Shown here: piece by piece, positions 1 through 64,000 of the stretch | How the letters are laid out: every line of letters starts with the position of its first letter | Position numbering within the stretch: position 1 is the first letter of the stretch | Translations under genes and position numbers: made by a program | Notes under the pieces: generated by a model | Told to the model about the DNA's origin: nothing | Database searches by the model: none | Seen by the model: the letters and a program-made list of their open reading frames with translations, nothing else | Virus record (IMG/VR): IMGVR_UViG_3300047157_000137 | Coordinates: 5,681-69,680 of that record | Strand: one strand, 5' to 3' | Source of the DNA: a virus | Length of the DNA stretch: 64,000 nucleotides

Positions 1-2373
1 ATGGATATAGTTGTTGCATCTGTAGAGATTGATAATGTTATACAAGATGGTGAGGTGTATTATTCTAAACCTCAAAATCAACCTACATATCCTAATCCAG
101 AAACGTTAAATAAACAGTTTAATAAAATTATAGAACAAACATTAGGTGTTGATTCTAAAAAAGTGTTTTCAGATATTGTTGCTAAAAGACGTGGGGCTAA
201 AAAAGGTAGGTTCAGACCGTTTGTTCCACCATCTATGGAAGATTTTCAAGGTTTAATGTATGATCTTTATACTAAAGGAACATTAGGTGAACAACAGATG
301 GCATGGGTTAAAAAGAATTTAATTGATCCATATCAAAAAGGTGTTGCTAACATAGATGTATATAGGCAAACGCTTAAACAAGACTATAAAGCTTTACTTA
401 AAAAGTTTCCTAATGTAAAAAAGAACTTAGGTAAAATAGTTCCTGGTACAGACTTTACACAAGATCAAGCTATAAGAGTTAGTTTGTGGACAAAAGCAGG
501 TTATGAAATACCTGGTATATCTAAACGTGATGCTAAAAAATTAAATGATTTTGTAAACAAAAACCCTGAATTAGGTTTATTTGGCGAAGGCGCATTGCTT
601 GTAAGCAAACAAAATAAGTGGGCTAAGCCAGATCCGTATTGGGACGTACAGAGTATATTGTCTGACTTAAACAACTTTACAAACAACGTAGGTAGACAAC
701 AGTTTTTAGAAGAGTTTAATGCAAATATTGATGCTATATTTTCTAAAGAAAATTTAAATAAGCTAGAAGCATCCTTAGGTAGCAATTGGCGATCTGCAAT
801 AGAAGACTCTTTGTATCGTATGCGAACTGGAACAAACAGGCCATCAGGCGCAGATAAACTTACTAATGCTTTTTTAAACTGGACTAATAATTCTATTGGT
901 GCTATCATGTTCTTTAACAGGAAGTCTGCGTTGTTACAAACCATATCTTCTGTAAATTTTTTAAATTGGAGTGATAATAATCCTGTAAAGGCAGCTATGG
1001 CTTTTGCCAATTTTCCTCAGTTTATAAAAGATTTTGCATTTTTATGGAACTCACCTAAGTTAAAACAAAGAAGAGCAGGTTTAAGAAGTGATGTTAACGA
1101 AGCGGAAATAGCGAACGCAGTTAGAGGTGCTACAAACAAAGCACAAGCAATGATTTCGTATTTACTTAAAATAGGTTTTACACCTACGCAACTTGCAGAT
1201 AGTTTTGCTATTGCATCGGGTGGTGCTACATTTTATAGAAACAGACTAAATACTTATAAAAAAGATGGATTAACAGAAGAAGAAGCTTCTAAAAAAGCTT
1301 TTGAAGATTTTTCTGAAACGTCAGAAGTTAGTCAGCAATCAGCAGATCCTATGTTTATATCTCAACAACAAGCGGGTATATTAGGTAGATTAATTTTAGC
1401 ATTTCAAAATACACCAGCTCAGGTTACTAGGTTGTTTAAAAAAGCTAGTAGAGACTTTATAAACGTTAGAGGCGATCAAAAAACTAACATGTCTAAAATG
1501 GTTTACTACGGCGCTGTTCAAGGATTAATATTTGCAGCTTTACAAAATGCTATATTTATAGGTATGGATGAAGACGATGAAGATGAAGACGTACAAAGAA
1601 GAAAAGAATTAAAACAATCAAGAGTATTACATAGTATGACAGATACTTTATTAAGAGGATCTGGTGTTTATGGAGCTATTGTAGCTACACTTAAAAACAC
1701 TATTAACACTTATTATAGAGAAAAAGATAAAAGTGCTTTTGGAAAAGAAAATGCAAACGTAATATTAGAAGCATTAAATCTTTCACCACCTATAGGTTCA
1801 AAACTTAGAAAAATATCTAATGCTTTAAAGACAGAAGATTTTCAAGCAGATCAAATTGAAAAAATGGGATGGGATGTTACATATAAAGGTAGAGTTATTT
1901 TAAGCCCTAAGTATAATGTCATAGCCTCAACAACAGAAGCTGTAACAAATATACCATTAGAAAGAGCTATGAATGAATTTTTAGCTTTGTCTGAAATGAT
2001 GGATCAAAGAAACTCTACACTACAAAGAATAGCTTTAGCTTTAGGTTATAGAGCTTGGGATGTTGGTGCTAAAATAGAAGAGTTTGATGAAATTAAAATT
2101 GAAGCAAAAGAAGAAAGAGCTGCTGCATCAAAAGAAAGAGCTAGATTAAAAAGAGAAGAAGCCGCTAGAATAAAAGAAGCTAAAAAATACGAAGGTAAAA
2201 CACCTGAACAAATTGTTTACATAAAAAGATATGAAGTTATTATGAAACAAAAGAAAGACGAGCAGGTTAAAACTTTATCAGATTTTGGTTTAACTACAAA
2301 GCAAATTAAAGCTTTAAAGTATGAAAAAGATAGAGCTAAAAAAATATTAGAATTACAAGACGAAACTAAATAA
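1..2373 (+). CDS. C-terminal part of a large virion/ejection-type protein (probably 5'-truncated by the window edge)
   Basis: 790-aa open frame from base 1; helical, charged C-terminus; would follow the internal virion genes at the other window end if the genome is circularly permuted. Confidence 0.5.
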   Translation: MDIVVASVEIDNVIQDGEVYYSKPQNQPTYPNPETLNKQFNKIIEQTLGVDSKKVFSDIVAKRRGAKKGRFRPFVPPSMEDFQGLMYDLYTKGTLGEQQMAWVKKNLIDPYQKGVANIDVYRQTLKQDYKALLKKFPNVKKNLGKIVPGTDFTQDQAIRVSLWTKAGYEIPGISKRDAKKLNDFVNKNPELGLFGEGALLVSKQNKWAKPDPYWDVQSILSDLNNFTNNVGRQQFLEEFNANIDAIFSKENLNKLEASLGSNWRSAIEDSLYRMRTGTNRPSGADKLTNAFLNWTNNSIGAIMFFNRKSALLQTISSVNFLNWSDNNPVKAAMAFANFPQFIKDFAFLWNSPKLKQRRAGLRSDVNEAEIANAVRGATNKAQAMISYLLKIGFTPTQLADSFAIASGGATFYRNRLNTYKKDGLTEEEASKKAFEDFSETSEVSQQSADPMFISQQQAGILGRLILAFQNTPAQVTRLFKKASRDFINVRGDQKTNMSKMVYYGAVQGLIFAALQNAIFIGMDEDDEDEDVQRRKELKQSRVLHSMTDTLLRGSGVYGAIVATLKNTINTYYREKDKSAFGKENANVILEALNLSPPIGSKLRKISNALKTEDFQADQIEKMGWDVTYKGRVILSPKYNVIASTTEAVTNIPLERAMNEFLALSEMMDQRNSTLQRIALALGYRAWDVGAKIEEFDEIKIEAKEERAAASKERARLKREEAARIKEAKKYEGKTPEQIVYIKRYEVIMKQKKDEQVKTLSDFGLTTKQIKALKYEKDRAKKILELQDETK

Positions 2374-2375
2374 AT

Positions 2376-2756
2376 ATGAAATTATGGAAAATTGCCCTTT
2401 GTGTGGTGGCCATGCTGGCTGCTGCTAGTTGTGGAACTTACAACGTTAAACCTAAAATACAAATTACACATGTTTTAGCGGTCACTGAACAAGGTGATAC
2501 GTTAAGGCTACCTATTAATATGATTAAACCAAACGTTTACTACAACGTTATATCATATCCTAATAGATATTATGGCGGCTGGTATAATAATTATTATCAA
2601 CCAAGCTACCATAATAATAGACCTATATATGCTCCTAGTAAAGGATCTAATGGATCTTCAAGCAATAATAATAACAATAACAATAACAAAATTGTTCCAA
2701 GAGACAATCCTGATAAAAGACCATCTGGAGAAGTATTATTAAAAGGTAAAAAATAA
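2376..2756 (+). CDS. Lipoprotein, possibly spanin-like
   Basis: Signal peptide with lipobox LAAASC; Asn-rich low-complexity tail. Confidence 0.5.
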   Translation: MKLWKIALCVVAMLAAASCGTYNVKPKIQITHVLAVTEQGDTLRLPINMIKPNVYYNVISYPNRYYGGWYNNYYQPSYHNNRPIYAPSKGSNGSSSNNNNNNNNKIVPRDNPDKRPSGEVLLKGKK

Positions 2757-2759
2757 ATT

Positions 2760-3059
2760 ATGAAAAACGAAGTAGGTGTAGACATAGACGGTGATGGAAA
2801 GCCAGATTTAAGTTTAGATTTAAAAACTATTATACTAATAGTAGGTGGTTTAATATCTATAACAATGACTTATACTACTTTGACTGAGCAAATTCAGTTA
2901 AACAAACAAGGTATTGAAGAGGCTAAAAAACTACCGCCTCAACAGTCGCATGAAGTTATAGATCAAAAGCTTTTATATCTTGAAGAAATGATGGATAAGC
3001 TTGCTGAAGATCATGATAAACGTTTAGATAAACTAGAAGATAAAATTTACAGAAGATAA
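2760..3059 (+). CDS. Single-TM coiled-coil membrane protein
   Basis: LDLKTI followed by a hydrophobic helix and coiled coil; paralogous to the next ORF. Confidence 0.5.
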   Translation: MKNEVGVDIDGDGKPDLSLDLKTIILIVGGLISITMTYTTLTEQIQLNKQGIEEAKKLPPQQSHEVIDQKLLYLEEMMDKLAEDHDKRLDKLEDKIYRR

Positions 3060-3062
3060 AAC

Positions 3063-3359
3063 ATGGCAACAAAAATTGGAGAAGACACTCAAGTACAACT
3101 AGACCTTAAAACAATTGGAATGATTGTTGGAGGAGTAATAGCTTTGGCAAGTATGTGGTTTACTTTGCAAAGTGATATACAGGAGCTTAAAAATAAAGCA
3201 AATCCTGAGGAGTTTGTAAAACAAATGGAGTTTCAACTTAAAGATGAGTTGATACGTTCTACAATTTTACAAATAGAAAAATCTACTGAAGGTTTAAAAG
3301 AAGATATTTTAGACAATAAAGAATCAATAGAAAAAATAGAAGATAAAATATACCAATGA
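3063..3359 (+). CDS. Single-TM coiled-coil membrane protein (paralogue of 2760..3059)
   Basis: LDLKTI...GG hydrophobic helix; both proteins end with EDKIY. Confidence 0.5.
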   Translation: MATKIGEDTQVQLDLKTIGMIVGGVIALASMWFTLQSDIQELKNKANPEEFVKQMEFQLKDELIRSTILQIEKSTEGLKEDILDNKESIEKIEDKIYQ

Positions 3360-3679
3360 AAAATTTAATTACAATTATATTTATGTTGTTCACTTTTTTA
3401 GTAACAGCACAGGATTATACTTTAATGCATATAAATGCACAGTGGAATCAAAGAAATAATTTTGATTTAAGAGGTATTAAAGAGGCAAAAATACAATATG
3501 CATTATTAGAAGATCAAGCACCTTCTTTAAGAGCTCAAATAAAATCTGTGCCAATAATTATATTACTTGATAAAGATGGTAAACCAAGAGGTCGATGGAA
3601 TGCAAATTTAAGTTTTAAAATAACGGCTTCAAAAGAAGAAATTCAAAATAGAATATATTTTTTACTATCTCAAAACTAA
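3356..3679 (+). CDS. Exported thioredoxin-fold protein lacking CxxC
   Basis: Signal peptide; F/I-x-A-x-W position followed by NQRN instead of CxxC; cis-Pro motif SVPIIILL. Confidence 0.5.
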   Translation: MKNLITIIFMLFTFLVTAQDYTLMHINAQWNQRNNFDLRGIKEAKIQYALLEDQAPSLRAQIKSVPIIILLDKDGKPRGRWNANLSFKITASKEEIQNRIYFLLSQN

Positions 3680-3728
3680 CTAGGAATAAAAAAAAATGGG
3701 CACCATACCCAAAAATTCCTGTAACAAG

Positions 3729-3760
3729 AAAGGGAGCTATGAAAATAGCCCCCTTTTTTT
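3729..3760 (+). terminator. Rho-independent terminator at the convergence of the two transcription arms
   Basis: AAAGGGAGCTAT-GAAA-ATAGCCCCCTTT hairpin followed by a T run. Confidence 0.75.
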
Positions 3761-3822
3761 ATATAATCAACTCCCACCAACCACTCATTTCCTCCGCTGG
3801 TGATCAACCCAACGAACGTTGA

Positions 3823-5571
3823 TTATCCGTCACAACTAAGACAGCCGTCATCCATTGCTTGTTCAGCAATATCTCCACGTAACACTGACTCAGTTCGAGT
3901 ATAGTATAAGGTTTTAATACCTTTTTTCCAAGCTTCAAAATGTACTTTATTTATCCACTTAGGTGTAGCAACACTAGGAAAAGCTAAGTTTAAACTTACG
4001 CTTTGATCTATATACTGTTGTCTTATACCCGCTTGATTAATTAACTCTAACTGATTAATTTCTTTGAAAGTTTTGAAAATTTCTTTGACCGGTATATCGT
4101 GAGGACCGTATGTAATTTTGTCTAATGCTTTTAATCCCTGTATTGATCCTCCGTCTTTTAGTATTTGATTCCATGTTTTTTCAGTATCTATTTTATGCTT
4201 GCGTAATATTTTTTTTAATGTTGGGTTTTTTCTTATAAAAGTACCTTTAGCGCTTTGTTCTGTAAATACATTTGCTGCCCATGGTTCTATTCCTGGCGAT
4301 ACGTTTCCACTAAGCTTACTGTTAGATACAGTGGGAGCGATAGCGCGAAGATGGGTATTGCGAAAACCAGTACCGACACACCAAAGAGGTTCTCCAAAAG
4401 CTTCAGCCAAAGACATTGAAGCTCGTTCAGACTCGATTTTAATTTGTGAGAAAATTTTTCTTGTTTCATATTGTGATAATAAACCTTCAAATGGTAGACC
4501 CTTTTCTTGTAGATACGTGTGCCAACCTAAAACGCCTAATCCTAAAGCTCTACCTTTTTCAGCAGATCTTACAGAATTATGAAATCCAACTTTACCTTTG
4601 GATCTCTGTATAAACTCTTCTAATACACCATCTAAAAACCATATAGCATCATGTATTAAGTTGCTTCCTTTCCATTCATCGTACTTAGCTAGATTTAAAC
4701 TAGATAGACAACAAACAAAACTATGTGACTCATCTGTATGTAATGTAATTTCACTACATATGTTTGTCATGTGTACTTTAAGCCCGTGTTTTTTGTAAGC
4801 TGGTGGGTTACACTTGTTTGTATTCCCCTTAAATAACACGTAAGGTTCTCCAGTAGCTTTACGCTTTTGAAGTAATTTTCCCCAACGTTTTCTAGCTGCT
4901 CCATCTCCTGATTCAACTCGTCGCATAAACTTGTCGCCGACCACAGCGCACTGGTGCAGGTTGAGCGATTGACGGTTAACGTCTCCTTTAGGTTCACGTA
5001 TTTCGAGCCACTCATCGAAATCGGGGTGTTCAATGTTAAGATTAACCGATGCAGCTCCTCGTCGGACAGATCCTTGATTAGTGGCAAGTATTGTTGAATC
5101 GTATATCTTACAAAAAGGCACAACTCCATCACTTGTTCCATTTCCTTTAATTTTTGCACTGGCGGGTCTGATTTGATTAATTCCGATACCTACTCCACCA
5201 CCGTGCTTTGCGAGTAGCATCATCTCTAGGTTTTTACTACCTATATCGTATATACTGTCAGCAACATCTATACCAAAACAACTGATCGGTAAACCCCTGT
5301 CTGTACCTGTATTAGACAACACAGGAGACGCAAGACATAACCAACCTGACCAAATGTATTCAAAGAATTTTTCAGCCATATCAGGACGTTCTAAACGTCT
5401 TGCCACAGTATTACAAACTCTATGATATGCGTCTTTAGGCGATTCATCTTTTAAAAGATAACCACCGCCAATTGTTTTTTTATATACGTCAGTATCACCC
5501 CAAGCAGGGTAATCAACACCTTTTTTCCATTCGTTATTCCACATTTGTTTCAAACTTTTTTTCTGGTTCAA
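3823..5571 (-). CDS. nrdA: Ribonucleotide reductase class I large subunit (short form, no ATP cone)
   Basis: ISCF, GGGVG, TNICSEI, IAPT, KTLYY and C-terminal CLSC motifs. Confidence 0.95.
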   Translation of the reverse strand: MNQKKSLKQMWNNEWKKGVDYPAWGDTDVYKKTIGGGYLLKDESPKDAYHRVCNTVARRLERPDMAEKFFEYIWSGWLCLASPVLSNTGTDRGLPISCFGIDVADSIYDIGSKNLEMMLLAKHGGGVGIGINQIRPASAKIKGNGTSDGVVPFCKIYDSTILATNQGSVRRGAASVNLNIEHPDFDEWLEIREPKGDVNRQSLNLHQCAVVGDKFMRRVESGDGAARKRWGKLLQKRKATGEPYVLFKGNTNKCNPPAYKKHGLKVHMTNICSEITLHTDESHSFVCCLSSLNLAKYDEWKGSNLIHDAIWFLDGVLEEFIQRSKGKVGFHNSVRSAEKGRALGLGVLGWHTYLQEKGLPFEGLLSQYETRKIFSQIKIESERASMSLAEAFGEPLWCVGTGFRNTHLRAIAPTVSNSKLSGNVSPGIEPWAANVFTEQSAKGTFIRKNPTLKKILRKHKIDTEKTWNQILKDGGSIQGLKALDKITYGPHDIPVKEIFKTFKEINQLELINQAGIRQQYIDQSVSLNLAFPSVATPKWINKVHFEAWKKGIKTLYYTRTESVLRGDIAEQAMDDGCLSCDG

Positions 5572-5785
5572 TTTTTTCTTTAGCTTGTTTTTGTTGTTCT
5601 TTTAATTTTTCTATAGCTTCATCATAACCAGGCATTAGTTTTATTGTTTCAAAAACACCAAAAGCTACATTACTTAATTTTTGTAATTCAGGTATCATTT
5701 GTCTTAGCATACCTTCTAGGTTAGCTATTCTATTTTGCATTTCTATTAATTTACTTTCTTTCATGATATAAAATGTTTTAGCCAA
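5534..5785 (-). CDS. Hypothetical coiled-coil protein (true start probably MKESK)
   Basis: ORF in operon orientation between nrdB and nrdA. Confidence 0.6.
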   Translation of the reverse strand: MAKTFYIMKESKLIEMQNRIANLEGMLRQMIPELQKLSNVAFGVFETIKLMPGYDEAIEKLKEQQKQAKEKIEPEKKFETNVE

Positions 5786-6012
5786 GCTGTTAGGCCATTA
5801 ATATTTAAAGCAACTAAGTTCCATTGCTTACGTGATGCTGTTTGTACTCCAACGCAAATAAAACCAACTATATACAAAGCTGGTTCTATTGTCCATTGTG
5901 CTGCTACCAGAAAACCTGCTCCCATATAACCTATACGGGTAGCTAGTCTTTCGCTAGGTTTTAGTCTTCTTTTTCTTTCTATTAAAAACCTTAGCAGTTT
6001 GTATCTTACCAT
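5761..6012 (-). CDS. Small multi-TM membrane protein (PnuC/SemiSWEET-like architecture)
   Basis: About three hydrophobic segments; KQWNLVALN motif. Confidence 0.45.
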   Translation of the reverse strand: MVRYKLLRFLIERKRRLKPSERLATRIGYMGAGFLVAAQWTIEPALYIVGFICVGVQTASRKQWNLVALNINGLTAWLKHFIS

Positions 6013-6983
6013 ACGTCTTCGAAATCTTCACCTTCATTAGCTTTACTATAGTCAGTCGGCCTAATAGCAAAGAAATCAGTGTGAGTGTGACCCCCGGTAA
6101 GATGATCAAACCAAGCCATTTTATCAATTGACTTTTGGTCATATTCAAATTTAAATTTTCCTTCTGCTTTATAACCCAATTCTTTAAGTTTATCACCTGT
6201 ACGTTTTTTAATAAAATGTTTTAGGTCATACTCAGTTATACCTTCAATATCACCCATTTCAAACAACTTAGATATGTAAGTCATCTCAGCATTGTGCATA
6301 GTTAAAGCTGCATCATATACATGCTCCTTACATTCTTCTTTTAATCCTGGTATTTGAGAACACATATGTCTGAATAATTGACAACCCATTTTGCTATGTA
6401 ATGATTCATCTCTTACAGACCATTTCATTTGTTGGCCGATACCTTTAAGCATGTTTCTCATTTGAAAACTGTATAGTACAGCAAAGGCAGAATATAGACT
6501 AACCCCTTCAGCAAAAGCAGAAAAAGTAGCAAGAGACTTACCAATACCAACAGGATCGGACCCGCCATAACTAACCAGGTTATCAAACCTTGCAGCAGTA
6601 GCAGGCTCATGGAGAAAAGCTTCGTAATCTTCGAGTCCAAGTGTTTCATTTAAATAACTATAAGCTACAGCATGTATTGTTTCTTGTGAGCCGAACATCA
6701 TAGCCATTTGCTGTATCTCATGTTTTGGAAACCATGATACGACATTTTGTGTCCAGTAATCTGACACTGCACATTCTGTTTGTGCAAAACCTAACAGTAT
6801 GTTACCTACTAAGTTTTTTTCTTCTGGAGTTAGTTTTTCGTTCCAGTCTTTAACATCTCCGCTCATAGGTATTTCAGTGTGTAACCAAAATGCTTGAGCT
6901 TGCTTTAACCAACCTTCAGTGTAATATTCAGGATATTCAAAAGGCTTATATGGTATTCTCTCTGTAAATAGTGGTATTCCCAT
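6006..6983 (-). CDS. nrdB: Ribonucleotide reductase class I small subunit
   Basis: QETIHAVAYS, AEGVSLYSAF, RDESLH and DFF motifs. Confidence 0.95.
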   Translation of the reverse strand: MGIPLFTERIPYKPFEYPEYYTEGWLKQAQAFWLHTEIPMSGDVKDWNEKLTPEEKNLVGNILLGFAQTECAVSDYWTQNVVSWFPKHEIQQMAMMFGSQETIHAVAYSYLNETLGLEDYEAFLHEPATAARFDNLVSYGGSDPVGIGKSLATFSAFAEGVSLYSAFAVLYSFQMRNMLKGIGQQMKWSVRDESLHSKMGCQLFRHMCSQIPGLKEECKEHVYDAALTMHNAEMTYISKLFEMGDIEGITEYDLKHFIKKRTGDKLKELGYKAEGKFKFEYDQKSIDKMAWFDHLTGGHTHTDFFAIRPTDYSKANEGEDFEDVW

Positions 6984-7108
6984 TAGCGTCCTTGGCCTCT
7001 ATATTGTTTCTTATAACCGGTTTGTCCCCTTGAGGCATTTTTAGAGTGGACACCTGGTCGTCTTGTTTTTGTTTTTCTTGTGTAATTTGTTAATACTATT
7101 TTTGCCAT
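6983..7108 (-). CDS. Small basic protein ending YRGQGR (41 aa, not in ORF track)
   Basis: MAKIVLTNYTRKTKTRRPGVHSKNASRGQTGYKKQYRGQGR; TAATG coupling on both sides. Confidence 0.65.
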   Translation of the reverse strand: MAKIVLTNYTRKTKTRRPGVHSKNASRGQTGYKKQYRGQGR

Positions 7109-7263
7109 TATTCTTCGTAATAAAAGCTTAAACAAATATCTATAAAACCTAAATAAAGTACGTGATCAACTTGATAATCACCATCTTCGTATGATCTTAT
7201 GCCAAATAGTATACCTGGAAAAAATCCTGTAGATAATTCCCATGAAGTATGTTTTTTAATCAT
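7108..7263 (-). CDS. Hypothetical protein (51 aa, not in ORF track)
   Basis: MIKKHTSWELSTGFFPGILFGIRSY...; translationally coupled to neighbours. Confidence 0.6.
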   Translation of the reverse strand: MIKKHTSWELSTGFFPGILFGIRSYEDGDYQVDHVLYLGFIDICLSFYYEE

Positions 7264-7420
7264 AACATTTTATATTATATTGATTGTGTATATTTATAAG
7301 ATCTTTCCATTTTAAATAACCTCTTTTATTAATTGTCCATTTAATATAAGTATCGATCTTACGTTCTTTGTATTTAGTTCTAGCTATATGTTTAGAGGCT
7401 AGTTTGTTTTTTCTTTGCAT
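7256..7420 (-). CDS. Hypothetical basic protein (54 aa, not in ORF track)
   Basis: MQRKNKLASKHIARTKYKERKID...; fills a gap in the operon. Confidence 0.55.
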   Translation of the reverse strand: MQRKNKLASKHIARTKYKERKIDTYIKWTINKRGYLKWKDLINIHNQYNIKCYD

Positions 7421-7877
7421 TTGTTCTAAGATTTTTTCTCATGATTTCTATCTGCTTGATAGTTTCATCACAGTCTTTTTGGTTTTGAGGTTTAAACAAT
7501 GCTATACTAGGTGAATGTTGTGCTATCCATGATTTAAATAATTTCCATCTAAGTGGAAATGATTCATTAGCTCTACCCTTACATTCAATTATAAAATCTC
7601 TACCTACAAAATCTGGTTTGTATTTTATAGGTAAAATCTTTTTACAACCTCTATCTTTGTATTCACCTTTACCATTAGCTTGTTTTTCAAAGCATATACC
7701 TTCGTAATCAAAACCGTTAAGCAGAGTATAGCTTGTAGGCTCATACTCAGCTACGATTCTAGCTTCTTTCAAAGCTTTGTACATATATACTTCTAGTCCT
7801 GATGCAAACTTAATACCATCGTGTATTACTTTTTTTGCTCGGACTGGTCCTCTTTTACGTTTATAAGACTTCTTCAT
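7392..7877 (-). CDS. T7 endonuclease I-like PD-(D/E)XK nuclease / Holliday junction resolvase
   Basis: FASGLE, YEP, YKPDF and IIECKG motifs. Confidence 0.75.
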   Translation of the reverse strand: MKKSYKRKRGPVRAKKVIHDGIKFASGLEVYMYKALKEARIVAEYEPTSYTLLNGFDYEGICFEKQANGKGEYKDRGCKKILPIKYKPDFVGRDFIIECKGRANESFPLRWKLFKSWIAQHSPSIALFKPQNQKDCDETIKQIEIMRKNLRTNAKKKQTSL

Positions 7878-8145
7878 TTACGTTTATATTAGTTACATCT
7901 TTGGTAAACCTATTGTATGCAACCTCTTCTATCTCATCTTGTAAACATCTTTTAGCTGCTTCAATATATAATAATGCATCCATTAATTCTTCTTGCACAT
8001 CAACCAAGAAACGATTAAGATCTTTTTCTTGGCCTTCAATTTCTTGCATCATTGTAGCTCCATATTTTTTCTGGCCTATTAAACTACGTTGGTCCATCTT
8101 CCTTAGTACTGCCTGTACTATCTTATCTTCTGTTTTAATCTTCAT
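7861..8145 (-). CDS. Small all-alpha NTP pyrophosphatase-like (MazG superfamily) protein
   Basis: RxxxGxKKYG and QEELMDALLY motifs. Confidence 0.5.
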   Translation of the reverse strand: MKIKTEDKIVQAVLRKMDQRSLIGQKKYGATMMQEIEGQEKDLNRFLVDVQEELMDALLYIEAAKRCLQDEIEEVAYNRFTKDVTNINVNEEVL

Positions 8146-8905
8146 CTTTTACAAATGTTCCGTTAATCATTTTACCTGTTCTTTCGTTTATAACTTCATA
8201 TGCAGATTGTATACATGTTTCAATATAAACACCTCGTTGATGAGCTAAGTTAGTTAAGACCACAACCATATCACCAATAGCATCAATAACTTCTGGTTGA
8301 TCATCTTTTAATAAAGCTTTAGCTAACTCACCAGCTTCTTCTTGTAGCTTAACATATTGAGTCATAGTATTTCCTTCTTTATACAAGCCTCTATCGTGTG
8401 CCCAAGTTCTAATTTTATCAAACATTACCTGACTTTTATTATAGTCTGGTATTTCCATGATTATATTAGTTTTAAAATACTCTGCAAAAGCTTTATTATA
8501 TATATAAGATCTATTATCATTATACATAGAAACTTTAGCGTTATCCATTATCCATTGTATTGTTTGCATATCTATGTAGAACTTACCGTGAGACGTATCC
8601 CATTTCATATTCATGTTATCCATAAGATGTCCTTTTAATTTGTTTAAAGGAACTGCAAAAGTTGAAGTTTGTTCTGTTACGTTTATTTTCATTTTCTTAA
8701 AAAGGTTTTTATATTTCTTTCTATCTACTTTATAGCCATAAGACTTTTGAAGTTCTATCTCTTTGTCCGATATATAATCTATATCGTCCGACTGATCAAG
8801 AACTTCATATTCACTAGAGCTATAGCCCTGAATTAATGTAACACGAGTATTAAGATCACGTGTAACACCAATCTTTTTACCTGGTATGTGGTATAAATAA
8901 TACAT
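8135..8905 (-). CDS. Fusion: N-terminal GIY-YIG-like domain plus C-terminal MazG-like nucleotide pyrophosphohydrolase
   Basis: N-term YYLYHIPGKKIGVTRDLNTR...KEIELQ; C-term KLQEEAGELAKA...DAIGDMVVVL...NGTFVK. Confidence 0.7.
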   Translation of the reverse strand: MYYLYHIPGKKIGVTRDLNTRVTLIQGYSSSEYEVLDQSDDIDYISDKEIELQKSYGYKVDRKKYKNLFKKMKINVTEQTSTFAVPLNKLKGHLMDNMNMKWDTSHGKFYIDMQTIQWIMDNAKVSMYNDNRSYIYNKAFAEYFKTNIIMEIPDYNKSQVMFDKIRTWAHDRGLYKEGNTMTQYVKLQEEAGELAKALLKDDQPEVIDAIGDMVVVLTNLAHQRGVYIETCIQSAYEVINERTGKMINGTFVKDED

Positions 8906-8906
8906 A

Positions 8907-9554
8907 TTATGTTATTTTATCGTTATACAAATGTAAGTTATGTGCGAAATGGTAATAAGTACCGATCTCATATCCTGTCCTCTCTGAGACCAATTTTTGT
9001 AACATTGAAAAACAATATTGATCGTTACAGAAACCGTACCAGAGGTCGTTAGAACGCATCACAACTGACATGTTTAGCTTATTGTTTAATACTGTAAACT
9101 GAACTGCATAAGTACACGGCGTGTCTTTAGCATACCAGTGATGTTCTTTACCATCGTATATACTTATTGCTGCGTGTCTAGTGTTAGGATTATCTTTAAG
9201 CTTTGCAACTACATAATCTAATTGGTAGTTACGTTCCCATTGATGACCATAATTAGATCTTACCTCGTTGTTACCGTCAACCATTCGTTGCCATATCTCA
9301 GGTACTTTACCATATATATCTCCTAACTTATCTACGTTAGGATTCCCTGACAAGTACCATTGCCATTCAGCTTCAGCATATGTATGATTCCATTTTCTGT
9401 TTTTAGCCAATATATGATTATCCATAGGGTTTTTAATATAAAAGCCTACGTTAAATAAAGCTTTTGTATTATCAAAATCTATACCATCAAACATTATTGT
9501 TGGATAAAAATAATTAAATGCATCACTTGCTGTTTGAAATTTTGTTTTTATCAT
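8907..9554 (-). CDS. Thymidylate synthase superfamily enzyme, probable dCMP hydroxymethylase/methylase
   Basis: DTPCTYAVQF catalytic Cys; MRSNDLWYGFCND with Asp at the E. coli ThyA Asn177 position; HFAHNLHLY. Confidence 0.8.
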   Translation of the reverse strand: MIKTKFQTASDAFNYFYPTIMFDGIDFDNTKALFNVGFYIKNPMDNHILAKNRKWNHTYAEAEWQWYLSGNPNVDKLGDIYGKVPEIWQRMVDGNNEVRSNYGHQWERNYQLDYVVAKLKDNPNTRHAAISIYDGKEHHWYAKDTPCTYAVQFTVLNNKLNMSVVMRSNDLWYGFCNDQYCFSMLQKLVSERTGYEIGTYYHFAHNLHLYNDKIT

Positions 9555-9810
9555 AATAAAATCTATATAATTCGAATATTTTTTCGTTTAATTGTTTGCC
9601 ATTATATTTAAATGGTGATCGTTTTTTAGCTCCATTAACCTCTACATCGATCCACCAGTAGTAATTATCTTGTTCATTACTTGCTGCCCATGGAGATATT
9701 TTAACACCATTGTTTATACACCATCTATATGCCTCTGTATTTTCATCAGTCCATTCAGGACCCAAGATGTTTACCTTCTTCTTACGCCAAGCCGCACTCA
9801 TTAATCCCAA
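9523..9810 (-). CDS. Hypothetical protein
   Basis: ORF coupled between primase-helicase and the TS-family gene. Confidence 0.6.
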   Translation of the reverse strand: MGLMSAAWRKKKVNILGPEWTDENTEAYRWCINNGVKISPWAASNEQDNYYWWIDVEVNGAKKRSPFKYNGKQLNEKIFELYRFYYDKNKISNSK

Positions 9811-11525
9811 GGCATTGATTCCTCTTCTAACTCAGCCATTTGATGAGGTATGAAACAACCTGATTTATGTTCCCATTTAAAATGAGCTTCAGCTCCATTT
9901 TCACCGAGGTTTTGAAACTTTACTTTAAGTACTTTTGCTTTAACTGTTTTAGCCTCGTAATCTCTATGGACCAGTATACCATGATAACTTGCATCGTACC
10001 ATTCACCACCGCCTTTAATGTTATACATAGTAGGTTCTTCAATTTTTCCATCTTTATCTTTATACATTTTAGTTGGATGAGCAACAATAAATACTAGTAC
10101 ATCATATTTCTTTGCAAAGGTTTCAATCTTAGTTAGATATTCCATCGTGTAACGATTTACATCCTCAGTCTTACAATCAACGTCTCTAATCTTATTAAAT
10201 GGATCTATAACAAGACATTTAATACCTTTACGTTTAACAAGTTCAGCACCCTTACGCAATACAGATTCAAGAGTATAACGTTCCATGTCTATAAAGAAAA
10301 AGTTATCATTAACGTGATCAGCAACTTGATTCCATTTGTCTGTACCTATATCATTACGTGTTGGCATGTCTTGCCAAACTTTTCTCATTAGTTTATGAGC
10401 ATGTAAGTATGTAGGTGCATTCTCAGGCGATGCAAACGCTGTTTTCCATTGGTAATTGTTATTATAACCAACTACCATCTGATCAACGAAATCTGACTTT
10501 CCGCTAGATGGTATGCCAGTAACAGTGATAAACTGGCCAGTATAAGTACTAAAAATATTGTCAAAGTTAGGTATGCCAATTTGATACCCACGCTTGAAGC
10601 CATTTTTAACAAAGTCTGTAATTTCATCTTCTATATCTTTAAATGTTGTGACGTTTTCTAATGGAACAGGTCTTGATTTTATAATACGCTCAGACAAAGC
10701 TTCTTTACCGTATTTAATTAAGTAATCATTTGCATCCTTACATTCTTCAAAAGTTGCTAAGAAACAAACTTCAGCACCAAGACGTCTTATTAACTCTTGT
10801 TGTAAAGCTTGACCAGGTTCATCATTATCAACTGCAAGTATTATTTTTTCTTTATCTTCAAAATAATCTATACAGTTATCTAAATAATCTAAGTTGTTAG
10901 AATTTAACGTCGCACCATTAGGTACAGATATAGCGTTTTTAATTCCAGCTTCATGTAAAGCTAGTACATCCATCTCACCTTCAGTTATAACACACTCTTT
11001 ATAACCTATTATACTATTTATATTATAAAATACTTTTTCAGCACCTTTATATAACTTAAAGTTTTTACGGCCATCTCTGTATTTAACATTGATAAGCTCA
11101 TCACCCATTATATAATTAAACTGAATTGTATTCTCGGACTTGCCGGTCTGTGGCATAAACTCAGGACCCTCTGTGACCATAAGATCGTCGAGGGTTGACT
11201 GAGATATTCCACGTGACTCAAACCATTTAAAGACCTTAGACGTTATTTGTTTTGGGTCTACAACGTTTAACGAATCAGGACGTATATATGTCTTCTCAGA
11301 CGATCCTTTACGTTGATACGTATGTAATTGAAATGATGAATCACAATGATGACAAGTACCCAAACCACGTTCCCAATCATAACTAGCACATTTAGCCTTT
11401 TGATTTTTAGGTTTCCTATCATGTGAACACAGGGGACAAATCCCCTGCGTTTTTCCTACATCTAGTTTATGTTGGTTAAACTGGTCGATTAAAAATCCAT
11501 TAATCTCCGTGTTGTTTACTTGCAT
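9801..11525 (-). CDS. Primase-helicase (T7 gp4/Twinkle-like)
   Basis: Zn finger CPLC...CHHC; TOPRIM ITEGEMD and AVDND; Walker A GIPSSGKS; LVIDP; VAHP. Confidence 0.92.
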   Translation of the reverse strand: MQVNNTEINGFLIDQFNQHKLDVGKTQGICPLCSHDRKPKNQKAKCASYDWERGLGTCHHCDSSFQLHTYQRKGSSEKTYIRPDSLNVVDPKQITSKVFKWFESRGISQSTLDDLMVTEGPEFMPQTGKSENTIQFNYIMGDELINVKYRDGRKNFKLYKGAEKVFYNINSIIGYKECVITEGEMDVLALHEAGIKNAISVPNGATLNSNNLDYLDNCIDYFEDKEKIILAVDNDEPGQALQQELIRRLGAEVCFLATFEECKDANDYLIKYGKEALSERIIKSRPVPLENVTTFKDIEDEITDFVKNGFKRGYQIGIPNFDNIFSTYTGQFITVTGIPSSGKSDFVDQMVVGYNNNYQWKTAFASPENAPTYLHAHKLMRKVWQDMPTRNDIGTDKWNQVADHVNDNFFFIDMERYTLESVLRKGAELVKRKGIKCLVIDPFNKIRDVDCKTEDVNRYTMEYLTKIETFAKKYDVLVFIVAHPTKMYKDKDGKIEEPTMYNIKGGGEWYDASYHGILVHRDYEAKTVKAKVLKVKFQNLGENGAEAHFKWEHKSGCFIPHQMAELEEESMPWD

Positions 11526-11535
11526 GTATTACTAT

Positions 11536-11844
11536 TTAAAATGGTAAATCATCTTCGATTGCTGCAGCTGCTACAGGCGGTGCTGCTTGCTGCTGTGGGT
11601 TATCGAACTTTTTAACTTCTCCGTTGGTCCATACTAATTTTACATTACCTAAGTATGTCTTTGCTTCTTTCGCTGTACGTTCTTCTTTACTTTGCGATAC
11701 AATGACTGGACCCTGATTACCGAACTGATCAAGCTCATCGTTAAGAGTAATACTGATAGGTAAGTATTTACCTTTCTTACCAATGATGATCTTGTCTTTA
11801 GGTATTTCATTTAGGTTAATGCTTGCTGCTAATATTAATGCCAT
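11536..11844 (-). CDS. Putative single-stranded DNA-binding protein
   Basis: Acidic C-terminal DDLPF tail after an Ala/Pro linker; located next to the primase-helicase. Confidence 0.7.
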   Translation of the reverse strand: MALILAASINLNEIPKDKIIIGKKGKYLPISITLNDELDQFGNQGPVIVSQSKEERTAKEAKTYLGNVKLVWTNGEVKKFDNPQQQAAPPVAAAAIEDDLPF

Positions 11845-12047
11845 TATGCTGTTGTATTAAATAGGTTTGTGAACATAGTTCTAAGATCTGCTGCATTTAC
11901 ACCAGTTCTTCTTCTGAAATTATCTGCTTTCTTAGCATATGGGTGCAAGCCATCTACAGTTGTATTGTTCTTGTAAAATTCAGTTACAGGAAAGTTCATT
12001 CCAGTCATTGCACATTGTTTTGTTGTTACTTTTCTTTTTCTTGCCAT
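11844..12047 (-). CDS. Small basic protein with a degenerate zinc-ribbon-like motif
   Basis: KQCAMTG...PVTEFYK...DGLHPYAK. Confidence 0.5.
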   Translation of the reverse strand: MARKRKVTTKQCAMTGMNFPVTEFYKNNTTVDGLHPYAKKADNFRRRTGVNAADLRTMFTNLFNTTA

Positions 12048-12059
12048 AATAAAATAAAA

Positions 12060-12788
12060 TTAAAGGGTTTTACTAATAAAATATTGTTTCGGATCGAAAC
12101 TGTCTGTCTTATAAAACAGATCGTAAGCCTCACAGGCTCTTTTAACCTTGTCCTGCCCAGTTTCATAAAACTGAGGTGAACAGTCATAAATACCTATTTG
12201 ATGTGTTTTTTTGTCTATAACAATAAACATAAATTCATAACCAAATAAGCTACTATAAATAAAAGCTTGACTATCGTAATTGTATTTAGAAGCTGAGTAT
12301 CTAAATTTAGTAAGATCGGCTGTAGTCTTCAAATCAATGATTAACTTTTCATCGTGATTAACTATGTCAGCTTTACCTTTCCACATTTGTCCTTCAAGTT
12401 CTGTAATACCAGGTTGTTCATATTCAACGTTACCTGTTATTAAACTTTTACATACATCATTACTCATGATCTTGTCTCTCATTAATTCTATAGAGTCAAC
12501 TTCATGTTGTAGTAGACATAACTCTCCTCCAGCTATATCTTTATAAGCTTTAGTATTTCTAGTAGACGATTTCACAACCTTATACTTTTCAAGCTTGTTT
12601 GGCTCTAGTATAGCTGTGTGAAAATAACCACCGACTAAAAATGCAGCCGATGGTGGTGACTGTTGTCCAAGTGCTAAAGGGTTGTTTAACAAAGCTGATA
12701 TGTCTGAGTTACTAAGGTATTGTTTACCAAAGTCGCCATAGTAATGCTCATCAATTTTAAGCTTATCTAACACCTCTTGTTTAGTCAT
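12060..12788 (-). CDS. RecE/exonuclease VIII-like PD-(D/E)XK exonuclease
   Basis: LSNSDI, FHTAILEP, KGKAD, IIDLKTT and YDSQAFIY motifs. Confidence 0.8.
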   Translation of the reverse strand: MTKQEVLDKLKIDEHYYGDFGKQYLSNSDISALLNNPLALGQQSPPSAAFLVGGYFHTAILEPNKLEKYKVVKSSTRNTKAYKDIAGGELCLLQHEVDSIELMRDKIMSNDVCKSLITGNVEYEQPGITELEGQMWKGKADIVNHDEKLIIDLKTTADLTKFRYSASKYNYDSQAFIYSSLFGYEFMFIVIDKKTHQIGIYDCSPQFYETGQDKVKRACEAYDLFYKTDSFDPKQYFISKTL

Positions 12789-12789
12789 A

Positions 12790-13296
12790 CTATAATGTTA
12801 TTTGTTTTTCTATTTCAGGAGTTACATTATATTTCTTTTTGATAGCATCGAGCTTTCCACCGGCTTGTACAAAGTCTTTAGCTTTTTGTATAGCTGCTTT
12901 GTTCATAGGTAAACCATTGGTTGCATCAGCATCTTTGGTATCATCAATTAGGAATAAGTTACCTAATGCATATTTCTTCCCATAACTTGAAGCAGTACCG
13001 AACTGTTGTGGTGTCTGCATACCTTTTTGATTAAGATCAACACCAACTAACGCTGTAGCAGGTATTGTATTTTCTCCATCAGATATAGTAGCACAACTTT
13101 CAATAATAGGCACAGGACTAGTCTCAACTAAGTTTTCATTAATTGTTACTGTTACTCCTAATTCTAATAAATAGGGTTTTGTTGCTTCAAGGATGTCTTC
13201 GGCGGAGCGGAAGTAATATTTGCCGAATGAGTTAAATCTACTTTTCTTCGATTTAAATTTTGTCTGGATCGTAGCCAGCTTTTGGTTTAAGGTCAT
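12790..13296 (-). CDS. ERF-family single-strand annealing protein
   Basis: FNSFGKYYFRSAEDIL; QQFGTASSYGKKYALGNLFLIDD. Confidence 0.88.
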   Translation of the reverse strand: MTLNQKLATIQTKFKSKKSRFNSFGKYYFRSAEDILEATKPYLLELGVTVTINENLVETSPVPIIESCATISDGENTIPATALVGVDLNQKGMQTPQQFGTASSYGKKYALGNLFLIDDTKDADATNGLPMNKAAIQKAKDFVQAGGKLDAIKKKYNVTPEIEKQITL

Positions 13297-13302
13297 AGTT
13301 AT

Positions 13303-13330
13303 ATAATTACATGTTAAATTTAAGTTTTAC
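13303..13330 (-). promoter_or_regulatory. Class II promoter-like motif GTAA-N16-GTAATTAT
   Basis: Same spacing as copies at 21864, 35653 and 60501; ATG of the ERF gene lies 6 nt downstream. Confidence 0.55.
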
Positions 13331-13339
13331 AAGAGTAAA

Positions 13340-14107
13340 CTACAGGTAGTCAAGCACTTGCGAGTGATCTACGTTATCAATTAGTTTATCTACAGCTTGT
13401 TTTTTAAGCTCTGAAACACGTACATAAGCACTGCTTCCTTCGATCTTTAAAATGTCTGCAATTTTATTAGCCGAATGTTTTTCACAGTCTAATCCATAGC
13501 TTAATCTTAAGACCTCATATTCTTTTTCGTTTAAATGAGTTTTTAATAAACCAGTTAAATAAACGTTTAATAAACCTATATTATAAGGCTCTGATTTATC
13601 TGCAATTTGATAGATCATAGACTCTTCATCATCTGCATGTTTGGGTTTGTCATCAATAGATAAAAACATACTATTAAAAAACATAGCAACCATCTTTTGA
13701 TCTTTACCGTTGTTTTTGCGTATTTCATTAAGTTTGTGCTCAGGTATTCTTATGTCTCCTCTGTTTGTATCAACAGCACGTCTTATGCCACCTTTAATAC
13801 GTTTAGATAAAAATGATTTTAATGTTTTTTCTTGATCGTTTGATTCACCTAATCTTACCCAGTCTATTTTTCTAATAGCTTTAGTTAAGCTTAAATTACC
13901 TTCTTGTATAAGATCATTAATACTCATTACACCTGATGCTTGTTGTGTTGTAGAAAATTTACGAGCTATGTTTTCTACTAAAAGCATAAACTTCCATTGC
14001 AATTGTTCTTGACTTAAATATTGAATATCAATATCCTCTATCTTTTTTAATTGTATTAACAAATCATTTTTATAACGAATATAGTTAGGTATATTATATT
14101 TTTTCAT
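13340..14107 (-). CDS. Phage-encoded sigma70-family RNA polymerase sigma factor
   Basis: Region 2 LVENIARKF...DLIQEGNLSL; IRIPEHK; region 4 LNEKEYEVLRLSYGL...IADIL...RVSELKKQA. Confidence 0.88.
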   Translation of the reverse strand: MKKYNIPNYIRYKNDLLIQLKKIEDIDIQYLSQEQLQWKFMLLVENIARKFSTTQQASGVMSINDLIQEGNLSLTKAIRKIDWVRLGESNDQEKTLKSFLSKRIKGGIRRAVDTNRGDIRIPEHKLNEIRKNNGKDQKMVAMFFNSMFLSIDDKPKHADDEESMIYQIADKSEPYNIGLLNVYLTGLLKTHLNEKEYEVLRLSYGLDCEKHSANKIADILKIEGSSAYVRVSELKKQAVDKLIDNVDHSQVLDYL

Positions 14108-14735
14108 TTTCTTGATTTAAAAGTTCTTTTTCTTTTTTAAGTTCATAGCTCATATTTCTATGTATAGTTCTAGCAGAACAATCTAATAGGCCTGCAAGTC
14201 TGTTTATAGTTATTCTTTTACCCATGTCATTTATATCTAACATGCATTGATAAATATCATCTTCGTGTATTCTTTTTGATCTACCTATTAATTGACCTAC
14301 GATCGTTAGTTTTTGTGACAGATCTAAAGGGCAATTGTCATTAAATATAACTTTTCTTAATTTATTTTTAGGGGGTTCTTCAAGATCACACATACTTACA
14401 TCATATATTATTCTTTTAAGTAATTCTGGAGGTATATCAAACGCAATAAATCCATAATTATAATTAGCTATTGTTTCCGCAAGCTTTGTAAACTCATTCA
14501 TGTCTAGTTGTGGGTTTAAATACCACAAGACTAACAAATGCCATTTTAATGATTTGTATGTAGTAATTTTAGCTTTACTACGAAACAGATCATAACATTC
14601 ATAAGTACCTTCTTCATAAAATTTACCGTACTCAAACTCTAATGTAGGTTTATCTGTTATTGGATTACGTCTGTATACAATCCGCCTCTTGTTTAAATAA
14701 TATAAATAACGCGGTATTGTTACGTAATGTGACAT
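14094..14735 (-). CDS. DNA-binding protein with C-terminal helix-turn-helix
   Basis: ITINRLAGLLDCSARTIHRNM HTH. Confidence 0.6.
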   Translation of the reverse strand: MSHYVTIPRYLYYLNKRRIVYRRNPITDKPTLEFEYGKFYEEGTYECYDLFRSKAKITTYKSLKWHLLVLWYLNPQLDMNEFTKLAETIANYNYGFIAFDIPPELLKRIIYDVSMCDLEEPPKNKLRKVIFNDNCPLDLSQKLTIVGQLIGRSKRIHEDDIYQCMLDINDMGKRITINRLAGLLDCSARTIHRNMSYELKKEKELLNQENEKI

Positions 14736-14772
14736 TAGCCTCTTACTCTTTTAGTCTTAGACCTATTGTCAC
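14729..14772. repeat. Inverted repeat GTGACA...TGTCAC overlapping the start of the HTH gene
   Basis: Arms GTGACATTAGCCT and (rc) GTGACAATAGGTC; matches the element at 21790..21834. Confidence 0.55.
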
Positions 14773-14846
14773 GTTTAGGTTTTTGAAATGCTTTAACTTT
14801 ATCTGAAATGTTAAAAACATTAGTTTTTATTAAATGCTTTATTTGT

Positions 14847-15194
14847 TTACTTGTACTCATATAATTTAATTTTAACATTAGTCCATTTACCTCCCTTCAT
14901 TGTCTCGTCGACCAGGAAGTCTATTCTGTTAGTCCATCTTTTATTCATTCTATCTCTTATGACCCAAAGGCCATTCATATCACCTGCATTGCTAACAACA
15001 ACTACAGTATTCATTTTAAAACCTTTAGCTTCAAGATCCCGAGATACAGCAATTATTCTGTGTATCTCAGGGTTGTTCATATTGATTTTAAAATTTGTAG
15101 CTGTTCTATCAGGCGTACTGTCTGTCTGAGACGGTGTTGCGTGATATATCGTAGCGGTCACAGTCAAAAGGGTACTTAGTATAAGGTTTTTCAT
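14847..15194 (-). CDS. 3D-domain (MltA/RlpA-like) cell-wall protein
   Basis: VTATIY...QTDSTP..TA, IAVSRD, IRD and RIDF conserved aspartate motifs; hydrophobic N-terminus. Confidence 0.75.
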   Translation of the reverse strand: MKNLILSTLLTVTATIYHATPSQTDSTPDRTATNFKINMNNPEIHRIIAVSRDLEAKGFKMNTVVVVSNAGDMNGLWVIRDRMNKRWTNRIDFLVDETMKGGKWTNVKIKLYEYK

Positions 15195-15645
15195 TTTTAT
15201 TAATTATAGTTTTCTTATCATTAATATAGTAATTCCAATAAGCTTTAACAGAATTACCTTCAACTTTATATTCATCAGGCATACATTGTGGCGGTTGTGT
15301 AAAACCGGTATGTAATATACCACCTGGATATTTAGCTAATGGTTTTTTACATTTAGTAATACTCATATGTATTTTACCATAACGCTTAGTATACTCATCG
15401 CCAAGTGCAAGCATGTAATGGTATAGCCAATAATAGTTTTGACCAGACTGTCTAGCCCATATGGTAGACGGATGATTTACATGCGCTTTCTTATAAGGTA
15501 TATCCTCACATTCATAATCGAGGTTATACATGCGATGAGCGGTACATAGCATTTGTGCTGCTTCGAGTATCATCTTAACTTTATGTTTGTCATAATGATA
15601 AGCGGCAGCTTCATAAGGGTCAGGGTGTAAATAAAATATATTCAT
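15109..15645 (-). CDS. Pyrimidine-dimer DNA glycosylase family protein
   Basis: MNIFYL...DKHxVKMILEAAQMLCTAH, HVNHPSTIW, EYTKRYGKIH, PPQCMPD. Confidence 0.8.
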   Translation of the reverse strand: MNIFYLHPDPYEAAAYHYDKHKVKMILEAAQMLCTAHRMYNLDYECEDIPYKKAHVNHPSTIWARQSGQNYYWLYHYMLALGDEYTKRYGKIHMSITKCKKPLAKYPGGILHTGFTQPPQCMPDEYKVEGNSVKAYWNYYINDKKTIINKNEKPYTKYPFDCDRYDISRNTVSDRQYA

Positions 15646-15735
15646 GTCTTATTTACTCTGTTATAATGTTGATCAAGTAGCATATTGGCAACTTCTATGC
15701 TGATCATATTGTCGTTATACAATTGCCATACTAGC

Positions 15736-16590
15736 TTACTCATAGTTACGAATAGTTTTAAACAATGGGTGTCTGTAACTACCGTACTGAGTACGTTCGA
15801 AATAAGTAAACGTAGCTCGTTTGCCTATGTAGTCATGAATATTTTTAAGTATATTAGCTAGATCTTTGTAGTTGTAGCCTTTACCTGGAGGACAACCAAA
15901 CTCTATACCATCATCATCTTGCATTAGAAACTTGCCAAGAGTACCTTCACGTTTACCTTTGCCGATTTCGTAACCTATAATTGTAGCTTCGGTGTCATTA
16001 AAGTCTTTAAACTTTTGTAAGTTGTAAGATCGTTTTTGCTGATAAGGTTTGTCTAGACGTAGTATAGAGCCTTCGTAACCGTTATTTAGATTATACTGAT
16101 GTCTTAATTTTGCAGAGTCTTTAGAATTAACTAGAGTAGTTTCTACGTATTTGATACATAGTTGTACATATCAGAACAAGCTAGTTGATCAGATCTGTAA
16201 CTGTAAGGCTTGTCCATAACTGTTTCTATATAATCATAGCAATGAAACTGTATTAGCCTCTCAGCTTCAGCTTTATCAGCATCAGTTGGTTTTTGTTTTC
16301 TAACTAATGATATAATCTTTTCGAAAGTCATCTTTAAGATCATGGTTGTATAATTCACCGTCGAGTACGACATCTACATTAGCATAGTCAAAGAAAAATT
16401 TGTTTAACGATAGTTTAATGTGTTCAAGATTGTGAAATTCTTTACCTGTACGTGAGAAACATCTGATGTTTTCTTTGTCGTCGACGTATATAACACACCT
16501 TACGCCGTCAAGCTTAGGTTGAATGTATACTTTCTCGGACCAGTCGACAGGTTTTTTGTCTACTTTGTATGCGAGCATTGGTTTAATCAT
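15736..16590 (-). pseudogene. lig: ATP-dependent DNA ligase interrupted by two compensating indels (likely sequence error)
   Basis: QPKLDGVR and DGELY in the first frame; FHCYD in the +1 frame; GYEGSILR, LQKFK and OB-fold RHP back in the first frame; extra base near 16325, missing base near 16158. Confidence 0.85.
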
Positions 16591-16859
16591 AATTTATCTA
16601 TTTTATTTTGAATTTTAGTTATTTTATTTTTCATTATCTCAGCTTTTTCATACTCTTCATCATCAATAAATTTGTTTTGAAGTGTACATAATCTGCCGAG
16701 TTCATCTTGTAGTATTTCACGTTCAGACAATTTACCTTCATATATAGGCTCGTCTTCTACGTATTTAACACCATAAGTTGCTGTTTCAGGGTTAATAAAT
16801 TCCTGATATAGATCGAATTTAATTCTATCTAATAGTTTTTGATATTGTCTTTCTGTCAT
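16587..16859 (-). CDS. Hypothetical protein with C-terminal UVR-like motif
   Basis: FIDDEEYEKAEIMKNKI resembles a UvrB/C coiled-coil motif. Confidence 0.55.
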   Translation of the reverse strand: MTERQYQKLLDRIKFDLYQEFINPETATYGVKYVEDEPIYEGKLSEREILQDELGRLCTLQNKFIDDEEYEKAEIMKNKITKIQNKIDKL

Positions 16860-17032
16860 TAGTAATTTAATTTTTTAGGATTAGCTAAAAAGTATCTTAC
16901 ATCAGATAGTTGTTCTTCTAACGTTTCAATACGTACTAACATTTGTTTTAACGTGTATTTTTCACCGTCCATATGTGATTTAACACCACCTGTAAGGTTA
17001 CCTATATCCATAATTATATCTTGTTTAAACAT
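16859..17032 (-). CDS. Hypothetical protein (start revised to MFKQDII)
   Basis: ATG lies 6 nt after the promoter motif; the longer ORF-track start lies inside the motif. Confidence 0.6.
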   Translation of the reverse strand: MFKQDIIMDIGNLTGGVKSHMDGEKYTLKQMLVRIETLEEQLSDVRYFLANPKKLNY

Positions 17033-17038
17033 ATTATT

Positions 17039-17069
17039 ATTATCCATTGTCTATCGTATTTAGTTTGTA
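17039..17069 (-). promoter_or_regulatory. Class I (early) promoter-like repeat TACAAACTAAATAC-N10-GGATAAT
   Basis: One of six copies with identical spacing. Confidence 0.8.
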
Positions 17070-17554
17070 ATTTTAGTTCTATTTACTGCATCAGTTTCTA
17101 CTAAAAACTTTTCAGTCCAGTCAGTATAACCCATGTTTCTTTGCTTATACCTGTGTATAAGTTTGTCAGGTGTACCGACAAATTCACATACGTTATTGTA
17201 CTGATTATAAGCGCTTAACCATACGTCAGACTTACCTGTCCATATAATCCACGTGTACTCATGATCTACAGAGTCAACATTAGGATATAAGTATTGACTA
17301 TTGTAATGAAAGTCGTATACTAAATGTGATGCTATTCTTGAGCCATCACCAAAGTTTTTAAAACCTCTATATTCTTGCATGTGATTAATCCAGTTTGCAA
17401 GCTCTATACCTCTCCACTCAGGATAGCCATCATGGTGTAGATACATGTGAATATAAGATTTGTCACTAACAAGTTGAGGTTTAAGTGCAAAACCTGCTTC
17501 GTGATCTTCTGCGTATGATCTATCAACGACCATTGTCATGTTTCTTGTACTCAT
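17060..17554 (-). CDS. Phage hypothetical protein with YxHxDGYP motif
   Basis: MSTR N-terminus; YLHHDGYPEWRG; DHEYTW. Confidence 0.7.
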   Translation of the reverse strand: MSTRNMTMVVDRSYAEDHEAGFALKPQLVSDKSYIHMYLHHDGYPEWRGIELANWINHMQEYRGFKNFGDGSRIASHLVYDFHYNSQYLYPNVDSVDHEYTWIIWTGKSDVWLSAYNQYNNVCEFVGTPDKLIHRYKQRNMGYTDWTEKFLVETDAVNRTKITN

Positions 17555-17715
17555 TATACTAATTCTTCACCTATGCTGACTATTTCAGCGATTATTAATA
17601 CTACTACGCCTAATGGTATAGATGACATTAGGATACTAAAGCCCATGACTCTGATCATAGACTTGAACACACTCACTTTAAAATGAGGTGTAAACTTGTC
17701 TTTTAATTTATTCAT
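17554..17715 (-). CDS. Small membrane protein (53 aa, not in ORF track)
   Basis: MNKLKDKFTPHFKVSVFKSMIRVMGFSILMSSIPLGVVVLIIAEIVSIGEELV; coupled stop/start. Confidence 0.6.
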   Translation of the reverse strand: MNKLKDKFTPHFKVSVFKSMIRVMGFSILMSSIPLGVVVLIIAEIVSIGEELV

Positions 17716-17734
17716 ATTTAATTATTAATGTTAG

Positions 17735-17807
17735 TTGCGGCGGATAGATTCGAACTACCGACCTTCGGGTTATGAGCCCGACGAGCTGACCACTGCTCCA
17801 CGCCGCA
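17735..17807 (-). tRNA. tRNA-Met(CAT), initiator type
   Basis: TGCGGCG/CGCCGCA acceptor stem; D arm GAGC-AGTGGTCA-GCTC; anticodon arm TCGGG-CTCATAA-CCCGA with three G-C pairs; TTCGAAT T loop; CCA not encoded. Confidence 0.95.
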
Positions 17808-17811
17808 TTTT

Positions 17812-18078
17812 TTAGTCTAATAAAACCATATAAGCTTTTATATTGTGTTTTCTAAACCAATCTAAACCTTTTCTAAGGTCTTTTTGAATAGCAACAGAGT
17901 TAGGATTAAATATTCCTGACATTTCTAAAGTCATAGTTGCACCCATTATAAAGTCATACATGCTTAGTTCTAAGTTTGTTAGCTTGTATGTTTCGCCTGA
18001 AAAACGGTTTTCTACTGTATCTCCGTCTTTGTAAGTTGTTCCATTGAACCATTTAGGTAATTGTGTTTTGTTGTTCAT
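17812..18078 (-). CDS. Hypothetical protein
   Basis: 88-aa ORF in the early operon, ending AYMVLLD. Confidence 0.65.
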   Translation of the reverse strand: MNNKTQLPKWFNGTTYKDGDTVENRFSGETYKLTNLELSMYDFIMGATMTLEMSGIFNPNSVAIQKDLRKGLDWFRKHNIKAYMVLLD

Positions 18079-18307
18079 AATCTAAGTAATCTATTTTTTC
18101 GTGATCTTTTTCTATTAATGAAGCTATGTAATCCCATACTTCACGCTGTCTTTTAGTGTGATCTAACACACCTTGTAGTTGTTCTACTGTTATAAAAGGT
18201 GATATATCTTCTTTTATTTCTTGCTTTAACCTGCTAATGTCATTGTCTAGTGAGTAAATAGTAGCAAAAGCTTTGTCATGTGCTCTGTTTTGTATATCTT
18301 TTTCCAT
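18053..18307 (-). CDS. Hypothetical protein
   Basis: ORF in the early operon. Confidence 0.6.
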   Translation of the reverse strand: MEKDIQNRAHDKAFATIYSLDNDISRLKQEIKEDISPFITVEQLQGVLDHTKRQREVWDYIASLIEKDHEKIDYLDYEQQNTIT

Positions 18308-18308
18308 A

Positions 18309-18542
18309 TTATTTGTTAATTATAGAGTTACCATACATTATATCTTGAGCAGATAAATTGTAAGTTTTTATGTCACAGTATACTGATATATCAGATATTT
18401 GACTTACAGTTAAGTCATACCATGATGTTTCAGACATAAGTGCATACTTAAGTCTTTTAGCGCTAGAATATTTTCTAGCATTTGTTTGCAGTGACAACTT
18501 AAAACCTGGTTTTAGTCTGTCATAAATTGTTTTTAATCTCAT
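18309..18542 (-). CDS. Hypothetical protein
   Basis: ATG 6 nt after the class I motif. Confidence 0.65.
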   Translation of the reverse strand: MRLKTIYDRLKPGFKLSLQTNARKYSSAKRLKYALMSETSWYDLTVSQISDISVYCDIKTYNLSAQDIMYGNSIINK

Positions 18543-18548
18543 ATTTAT

Positions 18549-18579
18549 ATTATCCGTGTTAATTTGTATTTAGTTTGTA
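18549..18579 (-). promoter_or_regulatory. Class I promoter-like repeat
   Basis: TACAAACTAAATAC-N10-GGATAAT. Confidence 0.8.
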
Positions 18580-18797
18580 AGTTCGTGTGCTTCAAATCTT
18601 TGTCTTTCTTTGTCTATTATATCACCAATGTGATCTTGCATTGCTACAATATCCATCGCTAATAGTTGTAGTTCAGCTAAACCATTAACTTCATGAACAC
18701 TCATGTATTCATTTAAGTCATTGTTTTGAAGAGCGATAACACAGTCTTCTAAATCTCTTGCAGTATTTTCAAACCTGCAATAACTCATATTTGCCAT
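18570..18797 (-). CDS. Phage hypothetical protein (NMSYCRFENT motif)
   Basis: MANMSYCRFENTARDLEDC N-terminus. Confidence 0.65.
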   Translation of the reverse strand: MANMSYCRFENTARDLEDCVIALQNNDLNEYMSVHEVNGLAELQLLAMDIVAMQDHIGDIIDKERQRFEAHELTN

Positions 18798-18817
18798 ATT
18801 TAATTATTTAATGTTAG

Positions 18818-18914
18818 TGGAAGTGGGCGGAGTCGAACCGCCGTTATCTTAATCAGTTGTTTGCCATAAGCTATTCGGTGCGTTACTGTTTCAAGATCTT
18901 ACCTTATCACTCCC
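18818..18914 (-). ncRNA. tmRNA-like tRNA domain (alanine identity) without an internal mRNA-like domain
   Basis: GGGAGTG/CACTTCC-A acceptor stem with G3:U70; unpaired D loop ATAAGGTAAGA; helices TCTTGA/TTAAGA and CAGT/ACTG; T arm GGCGG-TTCGACT-CCGCC. Confidence 0.7.
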
Positions 18915-19169
18915 TTATGAGAGACACCAGTTGTGGACAGGTAGTTAACTAGTATTATCATTTATCCACACTTTCTGTTTTGACGCACCACGATCGAGCT
19001 AATGCCCCGGTAATCGCCTAACGTGACCTGTATGCCGCCGTCTCTCTGCCAGCTATTCACTTATGTGTAAGTTAGTGTGACGCAATATGTAATACACTTC
19101 CTGGTTCGGCACCACATACATATATTGTCTCCTATTTCTTACCTGTTAAGCTACTCGTCTGGCTACTTT
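18915..19169 (-). ncRNA. Structured non-coding RNA directly upstream of the tRNA-like domain
   Basis: ORF-free and GC-richer than its flanks; helices GAGAGAC/GTCTCTC, TGTGGATA/TGTCCACA, CACG/CGTG, CAATAT..GTA/TACATATTG, TGGT/ACCA. Confidence 0.6.
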
Positions 19170-19358
19170 TTACTTTCTACGCCAAGATCTGTGAACTCTG
19201 TCACTTAGTTCTTGACTTACTATTTGTACTTCTAGTACTTGTTTGTTTGCAATAATAGGAATATAACTATATTGCTTTGTTTCGCTACAGTTTACACAGG
19301 TTGAATAACCTAGTGCTAGTCTGCCTGCTGGTATTTTATTGTTACATTTACATTTCAT
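19170..19358 (-). CDS. DksA/TraR-like C4 zinc-finger protein
   Basis: CKC...IPAGRLALGYSTCVNC resembles the DksA/TraR finger (IPxxRL...CxxC). Confidence 0.6.
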   Translation of the reverse strand: MKCKCNNKIPAGRLALGYSTCVNCSETKQYSYIPIIANKQVLEVQIVSQELSDRVHRSWRRK

Positions 19359-19363
19359 ATTAT

Positions 19364-19394
19364 ATTATCCAATTATGTTTGTATTTAGTTTGTA
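19364..19394 (-). promoter_or_regulatory. Class I promoter-like repeat
   Basis: TACAAACTAAATAC-N10-GGATAAT; ATG 5 nt downstream. Confidence 0.8.
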
Positions 19395-19480
19395 AATTAT
19401 AACGTCTGTAATACTCTACTTCAAGCCTTTCAGCTTCATACTTAGTTATTTTAAGTAGTTTAACATGCTTATGTCTTCTT

Positions 19481-19690
19481 TTACTCTTCATACTCTTCTA
19501 ATCCTGTATGTAATTTTTCTATTGTAGCACACATAATCATGTGCATTAGTTGATTATATTCATCACCATTTAGCTTGTCGTGATCTAAATCTGATCCGTC
19601 AATAGCCCACTGAACAGAATCATATAATGTTTCTTTGATGTAAGAGACTTGAGCGTCTGCTATTTCATCTATAATTTTCATTTTACTCAT
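19481..19690 (-). CDS. Hypothetical acidic protein
   Basis: ORF in the early operon. Confidence 0.6.
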   Translation of the reverse strand: MSKMKIIDEIADAQVSYIKETLYDSVQWAIDGSDLDHDKLNGDEYNQLMHMIMCATIEKLHTGLEEYEE

Positions 19691-19947
19691 ACTTTATTTA
19701 TTAATTTTAGTTGATTTACAGTATATTTTTGCGTATACTCGCGCCAATAACCAGTGTAAACATGCTTTTTACGCTTACTATAGTTAGATTTTTGGTATAT
19801 TTTTACCTGTTTGTACTCGCGATCGGTAAATGGTTGGCAAGTACCGTGCACTTTGTTTAGCTCATAGTGTTGAAAACCACGTTTTTTACGCTTATTTGCA
19901 ACATATTGCTTTAGTTCTTGCATGTTACTACACATAGATTCTATCAT
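19687..19947 (-). CDS. Hypothetical basic protein
   Basis: ORF in the early operon; ATGA overlap with the next gene. Confidence 0.6.
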   Translation of the reverse strand: MIESMCSNMQELKQYVANKRKKRGFQHYELNKVHGTCQPFTDREYKQVKIYQKSNYSKRKKHVYTGYWREYTQKYTVNQLKLINKV

Positions 19948-20074
19948 TTATAGTATACCAGTTTAAGTAATCTGTGTATTCTGTGTTTTGATGTAGTCTA
20001 GTTAGAGCTTTGTAGCCATTATCTGTTTCGATAATAGCATTACCTGTTTCTTGATTGAATTTGATTTTTTTCAT
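19928..20074 (-). CDS. Hypothetical protein (48 aa, not in ORF track)
   Basis: MKKIKFNQETGNAIIETDNGYKALTRLHQ...; ATG 8 nt after the class I motif. Confidence 0.55.
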   Translation of the reverse strand: MKKIKFNQETGNAIIETDNGYKALTRLHQNTEYTDYLNWYTINDRIYV

Positions 20075-20082
20075 ATATAATT

Positions 20083-20113
20083 ATTATCCGTTAGTTATCG
20101 TATTTAGTTTGTA
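20083..20113 (-). promoter_or_regulatory. Class I promoter-like repeat
   Basis: TACAAACTAAATAC-N10-GGATAAT. Confidence 0.8.
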
Positions 20114-20533
20114 TTATAATTTACCATAAAAGTAGTTTTTTAAGTAATATTCTAACATAAATTTCATTCTAGCAAGTGAGACCATATTTGAGCTCTAGCT
20201 ATACCTATATAAATTAGTTTCTAAGTTTACCATTTTCAGTTAAAAACAGTAGTTCTTCTGTTCTGCTTGTATTGTTGGATTTAGTTGATATGGTGAGTAA
20301 GTGCCATTTTGTTTTCTTACATAACCAGACTTTGAAACACTGCTAATCTTAAATTACCTTTACTTTTGTAGTAAGTTTTGGGTGACAGTTGGAACAGGAA
20401 ATTCAAATTCTCTTGTACCATTTTTAGCTTGTCTTTGTGTTGTAACTTCTTTGATATTATACTCGACTAGTAGTCGTCTAGCGAACGCATTTTCAAGCGC
20501 TTCTTGTTCGAGTTGCCATTTAGTTTTACTCAT
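20114..20533 (-). pseudogene. Multiply frameshifted early gene (decay or read errors)
   Basis: Starts MSKTKWQLEQEALENAFARRLL; coding-like segments (KTYYKSKGNLRLAV, KSGYVRKQNGTYSPYQLNP, RMKFMLEYYLKNYFYGKL) lie in different frames. Confidence 0.5.
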
Positions 20534-20747
20534 TGTAATAAGGTTTAGTGTAATCTGTGTTAAAATTGATTGATTTAGCTACATTTTGTCGCCATTGCCA
20601 CTCGTTCTTGCGATACTCATAGCTTTGACACCATTTTTTGACAGCAGTAACTTGTGGTATTTCACCGTATTTTGCTTCATAGTCAAGACATTGTTGTAAC
20701 TTTGCTTTGATTTCTGAAGCGGGATAGTCTTTAAATTGTTTATTCAT
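20526..20747 (-). CDS. Hypothetical protein (start revised to MNKQFKD)
   Basis: ATG 6 nt after the class I motif. Confidence 0.6.
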   Translation of the reverse strand: MNKQFKDYPASEIKAKLQQCLDYEAKYGEIPQVTAVKKWCQSYEYRKNEWQWRQNVAKSINFNTDYTKPYYNE

Positions 20748-20753
20748 ATTATT

Positions 20754-20784
20754 ATTATCCATTAGTGTTCGTATTTAATTTGTA
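20754..20784 (-). promoter_or_regulatory. Class I promoter-like repeat
   Basis: TACAAATTAAATAC-N10-GGATAAT. Confidence 0.75.
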
Positions 20785-20940
20785 AACTACGTATATTATC
20801 GCTATAGTATTTATTATTGATAGTATTAGTGAAGTGTTATCAGTTATTGTATGGTGATACAACTCGTGATTATGAACAGCGTTGATCGCTTCTTCCATTT
20901 TTAACATAGTTTCTATTTCTTTCATTGTAAAAGTTTCCAT
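20755..20940 (-). CDS. Small protein with C-terminal TM helix
   Basis: SLIILSIINTIAIIYVVY-like hydrophobic stretch. Confidence 0.5.
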   Translation of the reverse strand: METFTMKEIETMLKMEEAINAVHNHELYHHTITDNTSLILSIINTIAIIYVVYKLNTNTNG

Positions 20941-21245
20941 ATTATATTGAATTAATTTTGTGAGTTAAAATTATGCCTTCTACGTCTGCTCTTGTTAGTT
21001 CATCACTCATTTGTCTGAGTATTGCCCAAGTGAGATCAATATCTTTAGCGTAATGTGTATTTAAAGTGTATATCATATTATTAAATTTTATTTATTAGTT
21101 TTGTTAAAGATTTTTTTAAAATGGTTTTAGTAATATTACCATTTAAGTATTGATTTAGTTCGGAAATAGTATTTTTTATTGAAATACTAGTGTTTACATT
21201 AAAGAAATATTCATTATTTTCCATTTTTATTTTATTTAAGATTAG

Positions 21246-21288
21246 TTGTCACAGTGTGAATCGAACACACTTGTATACCATAGTGACA
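21246..21288 (-). ncRNA. tRNA minihelix-like element (acceptor stem plus T arm only)
   Basis: TGTCAC/GTGACA-A stem, short linker, GTGTG-TTCGATT-CACAC T arm; followed by CTAA like the two other tRNA-like elements. Confidence 0.5.
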
Positions 21289-21362
21289 TTTTACTTGTTC
21301 GCATTTTTATACTTATAGCACGTGAGTGCAACATATATTACATTTTATATTTAATTAGTTAG

Positions 21363-21554
21363 TTATATTAATATAGTATCTAAATTTAATTCATCAGTTT
21401 CTATTGTATATTTAATATTATTATCATTTAGTATTTTGAGTGTATCATTAAAATCATAACATGTATTTTCATATAATATAAATTCTGATTTGTTTGATTC
21501 ATTGTAGTGAAGTTCATCATTCATTAGTAGTAATTGTAATTGTGTATAGTTCAT
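21363..21554 (-). CDS. Hypothetical acidic protein, first gene of the early arm
   Basis: Downstream of the outermost class I motif. Confidence 0.5.
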   Translation of the reverse strand: MNYTQLQLLLMNDELHYNESNKSEFILYENTCYDFNDTLKILNDNNIKYTIETDELNLDTILI

Positions 21555-21582
21555 ATTGTTATTATTTATTTGTTACATTTAT

Positions 21583-21613
21583 ATTATCCAAGTGAGTATG
21601 TATTATGTTTGTA
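21583..21613 (-). promoter_or_regulatory. Class I promoter-like repeat (outermost copy)
   Basis: TACAAACATAATAC-N10-GGATAAT. Confidence 0.7.
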
Positions 21614-21789
21614 GTGAATATGTGAAATGTAAATCAAATGTATATAAATAAAACAAAAACGTAAAACAAAATCAAATAAAATCTAAAAATGTAGGGGGCC
21701 CTAAGATCTAAAACGATTTTTTGTGGGAGAAATGGTGTTAGGAGAGGGGGGGGTATGCTACACTTCTATATAACCAATAACTTTTTTTA

Positions 21790-21834
21790 GTGACATAAGC
21801 CTATTAAGGTAGTATAGTAACAGGCTAGTGTCAC
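21790..21834. repeat. Inverted repeat GTGACATAAGCCT-N19-AGGCTAGTGTCAC
   Basis: 13-bp arms, 11/13 complementary; related to 14729..14772. Confidence 0.7.
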
Positions 21835-21863
21835 ACTATTAAAACATAGCTATACATATAAGA

Positions 21864-21891
21864 GTAAACCTTGCTAAAAATGTGTGATATT
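21864..21891 (+). promoter_or_regulatory. Class II promoter-like motif GTAA-N16-GTGATATT
   Basis: Upstream of the first gene of the plus-strand arm. Confidence 0.55.
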
Positions 21892-21953
21892 ACTAACCAT
21901 AGTGCGCTTCACAAAAAGCCCGCTTAAGAATAATGCAAAAATAAAAATAAAAA

Positions 21954-22616
21954 ATGGCAATAATCTACTCATACCCTACATTAACTCCCGAACTTGGTGA
22001 CAAAGTGCTTGGATCTAACATAATAGATTCAGCAGGAAACCCAGTAGTAGGTAATCCGACATGTCAATATACTCTGAAAGACGTAAAAACACTAGTTGAT
22101 CAGCAATATATCGAACAATTTTCCTCTTCCTCGGCTGTTGCATCACAAGCATCGGCAAATAACACAGCATATAGTATACGATTCGGCGCTCCAACAGGCA
22201 CGTCAGGTAGTAATGTACAATTATTACAAGGTGGAGGCACAGCTACAGCTGGTGACAAGGTATTATTTAACAAAACAGGTACATATCAAATAACTTTAAC
22301 GTATTCAGTGGGTGTTATAGCTGATGCAAATGCTGTACCATACTTAATATTTAGAACATTACAGGATAATACAACACAAGTTGGTCCAACTGTAGTATAT
22401 AATGAAAAATTTGAAGGTACATACAAACCAGTACCTCTTATTATACCGATAACGGTAAACATAACTAAAGTAAATACATACTTTAACTTCCAAATGGCAA
22501 GAAATGGTGTAGATGAAGGAGGTTTAGTTAAAAACTCTAACCCTATTAATGCTGCTATACTTCCTACAGCAACGGCTCCTTCAATAGCAACCATACAAAT
22601 TTCTAAACTAATATAA
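21954..22616 (+). CDS. Virion/tail fibre-associated protein with C-terminal beta-sandwich (BclA/C1q-like)
   Basis: N-terminus MAIIYSYPT shared with the next ORF; FNKTGTYQITLTYSV. Confidence 0.55.
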   Translation: MAIIYSYPTLTPELGDKVLGSNIIDSAGNPVVGNPTCQYTLKDVKTLVDQQYIEQFSSSSAVASQASANNTAYSIRFGAPTGTSGSNVQLLQGGGTATAGDKVLFNKTGTYQITLTYSVGVIADANAVPYLIFRTLQDNTTQVGPTVVYNEKFEGTYKPVPLIIPITVNITKVNTYFNFQMARNGVDEGGLVKNSNPINAAILPTATAPSIATIQISKLI

Positions 22617-22617
22617 A

Positions 22618-25600
22618 ATGGCAATAATATATTCATATCCCACCGTACAGCCTACAGCTGATGATTTAGTTTTAGGAACAGACGTTAATCAAGCGGATAA
22701 ACCGACAAAAAATTTCACAATACAAAGCATCGTAGACATTGTAGCTGGTGGAGCTGCAGGTTTAGGTGCTGTATTGAAAATAAGTAGCAATGCTCAAGAT
22801 TTAACTGACCCTTCTAACCCAGTTAATCAACCAATACAAAACCTTTCGTTTATAAACGGTACAGGTTCTGCTACATTTGGTTCTTTTACAGATGGAACCA
22901 TGACTATATCTTCCGGTACTGGTGTAAATTTTGTAAGTATACAATCAGTTGACTTTGCAGGTAACCTAACAGGTATTGTAAAGGTTGGTTCTTCAATAGC
23001 TGGTACTTCTGATGGTAATACAAGTAATAATGTTACAGCCGTAACTCAACCAACAGGTACAAATAACACAACAATTGCAACGACCGCATTTGTTCAACAA
23101 GAAATAACAGGTGAAGATTTAGATTTTAGAGGTGATTCTGGAAGTGTTATAGGTTCTGTAGATTTAAATTCAGAAACATTTGCTATAGTAGGTAAAACAG
23201 TAGGTGGAATTAAAAATATAAACACAGATACAACAGCGGGTGGAACATTGTTAAATTTATCTTTAGCTAATAGTGTAACTATAGCAGATGATTTAACAGT
23301 AACAGATAAGTTAACTGTAAATGGCACAACAGTATCGAACATTATTGAAGGTGGTTTACAAATTAATAACGCAGGTGGTGCTCATACTTTTAATGTTAAA
23401 GGTCAAACTAACGATAACTTAATAAATACAAACGTAGGAGCAACCGATGCTGATGACCAAGTTGCTATAGGTAAAAGTGCTGCTGACTCAGGTGTTAGAT
23501 TAGATGTTTCTGGTTTAATACAAGGTAGTACAATAAAATCTACAGGTCTTTTAACCGCTAATGCAGATTTATGGTTTAAAGATAAAATAGGTTTAGCTGG
23601 AGGAGCTAATCCAAATTATGGTTCTACTGGAAATGTATTAACATCCGGAGGTGCTAGTGGTGATTCTACATGGACAGACATAACAACATGGGGATTTGTT
23701 GAAAGTGTATCTGCTGGTAAAGGAATTCTTTTATCAGGTACTTCGGTAGATCCAGTTGTTAACATAGATTATGAAGGTGCAGATAATGCTATACTAGAAG
23801 CTGCAACTCAAAACACAATAGACGTAACTGCAGATTTTGTGTGGTTTAGTGATGCTAGTGTTGCTTCTGGAACAGTAAGTAAAACTTTAATACAAAACTT
23901 ACCTTTTATACCAGAAGTTAACGGTACACAATATACTTTACCTATGTTTGCAACTACAACAACATTAGGTGATTCAATAATAAAACAAAATGCAGGAGCA
24001 ACAGAGGCTACTATAACAGGTACTTTAGATATAACAAGTACAGGTACAGCTACTAAATTTATAGTAGATACAAATAAAGTAGATGCAGATTTTAGAGGTG
24101 TTGCTAGTCAAGCTAAAGCATTGGAAACTGCAGGAGATATTTCACCTGTTAACGATGTTATATCTTATCCAGCTACATCAGGTACTGTAAAAGCTCAATC
24201 AGGAACTGGAGTTGCTGTAGAATTTCAAGATGGTGCTGGAGAAAATAATAGTATAGTTTATCCAGTCGTAGGACAAGTGGTATCAGTTGCTTCAGGTACT
24301 GGTGTAATAACAGCTGGTACAACAGTTGCTTCTGTAAGTGGTAGTACTTTTACTTTAAGTGCAGCTACAACAACAGCTTTAGGCGCTGGAGCTACATTAA
24401 ATTTTGCTGCATCAACTTTAGATATTTATACATCAGGTGGTAATGTACGTATGCCTAGTTTTATACCTAGTACAGTTGCTACATCAAAATACTTAACTAA
24501 TTTACCAACACCTACATCATCTGCTATTACAGCTACAGATACAATATTATCTGGTATGGCTAAATTACAAGGACAGATAAGTGCTACAACAGGTTTAGCT
24601 TATGAAGGAACATGGGCTGCATCTACTACCGCAGTTGCAAATGGAGCGGTATCAGCAAGCACATCTCTTGTTATTACTACCGCTGATGCTAACCTTGTTA
24701 AAGGTACTGTGGTTGAAGGTACAGGTATAACAGGTACTGTAAGAATAGATGCTATAACAGGTACAGCAGTTACATTAGATACTGCAATTACAATAGCTAA
24801 TGGTATAACTTTAACAATGTCACCTCCAGGTGGTATTATTACAGGTGCCACAGCAGGTACGGCTGCTTCTTTAACTACAGCTTCTAATAAAGTTAATGGT
24901 CATTTTTATATATGTAATACTATTGGTAAAGCAGAACCTAACGCTGCCGTGCCTTGGTCAGCAGCCTCAACACCAAATGAGTGGGCTGTAGGTGACTGGG
25001 TTATATATGTAGCTAATGGTTCTACTACAGATGCTTGGCAAAAATTAGATATGACATCTGATATTACAGGTACAGGTGCTGCAGAAAAAGTAGCTTTATG
25101 GACAGGAACAAATACTTTAGGTACTGGTCTTATATCTGATAATGCAACTGTAGTTACTATAGGTGCAGGAGGAACAGGGAACTTTACAGTAGAAGGAGAA
25201 ACAACACTAGGTGGAGGCGCAACTAATAATACATTGGTTAGTGGTGATTTAAAAGTTAATAAAGAATTAAACTTAGTTGAAGGTTTAGGTTTATGGGGTG
25301 GTTCTGCTTTTAGTTATGGTGATGGAACAAAAGTATTAACATCAAGCGGTGCTGCAGGAACCCCACCTACTTGGGAAACACCTACTACAGGTACAGTAAC
25401 AGAAGTAGATAGTGGTGATGGTTTAATAACAAACCCTGCTACAGGAATTATAACAACTGGTAGTATAGCTATAGATTATGCAGGTACTGACAATGCTATA
25501 TTAACAGCAACAGCTGCAACAGAACCTATATTAACAACAGATCAAATATGGTTTAATGATATTGCAACACTAGCACCATCAACTATTAATCAAATTAAAA

Positions 25601-26604
25601 AAGCTCCAATATCTAGTTTACCTTTTGATAATTATGCTGGTTGGTTGTTAGGTGATGGAACTAACACAACATCAATAACTACTGGTGCTACAGCTACATT
25701 TACCGGTGGTACATATATTACAACTGGCGAGTCAAGTGGTACATTAACTATAACTCATGATGCTACAAATAGAACAAGTGATACAGACAGTTCATCACCT
25801 GCTTTTGGAGCAGATATTGAGGTTTATGATGAATTAACAACTAATTCAACAGGTCACGTAACTCAAACTCAATTAAAAACTATTACGTTACCTTCACCAG
25901 TTAATTTTACGGCTGGATCTGCTCCTGGTGCTACAGCTGCTGTTGGTACTGCAGGTTATGTTCCTGCTCCGGCTGCTGGAACAGGTAGTACGGGTTATTT
26001 CTTAAATGGAACAGGTGTTATGAGTATTCCACCTAATGATAAAGGTGTAGAAACTGTAAATACTACATCCCCAATAGAAGGTGGTGGTTCTTCTGCAACA
26101 GTCACCGTAAGTCATAAAGCTGTATTAACAGATAATAGTGGAAACGCTGGAACTTATAAAATGGCAGATGTAACTGTAGATGGTAATGGTCATATTACAG
26201 CTATAACCGATGGCCACAGTGGTGGTGGTGGTGGTACTAAAAAAGGCGGTACTTTTACTAAACTGTTTACATCTGTAAGTGGTGGTAGTGTAGCATTCAC
26301 TATTGATAGAGCTACTAGTGGTGCCATGGTGTTTGATGTTATGCTAACAAGTGATACAAGTAATACTTGTTCTATTGCTAAAAAATATACAGTCGTAAAA
26401 CAATTTGGAGTAGATCCTGTGGTTTTTAAAATAATAGATACTGGTCCAGATACAACAGTTGATTTTACACCTGTTTTCGCACAAGCTACGACTGATACTT
26501 CTATAAAATGTACTATAACGCCTAATAATTTAAATACACAAAAAATAGGTATTACAATTGATTTAGGATTTGGGCAAAACGACGCAACAGTAGTAATGAA
26601 TTAA
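22618..26604 (+). CDS. Long tail fibre / fibre scaffold protein
   Basis: 1328 aa, Gly/Thr/Ser-rich; TTIATTAFV, VTVDGNGHIT, YEGTW and VGDWVI fibre motifs. Confidence 0.8.
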   Translation: MAIIYSYPTVQPTADDLVLGTDVNQADKPTKNFTIQSIVDIVAGGAAGLGAVLKISSNAQDLTDPSNPVNQPIQNLSFINGTGSATFGSFTDGTMTISSGTGVNFVSIQSVDFAGNLTGIVKVGSSIAGTSDGNTSNNVTAVTQPTGTNNTTIATTAFVQQEITGEDLDFRGDSGSVIGSVDLNSETFAIVGKTVGGIKNINTDTTAGGTLLNLSLANSVTIADDLTVTDKLTVNGTTVSNIIEGGLQINNAGGAHTFNVKGQTNDNLINTNVGATDADDQVAIGKSAADSGVRLDVSGLIQGSTIKSTGLLTANADLWFKDKIGLAGGANPNYGSTGNVLTSGGASGDSTWTDITTWGFVESVSAGKGILLSGTSVDPVVNIDYEGADNAILEAATQNTIDVTADFVWFSDASVASGTVSKTLIQNLPFIPEVNGTQYTLPMFATTTTLGDSIIKQNAGATEATITGTLDITSTGTATKFIVDTNKVDADFRGVASQAKALETAGDISPVNDVISYPATSGTVKAQSGTGVAVEFQDGAGENNSIVYPVVGQVVSVASGTGVITAGTTVASVSGSTFTLSAATTTALGAGATLNFAASTLDIYTSGGNVRMPSFIPSTVATSKYLTNLPTPTSSAITATDTILSGMAKLQGQISATTGLAYEGTWAASTTAVANGAVSASTSLVITTADANLVKGTVVEGTGITGTVRIDAITGTAVTLDTAITIANGITLTMSPPGGIITGATAGTAASLTTASNKVNGHFYICNTIGKAEPNAAVPWSAASTPNEWAVGDWVIYVANGSTTDAWQKLDMTSDITGTGAAEKVALWTGTNTLGTGLISDNATVVTIGAGGTGNFTVEGETTLGGGATNNTLVSGDLKVNKELNLVEGLGLWGGSAFSYGDGTKVLTSSGAAGTPPTWETPTTGTVTEVDSGDGLITNPATGIITTGSIAIDYAGTDNAILTATAATEPILTTDQIWFNDIATLAPSTINQIKKAPISSLPFDNYAGWLLGDGTNTTSITTGATATFTGGTYITTGESSGTLTITHDATNRTSDTDSSSPAFGADIEVYDELTTNSTGHVTQTQLKTITLPSPVNFTAGSAPGATAAVGTAGYVPAPAAGTGSTGYFLNGTGVMSIPPNDKGVETVNTTSPIEGGGSSATVTVSHKAVLTDNSGNAGTYKMADVTVDGNGHITAITDGHSGGGGGTKKGGTFTKLFTSVSGGSVAFTIDRATSGAMVFDVMLTSDTSNTCSIAKKYTVVKQFGVDPVVFKIIDTGPDTTVDFTPVFAQATTDTSIKCTITPNNLNTQKIGITIDLGFGQNDATVVMN

Positions 26605-26612
26605 AATAAAAT

Positions 26613-29042
26613 ATGGCTAATTTATCTAATATAAATAATAAACTCGTTTTAACAACAGACGGAGCCGCATTAATCAATCAAGGTAGTGTTGATTATGGAA
26701 CTGCTAAACTACAAGTTTCTGGAAGTGGGTCAACAGGTACCATTACCTGGAGAAATGATGGTGGTAGAAAAACTGGTTATTTATATAGTGATTCAGCTGG
26801 TGTAGCAATTTATTCCACAGCTCTTGCTAACGCTGGTATTTATCTAGCAGATAATTTACAAATAGATTTTAGAGTTAACGGTTCACAACGAATGATTATT
26901 CTAGAATCAGGCAACGTAGGAATAGCAGCGACACCAGGAACTTATCTTTCAAGTATTAGAGCATTAAGAATTGGTCAAGGTGCAAGTTTTAGCGCTTTTA
27001 CAAATTCATTAAATACTTATGTAAGTAGTAATGTTAGAGTAGATGCAACTGGAACTAATAAAGCTATTGTAACTGGGGAATCAGCACAATATAGACAATC
27101 AGACGGATTACATATTTGGTATAATGCTGCAAGTGTATCAGCAGGAGCAACTTCTACTTTAACAGAAAGAATGCGTATAGACAGTTCTGGAATTGTTAAT
27201 ATTGGAACTGCAACAGGAACACAGCCGTCTTATTTTAATAGTTACTTAAATGTTCAAAATAACGCATCAACATCAAACCACGCTTCTATAACAATAACTT
27301 CTGGAAGTTCTGGTTATGCAGGACTGCATTTTGGTGATTCTGATAATGGACGTATTGGTCAAGTAGCTTATAACAATAGTAATAATTCTTTACTTTTTAC
27401 GGCTAACAATAGTACAAGAATGACCATAGACAGTTCTGGAAACGTAGGAGTTGGAGTAACACCTTTTGCACATACATTAGGGACGTCTGCTTCATTGGAT
27501 TTAAAAGGTAATGGTGGAATATGGGGTTATGCTGGTGCAACTTATGTAAATTCAAACGCTTATTATAATCTCGGATGGAAATATAAAACAACAGCTCCAG
27601 CAGCAGTTTTACAAGTAGGTGGTTCATCACAAGAATTAACTTTTAGACAAGCAGTAAGCGGAACAGCGGGTAATGCTATAACATATACTCAACCTTTTAC
27701 AATAAATACTTCAGGAAACGTAGGAATTGGAGGAGGTGCAATAGAGGGTAAATTAAGTATAGATTATACTGCTGCTGAACTACCAACATCAGGAACTACA
27801 TCTAATTCTGCTATACAAGTAACAAGCAGTTTAGGTAACCAATTAAATTTAGGTTTAAATACAGTTAGTGGTGATTATGGAGCATATATTCAAGCAAGTG
27901 ATAATAATTTAGCTGTACCATATCCTTTAAACTTACAACCAAACGGAGGAAATGTAGGTATAGGGACGACTTCGCCTGAGTTTAAATTAGACGTAAAATC
28001 AAACAGTGATACAGCACCTAGTGCATATTTAAGAGGTGGTAAATCTTCACAAGGAGAAATACAAAATACAGGTTTAATTGTAGGTACTCAAACAGATATG
28101 GCAGCTGGTGATTATCAGGGTATAAGTTTTACTGGATATACAAGTGTAAGTGCTATAAGAAGAGGTAGAGCTGCAATTGGTGTAGAAGCTGTAAATGGCC
28201 CCGGTAAAATGGATTTAGTATTTATGGCTAAACATCAAGATGATGGTTCTCAATTATCTGCTGATGATACAAAGATGATCATCAAGGGCTCTCTTACAAC
28301 TAGTAAACAAAGCAGGGTGGGTATTGGTTATGATTTTGTTGCAAGCAAGATTCACGAGCCAGAAGGAACTAATTCTTTAGATGTTTACGGAACTGGATTT
28401 TTTGGCTACCAAGATTTTAGAGATCATGATACATACCCACCTCAGAAAGTATTAGTTCTTAGAGGTGCTCCAGCTAGTGGAGCTTATGCTCAAAGTAGAT
28501 TTAATTGGTACACAAAAAGTGGTACAACTTCTAATGGAATAGCTGAAATTCAAATAAAAACTCAATACGGAACCGATGCTGAGTCAGGTATAAAGTTTTC
28601 ATTTGGAAGTGGTGGTGAATTTTACGCTTCTGAAGGAATTTTATTAGGCGGAACTGGTAGTTCAAATAAATTAGATTTTTATCAAAGCGGATCATGGGTC
28701 CCAAGTGTAACATCAAGTGGTGGTGCAGGGTTTCCTGCTTATTCATCTATAGGTTACTTTCAAAGAGTTGGAAAAGTTGTTACAGTATCTTTTGAATTTA
28801 CAATAAGTAATTTAGGTACAGCATCAGGAACTGTTATAATAAACAATTTACCTGTAGCTATAGCAAGTGGTAATGGTGTTAAAACTGTTGTAGGTTATGG
28901 AAACATTCCAACAATAGGCCAGTCACTTTCTATTTATCATTACACTGCTCAAAACCAAATAGGTATGAATAAATATGATGGTTCTTTTGCAGGAACTACT
29001 TATACAACAAGAGGAACTGTAACTTATTGGGCAGAACTTTAA
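26613..29042 (+). CDS. Tail fibre protein
   Basis: Repeated RMxIDSSGNVGIG modules; C-terminal YQSGSWVP...GYFQRVGKVVTV receptor-binding-type domain. Confidence 0.85.
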   Translation: MANLSNINNKLVLTTDGAALINQGSVDYGTAKLQVSGSGSTGTITWRNDGGRKTGYLYSDSAGVAIYSTALANAGIYLADNLQIDFRVNGSQRMIILESGNVGIAATPGTYLSSIRALRIGQGASFSAFTNSLNTYVSSNVRVDATGTNKAIVTGESAQYRQSDGLHIWYNAASVSAGATSTLTERMRIDSSGIVNIGTATGTQPSYFNSYLNVQNNASTSNHASITITSGSSGYAGLHFGDSDNGRIGQVAYNNSNNSLLFTANNSTRMTIDSSGNVGVGVTPFAHTLGTSASLDLKGNGGIWGYAGATYVNSNAYYNLGWKYKTTAPAAVLQVGGSSQELTFRQAVSGTAGNAITYTQPFTINTSGNVGIGGGAIEGKLSIDYTAAELPTSGTTSNSAIQVTSSLGNQLNLGLNTVSGDYGAYIQASDNNLAVPYPLNLQPNGGNVGIGTTSPEFKLDVKSNSDTAPSAYLRGGKSSQGEIQNTGLIVGTQTDMAAGDYQGISFTGYTSVSAIRRGRAAIGVEAVNGPGKMDLVFMAKHQDDGSQLSADDTKMIIKGSLTTSKQSRVGIGYDFVASKIHEPEGTNSLDVYGTGFFGYQDFRDHDTYPPQKVLVLRGAPASGAYAQSRFNWYTKSGTTSNGIAEIQIKTQYGTDAESGIKFSFGSGGEFYASEGILLGGTGSSNKLDFYQSGSWVPSVTSSGGAGFPAYSSIGYFQRVGKVVTVSFEFTISNLGTASGTVIINNLPVAIASGNGVKTVVGYGNIPTIGQSLSIYHYTAQNQIGMNKYDGSFAGTTYTTRGTVTYWAEL

Positions 29043-29051
29043 AACAAATAA

Positions 29052-31478
29052 ATGGCATCATTATCTAATATAAATGGAATACTTGACGTTCATTCTACTG
29101 GGGCTATACTTTTTAGTACATCTCACGGTACAACTGGGCAGGTATTAAAATCAAATGGTAATGCCGCGCCAACTTGGGTTGATGTACCTCCAATTGTAGA
29201 TGATAGATATGTTTTAGTTGCTGGTGATACTATGACTGGTAATTTAGTTATTAATGGAACGAACAGTTTAACCGTTGGAGGAACGATCACAAGTAGTGAT
29301 CAAATAACTGCAACGCATTTTTATTCTACAAGTTCAACTGCCAATATTTTTCTTGGTAGTGTAATAACTAAACCAGGTGACAATTTAGGTTTTATTGTTA
29401 GAAATAGTAGTAATGCTATAATTGGATCTTTACTTAGAACAAGTAATACAACAACTGAGTTGACAGCTGATACTTTAGATTTAGGTGGAACTACTGCTCA
29501 ATATGTAAGAGGTGATGGTTCTTTTGCCACTTATTCACCGGGTACTGGAACTATTACAGGATCTGGTACAACAAATACAGTAACAAAATTTACTGGAGCT
29601 TCAGCTATTGGAGATGGTCCTATAACATTCAGTGGGAATAATTCAACTTTTATAGGAACTGTAACTTTTAATCCAGACGCTGATAGTAGTGTTGTTATAA
29701 AAAATGCTGGAACAGATGCAATAGCTTTATTTGCAGCTTCAGGTGACACATTATATTTAGGTAGTAACGATACAACAGGTTTATACTTTAGTGCGACAAA
29801 TAACAATGCAACTTTTGTAGGAACAATTAACTCAGGTGCTATAACTTCTACAGGATTAATAACCGCTGAGTCTTATAAATCAAGTAATTTTGTAGAGATA
29901 CAAGTAGATGATGCAGAGGTGTATTGGACTAATACTGCAAATAATGATTATTGGGTTTGGAAACGAGATGCAAGTAATAACTTTATTTGCGACCATTATA
30001 ATGGAAGTTCAACTACAGCGGCTTTAACTTTTAATAGTTCTCAAAACGCAACTTTTGCAGGAAATATTGGTATTGGCGGTGCTCCTGGGCAAAATCTTGA
30101 TATTCAAAAATCTGGTGCCAGATTTAGATTGATTGATGGTACTAATCAATTAAATATGGGGCTTTGGGATGGTGCTAATTATAGATTTGAGGGTGATGCT
30201 AACCGACCTATATATATGACTTCATATCAAGGTAATATAAACTTTGGTATTAGTGGTGGTACAACCATGACAATACAAAGTGGGAAAGTAGGAATCGGAA
30301 TTACTTCGCCTGGAGCTCAATTACATAATTATTCAACAGCAACACAAAATGTTTGGCTTAGTGGTTATGGAACTTTAGCTCAAAATGATTGGGGAGCAGG
30401 TCATGGGATATTTGCAGCACAAGATAATGGTTTACTTATAAGTAAAGCAAATGCCTCTAATAATACAAATAGATTATTTAGTTTTTATCATGATTCTGGT
30501 GGTAATTCTGAATTTTATATGTATGATACTAACTCCAATAATAAAGTAAAAATAGATTCATCTGGTAATTCATTTTTTAATGGTGGCAACGTAGGAATAG
30601 GAACGACTACTCCTGATTCTCTTTTAGTAGTTCAAGCAGATGCACATAATGAAGCTTTTGCAGGTAAAAGATCTGCAACTGAGTACTTATGGTTTTTAAG
30701 AAACGAAAATAATTCCGGTAGATTTCAATTATACAATAGTAGTAGCAATCATACAATAGAAATGACCGCGGCTAATGGTAGAATAAACCAAGCACAAATG
30801 ATAGCTGGTACAGCTTTTGCTTTATCAAATAGTGGTTTTGCTACTCTTGGAAGTACAAGTTCTAGCGTACCTATAGCAATAGCTATTGATGGAGATGCAA
30901 GTACAGCTAGTATAGTTGTTCCAACAAATAAGAACGTTTGTATAGGTGGGGTTTATAATTACGCAGGAACAGGTGTTACATCATTAAATATAAATGGTAC
31001 TGATTATCCTTTACTGGCATTTTATGCTGGTTCTACTTTAAGAACAACTTTAATAAGTTATTCTAATAATACGTATTTTGGTCATTCTCATGCTTCTGCA
31101 AAATGGTCATATGAAAATGGTACAGGAATGATGGGTGAATTAAGTGGAGCAGGAAATTTTACCGTCAAGGGTGACGTTGTAGCTTATGGTTCACCATCGG
31201 ATATATCATTAAAAGAAAACATTAAACCTATAAAAAATCCTTTAGAAAAAATTAAAAAATTAAAAGGTGTTACTTTTGATTGGAAAAAAAGTAAAAGTAT
31301 ACTAGATATAAAAGAAGATTATGGTTTTATTGCTCAAGATGTTAAAAAAGTAATTCCTGAGTTAGTTAGAAAAAATGAAAATGAATTATTATCTATGCGT
31401 CACCAAGGTGTTATACCTATATTGGTAGAAGCAATAAAAGAATTAGAAGCTAGAGTAAAAGAATTAGAAAATAAATAA
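29052..31478 (+). CDS. Tail fibre with C-terminal intramolecular chaperone (peptidase S74)
   Basis: GNVGIG repeats; SDISLKENIKPI...GVTFDW...GFIAQDV...EAIKEL. Confidence 0.88.
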   Translation: MASLSNINGILDVHSTGAILFSTSHGTTGQVLKSNGNAAPTWVDVPPIVDDRYVLVAGDTMTGNLVINGTNSLTVGGTITSSDQITATHFYSTSSTANIFLGSVITKPGDNLGFIVRNSSNAIIGSLLRTSNTTTELTADTLDLGGTTAQYVRGDGSFATYSPGTGTITGSGTTNTVTKFTGASAIGDGPITFSGNNSTFIGTVTFNPDADSSVVIKNAGTDAIALFAASGDTLYLGSNDTTGLYFSATNNNATFVGTINSGAITSTGLITAESYKSSNFVEIQVDDAEVYWTNTANNDYWVWKRDASNNFICDHYNGSSTTAALTFNSSQNATFAGNIGIGGAPGQNLDIQKSGARFRLIDGTNQLNMGLWDGANYRFEGDANRPIYMTSYQGNINFGISGGTTMTIQSGKVGIGITSPGAQLHNYSTATQNVWLSGYGTLAQNDWGAGHGIFAAQDNGLLISKANASNNTNRLFSFYHDSGGNSEFYMYDTNSNNKVKIDSSGNSFFNGGNVGIGTTTPDSLLVVQADAHNEAFAGKRSATEYLWFLRNENNSGRFQLYNSSSNHTIEMTAANGRINQAQMIAGTAFALSNSGFATLGSTSSSVPIAIAIDGDASTASIVVPTNKNVCIGGVYNYAGTGVTSLNINGTDYPLLAFYAGSTLRTTLISYSNNTYFGHSHASAKWSYENGTGMMGELSGAGNFTVKGDVVAYGSPSDISLKENIKPIKNPLEKIKKLKGVTFDWKKSKSILDIKEDYGFIAQDVKKVIPELVRKNENELLSMRHQGVIPILVEAIKELEARVKELENK

Positions 31479-31479
31479 T

Positions 31480-34400
31480 ATGGCATTATTAACAAATATA
31501 AATGGTAAATTCAGCGTTAGTGACGCAGGAGCAATAAGATTTAACGATGCGTTTACTTTTCCAACTGCAGATGGTACTGCTAATTATTTTTTACAAACAA
31601 ATGGTAGTGGTCAGTTAGGTTGGGCCGCTGCTCCTACAGGTTCAGGTGCTACTAATAGAGTTGCTTATTGGAGTACTGCTAGTAATCTTTCATATAATGA
31701 TAGTTTTCAATTCGATGGATCACATGTAACAATAACCGGAAGATTAGATTTTGCTGCTAGCGCTGGAACATATGGACCTTACATAACAAGTTCTGATGGT
31801 GATGATGTTCAGATACATTATAATGGTAATGATGCTGGTACTTTTGAAATATGGAATCATAATCAAAATGGTGGTGCGGCTGATAGAATGTTTAAAATTT
31901 CAGATGGTTCTACATCTACTTTTGGTAGTAGTTCACTAGACGTTAATGTAGAAATAACAGGTAATATTCAAGTTGATGGTGGTTTTAAAGATTCATCAGG
32001 TGATATTGGTGGAGCGGGGCAAATTTTAAGTTCTACTGCTACAGGAACAAATTGGATAAATAATAGTGGTGGAACTGTTACAGGATCAGGTACAGGACAA
32101 AAGGTAACTAAATGGACAGGATCAGGTGCTTCAACAGTATTAGGAGATGGCCCAATAACTTTTGCAACTAATGATTCAACTTTTGCAGGAACTGGAACTT
32201 TTACTGATGCAGTAATAGTAAATGGTTCATACCCTGGTTTAACTCTTAATAGTACTTCTCATACAAAATTTGCTATTACAAATAGATATTCTTCAAATTA
32301 TGTAACCTTTGATATGACGCCACAAGGAGGTTCAACACTTGAAGCATTAACTTTAAAAAATAATGGATTTTTAGGAATAAACAGAAACTCCCCAAATGGT
32401 TTGTTACATCAACAAAGTGCAGCAGGAAGTAATTCTGAATACTATATCCAAACAGGTGATACAACTACTAACTCAACTATTTATTTTGGTGATTCCGATT
32501 CATCAATTCATGGTGGAATAGATTATGACCACAATGACGATAGTATGTCATTTAAAGTAAACAATAGCTTTAGAATGGTTATTAACAGTTCTGGATTAAC
32601 AACAATAAAAAGAACTGGAATAACAGGAGTTGCTAAAGCTGATATGACTTTACAAATAGGTTATGAAGGTAATAATGGTCAAAATAACTTAATTGGTTTT
32701 GGATATAATGCACAAACTAATATTCCTGCATATATTGGATATACTACAACAAGTGGTAGTGGAAGCACAAAAGGAGATTTAGTTTTTGGAACAAGAAGTG
32801 TAACTACAAATACTGCTCCATCAGAAAGAATGCGTATAGACAGTGACGGAAACGTCGGTATCGGAACAACTTCGCCTGATTTAGGTGCTATTGCAGGAAC
32901 AAGAGTTCTTACAATAGCTTCACCTACTGCAGAAAGATGGGGTATATTAGAATTAGCAGGTAATAGAACTTGGGGTGGAAACCAAGTAGGAGAACTTAAA
33001 TTTATAAGTACTGATAGCACTAACAATGGAACACTTGTAAGTTTAACTGCTATAAATGATCCAACTGCAACAGGAACAGGTGGAAGCTTAAAATTTAGCA
33101 CAAGACCTAATGGAGGTTCTTTAACAGAAAGAATGCGTATAAAATCTGACGGTGTAATTACTTTTTCTACAACAGCGGTCACAAGTACTCCAGCCGGAAG
33201 TATAAATCATGCAAGTAATAACTTTCTTTACGTTACAGGGGGTATAGGAGGCGCTTCTTTTGGAGATGATTCACACGCTACACGTATGATAGTGTTTGAT
33301 AATAATTATTTAAGGTTTGATACAGGTAGTACAGAAAGAATGCGTATAGACAGTGTAGGATTGGCAACTTTTAGGTCAACATATATAGTTGCTGGTCTTT
33401 ATGGAGGAGAAGTTACATTAGGTGGAAGTAGTACTACTTTTGGTTTACAATTAAAATATAACCAAGATGCAGCTACAACAAGTACCATATATCATTCACC
33501 AGGATATGTCAGTAATGATAACTCATTTAAACTTGGTTCTGGTTCAGGAAACACAAACCAATTAGTATTAAAAGGGGACGGAAACGTAGGAATTGGGACG
33601 TCTACACCTGGTGATTTTGATGGTGAATCAAGAAATTTAGTTATTAGAGGTGGAGTGAATGGATCAACACCAACTATAGGTATGACAATAGCTACAGATG
33701 GAAATCAAGCTAGTAGTGGAAGGTGTGCAATTAGATTTGCGGATGGAATAAATGGAAATGAAAGATATAGAGGTGCGGTTGAATACAATCATAATGGAGA
33801 TGATATGTCATTTAGAACTGCTGGAACACAAAAAATGCGTATTGATAGTGGAGGAAGTATATTAATTGGTGCTGGTGCTACAAGTGGAACACCCACGTCA
33901 GATTATCGTTCTTTAGAAATAGGTAGGCAAGGAAATACTATTACAGGTGCACCTTGGAAATCAAACTTATATTTAACCTGTAATGGAACTGTAACTGCAG
34001 GTAGTACTGCTTTTACTTATAGGTACGCAAATGAAGCTCCTGCCCGAATGGATTTAGAAGATGGTAATGTTACATTTTATAATGCAGCCGCAGGAACAGT
34101 AGGAGACACTATTTCTTGGAATCAAAGAATGATTGTCAACAGCTCAGGAAACGTAGGAATCGGTGATACATCAGCTCCTAATAAATTAAGTGTAAAAGAT
34201 ACTGGAAATTTAACTTGTAGATTTACAGGTGGAACAACATTTTCTTTATATCAAAACAATACAGATGGTTCAGTTATATTTTCAGCAAATCACGGTAATG
34301 CGTCTCCTACTGGAGTTGAAAAAAGATTTATATGGCAATTAGCTGGAGGAACAGCAAAAATGAAACTTGATGATGGAAATTTAACAGTTTCAGGAGATGT

Positions 34401-34725
34401 TGTGGCTTACGGTTCTCCTTCAGATAAAAGATTAAAAGAAAATATTAAACCTATTGAATCAGCTTTAGATAAAGTAAGTAAACTACAAGGTGTAACGTTT
34501 GATTGGAAAGATAAAAAACAAGATAAAGCTTATGATCCTGATCAAGCCTGGAAAGAAGATATAGGATTTATAGCACAAGACGTACAAAAAGTTATACCAG
34601 AGCTTGTAAGAGAAAATGATAATGGTATGTTATCGATGAGACATCAAGGTATAGCTCCAATATTACTAGAAGCTATAAAAGAATTAAAAGCTGAAATAGA
34701 AGAACTAAAAAAACAAATTAAATAA
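31480..34725 (+). CDS. Tail fibre with C-terminal intramolecular chaperone (peptidase S74)
   Basis: ERMRIDS/GNVGIG repeats; SDKRLKENIKPI...GFIAQDV...EAIKEL. Confidence 0.88.
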   Translation: MALLTNINGKFSVSDAGAIRFNDAFTFPTADGTANYFLQTNGSGQLGWAAAPTGSGATNRVAYWSTASNLSYNDSFQFDGSHVTITGRLDFAASAGTYGPYITSSDGDDVQIHYNGNDAGTFEIWNHNQNGGAADRMFKISDGSTSTFGSSSLDVNVEITGNIQVDGGFKDSSGDIGGAGQILSSTATGTNWINNSGGTVTGSGTGQKVTKWTGSGASTVLGDGPITFATNDSTFAGTGTFTDAVIVNGSYPGLTLNSTSHTKFAITNRYSSNYVTFDMTPQGGSTLEALTLKNNGFLGINRNSPNGLLHQQSAAGSNSEYYIQTGDTTTNSTIYFGDSDSSIHGGIDYDHNDDSMSFKVNNSFRMVINSSGLTTIKRTGITGVAKADMTLQIGYEGNNGQNNLIGFGYNAQTNIPAYIGYTTTSGSGSTKGDLVFGTRSVTTNTAPSERMRIDSDGNVGIGTTSPDLGAIAGTRVLTIASPTAERWGILELAGNRTWGGNQVGELKFISTDSTNNGTLVSLTAINDPTATGTGGSLKFSTRPNGGSLTERMRIKSDGVITFSTTAVTSTPAGSINHASNNFLYVTGGIGGASFGDDSHATRMIVFDNNYLRFDTGSTERMRIDSVGLATFRSTYIVAGLYGGEVTLGGSSTTFGLQLKYNQDAATTSTIYHSPGYVSNDNSFKLGSGSGNTNQLVLKGDGNVGIGTSTPGDFDGESRNLVIRGGVNGSTPTIGMTIATDGNQASSGRCAIRFADGINGNERYRGAVEYNHNGDDMSFRTAGTQKMRIDSGGSILIGAGATSGTPTSDYRSLEIGRQGNTITGAPWKSNLYLTCNGTVTAGSTAFTYRYANEAPARMDLEDGNVTFYNAAAGTVGDTISWNQRMIVNSSGNVGIGDTSAPNKLSVKDTGNLTCRFTGGTTFSLYQNNTDGSVIFSANHGNASPTGVEKRFIWQLAGGTAKMKLDDGNLTVSGDVVAYGSPSDKRLKENIKPIESALDKVSKLQGVTFDWKDKKQDKAYDPDQAWKEDIGFIAQDVQKVIPELVRENDNGMLSMRHQGIAPILLEAIKELKAEIEELKKQIK

Positions 34726-35261
34726 TGGGAGTACCAAGTTCAGGAACGCTAGAAATGATAAAAATTGCTAGAGAAAGAAGATGGGCTAATTATAGTGGTA
34801 ATGGAACTATCACTGGACCTATATCTATATATAACTTAATACTAGGTGGTAATACAGGTGGATCTGTTAATTCAGGTGATACGTATTTGTCACCTAATCC
34901 TAATTCACCTACAGTGTTACCAGGCGCTGGACCTGGAAATCAACCTTGGAGATTTAGTGATTTTTATGGTTATGAGCAAGTTAGTGCTAGAACAGCATTT
35001 AATTATATTTATGATAGTAGTAGTGGACCTAATGGATCATGTAATATAGGAATTACACAGGGACCATATTATCATACTGGCTTAAATTTAATGCCAAGCG
35101 TTGGTGATGTTGTTTATCAAGGCGCGGCTCCTAGCACAACTAAAGCGGCTGCTGGATATTACACACCTTACACAACAACTGGATTTCCACCGACATCAAG
35201 TGGTCAATGGTTTCAAGTTACCGGTATAAATGGTGTGGTTGCAGCGGTTGGATCTTGTTAA
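34725..35261 (+). CDS. Virion/fibre-associated protein
   Basis: MGVPSSG N-terminus; FSDFYGY motif; coupled to the fibre gene. Confidence 0.55.
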   Translation: MGVPSSGTLEMIKIARERRWANYSGNGTITGPISIYNLILGGNTGGSVNSGDTYLSPNPNSPTVLPGAGPGNQPWRFSDFYGYEQVSARTAFNYIYDSSSGPNGSCNIGITQGPYYHTGLNLMPSVGDVVYQGAAPSTTKAAAGYYTPYTTTGFPPTSSGQWFQVTGINGVVAAVGSC

Positions 35262-35291
35262 CAAATAAATTAATAAATTAAAACAATAAAA

Positions 35292-35651
35292 ATGGCAATT
35301 ACTTACAAATGGACAATTAACCAAATGAATGCACATATTCAAGCTGAAGGCGAGGATAATGTAATATATACAGTGCATTGGACTTATTCAGGTTCAGAAG
35401 AATCTGGTGGAAAGACTTATTATGCATCATCAATAGGTGCTCAAAGTTTTACTTATGTAGCTGGAGAACCTTTTATACCTTATGCAGACACTGAAGCTTT
35501 TGAAAGTGTAGTGATAGGTTGGCTTGAAGGAGCATTAGATGTACCAGCAATGGCAGCTAATATTGAAGCTCAAATAGCTAAACAAATAACTCCTGTAAAC
35601 GAAGATTTATACTTCACATGGCAAAACCCACCTATTCCACCAGTTGAGTAG
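35292..35651 (+). CDS. Putative tail fibre assembly/accessory protein
   Basis: YKWTI...VHW...FIPY...VIGWLE; located after the fibre genes. Confidence 0.55.
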   Translation: MAITYKWTINQMNAHIQAEGEDNVIYTVHWTYSGSEESGGKTYYASSIGAQSFTYVAGEPFIPYADTEAFESVVIGWLEGALDVPAMAANIEAQIAKQITPVNEDLYFTWQNPPIPPVE

Positions 35652-35652
35652 T

Positions 35653-35680
35653 GTAAGTTTTGTAAAAAACAAGTGATAGT
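35653..35680 (+). promoter_or_regulatory. Class II promoter-like motif GTAA-N16-GTGATAGT
   Basis: Intergenic, upstream of the chaperonin operon; followed by hairpin ATATTGC...GCAATAT. Confidence 0.6.
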
Positions 35681-35752
35681 ATAACTAAACCTATATTGCT
35701 AGCGAGGCAATATTAACCAAAAATAAAGTTTAACCCTTAAAACCAAAACACG

Positions 35753-36052
35753 ATGACTTATTTTTATTCGTTGAGCTCAAGTATGGGCCAACCACAAACA
35801 CCGCAGATTACCGAAGAAACTATTAAAATCTGGAAACATTTATCCAAAAAGAAACATTGGAGAATAGTTCAGTTACCTAATGGTTATTTTCAAACCGAAC
35901 ACCGTGACCTTGTAGAAAAAGACAAATGGTACGATGTAACAAGACGTGAAACTATGGAAGCCGCAGAAACTGCAATTGATGGTAGTGTTGATCACTATGC
36001 AAAGAAAGTAGATTTCTTAAAAGGACCTAAAGTAGTTAAGACGTTTAAATAA
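35753..36052 (+). CDS. Hypothetical protein upstream of groEL
   Basis: 99-aa ORF, WRIVQLPNGYFQTE. Confidence 0.65.
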   Translation: MTYFYSLSSSMGQPQTPQITEETIKIWKHLSKKKHWRIVQLPNGYFQTEHRDLVEKDKWYDVTRRETMEAAETAIDGSVDHYAKKVDFLKGPKVVKTFK

Positions 36053-36084
36053 TATCAATCAATCAAATTAAATTAAATTAAATT

Positions 36085-37650
36085 ATGTCAAATGCAATTG
36101 TAAAGAATCTGAACTTTGGTTTAGATGCTAAAAACAATGTGTTTGCTGGTATTACAAAACTTACACAAGCCGTTAGCTCCACTCTTGGGGCTAGTGGTAA
36201 GTGTGTTATGTTAGAAGATAGTACGGGCAAACCTATTATTACCAAAGATGGTGTTACTGTAGCAGAAGCTATTACACTATTAGACCCAGTAGAAAATATG
36301 GGTGCCACCTTGTTAAAAGAAGCAGCAAGAAAAACTGTTAAAGAAGCAGGTGATGGTACAACAACAGCAACAGTGTTAGCTCACGCTATCCTACAGGAAG
36401 CTTATAAAGTTATAGATAAATTAAATTCAAGAGATTTAAAAAATGGTATAAATAAAGCTACTAAAAATGTTTTAGAATACTTAGAAAACATATCTATCCC
36501 TGTAAAAGAAAAAATGATTGATCAAGTAGCTACAATATCTACTAACAATGATTCTAAATTAGGTAAAATAATTGCTGAATCTTTTAGAGCTGTAGGTGAT
36601 CATGGTGTTGTAATGATGGAATCTAATGATTTACCAGAAACAACATTTGAAATTATTGACGGAGTACAATATGAACAAGGTTTAAAAAATATTCATTTTG
36701 TAACTAACAAAGAAACTAACACAGCTGAATTAAGCAATCCATTAGTTTTATTAGTAGAGTCAAAAATTGAAAACATTAGAAAAATACAAAACGTACTTGA
36801 ATACGTTATAAAAAATAATAAATCATTATTAATAATAGGTGATACTGATCAACAAGTTTTATCAGCATTAGCTATGAATAAGATTAAAGGTAATATTAAA
36901 GTTAATTTAATTGACGCACCACATTATGGTATATATAAAAAAGAAATATTAGATGATCTTTCTTTATTAACAGGTGCAACTATAATTAACGAAGACTTAG
37001 GAGATGATATTGATTTAATTGATGTAGAACAACTAGGCCAATGTAAAAAATCTATAAGTACTGAATCTGAAACTATATTACAAGTTGGAAGTTTATCTGA
37101 TGAAGTTAAAGATTTAATAAAAGAAGTAGAAGGTAAAATTAAGAAAACAAAAAACCCACAGCTAATTCAAAAATATGAAACAAGATTAGCTAGGTTGTCT
37201 GGAAAAGTTGCTATTGTAAAAGTAGGCGCTAATTCAGAAGTTGAGTTACAAGAAAAAAAAGATAGAGTAGAAGATGCTATATGTGCTACAAAAGCTGCTA
37301 TCAAAGAGGGTATAGTACCAGGAGGTGGTATTGCTCTTCTTAATGCTGCACAAAATATAACTAAACCTTCTTTAGCTGAAAATGTTTTATTACAAGCTAT
37401 TAAACAACCTTTTAAAACTATATTAAATAATGCGGGTATAGAAAAATATGACGTAGAAGATTTACATAGTGAAGGTGAAGGTTTGGATGTTGTTACAGGA
37501 AATATGGTAAATATGATTGAGTCAGGGATTATTGATCCTTTACTCGTCACAAAAAGTGCATTAAGAAATGCAGCTTCTGTAGCCACTACTATTTTATCAA
37601 CCGATTGTGTAATTAATAATCTTAGAATTAATGAAGGCAATAGGGAATAA
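36085..37650 (+). CDS. groEL: Chaperonin GroEL (Cpn60), phage type
   Basis: ITKDGVTVA, AGDGTTTATVLA, KDRVEDA, GIVPGGG, GIIDP; no GGM tail. Confidence 0.97.
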   Translation: MSNAIVKNLNFGLDAKNNVFAGITKLTQAVSSTLGASGKCVMLEDSTGKPIITKDGVTVAEAITLLDPVENMGATLLKEAARKTVKEAGDGTTTATVLAHAILQEAYKVIDKLNSRDLKNGINKATKNVLEYLENISIPVKEKMIDQVATISTNNDSKLGKIIAESFRAVGDHGVVMMESNDLPETTFEIIDGVQYEQGLKNIHFVTNKETNTAELSNPLVLLVESKIENIRKIQNVLEYVIKNNKSLLIIGDTDQQVLSALAMNKIKGNIKVNLIDAPHYGIYKKEILDDLSLLTGATIINEDLGDDIDLIDVEQLGQCKKSISTESETILQVGSLSDEVKDLIKEVEGKIKKTKNPQLIQKYETRLARLSGKVAIVKVGANSEVELQEKKDRVEDAICATKAAIKEGIVPGGGIALLNAAQNITKPSLAENVLLQAIKQPFKTILNNAGIEKYDVEDLHSEGEGLDVVTGNMVNMIESGIIDPLLVTKSALRNAASVATTILSTDCVINNLRINEGNRE

Positions 37651-37891
37651 TTTAATAGTAAAACCTTACAAAGCTGGGGTTACAAAAACCAAAGGTGGTT
37701 TATTTTTAGCAGAAAAACAAAGAGAAGATATAAGATATGAAGAGGGAGTTGTTTTGTCAGCTGGATCAAACTCTGGTGGTATAAAAGAAAATGATGTCAT
37801 TTATTTTGATAAAAATAATTCACATCAAATAGAGATAAAAAAAGAAATTTACAAGGTGGTAAATATAAATCATGTTGTAGTTGTGTTATGA
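37631..37891 (+). CDS. groES: Co-chaperonin GroES (Cpn10)
   Basis: KTKGGLFL mobile loop; GVVLSAG; IKENDVIYF; adjacent to groEL. Confidence 0.88.
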   Translation: MKAIGNNLIVKPYKAGVTKTKGGLFLAEKQREDIRYEEGVVLSAGSNSGGIKENDVIYFDKNNSHQIEIKKEIYKVVNINHVVVVL

Positions 37892-38331
37892 GATTAGAAG
37901 CAAGTGACATTAAAAGATTAAATCTTTTAAAACACTATAGAATAATTAGAAAATGGGCTTGCAAAAACAATAATCTAAATGATGCAGATTTAGAATTACT
38001 TATATATTTCGATTGCATGGATCTTTTTACAAGAGAAGATTTTAAAATCGGTACGTATTCTTATAGTTGGGACAATAGACGCTGGAACAGATTACTTAAA
38101 GAAGGTTGGATAACGGTTTGGAGAAAACACAACCGCACAACTCAAAAGTATAACATTTATAAAGTTTCCTTCAAGTGTAAACAACTAATAAGCCGTATGT
38201 ACCGTATTATGCTAGGCACAGAAGATATACCTACTTCTACCGCTAGAAATAAAATAATGAAAGGTAATAGTTATATAGATAAAGTAATGATTACTTCTAT
38301 ATACAATGTTAACAAAGATAAAAACCGATAA
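37888..38331 (+). CDS. Putative winged-helix DNA-binding protein
   Basis: LNDADLELLIY...RLLKEGWI...YKVSFKCK resembles the MarR-like pattern. Confidence 0.5.
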   Translation: MRLEASDIKRLNLLKHYRIIRKWACKNNNLNDADLELLIYFDCMDLFTREDFKIGTYSYSWDNRRWNRLLKEGWITVWRKHNRTTQKYNIYKVSFKCKQLISRMYRIMLGTEDIPTSTARNKIMKGNSYIDKVMITSIYNVNKDKNR

Positions 38332-38333
38332 TC

Positions 38334-38438
38334 ATGGGAAAAAAAGAAAAAAAAGTAGAAGTAAAAGAATTGTCTTTAATAGACAAAAAGATTGCTAAAC
38401 TAAAAGACATTATTAAAAAGCTAGAAGCTAAAAAATGA
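38334..38438 (+). CDS. Small Lys-rich protein (34 aa, not in ORF track)
   Basis: MGKKEKKVEVKELSLIDKKIAKLKDIIKKLEAKK; ATGA overlap. Confidence 0.55.
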   Translation: MGKKEKKVEVKELSLIDKKIAKLKDIIKKLEAKK

Positions 38439-38818
38439 TAAATCCTAATAAATTTGCAACAACAGCTGCTCAAGAGCAAGGTGATTCATTGTGGCAAGGC
38501 GCATCAACAGCACAGAATTTTATTGATAATAGAAATAATATTCAGGATGCTCAAGATAGATCTTTACCTACACCTGTACCTCAGGAAAATGAATCTGGTT
38601 TAAATTTTAATGGAAATCCTATAAAAGACAATAAAAAAAACTTTAATAAAAAAGTACCTGGTTTAGAAAAGACTGTTGTTAAAGATAATACTAACATTAA
38701 AAAACCTTTTCCGCATAATCATCTCAATAAAGTTCAAAACTATAAAAAGAAAAAAGATTATGCAAATCATCCAGAAGTTATAGCGCATAACGAACACGCG
38801 GCAAGAACAAATTCTTAA
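38435..38818 (+). CDS. Hypothetical protein
   Basis: ORF in operon. Confidence 0.55.
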   Translation: MINPNKFATTAAQEQGDSLWQGASTAQNFIDNRNNIQDAQDRSLPTPVPQENESGLNFNGNPIKDNKKNFNKKVPGLEKTVVKDNTNIKKPFPHNHLNKVQNYKKKKDYANHPEVIAHNEHAARTNS

Positions 38819-38828
38819 AACAAATATT

Positions 38829-39056
38829 ATGGCAAAAAATCCAAGTCAATTAGGAGCTAATGCAATATGGAATGGCCCATCAAAGCCAACCAATTTAGTT
38901 CCAGGAAACGCAAGATATGGATCCAATTGTATGAAAGTGTCTCAAGCACCTTTACCATACAAAGCTGGTCCTATCACAAGCAGAGCACAAGCTAACGATG
39001 GTGGATCACTAGGATCTCACATGGCTAGCAAGTATATTAATCCTACTGCAAAGTAA
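38829..39056 (+). CDS. Hypothetical protein
   Basis: ORF in operon. Confidence 0.55.
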   Translation: MAKNPSQLGANAIWNGPSKPTNLVPGNARYGSNCMKVSQAPLPYKAGPITSRAQANDGGSLGSHMASKYINPTAK

Positions 39057-39068
39057 AAACTCACTAAA

Positions 39069-39533
39069 ATGAGTGATAGAATAAGTGAGCATATTTCACT
39101 TAAAGAAGGTATTAAATCTAACACAGCTACTAGGTTAAGTATTGACAATACACCTAGAGAAATAGATTTAATTAACATGAAAACTATTGCTGAAAAAGTA
39201 TTTGAACCTCTACGCAAATGGGTGGGTGGTCCAATAGCTATTAATAGTTTCTATCGCTCACCCAAATTGAATTCTGCTATCGGCGGAAGTACAACCTCTC
39301 AACATTGTATTGGTTGTGCACTTGACCTAGACGATAACTATGGTTATAAGACTAATGCAGAAATGTATGAGTATATAAAAAATAATTTAGATTACGATCA
39401 AATGATTTGGGAATTTGGTGACGAAACAAACCCTGCTTGGGTTCATGTAAGCTATGTATCAGAAGATGTTAATAGAAGAAGATGTTTACAAGCGTATAAA
39501 GAAAACAGTAAAACAAAATACAAAATAATATAA
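39069..39533 (+). CDS. Peptidase M15A-family endolysin
   Basis: ISEHISLKE, INSFYRS, GGSTTSQHCIGCALD, WVHVSY zinc motifs. Confidence 0.88.
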   Translation: MSDRISEHISLKEGIKSNTATRLSIDNTPREIDLINMKTIAEKVFEPLRKWVGGPIAINSFYRSPKLNSAIGGSTTSQHCIGCALDLDDNYGYKTNAEMYEYIKNNLDYDQMIWEFGDETNPAWVHVSYVSEDVNRRRCLQAYKENSKTKYKII

Positions 39534-39535
39534 TT

Positions 39536-39691
39536 ATGGCATCACCGTTATTAAAAAAAATGATGAAAGGACCTAAATGCTGGAAAGGTTATGAAGCAAG
39601 AGGTAAGAAAAAATCACCTAGTGGTAAAAAAACTAAAAGTGGTAAGGTTAAAATGGTCAACAACTGTGTTAAAATAGGTAAGAAAAAATAA
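39536..39691 (+). CDS. Small basic protein with CWKGY...NCVK motif (51 aa, not in ORF track)
   Basis: MASPLLKKMMKGPKCWKGYEARGKKK...VNNCVKIGKKK; TAATG coupling. Confidence 0.65.
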   Translation: MASPLLKKMMKGPKCWKGYEARGKKKSPSGKKTKSGKVKMVNNCVKIGKKK

Positions 39692-39966
39692 TGGCTTTTA
39701 ATTTACCAAGCGGACCATTAGATATGAGAAAGACTACCAAGGGTAAAGGTAGAACTTTTAGAAAGACAGAAGAAGGAGCTGGTATGACTAAGAAAGGAGT
39801 CAAACAATATAGAAAAGAAAACCCTGGTAGTAAATTAAAAACTGCTGTAACAGGTAAAGTTAAACCTGGTAGTAAGGCTGCCAAAAGAAGAAAATCATTC
39901 TGCGCAAGATCAAAAGGATGGACTGGTGAAAGAGGTAAAGCTGCTAGACGTAGGTGGAAATGTTAA
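39691..39966 (+). CDS. Small basic protein (RRKSFCAR motif)
   Basis: GMTKKGV...NPGSKLKTAV...RRKSFCARS...RRWKC. Confidence 0.7.
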   Translation: MAFNLPSGPLDMRKTTKGKGRTFRKTEEGAGMTKKGVKQYRKENPGSKLKTAVTGKVKPGSKAAKRRKSFCARSKGWTGERGKAARRRWKC

Positions 39967-39990
39967 ATAAAAAAAAAAAAATAAAACATT

Positions 39991-40500
39991 ATGATTAGAA
40001 ATTATTACACTGACTCTTTTAAAGAAGGAAGAGTTGTAACAGCTAGCGATACGTTGTTGATTGATGGCAAAACTCAAGCTTCAACACCACAAAGTGTGTG
40101 GAAAGAATACAATTTATATATAGGCACCACAGGAAGTGTTGTTACTACAAATGATAACGACGCATCTACAAATGGTACACTTACATTAAGAGCACCTAAC
40201 ACAGATATTAAAATAGGTATGTTTGTAGCTGGTGCAGGAGTTCCTAACGACTGTAAAATTACAAACGTTGTTGTTACTTTAGGTACAATGGCTATAACAG
40301 TGGATAAAACATTAGGTATTGCTGCTGACATTCTTTTAACATATGGTTTTCCTAATGAAAACAGTGTTAGAGTTAGAACTATAGATGACGATACAGTTAC
40401 TTTTTATAACCCACCACAAGGTGAAATTTTACCAGTAAGTGTTGTGCAAGTTTTTGCAACAGGTACTAGTAATATTTCAGGCTTAGTTGCTTTAAGTTAA
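39991..40500 (+). CDS. Virion protein with inserted beta module
   Basis: LYIGTTG...VTF...GEILPVSVVQVFATGT core with an IKIGMFVAGAGVP insertion. Confidence 0.55.
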   Translation: MIRNYYTDSFKEGRVVTASDTLLIDGKTQASTPQSVWKEYNLYIGTTGSVVTTNDNDASTNGTLTLRAPNTDIKIGMFVAGAGVPNDCKITNVVVTLGTMAITVDKTLGIAADILLTYGFPNENSVRVRTIDDDTVTFYNPPQGEILPVSVVQVFATGTSNISGLVALS

Positions 40501-40504
40501 TGTT

Positions 40505-40819
40505 ATGGGAGTTAAAAGACTAGAAAGAAGAGCAAAAAGAGTTGCTGACAGACAAGCAAAATTGTTTCGTAAAGAAGATATGGGACAAAAGTTTAATAAG
40601 TCAAGACTTAATAGATTAAGTGATTTAAGTGATGATCTTCAAGTTAAAATAAAAGAAAAAAAAGGTGCACCCTTTTATAAGACCGGTGGTTTTATGGGTA
40701 TTAATCCTGATCACAAAGGATATTGCACACCAATGACTAAACCTACATGTACTCCACGAAGAAAAGCATTAGCTAAAAGGTTAAAACCAGGTGGAGACTT
40801 ATATAAAGGAAAAAAATAA
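40505..40819 (+). CDS. Hypothetical basic protein
   Basis: HKGYCTPMTKPTCTPRRKALAK. Confidence 0.6.
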   Translation: MGVKRLERRAKRVADRQAKLFRKEDMGQKFNKSRLNRLSDLSDDLQVKIKEKKGAPFYKTGGFMGINPDHKGYCTPMTKPTCTPRRKALAKRLKPGGDLYKGKK

Positions 40820-40840
40820 ACAATATAAAAAAATAATATT

Positions 40841-41152
40841 ATGGCTTACAAAAAAAGTAAACAAAGAGTAGAACAAGATCTTGCGAGAAACGCTATTTAT
40901 GATAAAAAACATGGATATGGAAAAGAAGGTAAATATGAAGATGAACAATTAACTAAAGTTTCTTCAGGAGCAGCTACATACATGAAAGGTTCTTATGGAC
41001 CAGACGCTTATGGTCAACCTCATATGAAAGGTCAACCTCATATGAAAGGTCAACCTCATATGGAATCAAACAAACAAGAAAAGTATAACTTAATGCATGA
41101 CAACCCAGTTGCAAAACATGGATCATTTTTGTCTAAGCATATGAAAGGATAG
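40841..41152 (+). CDS. Hypothetical protein with GQPHMK repeats
   Basis: ORF containing a tandem repeat. Confidence 0.6.
   Translation: MAYKKSKQRVEQDLARNAIYDKKHGYGKEGKYEDEQLTKVSSGAATYMKGSYGPDAYGQPHMKGQPHMKGQPHMESNKQEKYNLMHDNPVAKHGSFLSKHMKG
41012..41062 (+). repeat. 18-bp tandem repeat, about 2.8 copies
   Basis: GGTCAACCTCATATGAAA x2 plus GGTCAACCTCATATG. Confidence 0.95.
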
Positions 41153-41154
41153 TC

Positions 41155-41979
41155 ATGGGAAAACCAGGAAAAAACGCTAAAAATAATTTAAGCAAACAGC
41201 TAGGTTTAGAAATGAAAGGATCACCGTATCCTATGACAGCTAGTCAAGACAATACTTTTGGGCCAAGTGGATCTAATCCAAACCCAGTCATATTTAATGC
41301 TATAAAAGCTGCTGATGAAAAAAAATCTAAAAGCGAAGGTCCTAACTTTATTGGAGCTCTTATAGCTAAAGGTGTTGGTGGAGCAATAGCTAAAACAGTT
41401 GCAAAAAAAGCTGTTAGTAAAATAGGTGGAAGCATTATTCAAAAGGGCTTGTCTGAAGTTGGGGCAAAAGCTTTTGGAGCAGGTTCTAATATAAGTTCTT
41501 TAGTAAAAGACGTTCCTGCAGGTCCTAAAAGTAAAACTGGTATGGGTAAAGCTCTTTCTACAATTGGATCTAGCATAACAGAAGGTGTAAGAGGTCTTGG
41601 AGAAGGTATAGCTGGAAAAGCAGGTGGTTCGCCAAAAGGGTTTGGAGATAAAGTTAAAAACTATATTGGTAGCTTAGATTTAATTACTAATAGTAACCCA
41701 GATGGATCATTAAGAAAAGAAACAGATAAACCTTCTACCGCGGCAGATAGTGATAAAAATATTACCGATCTTACATCTAACGAAGCAAACAGTACAGTTC
41801 CTGATAATTCAGGTTCAATACCTCAAACTTCTATAGGAAACGATAATACAGCTAAACCTACTGCAGGCGATCCTTATGGAAATGCAGATGAAAGAAAAGC
41901 TTATGTGCAAAGTCAAAAACCTTCAGGTATGAATATGGAAGGACCTTTAAACAAATTAAAAAATATGTGCCGAAGATAA
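41155..41979 (+). CDS. Gly/Ala/Lys-rich hypothetical protein (possible internal virion protein)
   Basis: Amphipathic Gly-rich segment FIGALIAKGVGGAIAK. Confidence 0.55.
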   Translation: MGKPGKNAKNNLSKQLGLEMKGSPYPMTASQDNTFGPSGSNPNPVIFNAIKAADEKKSKSEGPNFIGALIAKGVGGAIAKTVAKKAVSKIGGSIIQKGLSEVGAKAFGAGSNISSLVKDVPAGPKSKTGMGKALSTIGSSITEGVRGLGEGIAGKAGGSPKGFGDKVKNYIGSLDLITNSNPDGSLRKETDKPSTAADSDKNITDLTSNEANSTVPDNSGSIPQTSIGNDNTAKPTAGDPYGNADERKAYVQSQKPSGMNMEGPLNKLKNMCRR

Positions 41980-42021
41980 CACATTAACAACAATCATTAA
42001 CAACAAACAAAAACAATTATT

Positions 42022-42315
42022 ATGGCAAAGTTTATTTCGATTAAATCGGTGGGAGCTGGTATCGCAGGTGGAGACATCTTATTAAGTGGTGACTCATGTG
42101 CAACTGTTAGCATTTCAAGTCCAACAGTTATTCATTATCATTTTCTTGCTGGTACAACTGGCGATGTAGCTGCAATCACTTACACAGGTGGTGCTACTGA
42201 AGGTGTAAAACTAAGAGACGCTATTAATTATGCATTAACTGCTAATCCAGGTGGTATTTTAGCTAAGGTTAAAATTCCAGCAGGAGCAACAGTTACAGGT
42301 ATAGCAGTATCTTAA
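42022..42315 (+). CDS. Putative small structural protein
   Basis: MAKFISI...ALTANPGG. Confidence 0.55.
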   Translation: MAKFISIKSVGAGIAGGDILLSGDSCATVSISSPTVIHYHFLAGTTGDVAAITYTGGATEGVKLRDAINYALTANPGGILAKVKIPAGATVTGIAVS

Positions 42316-42467
42316 TGAAATCAAGAGGCTTAGGTGATAAAATAGAGTCTTTCACTAAGGCAACTGGTATCAAGAGAATTGTTGATAACGTGTCACAGGG
42401 TTTAAACATACCCTGTGGCTGTTCTCAACGTAAAGATTATTTAAATAAAATGTTTCCAGGAAAATAA
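42315..42467 (+). CDS. Small GLGD...CGC motif protein (50 aa, not in ORF track)
   Basis: MKSRGLGDKIESFTKATGIKRIVD...PCGCSQRKDYLNKMFP; TAATG coupling on both sides. Confidence 0.7.
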   Translation: MKSRGLGDKIESFTKATGIKRIVDNVSQGLNIPCGCSQRKDYLNKMFPGK

Positions 42468-42778
42468 TGGCTTATAAACAAAAACCCGCACCATATTCTT
42501 ACAATGTTATTCCTATTTATAATTCTACTTTAGAAGAAGGAGTATTAGGTAAAGCTGATAGAAGAGGCGGTATACTAGTTAATAAAGAAATTAAAGATCC
42601 TGCGCAACTTGAAGAAGTTATATCACATGAAAAAATTCACATTGAGCAAATGCAAAGAGGTGATTTAGATTATGATGAACAAAACGTATACTGGAAAGGT
42701 AAAACTTATCCCAGATCTAAAATGAAAGAAGGAGCTAAAGATCTTCCATGGGAGACTGAAGCTTATAAAAACATGTAA
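42467..42778 (+). CDS. Zincin-like metallopeptidase
   Basis: HEKIH (HExxH) and PWETEAY. Confidence 0.7.
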   Translation: MAYKQKPAPYSYNVIPIYNSTLEEGVLGKADRRGGILVNKEIKDPAQLEEVISHEKIHIEQMQRGDLDYDEQNVYWKGKTYPRSKMKEGAKDLPWETEAYKNM

Positions 42779-42780
42779 TT

Positions 42781-43101
42781 ATGGCGTATAAAATGAAAGC
42801 ATCTATTCCTAGTTTATGCTCGAGTCCTTTACAAATCAATGAACCTAAAAAAAGGGGAAGATTACATATAGAAAACATAGATGGAATAAAAAATAAAAAT
42901 ACAGCAGAACAATCTTCTGATAATTCAAACTTAAGGGTTAATGAAAACTACGACACCAACGATTCTTTTGTTAATACAAAAATAAACGATCCTAAAGGTG
43001 TTCTTAATAGAGAAGCAAGAAAACGCGAATATAATAAAGGATACAGATATAAAAGTGAAAAAGATGGATCTATAACTCTTAAAGGTAGAAAAGGTAATTA
43101 A
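42781..43101 (+). CDS. Hypothetical protein
   Basis: ORF in operon. Confidence 0.55.
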   Translation: MAYKMKASIPSLCSSPLQINEPKKRGRLHIENIDGIKNKNTAEQSSDNSNLRVNENYDTNDSFVNTKINDPKGVLNREARKREYNKGYRYKSEKDGSITLKGRKGN

Positions 43102-43106
43102 ATATT

Positions 43107-43568
43107 ATGTCTAAGCCAAAAAAGAAATTTAAAGATACAACAGTAGGTAAACTATTGTTCGGTGCAGCTTCACTAGTTAATCCTGCTTTAGGCAGTGTGC
43201 TAAGTGGTGTTAGTTCACCAGCGGAAGCTATTGCTGCTATCGGTAAATCTGACGTAAGTGGTGAAGATAAAATAAAATTACAACAACTTATATTTGAACA
43301 ACAAAATAAAGAGATGGAAGCCGTCACTTCAAGGTGGCAAGCCGATTCAATATCAGATTCATGGCTTTCGAAAAATGTACGCCCATTAGTTTTAGTATGG
43401 TGTATTGTTATATTTTCACTAGCTGGAATATTAGATAGTGTAGAATCAATACCATTTAACATAGGTGCTACATGGAACGATACATTTGAAAAAGTAATGA
43501 TGGCAGTAGTTTTAGCCTATTTTGGCGGACGAAGTAGTGAAAAGGTTACAAGTATATTTAAAAAGTAA
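43107..43568 (+). CDS. Holin (3TM/GTA-holin-like)
   Basis: RWQAD..SDSWLSKNVRPL, TM helices, AYFGGRS.EK. Confidence 0.75.
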   Translation: MSKPKKKFKDTTVGKLLFGAASLVNPALGSVLSGVSSPAEAIAAIGKSDVSGEDKIKLQQLIFEQQNKEMEAVTSRWQADSISDSWLSKNVRPLVLVWCIVIFSLAGILDSVESIPFNIGATWNDTFEKVMMAVVLAYFGGRSSEKVTSIFKK

Positions 43569-43620
43569 ATAAAACCTGTAACTATATTAATACATTAATA
43601 ACCAATTAAATTAAATTAAA

Positions 43621-43875
43621 ATGAGTGAAGTAAAACAAATGATTACCAAAGACCAATTAGAAAAGATTCAAGGCTTTCAAAAAGAGTTAAATAAACTCTT
43701 AAATGAAGTAGGTTTCTTAGAAGCCCAAAAATCCGCAGTATTAGGAAAGTTCCATGAAGAAAACAAAAAAACTGAAGACTTCAAAAAAGAACTAGAAAAA
43801 GAATATGGCTCTATCAATATTAATTTAGAAGATGGAACATTCGAACCTATTGAAAAAGAAGAAGATAAGAAATAA
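43621..43875 (+). CDS. Hypothetical coiled-coil protein
   Basis: LEKEYGSININLEDGT. Confidence 0.65.
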   Translation: MSEVKQMITKDQLEKIQGFQKELNKLLNEVGFLEAQKSAVLGKFHEENKKTEDFKKELEKEYGSININLEDGTFEPIEKEEDKK

Positions 43876-44102
43876 TGTCTTCAGTAATTAGAAAGATAAG
43901 TATTGGTTCTGACTATAAAACTGATGCTATGCACTACTCGATAGGGCAGTCAGTATATGGTGGACATACAATATCACATATACTTTCTGATAAAGAAGAT
44001 AATTCTTACAATATTTACATTAAAAAGAACAACGAAGTATTGCCATGGAAAAAGTTTAACTCTAACATGGCAATATCAGTTGAGTATGATTTAGAGTATT
44101 AA
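43875..44102 (+). CDS. Hypothetical protein
   Basis: IRKISIGSDYKTDAMHY; coupled ORF. Confidence 0.65.
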   Translation: MSSVIRKISIGSDYKTDAMHYSIGQSVYGGHTISHILSDKEDNSYNIYIKKNNEVLPWKKFNSNMAISVEYDLEY

Positions 44103-44707
44103 TGAAAAGTTTATTTGATTTTATCGTTGAGCCTTATGGCCAGCGATATAATAATAAAGTAAAAGTAGGTGACAAAAGCCTTATAATTAATACACAAGTT
44201 GAAACTTTTAAAGCTGTAAATAATGTGGCTAAAGTTATAGAAGTACCTTTGTCATATAAGACGGTTATACAAAAAGGAGATTTAATAATGATCCATCATA
44301 ATGTTTTTAGAAGATGGTTTAATATTAAAGGAGAAGAAAAAAATAGTAAAGCATATTTTAAAGATAATTTATATTTTGTTCAAAGAGATCAAATATATCT
44401 TTATAAAAGAAAGAACAAATGGATAGCTTTTGATGATAGATGCTTTATTAATCCGTTAAAAAATGATGACATTATAGACGCTAATTTAGAGCAACACCTT
44501 ATTGGTATACTAAAATATGGTAATAGTTCGTTAGAAGCGCTAGAAATAAGCGAGGGAGACCTTGTAGGTTACAAACCATATGGTGAATATGACTTTATTG
44601 TAGACGGCAAGCGTCTTTATTGTATGAAATCTAATGATATTGTAATTAAGTATGAACGTCAAGGAAACGAAACAGAATATAATCCTAGCTGGGCACAAAG
44701 CAGTTGA
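44102..44707 (+). CDS. Tandem GroES-like domain protein
   Basis: Two repeats: FIVEP...AKVIEVP...IQKGDLIMI...YFVQRDQIY and FINP...GILKYG...ISEGDLVGY...DGKRLYCMKSNDIV. Confidence 0.55.
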   Translation: MKSLFDFIVEPYGQRYNNKVKVGDKSLIINTQVETFKAVNNVAKVIEVPLSYKTVIQKGDLIMIHHNVFRRWFNIKGEEKNSKAYFKDNLYFVQRDQIYLYKRKNKWIAFDDRCFINPLKNDDIIDANLEQHLIGILKYGNSSLEALEISEGDLVGYKPYGEYDFIVDGKRLYCMKSNDIVIKYERQGNETEYNPSWAQSS

Positions 44708-44927
44708 GGAATTAATAAAGGTTGCTAAAGAAGCTATTGTCGATTCTGACGATGATATATCGGCTGATAGATTAAAAAATGCAGCAGCAACTAAAAAACT
44801 AGCTATATTTGATGCTTTTGAAATACTTAATCGTATTAAAGAAGAAGAAGATATGTTAAATGATAAACCAAAAGAAGAAAAGAAAAAAGAGGTTTTTGGA
44901 GGTTTTGCAGAAAAACGATCTAAATAA
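44652..44927 (+). CDS. Putative terminase small subunit
   Basis: Helical 91-aa ORF directly coupled to terL. Confidence 0.45.
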   Translation: MNVKETKQNIILAGHKAVEELIKVAKEAIVDSDDDISADRLKNAAATKKLAIFDAFEILNRIKEEEDMLNDKPKEEKKKEVFGGFAEKRSK

Positions 44928-47131
44928 TGTATAAACAAACATTATACAAAGTAATCGATCACATTAAACCACACGTGGTTAAAAGATTAAACAAATCTAA
45001 AAAATGGAAATACGGTTACAATAAAGAACACGATGTTATTGTTATCTCAAGAACCGGCCAAATAGGTGAAGTTTATGAAATACAAAATCTTAAAATAGCA
45101 TTACCAAAGGAAAACAATATTGATAAGGAAAATGACAGGTGGACTACTCATGAATACCCTAAGACGTTAAAAAAAATAAAAACAATATTTGACTGGAAAC
45201 AATATCCAGATGATTTTAAAGATAAATGGTATGCATACATTGATAGAGAATTTGCTAGACGTCACGAAGGTTATTGGTTTACTAATAAAGGTAAAGCTAC
45301 CTATATTACTGGTACTCACTACATGTATTTGCAATGGTCAAAAATTGATGTTGGGCAAGCAGACTTTAGGGAAGCAAACAGATTATTCTATATATTCTGG
45401 GAAGCTTGCAAAGCAGATACAAGATGCTACGGAATGTGTTATCTTAAGAACAGACGTTCAGGATTCTCTTTTATGGCATCGGGCGAAGCTGTTAACATGG
45501 CCACAATATCAAGCGATGCTAGATTCGGTGTCTTATCGAAGTCCGGGGCTGATGCTAAAAAAATGTTTACCGACAAGATCGTACCCATCTCCGTTAATTA
45601 TCCGTTCTTCTTCAAACCGATTCAAGACGGTATGGATAGGCCGAAGACGGAGCTTGCGTACAGAGTCCCAGCCAGTAGATTCACTAGAAAAAAATTAGAT
45701 ACTAACGAACAGTTAGAAGAAATTGAAGGATTAGATACAACTATTGACTGGAAAAATACAGGTGACAATAGTTATGATGGAGAAAAATTAAAACTACTTG
45801 TACACGATGAAAGTGGTAAGTGGGAAAAACCTGACAACATATTAAACAACTGGAGGGTTACAAAAACTTGTTTACGATTAGGATCTAGAATTATAGGTAA
45901 GTGTATGATGGGATCAACGAGTAACGCTCTTGACAAAGGTGGTAGAAACTATAAAAAAATATATGATGACTCAGACGTTACCAAAAGAAACCGCAATGGA
46001 CAGACTAGCTCGGGATTATATAGCTTGTTCATACCTATGGAATGGAACTACGAAGGATACATTGACTCTTATGGGTTACCTGTCTTCGAAACGCCAGAAA
46101 AACCAAAAAAAGGTCCAGACGGTTTCCCAATTGAAATCGGTGTTATCGAGCACTGGGAAAATGAAGTAGATGGCCTTAAGGATGATCCTGATGCACTTAA
46201 TGAATTATACAGACAGTTTCCTCGTACAGAAAAACACGCGTTCAGAGATGAAACAAAACAATCTTTATTTAATCTAACTAAGATTTACGAACAAATTGAT
46301 TATAATGAAGATTTAAAGCATTCAAACGTAGTTACTCAAGGTAATTTTCAGTGGGAAGGTGGGATTAAAGATACAAGTGTTATGTTTACTCCAAGTAAAC
46401 AAGGTAGATTTTTTATTACTTGGGTTCCAGAAACACATCAACAAAATAGATATATAGTTAAAAATGGTATTAAATACCCTGCTAACGAACATATAGGCGC
46501 ATTTGGTTGTGACAGTTATGATATATCAGGAACAGTAGATGGCAGAGGATCAAAAGGTTCTTTACATGGTTTAACTAAGTTTAGCATGGATAACGCTCCT
46601 GCTAATTTGTTTTTTTTAGAATATATATCACGACCACCAACTGCAGAAATATTTTTTGAAGATGTTCTTATGGCATTACATTTTTATGGTATGCCACTTC
46701 TTGCAGAAAACAATAAACCAAGATTATTGTATTATTTAAAACGTAGAGGATATAGAGCATATTCTATGAACAGACCAGATAAAACAATGTATAAATTATC
46801 TGTAGCTGAAAAAGAAATAGGTGGAATACCTAATTCAAGTGAAGATGTTAAACAAGCACACGCTGCTGCTATCGAAGCTTATATTGAAGATTTTGTAGGT
46901 TACAATAACGAGCAATATGGCACAATGTATTTACAAAAAACATTAGAAGATTGGGCTGCATTTGATATAAACAATAGGACTAAACATGATGCTTCAATTA
47001 GTTCTGGTTTAGCAATCATGGCTTGTAATAAAAATAAATATAGACCGGTTGCTGAAATTACAAAAGAAAAAATTAACTTAAATTTTTCTAAATACGACAA
47101 CAAAGGTATTAATTCAAAAATAATTAATTAG
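44927..47131 (+). CDS. terL: Terminase large subunit
   Basis: KNRRSGFS Walker A variant; LLVHDESGK Walker B; GSTSN; FGCDSYD nuclease; AENN; HDASIS. Confidence 0.88.
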   Translation: MYKQTLYKVIDHIKPHVVKRLNKSKKWKYGYNKEHDVIVISRTGQIGEVYEIQNLKIALPKENNIDKENDRWTTHEYPKTLKKIKTIFDWKQYPDDFKDKWYAYIDREFARRHEGYWFTNKGKATYITGTHYMYLQWSKIDVGQADFREANRLFYIFWEACKADTRCYGMCYLKNRRSGFSFMASGEAVNMATISSDARFGVLSKSGADAKKMFTDKIVPISVNYPFFFKPIQDGMDRPKTELAYRVPASRFTRKKLDTNEQLEEIEGLDTTIDWKNTGDNSYDGEKLKLLVHDESGKWEKPDNILNNWRVTKTCLRLGSRIIGKCMMGSTSNALDKGGRNYKKIYDDSDVTKRNRNGQTSSGLYSLFIPMEWNYEGYIDSYGLPVFETPEKPKKGPDGFPIEIGVIEHWENEVDGLKDDPDALNELYRQFPRTEKHAFRDETKQSLFNLTKIYEQIDYNEDLKHSNVVTQGNFQWEGGIKDTSVMFTPSKQGRFFITWVPETHQQNRYIVKNGIKYPANEHIGAFGCDSYDISGTVDGRGSKGSLHGLTKFSMDNAPANLFFLEYISRPPTAEIFFEDVLMALHFYGMPLLAENNKPRLLYYLKRRGYRAYSMNRPDKTMYKLSVAEKEIGGIPNSSEDVKQAHAAAIEAYIEDFVGYNNEQYGTMYLQKTLEDWAAFDINNRTKHDASISSGLAIMACNKNKYRPVAEITKEKINLNFSKYDNKGINSKIIN

Positions 47132-49516
47132 ATGATTAAAACAACTAGTAATAGTTCTTTCCCTAGTCAGGTGGTACCTGAGGCGGAAAAGCGAAGTTGG
47201 GAATACGGTTTGCAAGTAGCTCAAGCCATTGAAAATGAGTGGTTTAGAGGTGGTAGAATAAACAGTAGCCGATGGATGACTGGTTATCAAAATTTTAATA
47301 GACTTAGATTATACGCAAGAGCAGAGCAACCAATACAAAAATATAAAGACGAATTATCTATTAATGGTGATTTGTCTTATTTAAATTTAGACTGGAAACC
47401 AGTACCTATTATACCTAAATTTGTAGATATAGTAGTTAATGGTATCGCATCAAAAGAATATGAGATAAAAGCTTTTGCTCAAGATCCATATTCACAAAAA
47501 CAAAGAACATCATATGCTAATACTATAATGAGAGATACAATGGCAAAACCATTGCTTGATAGTATTAAACAAAACATAGGAGTTAACCTGTATCATTCAT
47601 TAGATCCAGATAATCTTCCTAAAAATAAAGAAGAACTAGAAGTTCACATGCAATTAAGCTATAAGCAATCTGTAGAAATAGCTGAAGAAGAAGTTATAAA
47701 TAGTATACTAGACTTTAACAAATATGATTTAATAAACAAAAGATTAGTAGAAGATATAGTGACAATAGGTATTGGAGCGTGTAAAACTAGTTTTAATAAA
47801 TCTGAAGGAGTAGTTATAGATTATGTTAATCCAGCTAATTTGGTTTATTCATATACTAATGATCCTAACTTCCAAGACTTATATTATGTAGGTGAAGTAA
47901 AATCTATTACATTACCTGAGCTTAAAAAACAATTTTCTGATTTAACTGACGAACAATTATCTCGTATAGCTAAATATCCAGGAAGACAAGGTTACTTACG
48001 AGGTCCAAACTCTGATAATGACGAGATACAGGTTTTATACTTTGAATATAAAACATATGTAGATCAAGTATTTAAAGTAAAGTATACAGAGCAAGGTTTA
48101 GAAAAAGTATTAGAAAAACCTGATACATTTAATCCACCACCTAATGATAATTTTGATAGAGTTTCAAGAAGTATTGAAGTTTTATTTACAGGTGCAAAAG
48201 TAATGGGATTAGAATTAATGTTAGACTGGAAGCTGTCAGAAAACATGACAAGGCCAGAAAGTGATTTAACTAAGGTAAATATGAACTACAATATTGTAGC
48301 ACCTCATATGTACCAAGGTCGTATAGATTCACTTGTAGGTCGTATAACTGGTTTTGCTGATATGATACAGCTTACATCACTTAAACTACAACAGGTGATT
48401 GCTAGGATGGTACCAGACGGTGTATTTGTAGATGTAGATGGTTTAGCAGAGGTTGATTTAGGTAATGGCACTAATTATAATCCACAGGAAGCTTTAAATA
48501 TGTATTTCCAAACTGGTAGTATAGTTGGTAGATCACTAACACAAGATGGTGATCCAAACAGAGGTAAAGTACCAATACAAGAATTACAAACGTCAAGTGC
48601 TAACGGTAAAATACAATCATTAATTAATACTTATCAATATTATTTACAAATGATAAGAGATGTAACCGGTTTAAATGAAGCTAGAGATGGTAGTTTACCA
48701 GAAAGAGATTCATTAGTAGGTTTACAAAAAATGGCTGCTAACGCTTCAAACACAGCAACTAAACATATATTAAAAGCATGTTTATATTTAACGTTGAGAA
48801 CTTGTGAAAACGTATCACTTAGAGTTGCTGACATGTTACAATTTGATTTAACTAATGCTTCTTTATTAGGAACAATAGGTAAATTTAATGTTGCAACTTT
48901 AGAAGAAATACAAAAATTACATTTATATGATTTTGGTATTTATTTAGATTTAGAACCTGAAGAAGAAGAAAAAGCAATGTTAGAGCAAAATATACAAATG
49001 GCTCTACAACAAAACCAAATATATCTTGAGGATGCTATTGATATTAGGGAAATTAAAAACTTAACATTAGCTAATCAAGTATTAAAATACAAAAGAGTTC
49101 AGAAACAAGAACAAGATCAAGCTCAACAACAACAAATGATTGAGTCTCAATCTCAAGCAAATCAACAAGCTACTGAAGCTGCTGCAATGCAAGAAGTTGA
49201 AAAACAACAAGCTTTAGCAGATACGCAGAGTCAAATTGAACAAGCTAAGTCTCAGTTTGAAATACAAAGAATGCAAACAGAAGCTGAAATTAAAAGAGAG
49301 CTTATGGCTCAAGAGTTTGAATATGATGTCAAGTTAAAGAAAATGGATATTGACATTAACAAACAAAAAGAAAAAGAAATAGAAGATCGCAAAGATCAAA
49401 GAACAAAAATACAAGCTACACAGCAATCACAAATGATTAGTCAACGTCAGTCGGGCGGAGTTCCTACTGATTTTGAAGCACCTAGCTCAGCAGATCTTTC
49501 TGGGTTTTCTATATAG
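47132..49516 (+). CDS. Portal protein
   Basis: 794 aa after terL; PIIPKFVDIVV, RDVTGLNEARDG, Gln-rich C-terminal coil. Confidence 0.82.
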   Translation: MIKTTSNSSFPSQVVPEAEKRSWEYGLQVAQAIENEWFRGGRINSSRWMTGYQNFNRLRLYARAEQPIQKYKDELSINGDLSYLNLDWKPVPIIPKFVDIVVNGIASKEYEIKAFAQDPYSQKQRTSYANTIMRDTMAKPLLDSIKQNIGVNLYHSLDPDNLPKNKEELEVHMQLSYKQSVEIAEEEVINSILDFNKYDLINKRLVEDIVTIGIGACKTSFNKSEGVVIDYVNPANLVYSYTNDPNFQDLYYVGEVKSITLPELKKQFSDLTDEQLSRIAKYPGRQGYLRGPNSDNDEIQVLYFEYKTYVDQVFKVKYTEQGLEKVLEKPDTFNPPPNDNFDRVSRSIEVLFTGAKVMGLELMLDWKLSENMTRPESDLTKVNMNYNIVAPHMYQGRIDSLVGRITGFADMIQLTSLKLQQVIARMVPDGVFVDVDGLAEVDLGNGTNYNPQEALNMYFQTGSIVGRSLTQDGDPNRGKVPIQELQTSSANGKIQSLINTYQYYLQMIRDVTGLNEARDGSLPERDSLVGLQKMAANASNTATKHILKACLYLTLRTCENVSLRVADMLQFDLTNASLLGTIGKFNVATLEEIQKLHLYDFGIYLDLEPEEEEKAMLEQNIQMALQQNQIYLEDAIDIREIKNLTLANQVLKYKRVQKQEQDQAQQQQMIESQSQANQQATEAAAMQEVEKQQALADTQSQIEQAKSQFEIQRMQTEAEIKRELMAQEFEYDVKLKKMDIDINKQKEKEIEDRKDQRTKIQATQQSQMISQRQSGGVPTDFEAPSSADLSGFSI

Positions 49517-49553
49517 TTATTAAACTATTTATTAATTTTTATTATATTATATT

Positions 49554-50741
49554 ATGTCAGAACAAATTAAACAAGAGGGTGAGTTTAAAATTAAAAAAAC
49601 TACACCTAAAAAATTTAAACAAGATGAACCTGTTAAAATAGATTTATCTAAAATTAAAGAAGAAAAAGATGCCGTTCAAACACAAGAGACAAATGTGGGC
49701 GATGCTCCTGTCGAAAAACAACAAGACAGTAAAGACAGCCAAGCAGTGGTTGAAGACGTACGGTCCACCGAAGAAGAAGTAAAACCAGTTATTGAAGAAA
49801 TAATTGAAGAACCTGTTGAAGATAAAAAGGTAGAAGAAGAAGAAGAAGTTGTTGAAATAGGAGAAAAAATGGAGAAAAAAATAACTCCACCTACTCCTGA
49901 AGAAGTAAGAGAAGTTGCTTCACTACCAGAAAACATCGAGAAAGTCGTAGACTTTATGAAAGAAACAGGTGGTACATTAGAGGATTATGTTAGATTAAAC
50001 GCTGACTATGCTAATGTAGATAATGATACTTTATTAAGAGAGTATTATAAACAAACGAAATCTCATCTCAATTCAGAAGAAATTGATTTTTTAATAGATG
50101 ACAATTTTTCTTTTGATGAAGAGATTGATGAAGAGCGAGTAGTTAAAAAAACTAAACTCGCCTATAAAGAAGAGGTTGCAAAAGCCCGAAAGCATTTAGA
50201 TGGTTTAAAGAGTAAGTATTACGAGGAGATCAAGTTGAGACCCGGAGTTACTCAAGACCAACAAAAAGCAATGGACTTTTTCAATCGCTATAACGAAGAG
50301 CAAGACATAGCTTCTCAACAACATGAAGATTTTAGATCTGAAACTAAAGATTACTTTGCTAATGAATTCAAAGGTTTTGATTTCAAAATAGGAGATAAAA
50401 AATTTAGATATGGAGTTAAAAATCCTAATGAGGTTGCAGAAAAACAATCTAATATTACCAACACGATTAAGAAGTTCTTATCCACAGATGGTAGCATTAA
50501 AGATGTTAGTGGTTATCACAAAGCTATTTATGCTGCTGAAAACGCGGATACTATTGCACAGCATTTTTATGATCAGGGTAAAGCCGATGCTATAAAAGGT
50601 GTTGTTGCAAAAACCAAAAACATAAGCAATGAAACTAGAGCTACAGCTCCAAGTGATGTTTTTGTTGGCGGTTATAAAGTTAAAGCTGTTACAGGTCTTG
50701 ATTCTTCAAAATTGAAAATTAAAACAAAAAACTTTAACTAA
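49554..50741 (+). CDS. Capsid scaffolding/assembly protein
   Basis: Very acidic N-terminus; located between portal and capsid genes. Confidence 0.65.
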   Translation: MSEQIKQEGEFKIKKTTPKKFKQDEPVKIDLSKIKEEKDAVQTQETNVGDAPVEKQQDSKDSQAVVEDVRSTEEEVKPVIEEIIEEPVEDKKVEEEEEVVEIGEKMEKKITPPTPEEVREVASLPENIEKVVDFMKETGGTLEDYVRLNADYANVDNDTLLREYYKQTKSHLNSEEIDFLIDDNFSFDEEIDEERVVKKTKLAYKEEVAKARKHLDGLKSKYYEEIKLRPGVTQDQQKAMDFFNRYNEEQDIASQQHEDFRSETKDYFANEFKGFDFKIGDKKFRYGVKNPNEVAEKQSNITNTIKKFLSTDGSIKDVSGYHKAIYAAENADTIAQHFYDQGKADAIKGVVAKTKNISNETRATAPSDVFVGGYKVKAVTGLDSSKLKIKTKNFN

Positions 50742-50758
50742 AATAATTTAAAACTATT

Positions 50759-52270
50759 ATGGGATCAATTAATCCAATTTATGGAAGTATTTTACCTTCC
50801 TTAACTCAACAAGCTCTTCAATCAAACTACCTAAGTTTTACTGATGCTGCTGGCGGTAACTTCGCGCAACAATACTTACCAGAAGTATATGAACAAGAAG
50901 TTGAAAGATATGGGAACAGAACCTTATCTGGATTTTTAAGAATGGTTGGCGCTGAAATGCCAATGACATCTGACCAAGTTGTTTGGTCTGAGCAAAACAG
51001 ACTTCATATTGCATATGATGGTTGTTATATAGATGACGATACTGCTGCTGATGCAGGTGTTGTAACTATACCTACTAATGATAATGCTGCTCCTTGGACT
51101 GGTACTAATCAAGCTATTAACGTAATCAATGAAAACGACACTGTTGTTTTAATGAACGTTAACTCAGGTGTAACTATCAAAGCTGTCGTTTCTAACGTAG
51201 CAGCTGGTGGTGGTACTACTACTGATGTAACTTGTTTAGCTTTTCAAGAAGTTAATTTACGTACTTTAGGTGTTGGTGCTGCAGGTGTTAACCCTATCAA
51301 ACTATTTGTATATGGTTCAGTATTTGCAAAAGGAACTGTTGGTAATCCTAACAAATCTGCACAACCACAATTCACACAATTTCACAACACACCAATTATT
51401 ATAAAAGACAGATACCAAATTTCTGGTTCTGACACTGCACAGATTGGTTGGGTAGAAGTTGCTACTGAAGATGGTACATCAGGATACTTATGGTATCTAA
51501 AGTCTGAGTCTGAAACAAGACTAAGATTTGATGACTACTTAGAAATGGCAATGATTGAAGGTGAAAAAGCTGCAATCAACGGTGTTGACGGTGCTGCTGC
51601 TGATGGTATGTTCCAAGCTGGTAAAGCTGGTGTACCTGGATTTACAGCTGTAAACGCTCATGGTACTGAAGGTTTATTTGCTGCTATTCAAGGAAGAGGT
51701 AATATTATGTCTGGTTTTTCTGCTGGAACTGGTATTTCTGATTTTGATCAAATCCTTAAAAACTTAGATACTCAAGGAGCTATTGAAGAAAACATGCTTT
51801 TCTTAAACAGAGCTACTGATTTAGGTTTTGACGATATGCTATCTCAAATCTCTAGCGGTTACTCTGGTGGTACTGCTTATGGTTTATTTGAAAACTCTGA
51901 GCAAATGGCACTTAACCTAGGTTTCTCTGGTTTCAGAAGAGGTTCTTATGACTTCTACAAAACTAGCTGGAAATACTTAAACGACGCTTCTACAAGAGGT
52001 GCTGTTGGTACTCCTGGAATCGATGGTGTATTGATACCTGCTGGAACTTCAACTGTTTATGACCAAGTATTAGGTACAAACATTAGAAGACCGTTCTTGC
52101 ACGTAAGATACAGAGCTTCACAAGCTGACGACAGAAGATATAAAAACTGGATCACTGGATCTGTTGGAGGTGCTTACACTTCTGATTTAGATGCAATGGA
52201 AGTCCACTTTTTATCTGAAAGATGTCTTGTTACTCAAGCTGCTAACAATTTCGTATTGTTCCAAGCTTAA
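50759..52270 (+). CDS. Major capsid protein
   Basis: Position after scaffold; strongly biased codon use; QQYLPE, WSEQNRLH, TEGLFAAI; strong hairpin downstream. Confidence 0.82.
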   Translation: MGSINPIYGSILPSLTQQALQSNYLSFTDAAGGNFAQQYLPEVYEQEVERYGNRTLSGFLRMVGAEMPMTSDQVVWSEQNRLHIAYDGCYIDDDTAADAGVVTIPTNDNAAPWTGTNQAINVINENDTVVLMNVNSGVTIKAVVSNVAAGGGTTTDVTCLAFQEVNLRTLGVGAAGVNPIKLFVYGSVFAKGTVGNPNKSAQPQFTQFHNTPIIIKDRYQISGSDTAQIGWVEVATEDGTSGYLWYLKSESETRLRFDDYLEMAMIEGEKAAINGVDGAAADGMFQAGKAGVPGFTAVNAHGTEGLFAAIQGRGNIMSGFSAGTGISDFDQILKNLDTQGAIEENMLFLNRATDLGFDDMLSQISSGYSGGTAYGLFENSEQMALNLGFSGFRRGSYDFYKTSWKYLNDASTRGAVGTPGIDGVLIPAGTSTVYDQVLGTNIRRPFLHVRYRASQADDRRYKNWITGSVGGAYTSDLDAMEVHFLSERCLVTQAANNFVLFQA

Positions 52271-52284
52271 GATTACTATAAAGC

Positions 52285-52339
52285 GTTAGGGGTGTCAAAA
52301 AGCAAAGGCTCAAAAAGGCACCCCAACCTTTATTTTTTT
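52285..52339 (+). terminator. Terminator after the capsid gene
   Basis: GTTAGGGGTGTC...GGCACCCCAAC stem followed by a T-rich tract. Confidence 0.7.
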
Positions 52340-52361
52340 ATTAATTATATTATATTATATC

Positions 52362-53126
52362 ATGTCAAAAACAAAAGAAATTAAAGCCCCTAAATGGGAG
52401 ATTAAAAATAGATCCTATAAATTAGCAGGACCTCACGCACCTCTTACATTCACACTTCAATCTAAACATAGTTCTAGATACCCTTTATTATGGTTTGATA
52501 ATGAAACTGGTGAACAAAGAGAGTTAAGGTATGCTACTAATCAAAACTCTCCGTTTGTAGATGAACAAAAAGGAGAATGTACATTAGGTCATATTATTTT
52601 TGAAAATGGAATACTTGTTGTTCCAAAACAAAAAATAAATTTACAAAAATTATTATCATTATATCACCCTAAAAAAGGTTTTAAATATAATGAAGTTATG
52701 CCTGCTAAACAAGCGGCAGATCAATTAGATCAGATGGACTATCAATTAGATGCAATGAATGCAGCTAAAAATCTTGAAATAGATCATGCAGAAGCAATTC
52801 TTAGAGTTGAAAAAGGAAGTGATGTAGCAAATATGAGTTCTAAAGAAATTAAAAGAGATGTTATGCTTATGGCAAAACAAAATCCAGCTAATTTCTTAGC
52901 TATAGCTTCTGATGAAAATGTAGGCTTAAGAAATGTAGGTATAAAAGCTGTTGAGCAATCAATAGTTAAAATATCTCAAGACCAAAGAAGTTTCCATTGG
53001 GGATCAAATGATAGAAAACTTATGACTGTTCCTTTTGATGAAAACCCATACTCAGCATTAGCTGCTTGGTTTAAAACTGATGAAGGCGTAGAAGTTTTCA
53101 GAACAATTCAGAAAAAGTTACAATAA
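52362..53126 (+). CDS. Hypothetical protein following the major capsid gene
   Basis: 254-aa ORF, RELRYATNQNSPFVDEQ. Confidence 0.7.
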   Translation: MSKTKEIKAPKWEIKNRSYKLAGPHAPLTFTLQSKHSSRYPLLWFDNETGEQRELRYATNQNSPFVDEQKGECTLGHIIFENGILVVPKQKINLQKLLSLYHPKKGFKYNEVMPAKQAADQLDQMDYQLDAMNAAKNLEIDHAEAILRVEKGSDVANMSSKEIKRDVMLMAKQNPANFLAIASDENVGLRNVGIKAVEQSIVKISQDQRSFHWGSNDRKLMTVPFDENPYSALAAWFKTDEGVEVFRTIQKKLQ

Positions 53127-53141
53127 TATGTAACTATAATT

Positions 53142-53177
53142 ATAGTGAAGGGTCACTATTGTGGCCCTAATCACTAT
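53142..53177 (+). other. Intergenic hairpin (processing, stabilising or terminator element)
   Basis: ATAGTGA-AGGGTCAC-TATT-GTGGCCCT-AA-TCACTAT. Confidence 0.6.
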
Positions 53178-53193
53178 TAACTAAAATATTAAA

Positions 53194-54117
53194 ATGGCAA
53201 TAAACGTAAATACTGTATATCAAACCGTTTTATTAATACTAAATAAAGAGCAGAGAGGTTATATGACACCTGTTGAGTTTAATAAAATAGGTGCTCAAGT
53301 TCAATTAGAAATATTTGAATCATACTTTGATAGCTTGAACCAGCAATTACGTGTTCCACAAGCAGACGTCGATTACTCTGATAGAGTAATGAATTTAGAC
53401 GAGAAAATATCTATATTTAAAACATCAGGTGCAGCTATATATGACGCACCTTCTTTTTCTTTACCCAAAGAATCTGGTGTTGCTCAATCTACAGAGACAT
53501 TAAGCACCATAATTAATCAACAAGCTTATACATATACTACGTTAACATCTAATCAGTTGTCTAACGGTACAGTTCAAGTTTACTTTGATGGAGTGTTACA
53601 ACCTTCTTCAGCTTATACTATAACTAACAATATTATATCATTAACAGTATCACCAGCTTCGGTTTTTACTGTTTTGACAGTTGTTGATTCAAATGATTTT
53701 TATAGGTTAGGCACAGTGACTTATCAAGCTGGTGCATTGCCTTATTATGAATTAGAAAGAGTTGGTAAAAGTGAATTATATCATTTATTAAGTTCTAATT
53801 TAACAAAACCTTCTACTAGAAATCCTATTTATACATATGCAAATCAAAAAATAACTGTATATCCAAGCACTATAGTTAGCGGAATTAATGTAGATTATAT
53901 AAGAAAACCTTTAGCTCCTATATGGAATTTTAGCTTAAACGGAAATGCTTATCAATATAACGAAGCTACCTCAGTAAACTTTGAACTACATGATGCAGAT
54001 CAAACAGAATTAATATTAAAAATATTATTATATGCGGGTGTTGTAGTAAAAAGTATGGAAATTGTACAAATTGCAGATCAACAAGTACAACAAGAAAACA
54101 TTAATCAACAAAGATAA
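53194..54117 (+). CDS. Putative head-tail adaptor / tail ring protein with inserted beta domain
   Basis: NKEQRGY, ITVYP, YIRKP, FELH motifs; insertion VQVYFDGVLQ. Confidence 0.6.
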   Translation: MAINVNTVYQTVLLILNKEQRGYMTPVEFNKIGAQVQLEIFESYFDSLNQQLRVPQADVDYSDRVMNLDEKISIFKTSGAAIYDAPSFSLPKESGVAQSTETLSTIINQQAYTYTTLTSNQLSNGTVQVYFDGVLQPSSAYTITNNIISLTVSPASVFTVLTVVDSNDFYRLGTVTYQAGALPYYELERVGKSELYHLLSSNLTKPSTRNPIYTYANQKITVYPSTIVSGINVDYIRKPLAPIWNFSLNGNAYQYNEATSVNFELHDADQTELILKILLYAGVVVKSMEIVQIADQQVQQENINQQR

Positions 54118-54123
54118 TAAAGC

Positions 54124-56028
54124 ATGTCAAGACCTAATGGTGGTTTAATAACCGAAACTAATAGACAATATTACGCTGGAGCTCAGCAGTTTTATATAGA
54201 CACTACCGGTTCAGGTAAAACGTTTACATCAACTTTTGATACTGATTTAGTTTTTGGAGGTTCTGATCCTGCGACAGGAGATTTTAATAAAAACAATTTT
54301 AAATTATTTACTAGCCCTGATGCAACTGTATGGACTGAGCTAACTCCATCTAGTTCAAGCGAAACAGGTATAGTTACAAACGCAACAGGTGTTGCAAGTA
54401 CATCAGTAGATTTAACAACTTATAATTCAGATATACAAGTTGGTATGACGGTTACAGGTTTAGGTGTAGACTCAGGAACAACTGTTCTTTCTACAATTAA
54501 CCCAGGTACTTCAATAACAGGCAACGCTTATGTTCCTTTTGTTACAGGTAACATAGGGTCTATATTAAGTAACTATAGCGTTATAATGACTGCAAATATA
54601 ACAGCAGATATACAAGCTTTAGGGGCTAATGCTGTTGTTGATGATCCTAATCCTGCAGGGGTTGGAACTTTTACAGTATATGATCCACCAACTTTTTTAC
54701 AAAGTGTATCTACTAACGCTGGTGTTACAACTGTTGTATGGAATAAACTACAATCTGGTACTGCTAATGGAATGCTTCTTAGGTTTCAACCAGCGATTAC
54801 AGGTACTACAACACTTACATTAAGCGCTTATAATGCTAGTATAGTTGCTGGTATGGGCGTAAGTGGACCGTATGTATCAAGTGGTACTATAGTTGTTAGT
54901 AATACAAATTCTGGAGGTAGAAGTGTTATAGTGTTAAGTAAAGTAATGACACAAAGAGCTGATAGTAATGGTGCTTACAGTTTTTTTAAACAAGAAATTA
55001 CTCTTAATAAAAACGCTACAGTTGTTGATACTGAGGTTTTAACTTTTAAAAACGCTAGTCCTTTTACTGCTGCAAACAATATAGTTACTGTTAATGTATT
55101 TTTAGCAGCTGGAACATATTTAAAAATACAATTAGATGAAACAACGATGTGGGATAACAACGGTAGTTATGGTTATACCACATTGCATGATATAATTGAT
55201 AATTTTCTTATTGCTTATGTAGGAGCTGGCAAGCTTATACCTAGTGTAAAAAGAACAGATGTAATATTTCATGCAAAAAGAGGATTACAAGAATTTAGTT
55301 ATGACACATTACAAAGTGTTAAATCACAAGAGGTAAGTATACCACAAAGTTTATCTATTATTATACCACAAGATTTTGTTAATTATGTAAGATTATCGTG
55401 GATAGATGAATTAGGTGTTCAACATACTATATTTCCGGCAAACACTTTAACTAGTAATCCTTATACAACACCAGCGCAAGATAATTTAGGTGTTCCTACT
55501 CAAGACAATATAGAGGAAAATATAGAAGGTACATCGGTTATAAATGAAAGATGGGCTGGTACTGATCCAGCAAGAATTAGTGGAGCATTAATGACTAATC
55601 AAGGTGATCAAGTTGCAGATATATATAGAACTATGTGGGGTGATGGTTATACAACTTGGTTAGGCCAAAGATATGGTATGAATCCAGAAACAAGTCAAAG
55701 AAACGGCTGGTTTACTATAGATGAAAGAAAAGGTATGTTTACTTTTACTAATAATTTAAAAAACAAAATAGTTCTTATAGAGTATATATCTGATGGTAAC
55801 GCTTATGAAATGGATACACGTATACCAAAAATGGCAGAAGAAGCTTTATATGCACATATTATACACGCTATATTAAGTGTTTCAACAAATGTACAAGAAT
55901 ATGTTATAAGAAGATTTAAACAAGAAAGAAGTGCTAAACTAAGAAATGCTAAAATTAGATTATCTAATATAAAACTTGATCAAATAATGCAAGTAATGAG
56001 AGGTAAATCTAAATGGCTTAAATTTTAA
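54124..56028 (+). CDS. Putative tail ring/structural protein with inserted beta modules
   Basis: FHAKRGLQEFSYD, PQDFVNYVRLSW, EYISDG, RNAKIRLS. Confidence 0.6.
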   Translation: MSRPNGGLITETNRQYYAGAQQFYIDTTGSGKTFTSTFDTDLVFGGSDPATGDFNKNNFKLFTSPDATVWTELTPSSSSETGIVTNATGVASTSVDLTTYNSDIQVGMTVTGLGVDSGTTVLSTINPGTSITGNAYVPFVTGNIGSILSNYSVIMTANITADIQALGANAVVDDPNPAGVGTFTVYDPPTFLQSVSTNAGVTTVVWNKLQSGTANGMLLRFQPAITGTTTLTLSAYNASIVAGMGVSGPYVSSGTIVVSNTNSGGRSVIVLSKVMTQRADSNGAYSFFKQEITLNKNATVVDTEVLTFKNASPFTAANNIVTVNVFLAAGTYLKIQLDETTMWDNNGSYGYTTLHDIIDNFLIAYVGAGKLIPSVKRTDVIFHAKRGLQEFSYDTLQSVKSQEVSIPQSLSIIIPQDFVNYVRLSWIDELGVQHTIFPANTLTSNPYTTPAQDNLGVPTQDNIEENIEGTSVINERWAGTDPARISGALMTNQGDQVADIYRTMWGDGYTTWLGQRYGMNPETSQRNGWFTIDERKGMFTFTNNLKNKIVLIEYISDGNAYEMDTRIPKMAEEALYAHIIHAILSVSTNVQEYVIRRFKQERSAKLRNAKIRLSNIKLDQIMQVMRGKSKWLKF

Positions 56029-56031
56029 TAC

Positions 56032-59000
56032 ATGGCAGAAATAAAGAATAGTTTTCTAAAGTCCAAGATGAATAAAGACTTGGACGATAGGTTAATTCCT
56101 AACGGCGAGTATAGAGACGCACAGAATATATCTGTGGGTAAATCTGAAGAAGATGATATAGGTGCGTTAGAAACTGTTTTAGGCAATGTACTTATGACTG
56201 CCACGGGTTTAATATCACCAACTCTACCTAGTGATATGACTGTTATAGGATATTTAGCAGACGAATACTCTGATAAAATATATATCTTTTCTACAAATTA
56301 TACAGATAGTTACCCCGACACTCAACCAACTTATACTCCTTCTAACAAAAGATGTATTATATATGCTTTTTCACCTGGAGCTACAAACGCTGATGTTATA
56401 GTTGATAATGTATTTTTAAATTTTTCTACAACAAACCCTATACAAGCTAGTTTAATTGAAAATTTATTATTTTTTACAGATAATAGAAATGCTCCTAGAA
56501 AAGTAAATGTAGATCCAGAAAGTGGAATATCTGGATATTATACAAATGAAGACCAATTAAGTGTTGCTAAATACAACCCTTATTTGCCAATTAAAATGTT
56601 TAAAAAAGCTACCGGAGTTGTAGTAGCTAGTCCAGCACCAACTACAACTACATTTGTTGTCAGCAAAAATATTAATATATTAGCAGGAATGTCTGTTATG
56701 AGTACTAGCTCTACTGGAACAGTAAAGGTAGCTAGTTATGATTACGTAACAGTTGTAAGTGCTATAGAAAGTGGTTCTTCACCCAACGAAATAACAACAG
56801 TAACTTTATCTAGCCCTATTACAGCTCCTGTAGCTGGTGATATATTTACATTTCTTATATCTACCATGACTAATAAATCTTCAGATACTACTTGGCCTGG
56901 AGATCCTGATTACTTAGAAAGTAAATTTGTAAGATTTAGTTATAGATATAGATTTGATGATGGTGAATATTCTTTAATGGCACCATTTACACAAATTGCA
57001 TATATACCTAAACAAAAAGGTTATTTTATTAATGGTGACGAAGATGATGCTTATAGAAGCACTATACTAGGTTGGATGGAAAACAATGTTAACAATGTAG
57101 AATTGTTAATTACTTTACCTTGTCTTTTCAATCAATTAAATAGTGACTTTAAAATATCTTCAATAGATATTTTATATAAAGAGTCTGACGGCACGTCAAT
57201 AAAGGTGTTAGAAAACTTAAATCTAAGCAGTATACAACCTGACACTGTTGATAATATTTTTAGTTATAACTATCAGTCTAGAAAACCATATAAAACTTTA
57301 CCTTCTGATCAAACGACTAGAGTTTATGACGTTGTACCTGTTAGAGCATTAAGTCAAGAAACCGCTGGTAATAGAATTATTTATGGTAATTTTAGAAATG
57401 CATACACCGCACCTGGATCAATAGAATATGATGTGCAGGTTGGTGATAAAGGTGGAAAATCGTCTACTAGCTGGGTAGAATATCCTAATCACTCATTAAA
57501 ACAAAATAGAAATTATCAAGTAGGTTTTGTTCTTTCTGATAAATATGGTAGAACATCACCTGTTATTTTATCATCTGTAAGAACATCACAACCTAACTTA
57601 GGTTCTACACTGTTTTCTGCTTATAACAGTGTTTCATCTAATATAAAAGCTTGGTTAGGTGATACGTTACAAGTTTCTGTTACTCAAGCTATAACAAGCA
57701 CATCTAATGAGTATCCTGATTTTACAGAGGGTAGACCTGGTTTATATGCTATACCTACTAATGTTACTGGTTTTGCAATAACAAGTGCTCCAACAGCTAT
57801 TTCAGACACACAATATCAATTCACTCTTGATAATTCTAATACACCATCTAATGTAACGGTTCCAGTACAGGGAGATTATTTAAGAGGTGAATATATAGAT
57901 TATGTTAAAGTTGGCACTGTAACAAACGATGGTGCTACTCCACCTAGATACACTGTGCCTACAGATGGTAGAGTTAATTCTAGTTATTCAAATAATACCA
58001 CACTTGGAACAGCAGCTGATATAAAATTTGCATATAATATAAATCCTATAGGTTGGTATTCATATAAAGTTGTTTTAAAGCAAACAGAGCAGGAATATTA
58101 TAATGTATATTTACCAGGTATATTAAATGGTTATCCTGCTATAAAATCAGGTGGTATTGCTTTTCCTCAAAATGAAGATAATAAAACAGCTAACATTGTT
58201 TTAATAAATGATAATATAAATAAAGTTCCTAGAGATTTAAACGAAGTTTCAGATCAACAAAGACAATTTAGGAGTTCAGTACAATTACACGGTAGGGTTG
58301 AAAACAATTCTGCTACTACAAATATACAATTTTTCCCAGGTATATTAACAGATACAGCAGTAAGTATAGCTACATCTGATGATTCAAATATGAATTATGA
58401 TAATTTGTCTACATCTGTACCAAATGTAAGTAATCCACCTGGTGGTCAAGATAATTTATATCAAATAGATAGTAAACCTTTAATAGCTAGATTATCAACA
58501 TCAAAAACAATAGGTTCATTAACAAACGCAATGAGACCTTTTTTATCAATATATGAAACTGATCCTGTTGATTCTCTTTTAGATATATTCTGGGAAACAA
58601 ACACAGCAGGTTTAATTGCAGATTTAAACGCAGATGTTAGAACTGGATCTGACGAGCCAGTTGCTTTTACAGCTGACAATTTTCAGTTTTTAGAAAGCGA
58701 TACCGCTGGCCACGCTTTAACTGATCCTTTTTGGCCAGTATCAAGTGAAGGTGTAGTATTTAATGGTTCATATCCAACAGAAATAATTAGTGCATATTAT
58801 ACTTCCGTTAGAACAGGTAATCTACAAATTCAATTAGGTAGTGCAAATAGTTTGTTTGACATAATACAAGATGGCACAACAAGATCATACACAATAAAAC
58901 TAAAAAAATTAGCTACTTTTGTAAATGATAGTGATTCAAAAGATATTTATAGTTTTTTTATAAAAATATTAGTTACATCAAATACTTTAGCAACAGGTGC

Positions 59001-60501
59001 AACCCCAACCTTAACAATTTCAAGTGTTAAATTAGAAAATGTAGCACCATCGTTTACTCAAAGTACTTTACCAACAATAAGTATAACGGTGGATGAGGGT
59101 GGTAATCCTATGCCTGGTCAAAATACTACAGCTGTTAATGGGAGCGCTGATGCATTGCAAAACCAAACGGACTTGCATTGGTCTATTGTCTCTGGAAACC
59201 CTACAGGTACTAATGGTAATCCAGCTTTCCAAATAGAACCACGTACCGCAAATGGCAAAACTGGTGGTTTTATTTCTCAAACACCAACAAACAATGCGCC
59301 TTCGGGTTCTCACACTTTAGTTTTAAAAGTTCAAGATGCGTTTGATAGCAACAATCAAGCTGGCACAGGAAGTAAAAGCAGTCCTAATAAAAATCAAATA
59401 ATAAACATAGGGCCAATACAAGCTAATACAACTATAAGATCTGGTTGTCAAACTGGTCCTATTGACATGTTGTCACCAGCTGCCTCACAACAAGCTTTAC
59501 GAACAAAGTACAATGCTCAATATGGTATTTCAGGTATATTTTATGTAGCAGATGGCACTTTTACAAGCAGTAGCCCTGCTAGTGGATATGCTTTAACTGA
59601 TTTACCTACTGGTGTTGTTCCTAGTACAGCACAAACTGGTGATGCATCTGAAACAAACACAATGTTTAAATTGGGTAGTGCTTTATCAAAAGGAACTTTA
59701 TCCTTATCGTTAAATGCAAATATGACATGGACTGCAAATCTTCCTTCTAGTGGACTTGAAGGCGAGGTATACTGGGAAGTATATCATAGAACAAATAGTA
59801 GTTCTAGTTGGGCATCTATTGCTGACTTAAATAACACTATTTTAGATAATACAGCTAATGGTGGAAAAGGTTTAAAAATGCTTTTAGAAACAGACGCATC
59901 AGCTGGTGCAGGAGGAGTTGGTACATATTACAAACAATTTGTTTTAGCTTATAATCAAGTTGGAGAATATTTAGTTGTTGCTAATGATGCTAAAAACACT
60001 ATAGCTCCAGCTCAATTAAATTCTTTAGCTGTTTGGGTTAACTCTAATGATCTGTACTATAGTACTTGTGTAATAGAAAATGGTGTTGATTTTGCTCCAA
60101 CAGTAAACCCTTCTAATTCAGGTGTTGTTCAATCATATCAATATAAAATTGGTACATCAGCGGATGGAGGTAATAGTTTCTTTTGTCCTTCTGTTATCAG
60201 TAGTACGACATATGGATATTCTCATGTTCCTTATGGTAAATATGTAACTCAATTTTATAGCACTAGTGCTCTTACATCTACTATTTCATTTGCTGACGCA
60301 GGAGGTGGTGTAAGTAATTATAGAGCTTTTATAACACACGGCTCATCACCTTATCATGGAACTGATTCAGGAACAACAAGATTTTTCTTTTCATCAAGAT
60401 TTGTAGCTACGACCGCTAAAGTTTACGAACCAAACCCTTGGTCGCAAAACTTTGTACAAGCTTGTAGTACTTTCTATGGTTATCCAAGATCTATATCATA
60501 G
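56032..60501 (+). CDS. Tail stabilisation/nozzle-like protein, part 1
   Basis: MNKDLDDRLIPNGEYRDAQN, LLFFTDNRNAPRK, RFSYRY, GNRIIYGN, DKYGR. Confidence 0.65.
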   Translation: MAEIKNSFLKSKMNKDLDDRLIPNGEYRDAQNISVGKSEEDDIGALETVLGNVLMTATGLISPTLPSDMTVIGYLADEYSDKIYIFSTNYTDSYPDTQPTYTPSNKRCIIYAFSPGATNADVIVDNVFLNFSTTNPIQASLIENLLFFTDNRNAPRKVNVDPESGISGYYTNEDQLSVAKYNPYLPIKMFKKATGVVVASPAPTTTTFVVSKNINILAGMSVMSTSSTGTVKVASYDYVTVVSAIESGSSPNEITTVTLSSPITAPVAGDIFTFLISTMTNKSSDTTWPGDPDYLESKFVRFSYRYRFDDGEYSLMAPFTQIAYIPKQKGYFINGDEDDAYRSTILGWMENNVNNVELLITLPCLFNQLNSDFKISSIDILYKESDGTSIKVLENLNLSSIQPDTVDNIFSYNYQSRKPYKTLPSDQTTRVYDVVPVRALSQETAGNRIIYGNFRNAYTAPGSIEYDVQVGDKGGKSSTSWVEYPNHSLKQNRNYQVGFVLSDKYGRTSPVILSSVRTSQPNLGSTLFSAYNSVSSNIKAWLGDTLQVSVTQAITSTSNEYPDFTEGRPGLYAIPTNVTGFAITSAPTAISDTQYQFTLDNSNTPSNVTVPVQGDYLRGEYIDYVKVGTVTNDGATPPRYTVPTDGRVNSSYSNNTTLGTAADIKFAYNINPIGWYSYKVVLKQTEQEYYNVYLPGILNGYPAIKSGGIAFPQNEDNKTANIVLINDNINKVPRDLNEVSDQQRQFRSSVQLHGRVENNSATTNIQFFPGILTDTAVSIATSDDSNMNYDNLSTSVPNVSNPPGGQDNLYQIDSKPLIARLSTSKTIGSLTNAMRPFLSIYETDPVDSLLDIFWETNTAGLIADLNADVRTGSDEPVAFTADNFQFLESDTAGHALTDPFWPVSSEGVVFNGSYPTEIISAYYTSVRTGNLQIQLGSANSLFDIIQDGTTRSYTIKLKKLATFVNDSDSKDIYSFFIKILVTSNTLATGATPTLTISSVKLENVAPSFTQSTLPTISITVDEGGNPMPGQNTTAVNGSADALQNQTDLHWSIVSGNPTGTNGNPAFQIEPRTANGKTGGFISQTPTNNAPSGSHTLVLKVQDAFDSNNQAGTGSKSSPNKNQIINIGPIQANTTIRSGCQTGPIDMLSPAASQQALRTKYNAQYGISGIFYVADGTFTSSSPASGYALTDLPTGVVPSTAQTGDASETNTMFKLGSALSKGTLSLSLNANMTWTANLPSSGLEGEVYWEVYHRTNSSSSWASIADLNNTILDNTANGGKGLKMLLETDASAGAGGVGTYYKQFVLAYNQVGEYLVVANDAKNTIAPAQLNSLAVWVNSNDLYYSTCVIENGVDFAPTVNPSNSGVVQSYQYKIGTSADGGNSFFCPSVISSTTYGYSHVPYGKYVTQFYSTSALTSTISFADAGGGVSNYRAFITHGSSPYHGTDSGTTRFFFSSRFVATTAKVYEPNPWSQNFVQACSTFYGYPRSIS

Positions 60502-60528
60502 TAATAATGTTTAAAAATAAGTGATAAT
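60501..60528 (+). promoter_or_regulatory. Class II promoter-like motif GTAA-N16-GTGATAAT
   Basis: Fills the intergenic gap; ATG 5 nt downstream. Confidence 0.6.
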
Positions 60529-60533
60529 AAATT

Positions 60534-62141
60534 ATGGCAGCAACAATTGAAGTAAACTACTTTAACACATTCTGGTTAAAAAAAATCAAGAGTATTACAG
60601 ATGTTGCTTCTGGCTCGTCAAGTGCTTATGTTTCTAACACAGGAACTACTTTTGTAATAGGATCTTCTCTTTCAGATACTCAAATGAATATAGGACAAGA
60701 AGTTACTTTTACATATACTAGCGGATCTGGTGACACAATAAATTATTCTAGTTATGTGGTATCAAAAATTAGTGGTACATCTTTTGTCGCTGGTGCAGCA
60801 CCTAATCCAGCTGTAACAGGAACACCTACTATTTCTTTTGGTCCAATAATTAATTTCGATAATATTCCACCAGCGGAACCTAATTATCCTAGCGCTCCAG
60901 CAAATGATTGGTATATAGAAGAAGCTAGAATACGAGGAGGTTACAACAATGTATCTACAGATTATGGTGTTAAAGCTTATTTAGTAGAAGACACATTTGC
61001 ACAACAACATAGAATTAGTTCACTTATATATTCTGGTATATTTAATTCAAGAACTGGGGTAAACGATACAAATCAATTTTCAGTAGGTGAAAGCATAACT
61101 AGATCACTAGATCCAGCCAACGGTTCTATACAAAGACTTTATGCTGAAGATACTAACTTAATTATATTTCAAGAGGATAAAGTAAGTAAAGCTTTAATAG
61201 ATAAAGATGCAATATATACGGCTGAAGGATCAGCGTTAACAACGTCTGGTAGATTAGTTATAGGACAGGTTGTTGCTTATGCAGGAGAATATGGTATATC
61301 TGAAGATCCTTATAGTTTTGCTGTTTATGGTTACAGAAAATATTTTACAGATAGAAAAAGAAATTGTGTGTGTAGATTATCTATGGACGGTATAACTGAA
61401 ATATCTAGCTACGGTATGCATGATTTTTTTAGAGATGAACTAACTAAAAGTGGTATTAGAGTTGTTGGAGGATGGGATATACACACTAAAAATTATGTAG
61501 TTTCTATACAAAGCACAGTAAATTCATCATACATTACAACTTCTTATGACGAAGACGTTAGAGGTTGGACAAGTTTCTTTAGTTATAAACCCACCTATAT
61601 GGTTAGTTTAAATAGTGATTTTTATACTTTTAATGATGGTGATTTATGGAGACATCATTCAGGAGATAAATATTCATATTTTTACAACGAGGTTGATTCA
61701 AATGGAACTCCTGTAGCACAAGATTCTTATGTAACTTTAGTGCTAAATACACAACCATCTGTTGTTAAAAACTTTAAAACTTTAAACTACGAGGGTAATA
61801 ATGGTTGGGAACTTGGTTCTATGATTGCTAGCTCTAGTGATCAAACGTTGCCTATAACTAAATATGAATTTAAAAATAATTTAGCTGATCTTGAAACACA
61901 ATTTTGGTCTAACTCATTTAAAAAGAAAGAAAACAAATTTTTTGCTAATTTAATAAATAACTCTTCAGCAACTAATGGTGAAGTTTTATTTGGCCCAGAA
62001 GTTTCTGGTATAAAAGGTTTTTGGTCTACTGTTAAAATGAAAATAGATTGGAATACTACAGTTAGTTCAGATACTAATTATTATACAAATAAAAAAGAAT
62101 TATTTTCAGTGTCATCTGATACTGTAGAATCATCATACTAA
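60534..62141 (+). CDS. Tail stabilisation/nozzle-like protein, part 2
   Basis: GEYGISEDPYSF, RLSMDGITEIS, GWTSFFSYKP, KNFKTLNYEG, KKENKFF beta-propeller-type motifs. Confidence 0.65.
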   Translation: MAATIEVNYFNTFWLKKIKSITDVASGSSSAYVSNTGTTFVIGSSLSDTQMNIGQEVTFTYTSGSGDTINYSSYVVSKISGTSFVAGAAPNPAVTGTPTISFGPIINFDNIPPAEPNYPSAPANDWYIEEARIRGGYNNVSTDYGVKAYLVEDTFAQQHRISSLIYSGIFNSRTGVNDTNQFSVGESITRSLDPANGSIQRLYAEDTNLIIFQEDKVSKALIDKDAIYTAEGSALTTSGRLVIGQVVAYAGEYGISEDPYSFAVYGYRKYFTDRKRNCVCRLSMDGITEISSYGMHDFFRDELTKSGIRVVGGWDIHTKNYVVSIQSTVNSSYITTSYDEDVRGWTSFFSYKPTYMVSLNSDFYTFNDGDLWRHHSGDKYSYFYNEVDSNGTPVAQDSYVTLVLNTQPSVVKNFKTLNYEGNNGWELGSMIASSSDQTLPITKYEFKNNLADLETQFWSNSFKKKENKFFANLINNSSATNGEVLFGPEVSGIKGFWSTVKMKIDWNTTVSSDTNYYTNKKELFSVSSDTVESSY

Positions 62142-62146
62142 AACAA

Positions 62147-62881
62147 ATGGAAGAAATATTAAACATACTATTAAATTCTAATCCTGATCTTGTCTATGGG
62201 TCTTTGCTTGGTGCTATATTAGGTGGTAACAAAGCTAAAAGAGACGCTAGAAGATTAAGAAGAAAAGCTGTACAAGAAAAAAGAATTGCAACTAGTGGCA
62301 TAAAAACTATAGAAAACAACAGGCAACCAGTTATAAATCCTTATGCTAACGCTAAAGATTTAAGTTCATTAGCTAAAGATCTTAGTGGTAATCTTTCAAA
62401 TCCATTTGCTAATTTAAGTGTAGCTACAGGAGCTGCTAAAATGCAGGCTGAAGAAGCTGATATTGCTTTAGCAAACACATTAGACACTATAAGAGCTACA
62501 GGCGCGGGTGCAGGTGGTGCAACAGCTTTAGCACAAGCCGCTTTAAAAAGTAAAAAAGGTATTGCTGCTGGTATAGAAAAACAAGAAGTTGCTAATGAGA
62601 AAATGAAAGCTTCAGGCCAACAACAGTTAGAAAGGTTACAAAATGCTGAACAAGCTAGAGTACAAGGCGTACAAATAGGTGAAGGAAGAAGAATGCAAAC
62701 AGCTGAAGCAAAAGGTTTATCTTATCAATTTGAAGCTCAAGAAAGAAGAGATCAAGACAAATTAAATGATTTAAGACGTCAAAGAAATGCAGCTAGTGAT
62801 AGAGAGTGGCAAACAGAACAAATGGTAAATCAAGCGGAACAAGGAGCTCTAGGTGGTATACTAAAATCATTAGGCATGTAA
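62147..62881 (+). CDS. Putative internal virion/ejection protein
   Basis: Gly/Ala-rich GAGAGGATALAQAA, coiled coils; located after the tail genes. Confidence 0.55.
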   Translation: MEEILNILLNSNPDLVYGSLLGAILGGNKAKRDARRLRRKAVQEKRIATSGIKTIENNRQPVINPYANAKDLSSLAKDLSGNLSNPFANLSVATGAAKMQAEEADIALANTLDTIRATGAGAGGATALAQAALKSKKGIAAGIEKQEVANEKMKASGQQQLERLQNAEQARVQGVQIGEGRRMQTAEAKGLSYQFEAQERRDQDKLNDLRRQRNAASDREWQTEQMVNQAEQGALGGILKSLGM

Positions 62882-62891
62882 ATTATAAATT

Positions 62892-63989
62892 ATGGCATTA
62901 AAAGAAAAACTATTAGAAAACGAAAGATTAATAAAAGACTGTCAATATGAAGTTGAAGAGTTACAGTCTACTATGTCATATCAATTAGGTTATGAGGAAA
63001 GCATTGTTCCTCCTGTTAATTATAATGAGCTATATTATCCTTTTGTAAAAATATATGCTGATATTCAATTAGCATTGGATAATGGAACTAGTAAAAACCC
63101 TAGTGCAGATAGACAATATGCAGAAGACATCGCTAACAGCGTGGAGGTTGTAAGAGAGGGTTTAGAAAACTTAGCTTCTAATGCTGAGGTTTGGATGGAA
63201 GCTGTAATGAAATCTGGTATACAAGGTGGTTTAGATATAATGGGTACACCATATAGTAGATATAAAGCTATTAATATAATAAACGAAGATCTTCCAGGTG
63301 TTGTACAGGTTATAGCAAAAGACAACGATATTAGAAAACTTGCGTGGGATATTTACGATAAAGAAGGTAAATTTGTAGAAAGAATTTATATTAATAAATT
63401 AAATAAACTTTCTGAAACACAAGATATATTCGTTAGTATACCCGATGTTAATGATAAAAATAATGGTTTTAAAAAATCTAATCCAGAGATATTTGAACAA
63501 GAGAAAATGGGTGGAGAAGAAGTTGTATTAACTGGAGGCGTAACACAAACATATCAAAAAACAAAAGAAGATGGTAGCTTAGATCTTTATGAAAAACCAT
63601 TAAACGGAGGCTTGGTTCAAGACTTTGTAGGTATAGACAAAGAAGCTATTGGTTCTAATGGTGTTTTTAAATTAGAAATGGAAAAAATATCAAATGGTAT
63701 TTTAGAAATGCAAGAGTCTTCTGATCCTGCTATTGCTTTTAATAATAATATTTTAGCAGAGGTTACAGATCATTATTTAAAACCATCTAAAGCACTAAGA
63801 GATAATGAAAAGAAAAGATTTAAAGAAGATTATACTAAATGGTTTTTAGAAAAAGAAATAAACGATGAAATGCCAATAGGTGTTCCTAGAAAAAAAGCTG
63901 AAGAACCAGCTGCACAAGAAGAGGCTGTAGCTGAAGAACAAGCACAAGGTCAAGAACAATTACAAGAAGAACAACAAGCAGTATCTTAA
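62892..63989 (+). CDS. Putative internal virion protein (acidic)
   Basis: 365-aa ORF in the late operon. Confidence 0.5.
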   Translation: MALKEKLLENERLIKDCQYEVEELQSTMSYQLGYEESIVPPVNYNELYYPFVKIYADIQLALDNGTSKNPSADRQYAEDIANSVEVVREGLENLASNAEVWMEAVMKSGIQGGLDIMGTPYSRYKAINIINEDLPGVVQVIAKDNDIRKLAWDIYDKEGKFVERIYINKLNKLSETQDIFVSIPDVNDKNNGFKKSNPEIFEQEKMGGEEVVLTGGVTQTYQKTKEDGSLDLYEKPLNGGLVQDFVGIDKEAIGSNGVFKLEMEKISNGILEMQESSDPAIAFNNNILAEVTDHYLKPSKALRDNEKKRFKEDYTKWFLEKEINDEMPIGVPRKKAEEPAAQEEAVAEEQAQGQEQLQEEQQAVS

Positions 63990-64000
63990 ATTTAATTTAT

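Follow-up and report, generated by a model that had tools for sequence, protein, structure and literature searches.

A thymidylate synthase-like gene and a MazG-domain gene form a candidate 5-hydroxymethylcytosine module in a marine phage

Results

Gene content and conservation of the locus

We analyzed a 64,000-nt stretch (the window; positions 5,681 to 69,680 of viral record IMGVR_UViG_3300047157_000137) of the complete, 69,680-nt genome of an uncultured marine phage. A cassette on its minus strand comprises a thymidylate synthase (TS)-like gene (8907..9554; PF00303), which encodes a 215-aa protein of the thymidylate-synthase fold that we predict to be a dCMP 5-hydroxymethylase (5hm-dCMP synthase), and a MazG-domain gene (8135..8905; PF01503 and PF03819), which encodes a three-domain protein of 256 aa. 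Two small ORFs flank this pair on the same strand: o95 (9523..9810; phrog_5945, 8e-5), a 95-aa ORF of no known function that lies directly upstream of the TS-like gene and overlaps its start by 32 nt, and o94 (7861..8145), which encodes a conserved 94-aa protein matching only PHROG families without known function and which shares 11 nt with the end of the MazG gene. No terminators were found inside the cassette by a promoter and terminator scan, the counts of which were at chance level.

The phage belongs to a widespread group, with relatives in 555 viral contigs, and the stretch was found in seawater and virome runs from 14 studies; the phage collection that we searched contained no near-identical DNA. 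Matches in genome collections were metagenome-assembled bins only, with mixed labels, and thus give a weak host clue; the host probably lies in Bacteroidota. The MazG gene follows the TS gene in all 76 related loci that have room for it, and the adjacency extends to loci on other gene backbones (seven loci, six of them with room: L022, L052, L055, L056, L059 and L065; L058 stops at the TS gene). Directly after the MazG gene comes o94 in 69 of 75 related loci with room, and homologs of o95 occur in 44 of 80 related loci, with synteny kept in many relatives.

The TS-like protein carries the residues of a cytosine-specific enzyme

Membership of the TS-like protein in the thymidylate synthase superfamily is clear from its PF00303 match (E = 1.1e-24; 87.5 bits against a curated cut-off of 24.3), the only such match in the genome, and from its match to phrog_160 (2.9e-40). 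Source records name it 'thymidylate synthase', and its top PDB sequence matches are MilA (1.1e-19) and T4 dCH (1.8e-17), with classical TS enzymes scoring lower. The protein contains two diagnostic stretches, DTPCTYAVQF and MRSNDLWYGFCND, which we aligned (MAFFT) with E. coli ThyA and T4 gp42 sequences, both from annotated entries. In this alignment the final Asp of the second stretch shares a column with E. coli Asn177 and T4 Asp179, bearing out the first-pass annotation, which had recognized a dCMP-specific Asp in this gene and had quoted the E. coli and T4 motifs correctly. In E. coli numbering, the protein has E58, W80, Y94, R126, D143, C146, T147, R166, S167, N168, D169, D177, H207 and Y209; in its own numbering, Cys147 and Asp178 align to T4 Cys148 and Asp179. 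Asp144-Thr-Pro-Cys147 places an Asp at position −3 of the catalytic Cys, and a Ser-x-Tyr motif is present as Ser100-Asn-Tyr102. Only five residues follow the H-x-Y motif, so that the C-terminal tail of TS is absent.

This signature (the catalytic Cys, Asp177, Asp at −3, Thr147, Ser-x-Tyr and Asp169) is kept in all 200 sequences of a set made up of our protein, 79 locus ORFs and 120 database proteins, and in every one of them 4–18 residues follow H-x-Y, against 55 in E. coli ThyA (length 264, Tyr209). Asp177, shared by every member, is thus no chance residue. Because all 200 are close relatives (at least 66% identity), this conservation shows constraint rather than function.

Published rules help to interpret these residues. 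Passages of Park 2019 (PMC6400193) give an Asp at −3 of the Cys, a Ser-x-Tyr motif and the lack of a C-terminal tail as the signature of hydroxymethylases; they link an Asp or Glu at −3 with Ser/Thr-x-Tyr to water activation, report that a D145N variant is inactive and describe MilA substitutions A176S and K133R that move preference toward dCMP. In our alignment to MilA, these last two positions are Ser and Arg, that is, dCMP-type residues. The following residue features of a dCMP hydroxymethylase are found in the TS-like protein: the Cys/Asp pair, the Asp at −3 with Ser-x-Tyr, the missing tail and the deoxyribose-preference residues. According to passages of Lee 2026 (PMC13326640), Leu at position 143 goes with methyl products and Asp or Glu with hydroxymethyl products, and D169N marks 5-hydroxy-dCMP synthases. 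Our alignment agrees with these published rules, in that position 169 is Asn in RB69 gp48, whereas the methylase of Xp12 combines Asn at −3 with the long ThyA-like C-terminus.

The reading of the TS-like gene as encoding a cytosine-specific enzyme thus holds on residue evidence. The first-pass annotation had left the modified base as 5-hydroxymethylcytosine (5hmC) or 5-methylcytosine (5mC); because the hydroxymethylase hallmarks are present and Asp169 is kept, we narrow this and favor 5hmC as the more likely product base. The retained Asp169 in turn argues against a 5-hydroxy-dCMP synthase.

A phylogeny (15 rows, MilA not among them) gave a partial answer. Xp12 clusters with E. coli ThyA (100/98), apart from the clade of our protein, and the TS-like protein of Bacteroides phage BF503P2 is the sister of that clade (94/94); T4 gp42 sits on a long branch, and the tree does not establish a link between it and the clade, with 7 of 12 inner branches below 80.

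One neighboring gene, not two, carries a MazG domain

The first-pass annotation had described two MazG-like genes after the TS-like gene, and one of them stands up. The ORF at 8135..8905 carries a genuine MazG/PRA-PH pyrophosphatase domain, fused to two N-terminal domains. The C-terminal nucleoside-triphosphate pyrophosphohydrolase domain (residues ~155–256, about nt 8138–8443) matches PF01503 best (6.3e-6; 27 bits against a cut-off of 21.3) and also PF03819 (8.7e-5; 23.2 against 22), over residues 183–243. The protein further matches phrog_1992 and phrog_715, both 'MazG-like pyrophosphatase', and PDB 1vmg by sequence search (E = 0.0029). An AF2 model (pLDDT 86.9) retrieved MazG, DCTPP1 and S-2L MazG-like chains in Foldseek at target-normalized TM scores of 0.6–0.75, and all 30 sequences compared share the acidic residues E189, E190, E193, D208 and D212. 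Profile, fold and acidic metal-binding residues on two helices hence all place the protein in the MazG/PRA-PH group.

A middle domain (residues ~74–145) carries no family assignment. The N-terminal domain (residues ~1–60) may be T5orf172/GIY-YIG-like: it has an Atlas feature score of 0.97 to clusters in which 11–12% of members carry PF10544, and its direct match to PF10544 (E = 0.086) falls below the cut-off. We treat this assignment as only a lead.

The same annotation had offered these genes as candidates for removing dCTP in the manner of T4 gp56. One protein, that of 8135..8905, has a MazG-type pyrophosphatase domain, and similarity of this domain to gp56 was undetectable (BLASTP E = 0.82). 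A search for the domain type gave 1100 phage records, in the majority from phages of Streptococcus (329) and Staphylococcus (308), and the type is common in phages without known modification. Because gp56 similarity is undetectable and the domain type is so widespread among phages, the likeness to gp56 is an analogy and not homology, and both points count against a 5hmC pathway here.

The second gene that had been read as MazG-like, o94, is not supported as such by Pfam, the PDB search, Foldseek, hhalign or the Atlas. No Pfam family matched o94, and none of its 33 close or 77 distant relatives examined matched a MazG family; its PHROG matches are unknown-function families only. The best hit of a PDB sequence search had E = 0.13, an hhalign comparison with the MazG gene alignment gave a probability of 0.6%, and the Atlas held no named family for it. 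AF2 predicts a two-helix hairpin, and Foldseek returned no PDB matches for this model, the pLDDT of which is only 68.9. The o94 family is large, with 3404 cluster representatives at E ≤ 1e-3.

The rest of the genome

The first-pass annotation had noted that no glycosyltransferase or dNMP kinase is recognizable in the window, and this now extends to the whole 69,680-nt genome (Pfam and PHROGs). Neither a kinase nor a transferase turned up when 56 window ORFs and a 2666-aa ORF were scanned with Pfam and PHROGs, a set that covers ORFs of about 60 aa and longer, and PF02223 and PF13521 had no matches in the genome. Whole-genome family searches likewise gave no matches at E ≤ 1 for dCMP deaminase, ThyX, carbamoyltransferase, AAA_28, DNA polymerase A and B, thymidylate kinase, GT1, GT2 or T4 beta-glucosyltransferase, and the Pfam scans of ORFs showed no DHFR. 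Among the early genes, a Walker A motif occurs in the primase-helicase only. T4 and RB69 each encode their own kinase and the cluster of Bacteroides phage BF503P2 includes a kinase-like gene, and the missing kinase counts against a 5hmC pathway here.

Some cytosine-containing hexamer palindromes are strongly depleted (observed versus expected, uncorrected for how many hexamers were examined: GGATCC, 1 versus 9.1; GGTACC, 4 versus 15.5; GAATTC, 3 versus 11.1; GATATC, 0 versus 18.8). Full protective cytosine replacement could relax such avoidance, so its persistence might also count against the pathway.

Discussion

Our preferred interpretation, which we consider probable, is that the TS-like and MazG genes form a module of two enzymes that adjusts the nucleotide pool so that 5-hydroxymethyl-dC DNA can be made. 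The MazG-domain protein, the class of which is evident from profile and fold, would hydrolyze a dNTP, most plausibly dCTP, to the monophosphate, so that the competing canonical precursor would fall and dCMP would become available. The TS-fold enzyme would then bind dCMP via the Asp at the Asn177 position, with Cys147 attacking C6, one carbon coming from methylene-tetrahydrofolate and Asp144 activating water; the residues are in place, and the chemistry is modeled on T4 dCH. Because there is no C-terminal tail to close the site for hydride transfer, the product released would be 5-hydroxymethyl-dCMP and not a methylated nucleotide. Host kinases, or an unrecognized phage kinase, might raise 5hm-dCMP to the triphosphate, and, because the phage lacks a polymerase of its own, we suppose that the host replicative polymerase would incorporate 5hm-dCTP. 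As no transferase is recognizable, the base would stay plain 5hmC unless an ORF of unknown function decorates it. On the residue evidence, then, the phage DNA probably contains 5-hydroxymethylcytosine, a phage strategy that is already known.

A bolder form of this proposal is that a mobile two-gene cassette, made up of the short dCMP hydroxymethylase and the T5orf172-like/MazG fusion, suffices for unglycosylated 5hmC in very common ocean phages that have no kinase, polymerase or transferase of their own, with host kinases and the host replisome doing the remaining work and the o94 family supplying a missing accessory factor. We regard this version as possible but doubtful.

The strongest competing explanation accepts that 5hm-dCMP is made and holds that virion DNA is not simply 5hmC substituted, either because substitution is partial or absent without a phage kinase or because 5hmC is further decorated. 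The genome-wide lack of a recognizable kinase or transferase and the avoidance of cytosine-containing palindromes would fit such a state, and there are candidate decorators in o94, o95, the two N-terminal domains of the MazG protein and other unassigned ORFs. Of these, o94, a member of a large uncharacterized family, shows tight linkage to the cassette. Related cassettes have extra enzymes beside them: BF503P2 has a carbamoyltransferase, VPE25 an annotated beta-glucosyltransferase and L022 a PLP-dependent enzyme. Against partial or absent substitution, the translationally coupled TS-MazG pair is strictly conserved in hundreds of genomes, which implies that its product is used, and uptake of 5hm-dCTP by the E. 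coli replicative polymerase is documented in a passage of bioRxiv 10.1101/2024.12.05.627091. On balance we judge this explanation unlikely.

An Xp12-type dCMP methylase, which would yield 5-methylcytosine DNA, is considerably less probable. The TS homolog of Xp12 (a dCMP methylase; 5mC DNA) shares Asp177 with our protein and has a nucleotide hydrolase gene adjoining it, N177D alone converts a TS into a dCMP methylase (work cited in a passage of PMC8670742), and Xp12-like phages likewise have a nucleotide pyrophosphohydrolase gene beside the TS gene (a passage of PMC9206674); the Pamexvirus gene order is DHFR, dCMP deaminase, TS and nucleotide pyrophosphohydrolase. However, our protein has Asp at −3 of the Cys in place of a hydrophobic residue or of the Asn found in Xp12, it has Thr after the Cys in place of Pro, and it lacks the full ThyA-like C-terminus that Xp12 retains. 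Xp12 also groups with ThyA in the tree, and the dCMP deaminase and DHFR that accompany the Xp12 gene have no match in our searches and Pfam scans, respectively.

Two further readings seem to us highly improbable. A flavin-dependent 5-hydroxy-dCMP synthase would resemble RB69 gp48 and DLP3 gp80 (Lee 2026, PMC13326640), which share Asp177, an acidic residue 143 and a short C-terminus with our protein (RB69 gp48 also ends soon after its H-x-aromatic motif) but have Asn in place of Asp169 (D169N) and lack E58, W80 and G173. Our protein retains all of these, with Asp169 in 200 of 200 sequences against Asn in RB69 gp48, and no glycosyltransferase was found in the genome. An ordinary thymidylate synthase converting dUMP to dTMP would accord with the database names and with the fact that this is the sole PF00303 match in a genome without ThyX; yet no NCBIfam TS equivalog comes anywhere near its cut-off (best, 74.2 bits against 327), and Asn177, His147 and Leu143 are replaced by Asp, Thr and Asp in a protein that has also lost the tail.

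Least probable is a MilA-like enzyme that hydroxymethylates the ribonucleotide CMP. MilA of Streptomyces rimofaciens (PDB 5b6d and 5jnh) is the best-scoring solved sequence and shares Asp177, the Asp at −3 and the Thr after the Cys, but it is a 325-aa enzyme of antibiotic biosynthesis with ribose-specificity residues Ala176 and Lys133, and our gene has the dCMP-type residues and lies in a phage replication module.

If the 5hmC reading is right, a very common marine phage group would have non-canonical DNA, with relevance for host restriction and Type IV defense, as well as for the biases that affect library preparation and enzymatic or bisulfite methods. It would also change how 'thymidylate synthase' annotations in viromes are read, and the stripped-down gene set raises the question of the minimum needed for cytosine replacement.

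The principle behind our reading, that an Asp177 TS homolog with a PRA-PH/MazG neighbor marks cytosine-modified phages, is already published. In MetaGPA (Yang et al. 2021, PMC8670742), the two TS positions with the strongest association to contigs of cytosine-modified environmental phages were 177 and 147, and PF01503 co-occurred with TS. Its modules place the same two Pfam domains next to each other, TS (Asp177) and PRA-PH (PF01503), and differ from E. coli at the same TS positions 177 and 147 as our protein does; they often come with a dCMP deaminase and a carbamoyltransferase, unlike our genome, which has neither.

T4 gp42 (PDB 1b49, 1b5d, 1b5e, 6a9a and 6a9b) shares with our protein the TS fold, the catalytic Cys and the equivalent of Glu58, together with Ser-Asn-Tyr-Gly, the Asp at −3, the Thr after the Cys, Arg-Ser-Asn-Asp, the base-specificity Asp and the missing tail, and the two are identical at E. 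coli positions 143, 147, 168, 169 and 177. Overall they are ~28% identical in the alignment, and our protein is 31 residues shorter, ending five residues after H-x-Y. Unlike T4, our phage has no gp1-type kinase, alpha- or beta-glucosyltransferase, gp56 homolog or polymerase of its own. The gp56 dCTPase/dUTPase and the MazG protein would have only their proposed role in common, namely dCTP removal and dCMP supply, and the latter is fused to further domains.

The closest cultured homologs are found in the Bacteroides phages BF503P2, BF486P2 and their relatives, and the BF503P2 TS-like protein is 47.7% identical to ours and has the same signature. MazG is absent among the eight neighbors scanned in BF503P2, the cluster of which adds a carbamoyltransferase (PF16861, 3.4e-34), an AAA_28 kinase-like gene, dut (dUTPase) and a second TS-like gene. 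These are the genes of the 5hmC-carbamoylation pathway that has been published.

A predicted T4-style enzyme for cytosine

Most likely, the cassette pairs a predicted 5hm-dCMP synthase of the T4 type with an NTP pyrophosphatase of the MazG type. It sits in a tightly packed early operon that runs leftward in a 69,680-nt IMG/VR genome rated complete by CheckV, of which the window spans bases 5681–69680; there, a primase-helicase (9801–11525) is followed by a 95-aa ORF of no assigned function (9523–9810), the 215-aa thymidylate synthase (TS)-like ORF (8907–9554), a 256-aa ORF starting 1 nt past the TS-like stop (8135–8905), a 94-aa ORF overlapping the latter by 11 nt (7861–8145) and a DUF1064 protein (PF06356; 7392–7877). 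Two ORFs farther down are, by eye, candidate ribonucleotide reductase subunits.

Both motifs quoted in the first-pass annotation are present in the 215-aa ORF, which matches PF00303 in Pfam (E = 1.1e-24) and 'thymidylate synthase' families in PHROG. It scores far below every cut-off of the NCBIfam thymidylate-synthase equivalogs (best 74 bits vs 327). Its best sequence match among solved structures is the CMP hydroxymethylase MilA (1.1e-19), followed by T4 dCMP hydroxymethylase (1.8e-17), thymidylate synthase A 1bko (3.4e-15) and 264-aa chains of thymidylate synthase, 2tsc for example (about 1e-9).

We aligned this query with E. coli ThyA, T4 gp42, the 5-hydroxy-dCMP synthase RB69 gp48 and the TS homologue of Xp12, which produces 5-methyl-dCMP, taking the references from annotated records. 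In E. coli numbering, the query retains E58, W80, Y94, R126, C146, R166, S167, D169, G173, H207 and Y209 but differs from ThyA at four positions, with Asp143, Thr147, Asn168 and Asp177, the last confirming the cytosine-type residue that had been claimed. It is identical to T4 gp42 at 143, 147, 168, 169 and 177, shares a Ser-Asn-Tyr-Gly segment with it and ends 5 residues past H-x-Y.

Park et al. (2019, PMC6400193) give as the hydroxymethylase signature an Asp or Glu three before the catalytic Cys, together with Ser/Thr-x-Tyr and no C-terminal tail, describe D145N as inactive and quote A176S and K133R as switching MilA to dCMP; the query carries Ser and Arg at those two MilA positions. Lee et al. 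(2026, PMC13326640) tie dCMP specificity to N177D, Leu at 143 to methyl products and Asp or Glu there to hydroxymethyl products, with D169N marking flavin-dependent 5-hydroxy-dCMP synthases, and Yang et al. (2021, PMC8670742) name 177 and 147 as the best-discriminating TS positions. Our alignment conforms to the published residue rules: RB69 gp48 has Asn169, in contrast to Asp169 in the query, and the Xp12 homologue carries Asn three residues ahead of the Cys and retains a ThyA-like C-terminus, whereas the query has Asp at −3 and a short end. Some Asp177 homologues make 5mdCMP by experiment (2024, bioRxiv 10.1101/2024.12.05.627091). We assign the TS-like ORF with considerable confidence as a predicted 5hm-dCMP synthase. 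A homologue in Agathobaculum phage AB434P2 (2881–3543) is annotated 'deoxyuridylate hydroxymethyltransferase' yet carries the cytosine-selecting Asp, and going by that residue the annotation may name the wrong base.

The TS-like family is very common in marine data. A protein search gave at least 8000 candidates, Tara being among their source labels, and relatives are encoded in 555 viral contigs, of which the best 80 were analysed as loci. In a set of 200 sequences (the query, 79 complete locus ORFs and 120 database proteins, leaving out locus L017, which ends at a contig edge), E58, W80, Y94, Ser100, Asp143, C146, Thr147, Asn168, Asp169, Asp177, H207 and Y209 are present in all 200, Arg126 and Arg166 in 199 each, and 4–18 residues follow H-x-Y in 200/200; because all sequences are at least about 66% identical, this conservation reflects constraint within one clade. 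The phylogeny suggested in the first-pass annotation, a 15-row ML tree with MilA left out, gave a partial answer: the query clade (96/95) adjoins a 226-aa TS-like protein of Bacteroides phage BF503P2 (94/94) and Xp12 pairs with E. coli ThyA (100/98), and T4 gp42, with a long-branch flag, has no settled placement.

The neighbouring genes

Both downstream genes had been read as MazG-superfamily members, which stands for the 256-aa protein but lacks support for the 94-aa one. Residues 183–243 of the former match PRA-PH and MazG, both over the Pfam cut-off, and its PHROG matches are 'MazG-like pyrophosphatase'. The AF2 model (30 sequences, pLDDT 86.9) has three domains, and Foldseek matches the C-terminal one to MazG-type chains, with whole-chain E-values of only about 1e-2 and target-normalised TM scores of 0.75 for S. 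solfataricus 1vmg, 0.65 for the cyanophage S-2L MazG-like enzyme and about 0.6 for human and mouse dCTP pyrophosphatase DCTPP1. Five acidic residues (E189, E190, E193, D208 and D212) are invariant in 30/30 sequences. No sequence similarity to T4 gp56 was found, and a GIY-YIG/T5orf172-like N-terminal domain is only a lead.

This MazG domain type is found in 1100 phage records, with phages of Streptococcus and Staphylococcus the most numerous, so by itself it does not imply base modification. The MazG gene directly follows the TS-like gene in 76/76 loci with at least 800 nt downstream, most of which form one syntenic phage group and hence are not independent; in six (L022, L052, L055, L056, L059 and L065) the flanks are unlike the window's backbone, and a seventh other-backbone locus, L058, stops at the TS gene. 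This linkage argues for a functional pair. After selecting for cytosine modification in phage DNA of sewage and coastal samples, Yang et al. (2021, PMC8670742) report PF01503 together with TS in modified contigs, and in Xp12-like phages a nucleotide pyrophosphohydrolase adjoins the TS homologue (PMC9206674). Two loci on a different backbone, L022 (2728–6014) and L056 (2660–6014), have several ORFs of about 300 aa and one of 186–195 aa before the TS–MazG pair; nearly all are of no known function, with one PLP-dependent enzyme (PF00291, 4.8e-8) and a DUF6378 protein, and they may be hypermodification genes.

The 94-aa protein is unsupported as a MazG enzyme: it has no Pfam family match, hhalign against the MazG gene indicates no relation (0.6%), its AF2 model, a two-helix hairpin of modest confidence (pLDDT 68.9), has no Foldseek match in the PDB, and 0 of 77 scanned relatives match a MazG family. 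It is a widespread, uncharacterised small protein, with 3404 cluster representatives in a profile search (E ≤ 1e-3); its Arg-Ser, Gly, Lys-Tyr-Gly and Gln-Glu-Glu-x-Met-Asp pattern is invariant. Its gene adjoins the MazG gene in 69/75 loci, the six exceptions being on other backbones.

A proposed route from nucleotide to modified DNA

PF00303 is matched once in the whole genome, and family searches at E ≤ 1 gave no match to dCMP deaminase, ThyX, carbamoyltransferase, AAA_28, thymidylate kinase, GT1, GT2, T4 beta-glucosyltransferase or DNA polymerase A or B. When the larger ORFs were scanned with Pfam and PHROG, neither a kinase nor a transferase came up, and the only Walker A motif among the early genes is that of the primase-helicase; as far as these two collections reach, the earlier remark that no glycosyltransferase or dNMP kinase is recognisable thus holds genome-wide. 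Because no such phage enzymes were recognised, phosphorylation of 5hm-dCMP and its incorporation into DNA would fall to host enzymes or unrecognised ORFs, and this is the weakest link of the pathway reading. The E. coli replicative polymerase incorporates 5hm-dCTP (2024, bioRxiv 10.1101/2024.12.05.627091). On balance, we somewhat favor a complete pathway through to 5hmC DNA.

Hexamer palindromes give a second reason for caution about this pathway. GATATC is absent from the genome (0 observed vs 18.8 expected, Markov model), and GGATCC (1 vs 9.1), GGTACC (4 vs 15.5), GAATTC (3 vs 11.1; all uncorrected) and TCTAGA are likewise depleted genome-wide. These depletions look like footprints of host restriction systems, and since the palindromes contain C, restriction pressure at such sites has not vanished.

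Genome and host

The stretch or part of it occurs in 20 of the 24 runs listed (14 studies of seawater, marine or viral metagenomes); the run data, including 6 RNA libraries, are assembled contigs and uninformative on modification or transcription. The best match to the primase-helicase is in Cellulophaga phage phi10:1 (42.6%), and 4/9 closer matches in the genome collection come from Bacteroidota bins; we infer a Bacteroidota host. A 535-aa late protein (60534–62141, +) has the C-terminal domain of the crAss-virus muzzle protein (PF25729, 1.3e-9), a hint that this marine phage group may be related to crAss-like phages.

The late region also encodes GroEL (PF00118, 3.6e-64) and GroES (PF00166, 2e-10) homologues (36085–37891, +), and the genome carries an ERF recombinase, a PDDEXK exonuclease and a sigma-factor-like gene. 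A 2666-aa ORF entering from outside the window (genome 53–8053, window 1–2373, +) has no Pfam match at E ≤ 0.01. The ATP-dependent DNA ligase gene (15736–16593, −) is split over three reading frames: an adenylation part (16300–16593, −; PF01068, 5.8e-9), a middle piece (16143–16373, −) and an OB part (15736–16170, −; PF14743, 2.2e-5). Because other runs' contigs differ here by 1-nt insertions at 16157/16158 and 1-nt deletions at 16323/16327, the frameshifts may be confined to this assembly or variant. In MetaGPA (Yang et al. 2021, PMC8670742), the families linked to modified contigs include ligase domains.

Comparison with known systems

Published work already covers the sequence rules, the association of TS with PRA-PH and a screen of IMG/VR for Asp177 homologues. 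Among cultured phages, 2186 records match the TS-like protein, all at <60% identity, the best being Bacteroides fragilis phages (47.7%). The window is without the extra genes seen in two cultured clusters. In the gut phage BF503P2 (2639–8669), the TS-like homologue shares a cluster with a 611-aa carbamoyltransferase (PF16861, 3.4e-34; PF02543, 2.4e-13), a kinase-like protein of the AAA_28 family (4e-8), dut and another TS-like gene with Asp177, a set that fits the route to 5-carbamoyloxymethylcytosine described by Yang et al. (2021, PMC8670742); its carbamoyltransferase and kinase-like gene are both annotated 'hypothetical'. In Enterococcus phage VPE25, the homologue carries the same signature, and after it come a dUTPase and a gene annotated as a beta-glucosyltransferase.

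What the first reader, a model, noticed from the sequence alone, without database searches (positions are those of the whole stretch)
18818..19169. Structured RNA ending in a minimal tmRNA-like alanine acceptor; possible new two-part tmRNA or SmpB decoy
Seen (minus strand): 18914-18818 folds as GGGAGTG/CACTTCC-A (G3:U70, A73), an unpaired D loop ATAAGGTAAGA, a P2-like helix in place of an anticodon arm, and a canonical T arm. Known: these are the hallmarks of the tmRNA tRNA-like domain that is alanylated and binds SmpB. Here only ~27 nt sit where the ~270-nt pseudoknot/mRNA domain should be. Seen: the adjacent upstream domain is closed by GAGAGAC/GTCTCTC (19046-19040 with 18925-18919) 4 nt before the acceptor 5' end. 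It carries GGTGCGT (18989-18983), exactly complementary to ACGCACC (18883-18877) in the 27-nt loop. Directly after that segment is AAA ACA GAA AGT GTG GAT AAA TGA TAA (KTESVDK, two stops), with the stops in the loop of the TGTGGATA/TGTCCACA hairpin, as in tmRNA helix 5. Inference: after RNase P cleavage the upstream piece could stay docked and supply a non-degradative tag in trans, an arrangement unlike known permuted two-piece tmRNAs; alternatively the 97-nt RNA titrates SmpB or tRNA-targeting defence nucleases.
Basis: partly seen in the sequence, partly recalled or inferred. Interest (0 to 1): 0.9.

Follow-up and report, generated by a model that had tools for sequence, protein, structure and literature searches.

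The report
Tag-less phage mini-tmRNA with RNA neighbours
This marine phage encodes only the alanine-accepting, tRNA-shaped head of the bacterial ribosome-rescue RNA (tmRNA), placed just after a separate conserved knotted RNA; it most likely interferes with the host's ribosome rescue and is not a new two-part tmRNA.

Summary
The sequence features are real. Minus strand 18914-18818 is a 97-nt tmRNA tRNA-like domain (TLD): Rfam tmRNA 35.7 bits, below the cut-off of 47, with about 300 core positions missing. ARAGORN calls nothing there. It belongs to a large phage family: at least 120 viral contigs and 83 distinct 63-143-nt forms. The acceptor and T-arm frame is conserved (G3:U70 in 81 of 83) while the interior is swapped freely, giving 52 insert clusters.

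The upstream domain (19046-18919) is a genuine conserved pseudoknotted RNA. It has 18 distinct versions, 90% of cells paired against 35-47% in slid controls, and 9 compensatory pairs.

The two-part tmRNA reading fails:
- The 7-nt "docking" complement arises in 14% of shuffles and is absent in 5 of 7 loci with the same hairpin.
- One relative breaks it without compensation.
- The KTESVDK frame and its stops are not kept.
- Only 18 of 83 mini-TLDs have this domain upstream.

The closest known thing is the TLD-only tmRNA of mycobacteriophage DS6A, thought to titrate SmpB (PMC4131195). This scan met the same flavobacterial-phage family before on other DNA (e1-3474621, e1-3428774). I class it as a new variant of a known kind.

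The parts
18818..18914 (-). 97-nt tag-less mini-tmRNA (TLD). Acceptor 5' strand 18908-18914; D-loop analogue 18898-18907; P2-like helix 18891-18897 with 18846-18852; portable insert 'module f' 18853-18890; T arm 18826-18842; acceptor 3' strand 18819-18825; discriminator A 18818. The trailer is CTA (18815-18817), so no CCA is encoded.
   Evidence: RF00023 35.7 bits, models 1-374 with 300 positions skipped; R1 68.9 bits; MFE fold shows acceptor, P2 and T arm.
18915..18918 (-). 4-nt linker ATAA between the upstream domain and the TLD 5' end. This is the inferred RNase P cleavage site.
   Evidence: Linkers of 2-4 nt occur in 22 of 26 distinct contexts. Cleavage itself is inferred, not shown.
18919..19046 (-). 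D2, a conserved pseudoknotted RNA domain. P1 is 19035-19046 with 18919-18930. Pseudoknot stem S2 is 19027-19031 with 18937-18941. Hairpin S1 is 18966-18970 with 18932-18936. The S1 loop ATAAATGATAATACTAGTTAACTA is conserved. The variable hairpin 'module B' is 18982-19018.
   Evidence: 90.4% paired, 9 pairs with changes on both sides, S2 pair AU 8/UA 5/UG 5; R2 143.9 bits here, 36 hits in 160 sources.
19048..19163 (-). D1, a further structured RNA scaffold. Its closing helix is GCCAG/CTGGC, it has a conserved ACGAGTAGCTTAA...AAGTGAATAGC frame, and its interior varies.
   Evidence: Read. The frame recurs in L003-L006, L306 and L317. No covariation test was run.
19170..19358 (-). Upstream 62-aa ORF with two CxxC-like pairs, ending SWRRK*. 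Its homologue directly precedes the RNA array or the TLD in many relatives.
   Evidence: upstream flanks ending ...TGGCGNCGTAAATAA. No Pfam or PHROG family was found.

Best explanation
The 352-nt gap between two early genes of this 69.7-kb marine flavobacterial-type podophage holds three structured RNAs in a row on the minus strand: D1, D2 and a 97-nt mini-tmRNA.

Shown:
- The 97-nt RNA is homologous to the tRNA-like domain of tmRNA. It has the acceptor stem with G3:U70 and A73, a D-loop analogue with no D stem, a short P2-like helix and a T arm.
- It lacks the pseudoknots and a conserved tag frame.
- Its frame is conserved in well over 100 phage contigs, while the interior is a swappable hairpin module.

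Inferred:
- The array is transcribed with the early genes.
- RNase P cuts at the TLD 5' end, which also releases D2 as a separate stable RNA.
- The 3' trailer is trimmed and CCA is added.
- Host AlaRS charges the TLD.
- The TLD binds host SmpB (the phage has no smpB) and EF-Tu.
- With no message to resume on, it acts as a competitor of host tmRNA. It either titrates SmpB or enters stalled ribosomes unproductively. Phage-infected cells would then tag and degrade fewer stalled products, or rescue ribosomes without tagging.

D2 is an independent conserved pseudoknot RNA of unknown target. Its 3' end is defined by the tRNA-like element behind it. It is not a tag template.
For: TLD identity:
- RF00023 aligns both ends of its model to 18914-18815 at 35.7 bits, E 1.7e-12 and 2.8e-14.
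- No other Rfam family matches 18500-19500 at E up to 10, apart from a 14.5-bit permuted-tmRNA hit.

Family:
- These give 104 distinct sequences, 83 of them mini forms.
- All 12 modelled pairs are 100% paired.
- Pair 4:69 is CG 59/AU 18/GC 6, while 3:70 stays GU in 81 of 83.
- In loci fetched without any TLD pattern, R1 finds 14 TLDs in 12 of 22 sigma-gene loci, plus the window.
- By my reading, 24 of 26 such pattern-independent TLDs have G3:U70, 1 has A:U and 1 has G:C.

Link to true tmRNA:
- The same pattern also retrieves 243-408-nt phage tmRNAs with proper tags, for example ANKNQFALAA on a GGGCGTG/CACGTCC acceptor.

No tag:
- ARAGORN of the 83 mini forms a tmRNA.
- The window's loop is a portable module found in four contexts.

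Other points:
- The phage has no smpB and no integrase.
- Precedent: the DS6A TLD-only tmRNA. [quoted passage not shown]
- Expression hint: RNA-library contigs cover the array. One 389-nt contig spans 18817-19202. In one metatranscriptome, D2 contigs have depth 211-481 against 4-64 for flanking coding contigs.
Against: - No experiment or raw-read end mapping shows processing, CCA addition, alanylation or SmpB binding. The RNA evidence is contigs only, which the tool itself says cannot rank expression or show ends. Contig breaks at 18817/18818 may simply reflect branching at a sequence shared by many phages.
- U70 and full 7-bp pairing were partly forced by my retrieval pattern and filter. The 81 of 83 figure therefore only excludes A3:U70.
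- Exceptions exist: A3:U70 in L004 and L045, and G3:C70 with A1:U72 in L311.
- If SmpB titration were the whole job, the interior should decay to nothing. Instead it carries elaborate modules that are exchanged between scaffolds. This fits a scaffold or cargo role better.
- The score is below Rfam's gathering cut-off.
Confidence: 0.6

Rival explanations
1. Scaffold or processing handle. The tRNA-like frame mainly serves as an RNase P/RNase Z/CCA-enzyme entry point. It cuts the early transcript, defines the 3' end of the RNA in front of it (D2), and stabilises and displays the hairpin module in its own loop, much like laboratory tRNA scaffolds. Alanylation and SmpB are incidental.
For: - There are 52 insert clusters on 83 frames, and the same inserts sit on both GGGAGTG and GGGCGTG frames.
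- The same modules also sit in D2's hairpin, in D1-like scaffolds, in non-alanine minihelices and on their own.
- D2 is followed by a tRNA-like element in 26 of 26 distinct contexts, and one of these is a non-alanine minihelix.
- The same genomes hold non-alanine minihelices with the same ACTAA trailer, for example near window position 21270.
- 71 of 83 inserts are predicted to be closed by a helix next to the T stem.
Against: - The G3:U70 wobble is kept while the neighbouring pair covaries among three Watson-Crick types.
- The tmRNA-specific D-loop analogue (A8, GG, T) is nearly invariant.
- A pure processing handle needs neither feature.
- Some members have almost no insert (47 nt in L180).
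Confidence: 0.22
2. Decoy for host defence proteins that recognise tRNA or tmRNA shapes, for example nucleases aimed at acceptor stems or systems with SmpB-like domains, rather than for SmpB itself.
For: - The interior is hypervariable on a fixed frame, a pattern often seen in arms races.
- The family is phage-borne. The exact 18-mer of the common 5' end gave only 5 chance matches in 185,579 genomes, and none is an R1 TLD.
- SmpB-like domains are predicted in CoCoNuT defence systems (PMC10542128, passages read).
Against: No defence system is linked to this phage group by any search. The idea rests on analogy only.
Confidence: 0.1
3. One reading: after RNase P cleavage, D2 stays docked to the TLD loop through GGTGCGT/ACGCACC and supplies the tag KTESVDK in trans.
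For: - The exact 7-nt complement exists.
- L100 keeps an 8-nt complement (GTGCGTTA/TAACGCAC) with both modules present.
- Module B lies within 200 nt upstream of the 3 distinct alanine-type TLDs with module f whose upstream sequence could be read (window, L100, L135/L323).
- D2 sits 2-4 nt from a TLD in 22 of 26 contexts.
Against: - The complement is at chance level: 715 of 5000 shuffles.
- 5 of 7 loci with module B have no complementary loop.
- L135 breaks the pairing, leaving 5 bp, with no compensation.
- Module f keeps AACGCAC where no module B is near (L306, L310, L318, L317, L329).
- The frame and stop shift in L105, L110, L180 and the L030 group, and variation follows stem pairing rather than codon position.
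- R2 finds nothing in the loci that hold full-length phage tmRNAs.
- A tag template not tied to the TLD has no known way into the mRNA channel (established mechanism, recalled).
Confidence: 0.03
4. A working micro-tmRNA whose own loop encodes a tiny tag: GCA AAC AAC TGA, that is (A)ANN.
For: - The loop reads ATG GCA AAC AAC TGA. L100 reads GCA AAC AAC TGT GAC GCT TAA.
- It resembles the start of the tag in the 243-nt phage tmRNA of L048, which reads GCA AAC AAG.
- Two-residue tags are reported in real tmRNAs (PMC11915505).
Against: - The same module, with the same GCAAACAACTG, occurs outside any TLD: in D2's hairpin, alone after an ORF, and in a D1-like scaffold.
- Most family members carry unrelated inserts.
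- ARAGORN finds no tag.
Confidence: 0.03
5. A leftover of integration into the host ssrA gene (attP-like fragment).
For: tmRNA genes are common integration sites, and ssrA fragments occur in prophages (PMC9004378).
Against: - No integrase is present in the complete 69.7-kb record.
- Both halves of the TLD are present and pair perfectly.
- The frame is conserved with covariation across more than 100 contigs.
- It is not found in bacterial genomes.
Confidence: 0.02

Closest known systems
TLD-only (CDS-less) tmRNA of mycobacteriophage DS6A (Mao et al. 2009, as cited in PMC4131195 and PMC11915505; the 2009 paper itself is not held)
   Same: [quoted passage not shown] The proposed action is inhibition of host tmRNA by titrating SmpB.
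   Different: - DS6A is a single actinobacteriophage example of about 65-80 nt.
- Here there is a large family in marine flavobacterial-type podophages.
- The P2-like helix carries exchangeable structured modules, for a total of 63-185 nt.
- The TLD is usually embedded in an array with other structured RNAs.
- No sequence comparison with DS6A was run.
CDS-less mitochondrial (Rfam RF02544) and about 65-bp plastid tmRNAs (PMC11915505; Jacob et al. 2004, cited there)
   Same: tmRNA is reduced to its alanine-accepting tRNA-like part, with no tag reading frame.
   Different: Those are organelle genes that co-occur with an imported SmpB and presumably serve the organelle. This one is a viral gene with no smpB and a variable interior.
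Canonical one-piece tmRNA (Rfam RF00023)
   Same: It shares the acceptor stem with G3:U70 and A73, the D-loop analogue, the start of P2 and the T arm. Both ends of the model align. Related viral contigs hold full tmRNAs with the same acceptor.
   Different: About 300 model positions are missing, including the pseudoknots, the tag ORF and helix 5. The score of 35.7 bits is below the cut-off of 47, and ARAGORN does not call it.
Circularly permuted two-piece tmRNA (Rfam RF01849, RF04321)
   Same: This is the only known way in which a tmRNA works as two RNA pieces made from one precursor.
   Different: In those, the two pieces are held together by the acceptor and P2 helices. Here the acceptor stem closes within one 97-nt piece, and the upstream domain closes on itself. 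RF04321 scores only 14.5 bits (E 1.6), at a shifted place.
Small stable RNAs and folded spacers of phage tRNA clusters, such as T4 RNAC/RNAD (recalled, not checked in a call)
   Same: These are structured non-coding RNAs co-transcribed with tRNA-like elements and released by tRNA-processing enzymes.
   Different: D2 matches no Rfam family. It has a covariation-supported pseudoknot and a fixed position 2-4 nt before an alanine-type TLD.

Membership tests
tmRNA tRNA-like domain | 7-bp acceptor stem with G3:U70 and discriminator A73 | tested here: met
   One search shows the sequence. GU in 81 of 83 family members, with the neighbouring pair covarying.
tmRNA tRNA-like domain | T arm with a TTCGA-type loop, and a D-loop analogue (GA...GG) without a D stem | tested here: met
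   alignment to RF00023. A8, G12, G13 and T14 are at least 90% conserved. fold.
tmRNA (RF00023), full member | Score at or above the Rfam gathering cut-off | tested here: not met
   35.7 bits against a cut-off of 47.
tmRNA (RF00023), full member | Pseudoknots, and a tag reading frame with resume codon and stop | tested here: not met
   300 model positions are skipped. ARAGORN gives no tmRNA call here or in any of the 83 mini forms. The loop is a portable module.
tmRNA, functional | Alanylation by AlaRS, and binding of SmpB and EF-Tu | not testable with these tools
   Inferred only, from G3:U70/A73 and the conserved D-loop analogue.
TLD-only (CDS-less) phage tmRNA, DS6A type | Phage gene consisting of the TLD with no message domain | tested here: met
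   The description of DS6A comes from PMC4131195.
TLD-only (CDS-less) phage tmRNA, DS6A type | Inhibits host trans-translation | not testable with these tools
   Reported for a similar molecule in E. coli (PMC4131195, PMC11915505).
Two-piece tmRNA | Permuted gene in which the acceptor and P2 helices form between two RNA pieces | tested here: not met
   The acceptor stem closes within 18914-18818. RF04321 scores 14.5 bits, E 1.6.
   2 of 7 loci with module B have the complementary loop. L135 breaks the pairing. 715 of 5000 shuffles reach 7 nt.
   the frame or stop is displaced in L105, L110, L180, L014 and the L030 group.
Ordinary tRNA | D arm and anticodon arm; detected by tRNA models | tested here: not met
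   ARAGORN and RF00005 report only tRNA-Met at 17734-17807.

The most novel reading that the evidence does not exclude
The alanine-type tRNA-like frame is a natural display scaffold. Phages of this group use it, together with D1, D2 and the minihelices, to express, stabilise and perhaps deliver to SmpB or the ribosome a rapidly exchanged library of small structured RNA modules. This would be an RNA-based host-takeover or anti-defence toolkit, with D2 as an abundant stable pseudoknot RNA that has its own target.
Probability: 0.2. Interest if true: 0.85.

Novelty: new variant of a known kind. Interest (0 to 1): 0.55.

Why it matters
Tag-less tmRNA heads are known from organelles and from a single mycobacteriophage.

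Here the same idea appears as a large, conserved family in uncultured marine flavobacterial-type phages. This suggests that interference with ribosome rescue is a common early-infection tactic.

The fixed frame with a freely exchanged interior, and the covariation-supported pseudoknot RNA in front of it, give two concrete, undescribed RNA families to test.

I found no paper describing them. The supplementary tables of the tmRNA database paper (PMC11915505) could not be opened and may list viral TLD-only forms.

Tried and rejected
- blastn of the 411-nt region against 50,697 GenBank phages found no match. Megablast of 10 kb hit only the tRNA-Met.
- An exact 27-mer of the TLD 5' part gave 0 viral contigs.
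- blastn of a consensus-like TLD (L119) against GenBank phages gave only T-arm-sized hits in tRNAs.
- R1 on three cultured or assembled relatives (Maribacter phage Panino, Flavobacterium phage elemoF, a Manatee Spring podovirus) gave only weak hits of 23-27 bits. No cultured carrier was found.
None of the 80 loci examined lay next to a T loop.
- The genome contigs 18-mer scan gave 5 matches, none an R1 TLD.
- A search of the window for a target complementary to D2's conserved loop found only the locus itself.
- Pfam and PHROGs gave nothing for the upstream C4 ORF.
- RNA runs: only Logan contigs were available, so ends, strand and level cannot be read. Stretches without cover in X17, X18 and X20 prove nothing.
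- Rejected readings: attP remnant, ordinary tRNA, micro-tag, docked trans-tag. See the rival explanations.
- Rows dropped before counts:
  - Of 133 pattern hits, 7 had no 5' strand within 400 nt.
  - Of 104 distinct sequences, 14 longer than 145 nt were kept apart.
  - 7 of 145 nt or less were excluded as real tRNAs, false 5' ends or odd forms (L050, L124, L113, L095, L059, L068, L117).
  - L093 was kept although ARAGORN calls it tRNA-Gln.
  - L071 was dropped from the D2 alignment because it is cut by the contig end.

Full report
**Where it lies.** The window is part of a 69,680-base IMG/VR virus record rated complete. Its portal protein is 40-50% identical to those of Flavobacterium, Cellulophaga, Maribacter and Tenacibaculum podophages. 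The likely host is therefore a marine member of the Flavobacteriia. The finding sits on the minus strand, in the 352-nt gap between a 62-aa ORF (19358-19170, ending SWRRK*) and a 75-aa ORF (18797-18570).

**The observation.**
- ARAGORN reports only tRNA-Met at 17734-17807. Rfam at gathering thresholds reports the same.
- With permissive thresholds, the Rfam tmRNA model aligns both of its ends to 18914-18815. It skips about 300 internal positions and scores 35.7 bits (cut-off 47; E 1.7e-12 for 1 kb). The only other match is a 14.5-bit permuted-tmRNA hit, E 1.6.
- Folded alone, the 97 nt adopt an acceptor stem, a 7-bp P2-like helix and a T arm (z -2.64).
- The helix encloses 38 nt, not about 27.

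**The tRNA-like domain is a family.**
- A sigma-like protein 5 kb away retrieved 22 related viral loci. Homologues of the RNA region were visible in 9 of them by blastn and by eye.
- These gave 133 hits: 7 without a 5' strand, and 104 distinct sequences.
- Lengths run from 62 to 408 nt. The long ones are true phage tmRNAs with tags, for example 243 nt with ANKNQFALAA.
- 83 are mini forms of 63-143 nt.
- Aligned (A1), the frame is nearly invariant: GGGNGTG, A8, GG-T, AAC, T arm, CACNTCC-A.
- All 12 modelled pairs are paired in all 83. Pair 4:69 is CG 59, AU 18 and GC 6. T-stem pairs 2 and 3 also covary. Pair 3:70 is GU in 81 and AU in 2.
- My pattern fixed U70 and my filter demanded 7 pairs, so this count only speaks against A3:U70.
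- In loci fetched without any TLD pattern, the model R1 finds 14 strong TLDs in 12 of 22 sigma loci, plus the window. It finds 11 more in module-derived loci.
- Reading these, 24 of 26 have G3:U70, one has A:U (L004) and one has G:C (L311).
- The phage has no smpB and no integrase.
- The exact 18-mer of the common 5' end has 5 matches in 185,579 prokaryote genomes, none of them a TLD.

**The interior is swapped freely.**
- The 83 frames carry 52 clusters of inserts. Six of the eight largest clusters (three or more members) sit on both the GGGAGTG and the GGGCGTG frames.
- 71 of 83 inserts are predicted to be closed by a helix next to the T stem.
- The window's own insert ('module f') recurs in several places:
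  - in other TLD loops (L100, L135/L323, L325, L329, and the non-alanine L311);
  - inside the variable hairpin of the upstream domain (L310, L318);
  - alone, right after the ORF stop and with the same ATCTT/AAGAT closing helix (L306);
  - inside a D1-like scaffold (L317).
- Hence GCA AAC AAC TGA in the loop is part of a portable structure, not a tag.

**The upstream domain (D2).**
- Eighteen distinct versions were aligned (A2).
- I proposed three helices: a 12-bp P1, a hairpin S1, and a pseudoknot stem S2 (ACWGG with CCWGT, stacked on S1).
- 90.4% of cells are paired, against 35-47% when partners are slid.
- 9 pairs change on both sides. The central S2 pair is AU 8, UA 5, UG 5.
- RNAalifold independently predicts P1 and S2.
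- The model R2 finds 36 copies in 160 sources. It finds none in the loci that hold full-length phage tmRNAs.
- In 26 distinct contexts, an alanine-type TLD starts 2-4 nt after P1 in 22. One extra hairpin intervenes in 3. In 1 (L017/L110) another module and a non-alanine minihelix follow.
- Conversely, only 18 of 83 mini-TLDs have D2 upstream by the motif test. Two more show only its 3' part, and 3 had short flanks.
- Many TLDs follow the ORF stop directly, or follow other RNA domains.
- So D2 seems to need a tRNA-like element behind it, but the TLD does not need D2.

**The two-part tmRNA model.**
- The 7-nt complement between D2 and the loop arises in 715 of 5000 shuffles of the loop.
- The GGTGCGT-bearing hairpin ('module B') sits in D2 in 7 loci: the window, L100, L105, L110, L122, L180 and L181. 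Only the window and L100 have an ACGCAC loop in the TLD.
- L135 carries module B in a preceding minihelix, but it reads GGTGCGC while the loop is unchanged. This leaves 5 bp, a disruption without compensation.
- Against my reading: modules B and f co-occur in 3 loci, more than the roughly 0.7 I estimate from their frequencies. However, L100 and L135 share an identical TLD, so these are not independent events.
- The frame KTESVDK** becomes KTERADK*, KSADKA*, KQESADKA*, QNRKRYK** or runs on. The alternative frame ...INDNTS* loses its stop in three versions. The changes track stem pairing, not codon position.
- Mechanistically, trans-translation needs the message tied to the TLD through helix 2 (established knowledge, recalled). 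D2 closes on itself.

**Expression.** Only assembled contigs of RNA libraries were available.
- In an oligo-dT library, a 389-nt contig spans 18817-19202, which is the whole array. A second contig abuts it at 18818.
- One metatranscriptome covers only 18953-19168.
- In another, contigs over the D2 core (joined across the variable hairpin) have depths of 480.7 and 211.6, against 4-64 for flanking coding contigs.
- The tool warns that such depths sum related organisms and cannot rank genes. I take this as a weak hint that D2 is an abundant stable RNA.

**What is known.**
- Passages in PMC4131195 list 'Mycobacterium phage DS6A (TLD only)'. They state that a similar molecule, chargeable or not, strongly inhibits tmRNA, perhaps by titrating SmpB.
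- PMC11915505 adds CDS-less mitochondrial and about 65-bp plastid tmRNAs, and two-residue tags.
- The 2009 primary paper is not held.
- Five full-text searches found no description of this flavobacterial-phage family or of D2. Supplements were closed.
- Earlier notes of this scan describe the same family on other DNA (e1-3474621, e1-3428774) and a similar knot before a mini-tRNA (e1-6192078). I saw these only after reaching my reading.

**Verdict.**
- The 97-nt RNA is a tag-less mini-tmRNA. It is a new variant of a known kind, set in a tRNA-punctuated array with at least one further undescribed conserved RNA.
- The most likely mechanism is competition with host tmRNA for SmpB and stalled ribosomes. 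This is inferred by analogy.
- A scaffold or cargo role for the frame is the main rival, and it is the more novel possibility.

Noticed in passing
window 19048-19163 (-): D1 is a third structured RNA scaffold. It has the closing helix GCCAG/CTGGC and an AGTA/GAA internal loop reminiscent of loop E (recalled motif), and its interior is variable. The same frame recurs in L003-L006, L306 and L317, and its interior modules also appear inside TLD loops of relatives (L006/L104, L088).
   Followed up: partly
window about 21246-21288 (-); L002:3258, L003:3132 and others: A conserved tRNA-like minihelix with a non-alanine acceptor (TGTCAC.../...TGTGACA-A) and the T arm GTGTG/TTCGATT/CACAC. It has the same ACTAA trailer as the tRNAs and TLDs.
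   Followed up: partly
window 18940-18958 (-) and the same loop in relatives: The conserved loop of the D2 hairpin holds a palindrome that stays a palindrome when it changes: ACTAGT, TACTAGTA or TTCTAGAA. This suggests loop-loop dimerisation or a dimeric binding partner.
   Followed up: no
window 19170-19358 (-): This 62-aa ORF has C3/C5 and C21/C24 and a basic tail SWRRK. It directly precedes the RNA array or the TLD in many relatives. No Pfam or PHROG family was found.
   Followed up: partly
L186/L188 (Maribacter phage Panino, record 27557-27889): The annotated tmRNA overlaps tRNA-Asp and tRNA-Thr calls. A weak R1 hit at 27560-27648 ends in a T arm plus CACCTCCA. About 40 nt later comes a tmRNA-like 5' end (GGGGGTGATTGGATTTGACAG). 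This could be a tandem or a permuted ssrA.
   Followed up: no
L311:777-875; L004:5185-5264: These family members have lost the alanine mark: A1:U72 with G3:C70 and discriminator T in L311, and A3:U70 in L004 and L045. The rest of the frame is kept.
   Followed up: no
L004:5185-5530: Two mini-tmRNAs sit back to back, 3 nt apart. They are followed by a stand-alone module and a tRNA-Met.
   Followed up: no
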